Origin: Pavona decussata
Taxonomy: Eukaryota
Direction of reading: 5' to 3'
Assembly (NCBI GenBank): GCA_977016875.1
Contig: CDRNST010000123.1
Location: 4,650,001 to 4,714,000, forward strand
DNA length: 64,000 nt
The notes below the pieces were generated by a model, which had not been told where the DNA came from, searched no databases, and saw only the letters and a list, made by a program, of their open reading frames with translations. The position numbers were made by a program, and so were the translations under genes. Below are positions 1 through 64,000 of the stretch, one piece after another (within the stretch, counting starts at the first letter, position 1; each line of letters starts with the position of its first letter).

Positions 1-37749: not shown

Positions 37750-40700
37750 GGAGGAGTATGGTAATGTTTTCAAACTGTCTCTAAAACAATGTTGTGGTTT
37801 TATTTTACTGTTGTAAATTGTTTATATTTCTTTAGATTTATTTCATGGTCGTGCTCAAATATTCATGTAAATAGAACAAAAATTTCTTACAAGAGATAAA
37901 ATTGAACCACAACATCTGGTAACATCTATGGCTGATTGCCTTCAAAGTAAAGGTGATGTCTACTAATTCCTCTCTTATACAGCATAAGTTCATTTACACT
38001 TTTTGGCTTTTCATTTTCGCTGTCAGCACACTGTACTAAATAAAATAAAGGAGAGCGATACAAATGGACGTTGGTGGATAAAAGCAGATGCCTGTGACTT
38101 GAGAAAGGGACAGAGGGAGTCGATGCATCATGAATGGGCAGGAGATAGCGACCTAGAAGTTGGAAAGCTGCAAGCACTATACCAGGACTACATGGCTAGA
38201 AGAGCATTCTATAGTGGCTTAGGATTAAAGGAAAGGCGTGTCAATGTGAAAGAAGATCTAGTACTAGTGATATCTGCTTTGGATGTAGATTTAAATTTTC
38301 TGAAGAGAGAAGAGAAAGCTGCTAAAGACAAATATGCAGCAAAGCAGCAACAGACAAATGCTTCTGAAGACAGCATGTTTGCATTGGCTTGGGAGTGTGA
38401 ATGCTTCTAGACTCTCATCAATGTCAACAAGGAACTCAAATCGTCTTTATCCAGCTTACATTCAAGAATGTCTGTGAGCCAGACATCTGGAAGTACTGCC
38501 AGTGATCTAACCAGTCTGCGTGAAAGGCTTCTACGCTATGCTCAGGACCTTTTTTCCAAGAAGAGGGAAGCTGCCTCTCATCTGATGGTGTTCATGATTG
38601 CCGATGAGAAACGTGACATGAAGCCCTATGCTGTTCCTGGGCGATTCATTCCCTATCACAGTGCAACTGACCAAAAAGTACGAGAACTCTGTCAAGAGCT
38701 GAGAAGTGTCATAGTGGATCCGGGAATGGTTGTGGTTGGTGAGTTTACACATTATAATAATAATAGAGTGATTTGCAATACTTGCATGTATGTGCCACTA
38801 TGTGCCCTATATCTTTATGATGAAGAGAGATTAAATGTGGTGCATTTGTTGCTTTCAAATACTGGGTCTGTGGACAAAGTGCTTCCACAATGTTACAAAT
38901 GAATATGTGTAGACTAACCCGCGTAAAGTTAGCATTATTACAACTCTGACAATTATGTCTTGGAGACTCCGCTTCCTACAGGTATATACTTGTTTTGTGA
39001 TTGTATAAATCAACAAACAATTGTGTATAGTGAGGTAAAAATTTACACTGTATTTGTTCTCGTAACACAGTGTAAACACTAAACAAGATAAATATGAACA
39101 GGAGTGCTATTTTTGGGAGATGTTAAAGTAGAAAAGGATGTAAGAATTGTTTGAAGAAACAGAAAAAATGACTTAAGAAAGGAAATCATTTCAACTCTTT
39201 TTTGTAGGTACAGTCACTGATAGGGAATTCAATTCTCTCCGCACTATGGGAGAAAAAAGGCCAATATCTGTTATTCAGCTCATGATGGACGCCAAGCAGA
39301 GACTCAAAGCATTAATGTGAATACCATATGCAAGTACATCGCACCAAAAAGGATTCAAGGTATTTTTTTTTCTGTCGTTTTTCTCGTGTTCTCTTCTTCT
39401 CATGCCATGTGTGAAAGCTGGACTAACAACAAATGCAGCCCCATAAGCTTTCATTCTCATTTGGAAAAGTGTAAGATCGCGATCCATATAAAACATCTAC
39501 AGTCATTAAAAAAATAAGCAAACCTAATGATTAGGTTTCTGCAAAGAGATATAAATAAAGAGCATTTCTGTGTTCAATTTCATTGTTGGGTCTGCTTGAG
39601 AAAAATTATATAGGTTTTTTGTCTCTGAGCGTTATAGTTATTATTTTCAAACAGGGTCCCGTGGGACAATTATTTCTGCACAGGCTTACCACCCAGCAGT
39701 GCCAGAGGAAGACATTGTATGGCTATATACGTTCATGAATGCTGATGGTTATCCGGTGCCCTTTGAAAGAGCCATCCATGTTATGAAGCGGAGGCTGTCT
39801 CCAGCCCATTATGATCCCCGTCCATGGGACCCAAAAAGTAAGTTCTCCATCTTGTATTTATATTTTTCTAATTAAGCACAGTAGTATGTCAGAAGGTAAA
39901 TTATGCGAAGAATCGGTTATAATTTAATATCACACACAGATACACAGGTCCTTGCCTGACCAATATGAAAAAATATGTATATTAAAAGTGACTAATCTTG
40001 ATGTTGATTTATTTCCTTAGAGAAAGAAGAGGATACCAAGGACTGTCGTAAGTCTTTGATGGCAACATATTTGTTCTGCTACAAAGTAAAGAAAATGAAA
40101 CAAGACATGGGTGTAGATTTTAGCAAAAATCTCTATCAGCCTGAGCAATGTGAATCTACTGATAAATTTATACATGAGAGAGATCACAACCATGTCCTAA
40201 AACGCATCACCGAATGTCTGCGTTCTGAAGAGATCACAGGAGTAGATGTCCGCCACTTTGTGGAAGCCCTTCATGATGCTGAATCTGGTAAGTTAATTAC
40301 AATACAGTTTTGTACACTCCACGATTTGCCAGTACATCACATGTACATGTCTCATTAAAAAATTCTGAACATTTCATCTTCTTGGGAATGTTTTGTTTTA
40401 TGGCGAACCATCATTTTTAATCTTTGATGCATTGTATAGTACTTCAACAAGCTTTTTCAGTACATAGAGAAGACTGTGTTAAACCTTGTTGTTAGAAAAA
40501 GTAACAGTTATATCACCGAGGTTAAAGGAGGGTATACATTTGCTTGGAAATTCCAGGCCAATTTCGGTGGACCAATTTGAATCACCAAGTATCCCAAAAT
40601 TTAAGTATAACTTTCATGGAGCTCACTAACTTGAAGACTTTGGACGTGCTGTTCATGCTTTCGAGGAACACCACCTGTTTTATTTTGTTTTTGATGGACA

Positions 40701-41084
40701 GTTTTTCTTTTGTTTCTTTGCTCCTTTGTCATACATGAACCATACACAGGAACATAGAAAATTAGAATCTCAAGTATAAAGACAAAAAACATTAGAAGAA
40801 AAACTTAACAGTGTGCATTAGTAACCCACAAAATTTATTATCTTTTAAGCACACCCTGGCATCCATCAATATATGAAGCAAGCTTTTTTCAGTGCGACAG
40901 AAAATAAATTTAAAACTTTTTTTTAACCTCGACAGGGAAGCAGAAACAGTCCGTTCAACACTGTGAGCAAATTTTCTCAAATGGTGTCCTGGATTTCATA
41001 AAAAGAAAATGGACATAGCTCAGAAGCACGTTTTGTTGAAGTTGTTCGAAACTGGCATAAGGCAGTTGATGGGAAGGGACTGAA

Positions 41085-44000
41085 CTGGAAGGAGAAAATA
41101 GATACTTGTGCCCAAAATGCAACAAGTCATGATTTAAAGCAGGAAAATCTAACGTCCCTCGAAGAACCTTCCACTACCTTCCACTTCGACTAAGACTTGC
41201 CAGAAGCTTAGGTTCAAAGGACATCTCATACTTACTGCAATGTCATGGTGGTGAATGTCAGTCGGTGGAAACAGGAGGCATTATGAATGATGCTCATCAT
41301 TCATCAAAGTGGAAGGAGGCTTATGATGACAATGGCACATTTCATGGTGATCCAAGGGATATTGCATTGTCTTTGTGTGTTGATGGACGTAACCCCTGGA
41401 GTAAAAACAAGGCAACATATTCTATGTGGCCAATTGTGTTAGGCCAGCTGAATCTCCCAAGGCAGATTAGATACCAGTTTGCAAATTTACTGCTTGTGGG
41501 AATAATTCCTAGTCAGACAGAAGGAAATGAGCCAAAAGACCTTGATCTCTATTTGGAAGTGCTTGTAGGAGAAATTATCTGTTTATGTGGTTCCAAGTTT
41601 TATGATGACTACAGGAGAGCGCCATTTCATGTGAAAGTTGAAGTCATGGTTTACATTCTTGACTACCAGGGACTTGGAAAGTTCTTCTCACTCACAGTCC
41701 CTGGATCTTAAAGAGGCTGTGCATGGTGTCTTCTGAAAGGGCAATACTGCAAGCACTTGAGTAAAGGGGTATATCCTGGAAATCGACGATTTTTGCCTCC
41801 AGATCATGAGCTTAGGAAAGACACTGAAAGCTTCCCTGAACATTCAGTTGAGGAGTGAGGCAGGCCTACATATCGCACTTTCCAACAAGATTTCAATTTC
41901 CACAGGGCATATGACAGTGCCAAGAATAAATCGCAGTCTAGTAAGTTAGCAACCGGAACAGGCTGTCGTGGCACGTACGTGCTTGCAAAGAAGCTTCCTG
42001 GATTCAATTGAGTGGAACAGAGCATGCCTGATGCAATGCATACTATAGCAGTGCAGGTAAAGCATCTACGTCGATGTCTTGCTGGGAAGGCCCCAGAGGA
42101 CTCTTTTGCTGTGAGAATGCAAGAGAAGTCATTAACCAGGTTTTAGGAGTCTTGGCCGACCTTCACCCCTGTTCCTACAGAGACAAAATCAACTTCTGGC
42201 AAGTCAACCAATGGAGGGAAAGGGAAAAGGGCAAGAAAGAAAAACAAAAGTGAGCATCAAAGTTCCAGTTCGCTGCCTCCTGCACCATTTGTTCTGACAA
42301 AAAAGCAAGTTGAAGAGGCTGACAGAAGAGCAAGACAAGTTGTTGTTCATTCCGTCCTCGCCCAATCTTTGCTCATATATCAAGAATGATCTCATATGAA
42401 TGGAAAGAGGTATTGCCAAATTGTGTTGATCACAGAAACCTTTAAGGGACTAAGGGAGCCAGAAGGAAATCAACGCTCCATTTGTCTTGATACATGTATG
42501 TACGGTACAACACAAACACTAACTAACCCTAACCTCTTGCCCGCTAGAGGAATTTGTGTAGTGTGCGAACACTCACTATATCCTTGCTGTGTCATTATAA
42601 TGGTAGACCCACATTGGAAGTTGATATGGCAAGTTGGATTATTATTCACTACAACATTTATTTCTTTTTTCCTGTTCTTGTACAATTTTACTTCTTGCTT
42701 TTTAAATTAAAGCCTGGTCTTTAAAAAGGGATAATTCTGTTTATTTTCTCTGATTACATGTTCTTGTGGTAGATTGCAGCACGAGGCATATTGAAGTACT
42801 GTTTAAGAGGCATGCTTGAAGGAAAACAATCTGAAGCCTTGGTCCTCTTCACAAATGCCATTGCAGCTGTGTTTGCTCCCTCCCAGGATGAATGCAAACT
42901 TTGCCAACTGCAGCAACAAGTTAGCAGCGATGGAGGGAGCTTTTCCATTGTCATTGCAGGTAAGCTAAGGTCTGGTTCACTAACAGCTATGAAGACTGTG
43001 GATCTATTGTGATGTATTAGAAGCTAGATATTATCAAATTACCTCATTAGAAGAAAGTTGCTTGTCTGCCTTAAAGTAGTTTGTATCTCAAAATTTGACA
43101 AGGGTGCAATGAAAGCTTCACGTATTGAACAAAATGAACAAAATTCAACTCGTGGCTATGCAGAAGGGCCTTGAGTAGGAAACATCCAGAGGCAACCATT
43201 CTAAGAACCTACCAGGTAATGCTAATTGGTTAATTTAGCCAGAGAGATGATGCAACTGTCATAGCATTGATAATGTTTACATGCACTGTAGTACAGTGCA
43301 TGTAAACATTGGGTCTATTTGGGTCTATTTGTTCCTCTTGTTATTATTTTATTCATATTGCCTTGGGAAAATGCTTGTCAGTGATTGGCCTCAAACAGTT
43401 CTTAAAATCAACTGAACTGATTATGACAGTGATTGACATTACTTGTGTTTACTGTCAGATTAGTTTCATTTTAGCATTGCCTTTGTATACCCATGTCATT
43501 ACAAAATATCTACCTAGTTGAAACAAAGAAACAGGAAAACACAAACAAAAGGAAATCGAAATGAAATACGCATTTTTTTAGTACAGTATTTGCAATTAAA
43601 CATGTAAAGGGTTCAATGACTTCCATAACTCTGCAATTATGCCTCTATACAACTGACATTGGACCCATAACAAAATTTAATATAACTTTTATTTGTTTTA
43701 CATTTTGCAGATCTTTGAGTGGTGCAATTATGTCAAGGTGACTGGACATATGAAAGATAGTCTCTCCTTTGAATTGCCAGTCCTTGGTGAAACTCCCATT
43801 GGTGAGACCTCATCTCAGAGACTGGAGGAAACTGAGATTGTGATTTCCCATGAAGACCTAAGACAGATGGAAGATGTCTACAAAAAAGAGCTCCCAGAGT
43901 TGAAATCTGTGATAAGGCAGTACAAATTGGAGGAAGAGAAAGCTCACAGAGAGCGACGGTTAAAGAAATTTCCAAAGTCGCTCTTGTAGTGGAGACCAGA

Positions 44001-46113
44001 GGGTGGCCAGATGGAGCAACAATGTGAAGATGCATTAACAGCTATTCGTGAATGCCTTCAGTCCACAGCTGTCACGCATCTTCAACATGTGATTGAAACC
44101 AAGCAGCACTCACGAGACTGCATGCCTTTATGTCTCCAAGCAGCATCCAAGCAAACGAGCAAGCATTGTTTACATAGCATCTCCATCTTTGGTGGAAAGT
44201 AAAGAACCTGGAAAGATGAAGTTTGGAGTGATTGACAAAATCTTTTAACACTCTTTTGACTCAAAACAGTTCACTTGGGTTGCTGTTAATGTATTTGAAT
44301 GGGAGCAGTTTGATTCACAGTGTGGTTTATGGTGGGCAGAGAATTGCATGCAGCAAAGAACCCTCAGTCATCTTTATAAAGTCTCTCATCCTCTAACCAC
44401 TGCAGTTGAGAATTCTATTATCTGGTTCTTGGATGTACCTCAGTTGGTAGTTCATTGGAGGGTTACCAGGGCAAGAAAAAATCCAGGTCTGATTGCCAGG
44501 GGCAAGTAAATTTTGAACTTGGGTAACTGAAAATAGAAGTTTGGTGACCCAGTGGACAAGTGAAGTTTGCCCAAAGTAGACTTGTGAATCTATCTGAAAG
44601 TATCAGCTTGATAAATGATAATTTCCAGTCAGGAACTATTTCAAAACTGCAGACTGCAAGATGAGCAAAACGGTGATTTGAAACCATGGTTTAATTTCAA
44701 TTCCACGGATATTTTCAAACAAATGGAAGGCTGAACGGCCAAGCACAAAATTAGAACGCAAGGAAAAGAGAAAGAGACAATTTGTCTACTAGGCACTGTG
44801 TATAATCAGTGATAGACTATACCCAAATAATGTGCTCCTTGGTACTTAAAATTAAGTAGGTGAAAGATACATGAGCTACTGCGAGCAGTTGATAAGGAAT
44901 GTTCCGTTCCCATTGGGCTAGTAATATTTAAGCTGGGGCAAGTAAAAACTGAAATTGACTGAGCTGGCCCACTGGGCAAGTGGTTTTCAAATTTTTTTCC
45001 TGCCCTGGTTACCCCTGTTACCAATATCCATTTATGAACCTGGGTAAAGAGAGACAAATTGTGAAGTCAAGTTATAAACCAACTTACAATGTACACTGCA
45101 GTGCAACAATCAACTCACCCTCGAAAAGTGCAACCTCAGAACTTCCGCCTTAAAGTTCAATTGACTCTTCCACATGCCTACATACTCACGAGATTTGTTT
45201 AAAACTGAAATGAGATGCTTTTAGTGGATGAAACTATTTTACTTTTCAAAATCAAGTCTTTAATGAACAATGTCAGCTGCAGGGATATTGAAAAATACAT
45301 TTAGGTGTTGAACTGGACTGTGGAGCTCTTTAATTTAAGTTTCCAACCCCGATTTCACCAATGGTTTTTAAGACATTGTGGTCTTCAACCTACAAAGTTA
45401 GAATAGAACGTTAATATAAACATAAAAAGACATGTTCTGGGAAACAATGGAGACAATAATAATAGTTAAGATACTATTACTTCAAAAGTTTTTGTTTTAG
45501 ATACAGAGGAATGTAACCCAGATCCATATAATTAGGAAGTTGTAGTACAATGTACTGAAGGTAACAGAGATCTGATGTACCAAACCACAGTTATATTTCA
45601 AGAGTACTGAACATGTATATTAGTCAGCTAGGCACTCTATAACATTGGGCCTCCACCATAGTTTTGAGTTGTTTACAAGCTTGAGCTTAAGTCTAACACC
45701 TTATACTGCATGTTCATGGTCATCTTTGATCAGTTAGCTTGAAATTTTATGCATGGTAGCGACTTCTATTTGTCCTTATATTCTTGATTATCTTTAAAAT
45801 AATGTAATAAATAAATTTTAAGAAGTCTGGTGTTAAAACATGTGTCCATATCAACAACACATAATTTATTCCTGGCATGTGTGGTGAATTTTCATGATTC
45901 CCACCTTTGAAGCATCAAATTCATGGAAAATTCATGATCCATGAATGTCTCTCCTAATCAAATGCATGGGTCATGAAATAAAATGCTACATTTTCATGGA
46001 AAATTCATGGCCACAAATAAGGCCATGAAATTTAATTTTGCAGTTTTCAGGGGCCATGAAATGCCTTTCATGGGGTATTCACAGAAAATTCATGGCATTT
46101 TCATAAAACTGTG
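41085..46113 (+). mobile_element. EnSpm/CACTA transposon, 5'-truncated, with degenerate intron-containing transposase and probable right terminus
   Basis: CPKC; ALSLCVDG.NPW....YSMWPI....NLP..IRY...NLLLVGIIP (Transposase_21-like); LDYQG; GCAWC; PDAMH. CATGAA-rich subterminal repeats at 45890-46105 end in ...aaaactgtg, a CACAG terminus on the minus strand. Confidence 0.8.
44467..45007. mobile_element. hAT-like MITE with a 5-bp TSD
   Basis: GTTAC|CAGGGCAAGAAAAAA ... TTTTTTCCTGCCCTG|GTTAC, with internal gggcaagt repeats. Confidence 0.8.
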
Positions 46114-46442
46114 GTTCAAAGTGATATCATTGTGCGGCATCCAGTTTTTAGTTGCGTGCAGCCATGCCTTCTATCACACCTGGATATCTATATGCCAGTC
46201 CATATGGTTTACAGAGCATCTATTGACAAGTTTGTGTCTTGTTTTTTCTATGTCGACCAGCACCATCTAATATACCATCCCAGTCTTTTGGCTTCTGCTT
46301 TTTAGTAGGGTTGTACACAAATTTATGTCATCATTTTCTGAGAGCTGTCAATTTGGGTTTTGTTTTCTATCACCCGCCTTAATTTTTATGCGGGTTGGAC
46401 GGTATGCTAGCCTGTGATAACATGCAGTGATAGCCGCTCTAC

Positions 46443-46925
46443 AATTGTGGAAACCACATAGAACTGTCGTGTGATAACGTGGAAAGAAGTAGTTTAGTAT
46501 CGTGTGACTGGATAGACCACCGCGTATGATAACAGGTCATGATAGCATTGCTATTGTGCGACCAACACAGAAAACTGGCGTGGGGTCAACATGTCTTTGA
46601 TAACCAAGCTATTCCGTGATTCAGATTGTGCGACCATCACAGAAAACTGGCGTCTGATGTATCGTGCGACCAACAGAAAACTGACGTGTATTACGTGCAT
46701 GTCATACAGTTAGTATGATGTGACTAAGATAGACCACCGCATGTGGAAACGTGTCATGATTGTGTTCCCTATTGTGCGACCAACACAGAAACTGGCGTAA
46801 AGCACTATCTTTGGATCGCTGCACTGTTTAATTCCATGATCAAAATGTACATACCACACAGAGAACTAGCATGTATCGTGCTATAAAGGTTACACTATTG
46901 TGCGACCAACACAGCAGAAGTCTGG
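46443..46925 (+). repeat. Irregular array of about 29-bp direct repeats ATTGTGCGACCAACACAGAAAACTGGCGT (repeated at +3599)
   Basis: Copies at about 46553, 46625, 46661, 46771 and 46896, with degenerate copies at 46443 and 46850. Confidence 0.85.
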
Positions 46926-47199
46926 TTTGCGACTACCCCACTCACTGAGGCATTGTCGGGCAGACTTATTGAAACTGTTTGTTTTTTGCAAGCTATTTTT
47001 GAGGGTATTTGCTTGCTTACCTGGCAAAATTGAGTACACCAATTCGTGACCTGCCGCATTAGCGTGATATCACTAGATTTAAGAGCACCTCTGATATGAA
47101 GCAATTTCTTGTTAGCATGTTGCATGCGATAAAGTGATGTCTTACACATCTGCTTGACTTGTTATCTGTTTCTTATTTCCTGTCATTCCGTTTACACTC

Positions 47200-47750
47200 A
47201 GGAACTTGCCGGCTTGGAAAAAGAGCTGAAAGGAGAGATTAGTTTTCTAAAAGGGACCAACCACACACAGCGGTTCAGCCGTTTGCGTGACAAACTTAAG
47301 GTCTATTGTCACGTCATCAACTTCAACAAAACAGTTGCCCTGAACAAACTACGGGCCACCTTAGACGAAGCACGCTTGTTAAAGGCGTACGACACGGCAA
47401 AACTGTCAGCTCTATGGGACAGACTCGCCTTCGCTAAACAAGCTGATCGCCAGGTTGACCTACGTGCCACCAGTTTTGCCTGTTTGGCATCTGAGGCTGA
47501 GCGGGAGGCCGACAAACTTGTCTGTTGTTACGAACAGTGATCCACCTCCAGGCAACCAGTGCAGTTTCGTGGGGAACGCTTTCAAAGCTCCCAAGGTTTC
47601 AGACACGACTTGAATGACGCCGCAGCGGTGCTTCTAGCGACAAATGTTTCGCTTGTGGCAAAGCTAGCCACTTGCCTGTGATTGCCGTAAATGGCACGAT
47701 CAACCACCCCCCAAAGAGCTGTGCACAGATACAATAATAAAAGCTTGGTT
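47200..47750 (+). pseudogene. gag-like relic with a degenerate CCHC knuckle (DIRS/Ngaro-like by inference); second copy at 50799-51349
   Basis: Helical ORF ELAGLEKEL...EAEREADKLV, then KCFACGKASHL at about 47642-47675, then aataaa. Confidence 0.5.
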
Positions 47751-48744
47751 CTTATGTATTCAATTCATTACCTGTGTATCTCTCTATTGTCCTAGTTCCA
47801 ATGACACACTCTGTCATACATTATCTTTCTTCTGTTCAAGTCATGCTGCCAAATTCTATTGTGCGTGCACACCTGTGTTATGCTGTTATCTTGTGTTGCA
47901 TGTACACACCTGTGTCTTGCTGTGATCTTGTCTTGCATGTGCGCATGCCGTCCTCATGTCTTGCACGTGCCTTGGTGCTATTCTGTCAAATTGTGTTTCA
48001 CGTAGGCACCTATGTCATGCTTCTATCTTGTGTTGCTTGTGCGCACCTCTGCTTTGCAGTCATCTTATTTCGTTGTGAAGCAAGGCTAATCAATTTGTCA
48101 GCCTGAAGACCCGAGCGGAGCTAAGCAGTGTAAATTAAAGTGAAAAACACATTTAAATGTATATAGATCAGTGCGAATTTGTAATAATGTGCTCACTAGG
48201 TCCGGGCATGAAGCCGGGCACCCTCTGGCTTCATGCTCCTGTGGTGATCTAAACTTGAGGGGGCTACCAATGGGTGAGATTGCACAGGGTGAGGGCTAAC
48301 TGCTGGGGGGTGGCTCAACCAAGGGGGGTTTTCCTTGGGATAATAAGATTGCACGTTCTTTGTACGTGAAATAGTTTTTTATCCTCATGACTGGGAAAAG
48401 AAAATTGAACGTTATTAATAAAAGATTACTTTTTTTATCCAAATGTTTGGCTAAAGAGGAGAAACATCTTCTGGATCGCTACTCTAAGGGACTTCACCCA
48501 TTTATAAAGTCATCAATAACTGCAGGGAGGGCGTTTTCAGCTGAGGACTTAATTCGCCAGTGGAAAGCAGATACGCAGCCTCCTGCTGATGGCAACACTG
48601 AATCTGGTTCACCCCGTAAGAAAAAGCGGTTAGAGTCCAAAACAAGCACAAATGACAAGCCCAGAAAGTCGAACAAGGATAAGGCTCACCAAAAGAAGAG
48701 TATAGATTCATCTTCTGCTTTGGCTGTTCAGGAGATCATTGCTT

Positions 48745-48929
48745 CCCTAGTAAAAACGGTATCACGTTGTGATCACAAATCACGGCTGTGATCACCGGCG
48801 TGACACTCCTTTCACCGTGATCACGCCTTCAGCAATGCGTAATTGGAGTGATCACACCCGTGATCAGGGTGTGATCACTCCACTGACCGTGATTCTCTAC
48901 AGAGATAGCGTGATCACGGGTGGTTAGGG
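48745..48929. mobile_element. Small element with CCCTA...TAGGG termini and GTGATCAC repeats (second copy at 52344-52528)
   Basis: Multiple exact or near GTGATCAC palindromes; it truncates ORF 48387. Confidence 0.55.
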
Positions 48930-49330
48930 TAAAATTGAAAATCAAAAACATTACCATCTCATACAAATAGTCCAAAATATCTGTTAACACTAATGGAGTA
49001 AAAAAAAATCATATTCCAGTAAATTAAAGATGTGGTTTAATGACAGCCGAATGACTTACCGCACTAAACTCAGGAGAAATTTGAATCTTTCTTTCACAGT
49101 GCGTGTCGTTCTGGTCTTTCGTTATTGTAACTCTCTGGTTTCGTGGTTCGTTTTTGTTTTTGTGCGTCAAAAGCTTAATCTGCAATATATACGTGTTTTT
49201 TTTCTGTGTTCATCAGTCCTGTACAACATTTTATAGCAGCTTATTAAACGACTAACAATGAATATTATTTGGAGCATAATATTATTATGTTGCCTTCTTT
49301 GTGCTCGATTCATTTTACTTACTCGATCCA

Positions 49331-52300
49331 AGTTAGCTTGAAATTTTATGCATGGTAGCGACTTCTATTTGTCCTTATATTCTTGATTATCTTTAAAATA
49401 ATGTAATAAATAAATTTTTAGAAGTCTGGTGTTAAAACATGTGTCCATATCAACAACACATAATTTATTCATGGCATGTGTGGTGAATTTTCATGATTCC
49501 CACCTTTGAAGCATCAAATTCATGGAAAATTCATGACCCATGAATGTCTCTCCTAATCAAATGCATGGGTCATGAAATAAAATGCTACATTTTCATGGAA
49601 AATTCATGGCCACAAATAAGGCCATGAAATTTAATTTTGCAGTTTTCAGGGGCCATGAAATGCCTTTCATGGGGTATTCACAGAAAATTCATGGCATTTT
49701 CATAAAACTGTGGTTCAAAGTGATATCATTGTGCGGCATCCAGTTTTTAGTTGCGTGCAGCCATGCCTTCTATCACACCTGGATATCTATATGCCAGTCC
49801 ATATGGTTTACAGAGCATCTATTGACAAGTTTGTGTCTTGTTTTTTCTATGTCGACCAGCACCATCTAATATACCATCCCAGTCTTTTGGCTTCTGCTTT
49901 TTAGTAGGGTTGTACACAAATTTATGTCATCATTTTCTGAGAGCTGTCAATTTGGGTTTTGTTTTCTATCACCCGCCTTAATTTTTATGCGGGTTGGACG
50001 GTATGCTAGCCTGTGATAACATGCAGTGATAGCCGCTCTACAATTGTGGAAACCACATAGAACTGTCGTGTGATAACGTGGAAAGAAGTAGTTTAGTATC
50101 GTGTGACTGGATAGACCACCGCGTATGATAACAGGTCATGATAGCATTGCTATTGTGCGACCAACACAGAAAACTGGCGTGGGGTCAACATGTCTTTGAT
50201 AACCAAGCTATTCCGTGATTCAGATTGTGCGACCATCACAGAAAACTGGCGTCTGATGTATCGTGCGACCAACAGAAAACTGACGTGTATTACGTGCATG
50301 TCATACAGTTAGTATGATGTGACTAAGATAGACCACCGCATGTGGAAACGTGTCATGATTGTGTTCCCTATTGTGCGACCAACACAGAAACTGGCGTAAA
50401 GCACTATCTTTGGATCGCTGCCCTGTTTAATTCCATGATCAAAATGTACATACCACACAGAGAACTAGCATGTATCGTGCTACAAAGGTTACACTATTGT
50501 GCGACCAACACAGCAGAAGTCTGGTTTGCGACTACCCCACTCACTGAGGCATTGTCGGGCAGACTTATTGAAACTGTTTGTTTTTTGCAAGCTATTTTTG
50601 AGGGTATTTGCTTGCTTACCTGGCAAAATTGAGTACACCAATTCGTGACCTGCCGCATTAGCGTGATATCACTAGATTTAAGAGCACCTCTGATATGAAG
50701 CAATTTCTTGTTAGCATGTTGCATGCGATAAAGTGATGTCTTACACATCTGCTTGACTTGTTATCTGTTTCTTATTTCCTGTCATTCCGTTTACACTCAG
50801 GAACTTGCCGGCTTGGAAAAAGAGCTGAAAGGAGAGATTAGTTTTCTAAAAGGGACCAACCACACACAGCGGTTCAGCCGTTTGCGTGACAAACTTAAGG
50901 TCTATTGTCACGTCATCAACTTCAACAAAACAGTTGCCCTGAACAAACTACGGGCCACCTTAGACGAAGCACGCTTGTTAAAGGCGTACGACACGGCAAA
51001 ACTGTCAGCTCTATGGGACAGACTCGCCTTCGCTAAACAAGCTGATCGCCAGGTTGACCTACGTGCCACCAGTTTTGCCTGTTTGGCATCTGAGGCTGAG
51101 CGGAAGGCCGACAAACTTGTCTGTTGTTACGAACAGTGATCCACCTCCAGGCAGCCAGTGCAGTTTCGTGGGGAACGCTTTCAAAGCTCCCAAGGTTTCA
51201 GACACGACTTGAATGACGCCGCAGCGGTGCTTCTAGCGACAAATGTTTCGCTTGTGGCAAAGCTAGCCACTTGCCTGTGATTGCCGTAAATGGCACGATC
51301 AACCACCCCCCAAAGAGCTGTGCACAGATACAATAATAAAAGCTTGGTTCTTATGTATTCAATTCATTACCTGTGTATCTCTCTATTGTCCTAGTTCCAA
51401 TGACACACTCTGTCATACATTATCTTTCTTCTGTTCAAGTCATGCTGCCAAATTCTATTGTGCGTGCACACCTGTGTTATGCTGTTATCTTGTGTTGCAT
51501 GTACACACCTGTGTCTTGCTGTGATCTTGTCTTGCATGTGTGCATGCCGTCCTCATGTCTTGCACGTGCCTTGGTGCTATTCTGTCAAATTGTGTTTCAC
51601 GTAGGCACCTATGTCATGCTTCTATCTTGTGTTGCTTGTGCGCACCTCTGCTTTGCAGTCATCTTATTTCGTTGTGAAGCAAGGCTAATCAATTTGTCAG
51701 CCTGAAGACCCGAGCGGAGCTAAGCAGTGTAAATTAAAGTGAAAAACACATTTAAATGTATATAGATCAGTGCGAATTTGTAATAATGTGCTCACTAGGT
51801 CCGGGCATGAAGCCGGGCACCCTCTGGCTTCATGCTCCTGTGGTGATCTAAACTTGAGGGGGCTACCAATGGGTGAGATTGCACAGGGTGAGGGCTAACT
51901 GCTGGGGGGTGGCTCAACCAAGGGGGGTTTTCCTTGGGATAATAAGATTGCACGTTCTTTGTACGTGAAATAGTTTTTTATCCTCATGACTGGGAAAAGA
52001 AAATTGAACGTTATTAATAAAAGATTACTTTTTTTATCCAAATGTTTGGCTAAAGAGGAGAAACATCTTCTGGATCGCTACTCTAAGGGACTTCACCCAT
52101 TTATAAAGTCATCAATAACTGCAGGGAGGGCGTTTTCAGCTGAGGACTTAATTCGCCAGTGGAAAGCAGATACGCAGCCTCCTGCTGATGGCAACACTGA
52201 ATCTGGTTCACCCCGTAAGAAAAAGCGGTTAGAGTCCAAAACAAGCACAAATGACAAGCCCAGAAAGTCGAACAAGGATAAGGCTCACCAAAAGAAGAGT

Positions 52301-52929
52301 ATAGATTCATCTTCTGCTTTGGCTGTTCAGGAGATCATTGCTTCCCTAGTAAAAACGGTATCACGTTGTGATCACAAATCACGGCTGTGATCACCGGCGT
52401 GACACTCCTTTCACCGTGATCACGCCTTCAGCAATGCGTAATTGGAGTGATCACACCCGTGATCAGGGTGTGATCACTCCACTGACCGTGATTCTCTACA
52501 GAGATAGCGTGATCACGGGTGGTTAGGGTAAAATTGAAAATCAAAAACATTACCATCTCATTCAAATAGGCCCAAATATCTGTTAACACTAATGGAGTGA
52601 AAAAAAATCATATTCCAGTAAATTAAAGATGTGGTTTAATGACAGCCGAATGACTTACCGCACTAAACTCAGGAGAAATTTGAATCTTTCTTTCACAGTG
52701 CGTGTCGCTCTGGTCTTTCGTTATTGTAACTCTCTGGTTTCGTGGTTCGTTTTTGTTTTTGTGCGTCAAAAGCTTAATCTGCAATATATACGTGTTTTTT
52801 TTCTGTGTTCATCAGTCCTGTACAACATTTTATAGCAGCTTATTAAACGACTAACAATGAATATTATTTGGAGCATAATATTATTATGTTGCCTTCTTTG
52901 TGCTCGATTCATTTTACTTACTCGATCCA
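49331..52929. repeat. 3599-bp near-identical tandem duplication, copy 2
   Basis: Starts agttagcttgaaatt and ends actcgatcca, as in copy 1. Confidence 0.97.
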
Positions 52930-53999
52930 AGGCAAAAAATCAAGGCTTCTTTTTTGCATGTTCGCGACAAAGCACTGATATACACTGAAAAATATTTTCA
53001 AGGTACGATTCTAACTTCAGTTTTGAGAAATTTAGCGCCTTTTCTCCGAGCTGCATGACACGTGCGTGTCGGAATTTTATCTACAAGTTCTCTTGAGACA
53101 TCTGCGCGTTTAATCTTATTGGCCAAATGTCATGAACCTGTTTCAAATTACCTTTACCTGATCGCGTTACAAAAATGGTCCTGAAAATAAACTCGACCGT
53201 TGGTAATTTGACTTAGAAGAGCGGGAACGTTTTCAATGCGAAGTATCTTCCTTTATTAGTCTGGGAAACAGTTTGATGTTTTGGGTTTCTGAAGCAAAGA
53301 TCTGCACCCGGCCGTTTTGTAAACAACAGACTGTTCCTTCGGATTGTCTCCAACTGTGCAGCCACTTGAATGTTTGAAGTTCGTCGCAATAAATGTACTC
53401 TGATCGAGAACACTCAGAGGACTTCTTTGGTCTGCTGTAAAACGAAATGACTCTTGCCAGTTGTATTTTAGTCTACGTTTCCACAAGGGAAAGAATATCG
53501 AAGAATGTTCCAATTACTGAGGTGAGCAACATGACAATCGCGTAATACAATAACGACGAATTTTTATGTTGAAAGTGATTCCTGGTTAGCATCCTTCTGA
53601 ATCGTAAGAAAATATTAGTTCACGTTTACCTTTGTGGTTCTCAACTTGTCAAAATGTATACTATTTTAGCTTTTTAATTCCACTGCCCAACAGACTGCGC
53701 CGTTCTTTAATGGACGTTCTGCCCCCGCCTCAAATAGCCTCTGAAAGGCTATTACTTTGGGGCAGTATTTTATATACACATATATACTATATATGTAGCT
53801 CATTTTTGACAGTAATGAAATTTGTTGTTGTTATTACATTATTGTACAACTTTTTTAACGTCCTGTATTTTGTGCTTTTTATGTTCTTGTGTACTTCACA
53901 CATAAAGTTAATACTGTGAACATAAGGGTGACTGTGATCACAAGCGTGATCACACTTGTTGTGACATTAGCGCATAAGATCTATACACTATACCATTTT

Positions 54000-56900
54000 T
54001 ATACTTTTAAATGGTGCAACACAAAACGCATGTCGGTCTCATTATTCACCATTGCGATTTAAACGTCCTTCAGACAAAAAATGCTTCAAAAAAGCCTTCT
54101 CAACAAACACACAGCTGAGCTACGAATTAAAACGGATTGAAAATACCGGCACACAATTGGCTACTTTCGTTTCCGGAAAACGAGCCAATGACAAGAGTGC
54201 ACAGCCGATCCCAGCTGAAAATATACCGAGTATAAAAGGGTTGAAAAATCACTTTTTCACGGGATCAGAATTGAGAATTTCTCTACCTATCCCTGAAATA
54301 CTGTACGTTGTCGCTACACAGCAGCTGAAGAGATTCAATAAGAATTGAAACCGCCGGTCCTGCTTAGACCATACATCTTCAGATTTATTCTGAAAACCAG
54401 GTCAGACAACCCTCTAAAGGAGAAATACCTCTCTCCAAGCGAGGAAAATGCCCTTCTTGAAGATACAACAATGGTATCCCCACCAAGGACACCAACACAC
54501 CGTCGTGAACACGAGGTAGACGATTATGATCTCAACCATTTTCCAGCTGATCCGTTCTCAGATACAGAAGAGGCGAGCCCTCCATCATCGCAACTTGAAG
54601 AAAGACACAAAATTACAGAACAAGCTAACCAAAGGCGAACAGAGCCTCTTAAATACAAGAGAAGCCCTTTTAAACCTCCCCTCGATCCACCACAATCGAG
54701 AAAAAGGAACTATAAAAATATGGGCAGCGGAAACCAGACACTGGATTACAAGATCAGCAAGACTCAAGAATCTATCCAGAAACTGGATAAACACTTGAAA
54801 CTAAAGACTTGCCCTAAGTCACTGCACTACACCGCGCGGGCGAACATCACAAAGGAAATTAAAGCTATCAAACAAAGGGCTGAACAAGATCATGTCAGCA
54901 CTCTTAAGCGCTTTCACCAGCGTAGACTAGACAGTCACGCCACAAAACTTAAACAGGCAAAGGCCACAAAAGCTTGTTCCAACAATATTGTATTTTCTCA
55001 GAAAGAGTCCAATTCGCCTTCGGCGGCCCGTGAAAACATTGTAAACAACAACAATGTAAAGATAGGGCACCTTCAAAAAGAAATCGCAGATCTAAAGGAT
55101 CTGCTTTGTACACACTTGCTGAAAGACAATAAAAATGTTGAAAGCTATTACAGTGTGTTTACTGAAAAACCAGCCTCAATATTCATCCCTACAAAACGGC
55201 AAAGGCTCAACAAAAATATCAGGCGCAAACAACGCAGAAATAGCATGACACAAAGGCGAATAGCCAAACAAAGGGAATCAAATGAGAAGTATATCAAAAA
55301 CCTCTCAGACGCAACTTTAACTGACAATCAAGTTAGCGTCATTTCTAAAGGGCTCAAATTCATACCAACACCCATGAGGAATGAAAACAACATCAGGCGT
55401 CAACTCTTGCACGACTTTGAACACTTTGCAAGACGTATGTGCCTCCAGTTTATATTCCACGGTCAAGAGAAGGAACCACATCTGTTCCATGTAAAATCGA
55501 ACTGGATACCCCCAGTTCAATCATCCGTTGCCCTTGAAAGCTACTTAGAAAATGTCAAGTTAGCACTTGCAGAGGTCAAAATAAGAAAGCCAAAATACAA
55601 TCTGTCATACCATGAACACAAAGCAGTTCAAGAACTAAAAAACAATACTGCTATTAACATTAAACGAGCGGATAAAGGCAGTACGACAGTACTTCTCAAT
55701 CGTTCTGAAAAAATACAAGAGCCTCAAGTCCAACTAAACATCTGAGACCATTATAAACCTCTTGCTAAGCCCATGGTTGAGGACACTCTTCTCAGGGTCA
55801 AAGAGATTGTAACTCAACTACACCAAGGCAAACACATTGATGACATGATGAAAAGATGGCTTTCTCAATCCCCACACCCACCAAGGATACCGATATTCTA
55901 CACTCTCACAAAAATCCACAAACCGAAACCGGTTGGGAGACCTATAATAAGCGGTTGCAGTGGTCCAACAGAGAGAATCTCATCCTTCGTTGATCGTTTG
56001 CTACAGCCTATTGCCATTAAACAGAAATCGTATCTCAAAGATACAACTGATTTCATAAACTTCATAGAAAAAACTAAAGTATCGCACGATACAATTTTAG
56101 TATCTATGGATGTCACAAACTTGTACACTAATCTACCACAAGAGGAGGGTATCAATACAGTATGCAAAGCATACAACTGTTTCTACAATGATAGCCCTCC
56201 CATTCCATCACACTATCTCAAAGAAATGCTTGGCCTTATTCTGAAAGAAAACTCATTCCAGTTTAACGGAGTAAACTATCTCCAAATTCATGGAACAGCT
56301 ATGGGAACTAAAATGGCAGTTTCATTTGCCAACATTTTCATGGCGGAAATTGAATCAGAGTTACTAGGCCAGAGCAGAATTAAACTGTTGTCATGGAAAC
56401 GTTTCATTGATGACATATTCTCTCTATGGGACACCAATAAACAAGAGATAGAATTATTTATAGAACAAGCCAACAACTTCCATCCCACGATCAAATTCAC
56501 GGCTGATATTTCAGACAAGAAAATCACATTCCTAGACACAGTGGTGCACAAGGGTGAAAGATTCTCCAAAGAATCTATCCTTGATATCAAAACACATTAC
56601 AAGCCGACTGAAACCTTTCAATATACCCATTTTACCTCTTGTCACCCACCAGGTGTTAAAAGACGTTTCATCAAAGGTGAAGCTATCAGACTTCTCCGAA
56701 CTAACTCCTCAGAAACAGCTTTCAAGGAGTCTCTCTCTAAATTCAAAACATGTCTTACAGCACGTGGATACCCTAAACATCTGATAGAGAGCACACTATC
56801 TGAAATCACCTTCGCCGGAAGGCAGTTGGCACTACAACAAAAGCTTAAGGCTCGTGAGAAAATCCTACGGTTCGTAACTACATACCACCCAGCAGTTACC

Positions 56901-57115
56901 GAACTTAAAAAGATACTGATGCACAAATGCAGCTTTATTCAAAATCAGCCTTTGCTGAAAACTATATATAACACGCCTCCTATTATATCCTACAAAAGAG
57001 GGAAATCGCTTAACGACATACTAGTCAAAGCGAAACTCTGAAGGCTCTAAACATGCGTCGCAACCACAAAACCACAAAAGGGGAGTCAGTGCAGGCCTGT
57101 CACATCATTTTAACC
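54000..57115 (+). mobile_element. Near-complete Penelope-like retroelement, RT only with no GIY-YIG; ORF 54471-57041 with one in-frame TGA at 55743
   Basis: NLS..LT....V.SKGLKFIPTP, IKRADKGS, FYTLTKIHK...GRPIISG, SMDVTNLYTN, QIHGTAMGT, WKRFIDDIF, FLD and HYKPT. ORF ends SYKRGKSLNDILVKAKL*. Confidence 0.92.
54320..54364 (+). ncRNA. Type I minimal hammerhead ribozyme
   Basis: AGCAG CTGAAGA GATTC aataa GAATT GAAA CCG c CGG TC^ CTGCT: complete core with stems I to III paired; predicted cleavage after C54359. Confidence 0.85.
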
Positions 57116-57393
57116 ATTCATTTATCGTTCAATTTTTATCGCTCCTGCCAGGCTGATTATCATCACGCTCTGTCTTGCTCTTTAGCGACGTTTTTTATGG
57201 CTTGAATCTCGCCCGTTACTTGCTCAGAATTTTCGTATGGGATAACATGTTATCGTTATGGTGTCTCAGTAAAACATCACATGCGTACTTGAAAACGCAC
57301 TCATGCATGAGTGCAGCAACTGAAGAGGAAGAAAAAATATTTGTATACCTTTGTAGTATTGCTTTTTGAGCTTGTGAAACATTCCAACATTAA

Positions 57394-58460
57394 CCCTTTC
57401 ACTGCCAAATTTCTTGGACTCTCTGGACAATTATCTCGATGTAGATGACCAAAACGGATTTAGTTGTCCTATATGAAGATCTCCTTTGAAATGTTCGCTG
57501 CTCTGCAATAACGAGGACTCAAGTTTTTTCGTGAAGTCACCTATTTGAACTGTTGTTGGTTTGCTCGCGAGCACAAACACATTCTAATCGGTAAGTTGTC
57601 GGTTTATAAGTGTACTTTCAGGCCATTTTCCACTGCAGAAGCTCCCAGGCTGGCATCATAAAGCTGGAATGGAGAGTAGAGGCAATCCTCTGAAAGAATC
57701 CAGAGGTGAGAGATGATTTCATAGCGACTGGGACGCCAAAAGTGTTGGTATCGAGTGATGGTGGCTCACGAGTGAAGTTGTCTCTCTGGCCGTACTGTGG
57801 GTGGATTCTCGGACCTACCCAGGCAATTTGGGGGAGATTTGACTTGCAAAGAAAACGATGTGTGCGATATTTTTCCAGTAGGACCAGGTGGCTCGACACT
57901 TATATAAAAACTACTGAATTAAGATGGCAGGACCTCCATTTCGTCGTTGTATCGAAATTACCCAGAATGCAACTCGGACGGCAAATGGGAAATCACGGGC
58001 TTTGAAAAGTGGCTCGAATCAAATGGCTGATGTTCGAACAGCTGTACACGTGAGAGGCAAAATTGGAGAGAAATGCTTAGTCATGAGATTAAGGTTTGCT
58101 GTCATGAAGGAATTTTGGTTTTAAAATGAGATTTTGAATTAAAAAATTGGAAGCAAAGATGTGTGTTTTTCAGCTTTCCTCGATGCCGCAGAAAATGGGC
58201 ATTTTTGCTTGAAAATAAATGTTGATATGGAACGGCAAACGGAAGATAAACTCAGTTTATTTGCACTTGAAAATAAATGTTGATATGGAACGGCAAACGG
58301 AAGATAAACTCAGTTTATTTGCACTTAAAGCCTAAAACACTTACTAATTAACACTATTAGTAGACCATAATAACCAGATTTCTAGATTTGAGAATGTGGC
58401 CAATCTTGAAAGTGGTAACCTCTAAAACGGCGACATTAGTCGCCTTTAGCGAAGAAAGGG
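57394..58460. mobile_element. Possible piggyBac-like non-autonomous element
   Basis: TTAA|CCCTTTC ... GAAAGGG|TTAA; only 7 bp of TIR are perfect. Internal 59-bp tandem duplication at about 58208-58326. Confidence 0.5.
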
Positions 58461-59879
58461 TTAACAACATCATTTTGCAATGATATGCTGCTGAAAAAGA
58501 ATCTTTCAGCGGCAACACAAAAACTGACCGGGTGGACGTCGGAAGCAAGGTGATGGCATTATGGACACAAAATGAATTGGAAGGAACGATGTTCCAGCTG
58601 GGATGGAATGAAGGAGAAATTCAGTGGTGTGACAAGGACAATGGCACAGTAGGAATTCTTTATCGTAAAGATGTCAAAGGAGGGAAGCTGAGAGTATACG
58701 AACTTCGTCTGACACTTGCATTTGCCAATGGCATTTTAAAAATCAAGAGCTAATCCAAACAAGGTTGTCCCATATACGAATTTCGTAATTTTTCTGGAAC
58801 TTTTTATTCATTTTTCTTTCTTTTGCTTTAGACGTAGTAGACGAAGTATGCCGTGTAAGCAAAGCAAATGGTCAGTGGAATCTAAGGTAAAGGCGGCTGG
58901 CAAATCTGTTAATTAAATCAATGTGCTAGTGAACAAATATACTTCAACTTTTTTCCATTCTTTTGTAGTCAAAAATCACAGTTGATGTCGACGTCATCTG
59001 GTGAGAACAGAAAAAAAATAGTGTAGTGGTTGTAATGTACTGCTCGCATTCCTTGTTTAAATATTATGGAAGACAAATTAGCATTGACAAAAGAACACAT
59101 GAACATTTTGTTTGAATATGCTTACCGATAAATACCATGGTTCGTAAAAACGTAAATAGACTCAAATGTTAGGACCAAATACTGTAGTTCTATTGCAACC
59201 ATTGCAGCTTAGGCTGCAAAACTAAAGGTCAGCGGTTACTCAATAAAATGTGATTTCAAGATGGCCGCTAATTAACTTCGAAGGCATCAAAACAATGTAC
59301 TCTCCTGAAACATGAAGCTGATTGAGCCACATAAAGAGATTTAATTTGGTGATAGCAATGTAAACATAGCATGCCAAAGACAGGTAAGGGTGGATGTAAT
59401 AAAGATATTGTTGTCTAGCAAAGGATTTTACCAGGAAAACTTTGCTACAAGGCTTTCTGTGCACTATAAGGTACGCTTGTGTTGTTCATTTTATTCACTG
59501 ACAAGAATAAATTTAGCTGAATTGTGGCCGGAGGAAAAAGAAAAATTCTCTCATTTGTATTAGACTGTCAAACAAGGAATTCCAAAGGGGTGTTTGAAAA
59601 GAACAATTTCGGAAGGGGGGGAGGGGGGGTTTACGGAAATGGAATTCCGAAGGCATGGGGGTAAAGCATTTTGTAATTTCTGAAGGCAAGGAGGGGGGGG
59701 GGGGGGTTAAATTTTGATGCCACCGGTGGTATCGTACAGACATTTTCTGAAATCGCCCAATTACCCCTAAAGTTAACATGGGCAATCACTTTACACAAGA
59801 GTCAAGGTTAAATGCTAAAGAAAGCCTGAGTTGATCTTGGTCCTTCAGGAAAATCTTCAGGAATGACATATGTTGCACT

Positions 59880-60540
59880 TAGGGCAGTGACCAACCTAAA
59901 CCAGTTGAAGTGAAATCCACCCAAAAGATGACACTCATCAGAGACGATTGTGTGTTAGAAGATGAGACAGGTACAGCTGAAATTCACATTTGGGATGAGC
60001 TCGTTAACAACATAAAAAATAGGGCAACATATGAATACCAAAACCTGAACATCAAGCACTTCAAGGAAGCACCCACTTAGCAATGACACCAGCAACTAGC
60101 TTCAAGGAAGCCGCCAGCAAACAACTTAAGTCTGTGCAAGGACCTACACTACTGGAAAACCCAGAAAAGGAAGTTAAAGTCAAGATGTTTAAGTTTCTTA
60201 ACAACCTAAGTGTATTCGTTGCTTGTCAAGCTTGTAAAACGAAGATGACAGAGAGTTCTCATCAGAAGTGCATTAAATGCAGGAACTGTGGAGTACGGCA
60301 GCGTCAAGGCGAGTGCAAGAGAGATGCATCTATACAAGTAAAAGTAGAAATAGCTGGAAAGGAAATATGGCTGACAGCATTTACAGATGCAATTGAAAGT
60401 CTTCTGGCTCTGTCTCCAGACGTTTCCGTTATGAGTGACTCAGAATCTATCGAAAACCTGCTTATGGACCTCAAGGATATCCACTTCACCTATAATGTTA
60501 AAAAAAAAAAAGCATAACCCAGCTGACATCTGTTTCAAAT
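59880..60540 (+). pseudogene. RPA1-like OB-fold ssDNA-binding protein with C4 zinc ribbon, frameshifted and intronless
   Basis: DCVLEDETGTAEIHIWDE (OB fold), then ACQACKTKM...KCRNC...IWLTAFTDAIESLL. Confidence 0.65.
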
Positions 60541-60664
60541 GGACTGGCACAATGACACTATGGAACGATTAAGTAATGAGCCATCTTGGCATTAAACTAC
60601 TTACTATGTAAACTACGTTCAAAGTTGCGTTCTAAAAACATGTTAAAACACGAACATGAAACAT

Positions 60665-60840
60665 TTTAACATTTCAAAAAACAAACAATAGCATGTGAGA
60701 TTTGCATTTGCAATCTCTGTTACAAGTTCAGTTCTTAAAGACATTTTCAAAAACAAAGAATAGCATATGGGATTTGCATTTGCAATCTATGTTACAAGTT
60801 TTGTTTTTAAAGACATTCTAAAAAACGAAGAAGAGCATGT
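60665..60840. repeat. Tandem repeat of about 70 bp (about 2.5 units)
   Basis: acattt(t)caaaaacaaa.aatagcat.tg.gatttgcatttgcaatct.tgttacaagtt recurs. Confidence 0.8.
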
Positions 60841-60985
60841 TGGTTAATTATTGTTATTGTCATTACGCAACCACAGTCTAGCGCAATCAAGTTTCGTTTC
60901 ATTGCACGTGTCTCTCTCGCCAGTGCTAGTTCATCGCTTTTGTAAGCCTCTTCGTTGTATTTTTTTTTGTATCCTCGTTTTCCAA

Positions 60986-61680
60986 ATGTCAAGAAAATCA
61001 GCACCTTCACATTGTGCTAGCCATTTGAGCAACGATTACGTCTGGGATTCGCTATCTCCGCTGTTTACCGACCGACGTGAAGACTCGCCAACAATCAACC
61101 AGATTGCCAACACGCAGTCAGCAGCTTTAACAGACTCAACATTGGGACTTCAATTTTTAGCGGATCATCGCGGGAAACAGAAACTGGCTCAAGCGGAGAT
61201 TCTTGAACCAACTGAAAGAGTTCTGCCATCAGTGTCTTTGCCACCGTCTGCTACGGCCGTTTCACCGCCTCAATCCAGTCGCGAAGACCAGCTCAAACTT
61301 CGACTTCACATGGAGACGCAGGATCTCGAAATAAAGCAGTTACTGTGAGAATTGCAGTTGGCCCAGCCCAAACTCGCATCCAACACCGTAATGTCTTCAA
61401 AACCCAACGAATCTGTGAAGGCTGGAGACAAGTCAAGCGAGAAGTCTCTTGGTGATCAACACGCTCCTCAAAGGATCACAAATCCGCAGGAATGACCACA
61501 TATATTCGCCCCAGGTGAGCCAAAACTATTCAATGAATTGTCCATGGCCGAATTTTTGGCCGGTTACACCATTATCATACAGCGCTGCACAGATGTTTCT
61601 CACAGAGCAGCGCTAATCTCTCATTTTCATCTTATGGTTCTTGCGTCAACATACATGTGGTCAGCAGTCCGTACCTATCG
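60986..61680 (+). mobile_element. DIRS/Ngaro-type gag relic
   Basis: PQE*PHIFAPGEPKLFNELSMAEFLAGY..I...LISHF.LMVLASTY.WSAVRTY. Confidence 0.65.
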
Positions 61681-62939
61681 CTCATCTGGACTCAAGTTTC
61701 TTCCTTTCCTGTTTGTTTTTTGAGCAGAAAAGCACCGAGGCGAGAAATCATAAATTTCGCAGTACATCAATTTTTGTTGGGTAAACGAAGAAAGTATTTA
61801 CATCCCAACGAATGTTTGCATGTTGTGATGTAATAGCTTTTGCCATCAAAGTGTACCAATTTAGAGCGCTAGGAAAGAGATTACAAAATAGAAACAGCAG
61901 CGAATAGATTGTAAAAAATATAAAGCCACACTGGAAATGACTGAAACGTGTAGCTTCGTTCCGCCTGACTGAACATCAATTCGTTGCCTAGCACGTGATA
62001 AGGTTTTCCCCTTGTCGGCGCGTGACTTTGCATGGAATGTTCTAGAGAATCATACCAAAAGAAGCAAATTATGGGGGATTCAAAGATTATGTTCCGTTCC
62101 GTGCTTTTCCCAGACAGAAGCGTTTCGCAGTTTTCTTTGCAACACAAATAAAAAATCAATCAAGTCTAAAACAAACATGACCACTGCCACCCCTCAATCT
62201 GAATCCACTTAAGTTTTTTCGCAGAGACTCCATAGACGTAACACGAGACCGTGTAAAAAAATTTTATGTGTACTGTACGTGCAAGAAAAAGCGATTCGCG
62301 CGTGTACATAAAAGCCATGATTATAGACAAAAACATAACGTTACGATAAAACATTCTTTTCCCTTTTGATGCTCCATTATTTTAAAGGAAAAACAGCTCG
62401 AGTTGGTGAATGGGCGGCGTTTTGCTGTTTGGCTCACAACAATTATTTCTTGGACAAATTCGCGGGGAACTTTTCATGGAAATATTTCACGGGCCTTGGT
62501 TATTGCTGGTTTATCCACCTTTCATTTCATACGCCTTAGAATCAGTGGCCATTATGGCACCTAAAGAACATATTTATTTGGAGACTCCGTCAACTATTTT
62601 TTGTTTTTTAACATATAACAATACCTGAAATTATTTAATTAATACACATAAGGGAAAAAATTAATGCCATTTCAACATACTAGAAATGAAATTCAAGATC
62701 ATACAGTGTAAGGGGGTACCAGAAAAGCGACCCCGTGTGACTCCTTCCCAACCTACCACTGGTGTTGACTATAATGCCGTTGATGCCTCATTTCCACCAA
62801 CATCTGGTCAGAGTGTCTCTAAAGATGGAAACAGTCATGCTAGCAGCACTTTATCCAATAATGTTATAAAGTGCGCAGATAACCTGTTTACATCCAAGTA
62901 CCATCAGCGTGATTTTTTGTAAAGAGGCTGATTGTTGTA

Positions 62940-64000: not shown

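Follow-up and report, generated by a model that had tools for sequence, protein, structure and literature searches.

The element at positions 53963–57115 of the window (the whole 64,000-nt stretch of DNA that was analysed) is best explained as a member of a stony-coral lineage of Penelope-like elements (PLEs) that encodes only a reverse transcriptase (RT) whose helical N-terminal extension is specific to the lineage, lacks its own endonuclease (EN) and would prime on 3′-OH ends that it did not make, a reading to which we assign a probability of roughly 0.55. The window copy itself is dead, with one nonsense codon, one 18-nt deletion and a loss of ~95 nt at its 5′ end (Table 1). To our knowledge, the textbook view restricts nuclease-less PLEs to chromosome ends, which always offer a free 3′-OH; the coral EN-less lineage is long-lived and its RT has been under strong selection, yet it inserts inside chromosomes, which gives a concrete form to the standing question of how a telomerase-like RT finds its primer mid-chromosome. 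The lineage is not a new kind of element, as nuclease loss inside EN+ clades has already been published; new here are the complementary terminal boxes, a hammerhead ribozyme (HHR) with cross-family compensatory changes and an N-terminal block of the coral clade.

Table 1. Positions of the features of the PLE copy in the window.
Feature	Position	Strand	Basis or remark
EN-less PLE copy, 'family 1'	53963..57115	+	searches of own genome and blastn; comparison with C66 copy (L043)
Residual 5′ leader	53963..54320	+	weak conservation between families
Type-I HHR	54321..54363	+	Rfam HH9, 23.6 bits, E 0.018, below gathering score
Single ORF, 856 codons + stop	54471..57041	+	N-terminal extension, PLE motifs N1-N3, RT fingers/palm, thumb; no endonuclease
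N-terminal extension	54471..55298	+	residues 1-86 predicted disordered, acidic, Pro-rich
Clade-specific block KTCPKSLxYxARANI...AEQ...RFHxRRL	54804-54929	+	protein alignment
Basic stretch RRKQRR	55221-55238	+	within N-terminal extension
PLE N-terminal conserved motifs, N1 (NLSDATLTDNQVSVISKGLKFIPTP) to DKG motif (RADKGS)	55299..55682	+	
In-frame TGA, codon 425	55743-55745	+	private to window copy
RT core and thumb	55896..57038	+	FYTLTKIHKP, GRPIISG, SMDVTNLYTN, HGTAMGT, FIDDIF, FLDT, HYKPTE; Pfam RVT_1 E 1.5e-7
3′ tail, 74 nt	57042..57115	+	no poly(A), microsatellite or telomeric repeat
Conserved 3′ box GGGGAGTCAGTGCAGGCCTGTCA	57080..57102	+	in 24/24 aligned tails; ~13 nt from element end

An earlier reading made from the sequence only had described an EN-less PLE at 54000–57115 with an almost intact RT ORF, an 856-codon frame interrupted by a single TGA, and ~70 nt of 3′ tail. 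The frame was confirmed, running from an ATG at 54471 through 856 sense-or-stop codons to 57038 and closing with a TGA at 57039–57041, with its one internal TGA at 55743, and the tail measured 74 nt. Comparison with the C66 copy showed the window copy to be 5′-truncated, starting at 53963 with roughly the first 95 nt gone, including the conserved 5′ box; it also carries an in-frame 18-nt deletion after 54846, within the conserved N-terminal block. We rejected a selenocysteine reading of the internal TGA, since relatives have R or N at this codon and another copy (C129) is open there. A 98-codon ORF at 54052–54348, with a TTG start and no ATG, was not accepted as a gene. Every family-1 copy examined was defective. 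Assembled contigs (Logan) from three runs guessed to be RNA, none of them recorded as such, covered 53963–57115 and left the flanks uncovered, a weak sign of transcription that is silent on RNA ends.

The absence of a GIY-YIG motif from both ends of the element, previously noted by inspection, was borne out by searches covering the whole window. Pfam detected RVT_1 in the second piece of the ORF and GIY-YIG in neither piece, the N-terminal 424 aa contained no GIY-YIG, and 62 PLE endonuclease tails compared with the six frames of the whole 64-kb window (tblastn) gave nothing better than E 0.07. The ORF ends in ...RGKSLNDILVKAKL (...SLNDILVKAKL), which is the exact residue after which EN+ relatives enter the Cys linker; the alignment with an EN+ PLE from this genome extends right up to that final residue (431 of the piece), beyond which the EN+ protein proceeds into a CGKNCATC linker and GIY-YIG. 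Copies that reach a GIY-YIG domain, the observation named beforehand as the one that would count against an EN-less lineage, were looked for and found neither among the family-1 copies nor in family 2, in 41 related loci from coral metagenomes or in named coral proteins of full length. In all of these relatives the ORF ends ...LV(R/K)AK(L/I) or, in six metagenome loci, 1–8 codons beyond it. Family 2, a second family in the same genome with 74% nucleotide identity that was examined on 3.5-kb loci only, ends ...LVRAKI and has a 71-nt tail, while seven coral proteins of 709–747 aa, the named ones including those of Montipora and Oculina, all terminate ...AK(L/I). The ORF stops at the thumb/linker boundary lineage-wide, and the RT has been under strong purifying selection since the split of the two families in this genome (dN/dS of family 1 versus family 2 = 0.086).

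These comparisons bear directly on whether the window copy is merely a 3′-truncated or rearranged copy of an ordinary EN+ PLE, a reading that would fit a stop falling precisely where EN+ relatives carry on. It is extremely improbable, having already been refuted by the copies collected: all family copies share the same terminal base; family 2 (26% diverged), the ~40 coral metagenome loci and the seven long public proteins share the end residue, followed by a conserved 3′ box; and the dN/dS value reflects selection on the EN-less form.

Membership of the PLEs is evident from the protein, in which NLS..LT..Q..ISKGLKFIPTP, RADKGS and the RT boxes are present, RVT_1 scores over its cut-off and the RT can be aligned over its whole length with PLE proteins that bear a GIY-YIG domain. 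Relatives carry a precomputed match to PF28514 (DUF8422), and thousands of them carry PF28514 and PF26215. The N-terminal extension is predicted to form long helices at residues 87–110, 122–173, 188–217 and 248–276, and an HMM of its conserved block matched coral-clade proteins only among the proteins collected up to that point (P0001–P0315); this helical block, found in the coral clade only, is reported here as new. AlphaFold2, whose use on this region had been suggested earlier, returned long helices for the N-terminal 424 aa (pLDDT 75–90) as isolated elements and no confident fold (pTM 0.26), and the ESM Atlas gave weak DUF8422 leads only.

Three cis elements are conserved lineage-wide, namely the 5′ HHR, the 3′ box and a complementary 5′ box. 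The HHR of the window copy has intact core boxes (CUGAAGA and GAAA) and a predicted cleavage site after GUC at 54359, 108 nt upstream of the start codon; two other copies gave matches of 27.6–27.7 bits. It is kept in family 2, with a compensatory change from G-C to A-U in helix I, and 12 metagenome loci carry it at the same position; among them are four different helix II stems, each fully complementary. Minimum-free-energy folding of the HHR alone was not better than that of shuffles, and the ribozyme is accepted because of its conserved core and covariation, not its folding energy. The 5′ box, GACAGGCCCCGTCCC, lies ~15 nt from the true 5′ end in full-length and tandem relatives, pairs with the 3′ box and has been lost from the window copy. 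RNAalifold predicted 15 pairs between the boxes, three of them with compensatory changes, with duplex energies of −24 to −29 kcal/mol (z −2.7 to −4.2), and a covariance model of the paired boxes found three more junctions. A partner of the 3′ box sought just downstream of 29 dispersed copies was no better than in control windows; the partner is part of the 5′ leader of the element itself and lies downstream only at tandem junctions. The fixed 3′ end, the pairing 3′ and 5′ boxes, the covarying ribozyme and the clade-specific N-terminal domain provide experimental handles on the lineage.

The sequence-only reading had asked whether copies all stop at VKAKL with the same 3′ end, and at least 11 further family-1 copies in the genome do end at 57115 (± few bases), with 5′ ends scattered from 54249 to 56604. 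This fixed 3′ end (...CACATCATTTTAACC), which the window copy carries, together with variable 5′ ends is the pattern of target-primed reverse transcription, in which cDNA synthesis begins at the 3′ end of the RNA, primed by a DNA 3′-OH. The insertion pattern of PLEs (5′ truncation, partial tandem 'pLTR' and inverted copies) was found at the family level, including an inverted pair in one locus (L049), stacked 3′ pieces in another (L043) and arrays with a period of 3245 bp. The window copy is solitary and, as had been stated, does not repeat its 5′ region at its 3′ end; the statement fails for the family, in which full-length 5′ ends are usually preceded by a partial copy of the 3′ tail.

Copies lie hundreds of kilobases to megabases inside contigs. 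Neither the window nor 245 kb of loci contained (TTAGGG)3; the last 5 nt of the family-1 3′ end, TAACC, match the telomeric repeat by chance, with no repeat tract. The interstitial EN-less lineage proposed earlier accords with these interstitial copies, the lack of telomeric repeats and the lack of any relative with GIY-YIG, and the data support an interstitial EN-less PLE lineage of stony corals. Target duplications of at least 12 bp abutting the junctions were absent from seven of the eight copies with usable flanks, and the remaining copy had one of ~309 bp, in a small sample in which duplications and deletions were read from single loci. The window copy adjoins a truncated host repeat, the remainder of which is absent from the other 6.9 kb of the window.

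In the mechanism that we favour, the RT would recognise its own RNA through the 3′ box or a 5′/3′ panhandle and would prime on a 3′-OH that it had not made itself, at nicks, breaks or replication intermediates. Paired termini may favour end-to-end template jumps, which could give rise to the tandem units, stacked 3′ pieces and inverted twins of the family. More speculatively, the long helices and the basic stretch of the N-terminal extension might serve to multimerise the protein or to bind nucleic acids, and so stand in for the linker–endonuclease module that was lost. Such RT-driven insertion without a self-made nick resembles the endonuclease-independent LINE-1 insertion at DNA lesions reportedly described by Morrish and colleagues in 2002. 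At LINE-1 junctions of this kind target duplications are often absent and target deletions are present, and the process is a rare side pathway of an element with its own nuclease, whereas insertion at lesions would be the only route of the coral lineage.

The data narrow the choice between existing breaks and a nuclease supplied in trans only slightly. Counted for break use were the missing telomeric repeats, the seven of eight copies without duplication and the one of ~309 bp, the truncated host repeat and the unrelated 3′ UTR of the commonest EN+ family of the genome. It is possible, if somewhat unlikely, that the same EN-less element uses its own RT and borrows the cut, its nicks being made in trans by the GIY-YIG nuclease of EN+ PLEs that share the genome. 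Potential donors abound, as at least 150 GIY-YIG matches in the genome exceed the Pfam cut-off and a first look gave 933 candidates, many of them within open frames 700–1000 aa long; furthermore, tandem units, inverted head-to-head twins and duplicated tails are present, and such structures have been attributed to the cleavage properties of PLE nucleases (PMC8557442). Tandem, inverted and tail structures are typical of EN+ PLEs too and could equally reflect a trans GIY-YIG nuclease. In canonical PLEs, however, nuclease and RT form one fused protein, and the nuclease would be expected to act in cis on its own complex; the commonest EN+ family of this genome has an RT only 32% identical and an unrelated 3′ UTR that contains its own ribozyme. 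In addition, the 12 family-1 and about 10 family-2 3′ junctions showed neither (TA)n nor any other microsatellite target, although linker-bearing PLEs often target microsatellites (PMC8557442), and an EN-less state that is old and spread across many coral genera would require a continuous helper.

The origin of the EN-less state was examined in an RT tree that was unrooted relative to named clades and contained no named Neptune, TERT, Athena or Coprina references. The coral clade (10 rows, clusters at 50% identity) was joined with a 16-row clade without detectable EN (SH-aLRT 94), and the sister of this 26-member clade (SH-aLRT 97) was mostly EN+ with a C-x4-5-C-x2-C linker; a C-x2-5-C-x2-C linker has been assigned to Neptune and Nematis (PMC8557442). 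The named matches for the sister clade without detectable EN, in which most taxon names are missing, were a shorter Patiria (sea-star) protein with no GIY-YIG on record and EN+ Branchiostoma proteins, and one cluster of the other clade without EN holds Rhopilema (jellyfish) proteins. In the tree, two EN+ clades are interleaved with two large clades in which EN was not detectable, and gains and losses are therefore equally parsimonious, which bears on repeated loss versus repeated gain of PLE nucleases. Forcing all three groups without EN into one clade, a grouping named after seeing the tree, was only weakly rejected (p-AU 0.037). Both results, together with the proposal of Craig et al. 2021 that nuclease transfer to the C-termini of EN-less animal PLEs is one scenario (PMC8557442), would accommodate a lineage that never had an endonuclease and descends from ancestral EN-less animal PLEs, its Neptune/Nematis-type neighbours having gained the nuclease independently. 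We consider this origin improbable: the tree lacks a root among the named clades as well as TERT, Athena and Coprina references, sporadic EN-less rows inside EN+ clades imply that loss, or truncated gene models, are common, and the C-terminal motif ...SLKDxLVRAKL is shared with EN+ relatives to the last residue. A broader proposal, which we regard as rather doubtful, is that interstitial animal PLEs include an ancient, hitherto unrecognised superfamily, made up of the coral clade and its EN-less sister clades, that would integrate without its own nuclease, use a terminal RNA panhandle for RT recognition and template jumps, and represent a possible source from which Neptune/Nematis-type elements acquired a nuclease.

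Among known PLEs, the coral RT is most similar to proteins with a C-terminal GIY-YIG behind a C-x4-5-C-x2-C linker, and the element shares with Neptune and Nematis the N1–N3 and DKG motifs, a hammerhead ribozyme, tandem and inverted copies and 5′ truncation. It differs from them in having no linker or nuclease, a long N-terminal extension and no microsatellite targeting seen, and its ribozyme lies in the 5′ leader, about 110 nt upstream of the ORF, whereas the EN+ family of this genome has one in the 3′ UTR. The C-terminal GIY-YIG in the same ORF that characterises canonical EN+ PLEs (Neptune, Nematis, Penelope/Poseidon and Hydra) was not found. Likewise, the features of Naiad/Chlamys (N-terminal GIY-YIG, CxC motif and IFD) are absent, the helical N-terminus having a single conserved Cys. 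The lineage resembles Athena and Coprina in its missing nuclease, extended N-terminus and ribozymes. Those elements are described at chromosome ends, and their 3′ ends bear short telomeric repeats in reverse complement (Gladyshev and Arkhipova 2007, cited in PMC8557442), whereas the coral element is interstitial, has the 3′ end ...TTTTAACC and shows no (TTAGGG)n in the vicinity of any of its copies.

The earlier statement that the described EN-less groups are telomere-associated holds for Athena and Coprina and is incomplete, as it omitted EN-less families known inside EN-bearing clades, namely the Neptune-like MjPLE01 of kuruma shrimp and, within Chlamys, the PLE-X families (Craig et al. 2021, PMC8557442). 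Both resemble the coral lineage in having a PLE RT without GIY-YIG, in their kinship to EN+ rather than telomeric groups and in not being limited to chromosome ends. PLE-X occurs genome-wide in Chara, has canonical ribozymes and a unique N-terminal extension, and targets 28S rDNA in spike mosses (PMC8557442). Compared with the published descriptions of these single families, the coral lineage is a large clade of 10 clusters (26 with its sister). Its N-terminal block, in contrast to PLE-X, has no CxC motifs; no specific target was seen, unlike the 28S rDNA of the spike-moss elements; and it has complementary 5′ and 3′ boxes, which are not mentioned for MjPLE01 or PLE-X in PMC8557442. An animal retrozyme, made of non-coding tandem units bounded by hammerhead sites, was also considered for the window copy and rejected, as an RT under selection is encoded and the copy ends at 57115 rather than at 54359.

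The Penelope-like element (PLE) hallmarks FYTLTKIHKP, SMDVTNLYTN, HGTAMGT and FIDDIF were all located in the window protein, together with the N1 motif NLSDATLTDNQVSVISKGLKFIPTP, itself a PLE hallmark, and the DKG motif of PLEs in the form RADKGS; its thumb terminates in SLNDILVKAKL. Pfam returned an RVT_1 match in the second piece of the ORF and otherwise nothing notable. A tblastn search of all six frames of the whole 64-kb window with 62 endonuclease (EN) tails, one from a resident EN-bearing (EN+) PLE and 61 public, detected no EN tail (best match E 0.07). The frame coordinates, Pfam and tblastn thus bear out the sequence-only reading of an 856-codon frame with a single TGA and no GIY-YIG domain. 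Furthermore, an EN+ PLE of this genome (32% identity to the window RT) aligns with the latter as far as its final residue and runs on through CGKNCATC into a GIY-YIG domain, indicating that the window ORF ends precisely at the thumb/linker boundary.

Features of the EN-less element and of the adjoining host repeat (window coordinates).
Feature	Position	Strand	Details
Host repeat, partial second copy	48761-49332		
Host repeat	52360-53964		breaks off exactly at the 5' end of the PLE copy
Type-I hammerhead ribozyme	54321-54363	+	core intact; cleavage after GUC at 54359, 108 nt 5' of the start codon
RT frame	ATG at 54471, terminal TGA at 57039-57041	+	856 codons, C-terminus ...RGKSLNDILVKAKL
Internal in-frame TGA	55743-55745	+	one in frame
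3' box	57080-57102	+	GGGAGUCGUGxAGGCCUGUCA; in 24/24 aligned tails

Using the last 900 nt of the element as a query against its own 602-Mb genome, we found at least 11 further copies of the same family (family 1; 91-98% identity). All family-1 copies found share a 3' terminus at 57115 (within a few bases), and their 5' ends lie at 54249, 54349, 54972, 55045, 55800, 55965, 56050, 56293, 56397 and 56604. Target-primed reverse transcription characteristically leaves such a pattern, in which the 3' end is constant and 5' truncation varies. The sequence past ...CACATC(A/C)TTTTAACC differs wholly from copy to copy, and these flanks contain neither poly(A) nor microsatellite or telomeric repeats. A second EN-less family of this genome (family 2; 74% nucleotide identity to family 1) has its stop after ...SLKDMLVRAKI and a tail of 71 nt, and forms tandem arrays with periods of 3245 and about 3390 bp. 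The dN/dS value between the two families was 0.086 (338 codons), indicating that the EN-less ORF evolved under strong purifying selection. The possibility that the window copy is merely a 3'-truncated EN+ element was ruled out by the common 3' end of the copies and the family-2 stop.

In one copy (L016, G000:C66:485308-488549) the terminal 16 nt (TCACATCCTTTTAACC) are tandemly duplicated at the 3' end, and up to three stacked repeats of a 143-nt family-2 unit, made up of the final 72 nt of the ORF and the tail, occur in L020-L022; both patterns suggest that synthesis repeatedly re-initiated, or jumped between templates, at the 3' end of the RNA. Two family-2 copies (L026 and L027, own genome) adjoin at their 3' end a short tandem satellite (...ttttagagattccc... 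repeated).

A word-based protein search yielded more than 2000 relatives; those that are named come from the stony corals Montipora, Acropora, Porites and Oculina, and PF01541 was present in 0 of the best 120 relatives. Seven proteins of 709-747 aa end without exception in ...LV(R/K)AK(L/I). Scanning metagenome contigs identified 80 loci, 41 of which reach the last residue of the ORF; the stop follows directly, except in 6 where it comes 1-8 codons later. Taken together, the prediction that copies stop at the same residue with the same 3' end held for the family-1 copies, and no continuation into GIY-YIG was seen in family 2, the seven coral proteins or the 41 metagenome loci, confirming the EN-less architecture. 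A subgroup of the lineage (metagenome contigs L081-L083, L120 and L132) has an ORF 4-7 codons longer past ...VRAK(L/I) (PSTKQQS, PLHF, PSIKPQP) and a tail without the conserved 3' box.

For the RT phylogeny, the 150 best matches from an exhaustive search of 1.84 billion cluster representatives served as the source of rows, and EN status was assigned from phmmer matches to the resident EN domain and from the C-terminal overhang. In a maximum-likelihood tree built under LG+G4 from 112 RT regions (quick search, SH-aLRT support values; no named reference sequences, such as Coprina, Athena or MjPLE01, among the rows), the coral clade, the window element's lineage, comprises 10 rows, all EN-less (support 100). 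It is joined by a 16-row clade without detectable EN (14 clearly EN-less, 2 unclear; support 94), and the sister of both is a 19-row, mostly EN+ clade (support 97). Another clade of 14 rows, none with a detectable EN (13 EN-less, 1 unclear), includes jellyfish proteins and has as its sister a mostly EN+ clade of 51 rows. Forcing the three groups without detectable EN into one clade changed the log-likelihood by -72 units (p-AU 0.037), a weak rejection because the grouping was named only after the tree had been seen. The linker of the EN+ neighbours is C-x4-5-C-x2-C, which has been assigned to Neptune and Nematis (Craig et al. 2021, PMC8557442).

The N-terminal extension is predicted to be disordered at residues 1-86 and to form long helices at 87-110, 122-173, 188-217 and 248-276, after which come a basic stretch and then the N1 motif. 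Among the proteins P0001-P0315, an HMM of the block KTCPKSLxYxARANI...AEQ...RFHxRRL matched coral-clade proteins alone, with no match in the sister clade without EN or in any EN+ protein, which identifies the domain as a clade-specific addition. From its predicted helical and basic character, we would guess at a role in multimerisation or nucleic-acid binding. EN-less families inside EN+ clades are already on record, among them Neptune-like MjPLE01 and the Chlamys PLE-X families (Craig et al. 2021, PMC8557442). What is known of EN-less PLEs is extended here by this domain, and by how large and how old the EN-less clade is.

Two further additions are the 5' position of the ribozyme and the complementary termini. 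The hammerhead core is identical in two other family-1 copies; family 2 has a different helix II loop and a compensatory G-C to A-U change in helix I. In 12 metagenome loci the distance between ribozyme and RT is unchanged; these loci have four different helix II stems, each fully complementary (GAUUC/GAAUC, GGUUC/GAACC, GAAUC/GAUUC and GAUCC/GGAUC), and helices I and III show matching changes as well. The 3' tails are variable apart from the 3' box, of which a 5' box (GACAGGCCCCGUCCC) is an imperfect reverse complement. In full-length or tandem relatives (family 1 on contig C66, family 2, L066, L067, L071, L090 and L134), some 15 nt separate the 5' box from the true 5' end; the window copy begins at 53963, without this box and about 95 nt of leader. 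RNAalifold predicted 15 pairs, 3 with compensatory changes, a covariance model gave three further junctions, and duplex energies were -24 to -29 kcal/mol (z -2.7 to -4.2 versus shuffles). The outer helices vary by family with complementarity kept (GGGG/CCCC, GUGA/UCAC, CUUG/CAAG, GGUUG/CAACC and GUUUCAC/GUGAAAC). The two termini of the element RNA could therefore pair into a panhandle; where units lie in tandem, this pairing would make a hairpin, with one unit's 3' end and the next unit's 5' end in its loop. Searching 3' of dispersed copies for a partner box gave, as expected, no signal above control. Evidence at the RNA level consists of assembled contigs from three runs presumed to be RNA; they span 53963-57115 without the flanks and weakly suggest transcription. 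A near-perfect palindrome of 174 nt (L043, G000:C66, 4882-5055), MITE-like in appearance and weakly matching microRNA-precursor models, is inserted in the C66 copy's 5' leader.

The copies are located deep within contigs that measure 0.8-7.4 Mb, and (TTAGGG)3 is absent from the window and from 245 kb of loci, so the proposed interstitial location stands. No target duplication of at least 12 bp abuts the junctions in 7 of the 8 copies with usable flanks, the remaining one, on contig C129, having a near-perfect flanking duplication of about 309 bp. The host repeat interrupted at the window copy runs on in nine other loci (...tcacagtgccaacatta...), and its continuation is not in the remaining 6.9 kb of the window, which fits target deletion, template switch or rearrangement. 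Within the family, one pair of copies is inverted head-to-head, 3' fragments occur in stacks, and there is the 16-nt terminal duplication. These insertion-site features fit an RT that would prime on 3'-OH ends not cut by the element itself. They would also be compatible with a nuclease borrowed from the many resident EN+ PLEs, which is the less probable reading. In the commonest EN+ family the 3' UTR is unrelated and has a ribozyme of its own, which argues against RT sharing and is silent on the cut. In that family (L053-L064, own genome), the tail has nothing in common with the EN-less lineage, and a hammerhead-like motif (CUGAAGA...GGCUGG...CCAGCC GAAA) lies in the 3' UTR, about 130-170 nt past the stop of the GIY-YIG ORF, and not in the 5' leader. 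The host repeat is at least 1.6 kb long, is rich in TGATCAC-like words and has many genome copies at 88-96% identity. Two identical tRNA-like genes, 250 nt apart (L044, G000:C129, 1589-1661 and 1839-1911), lie about 1.7 kb from the C129 copy.
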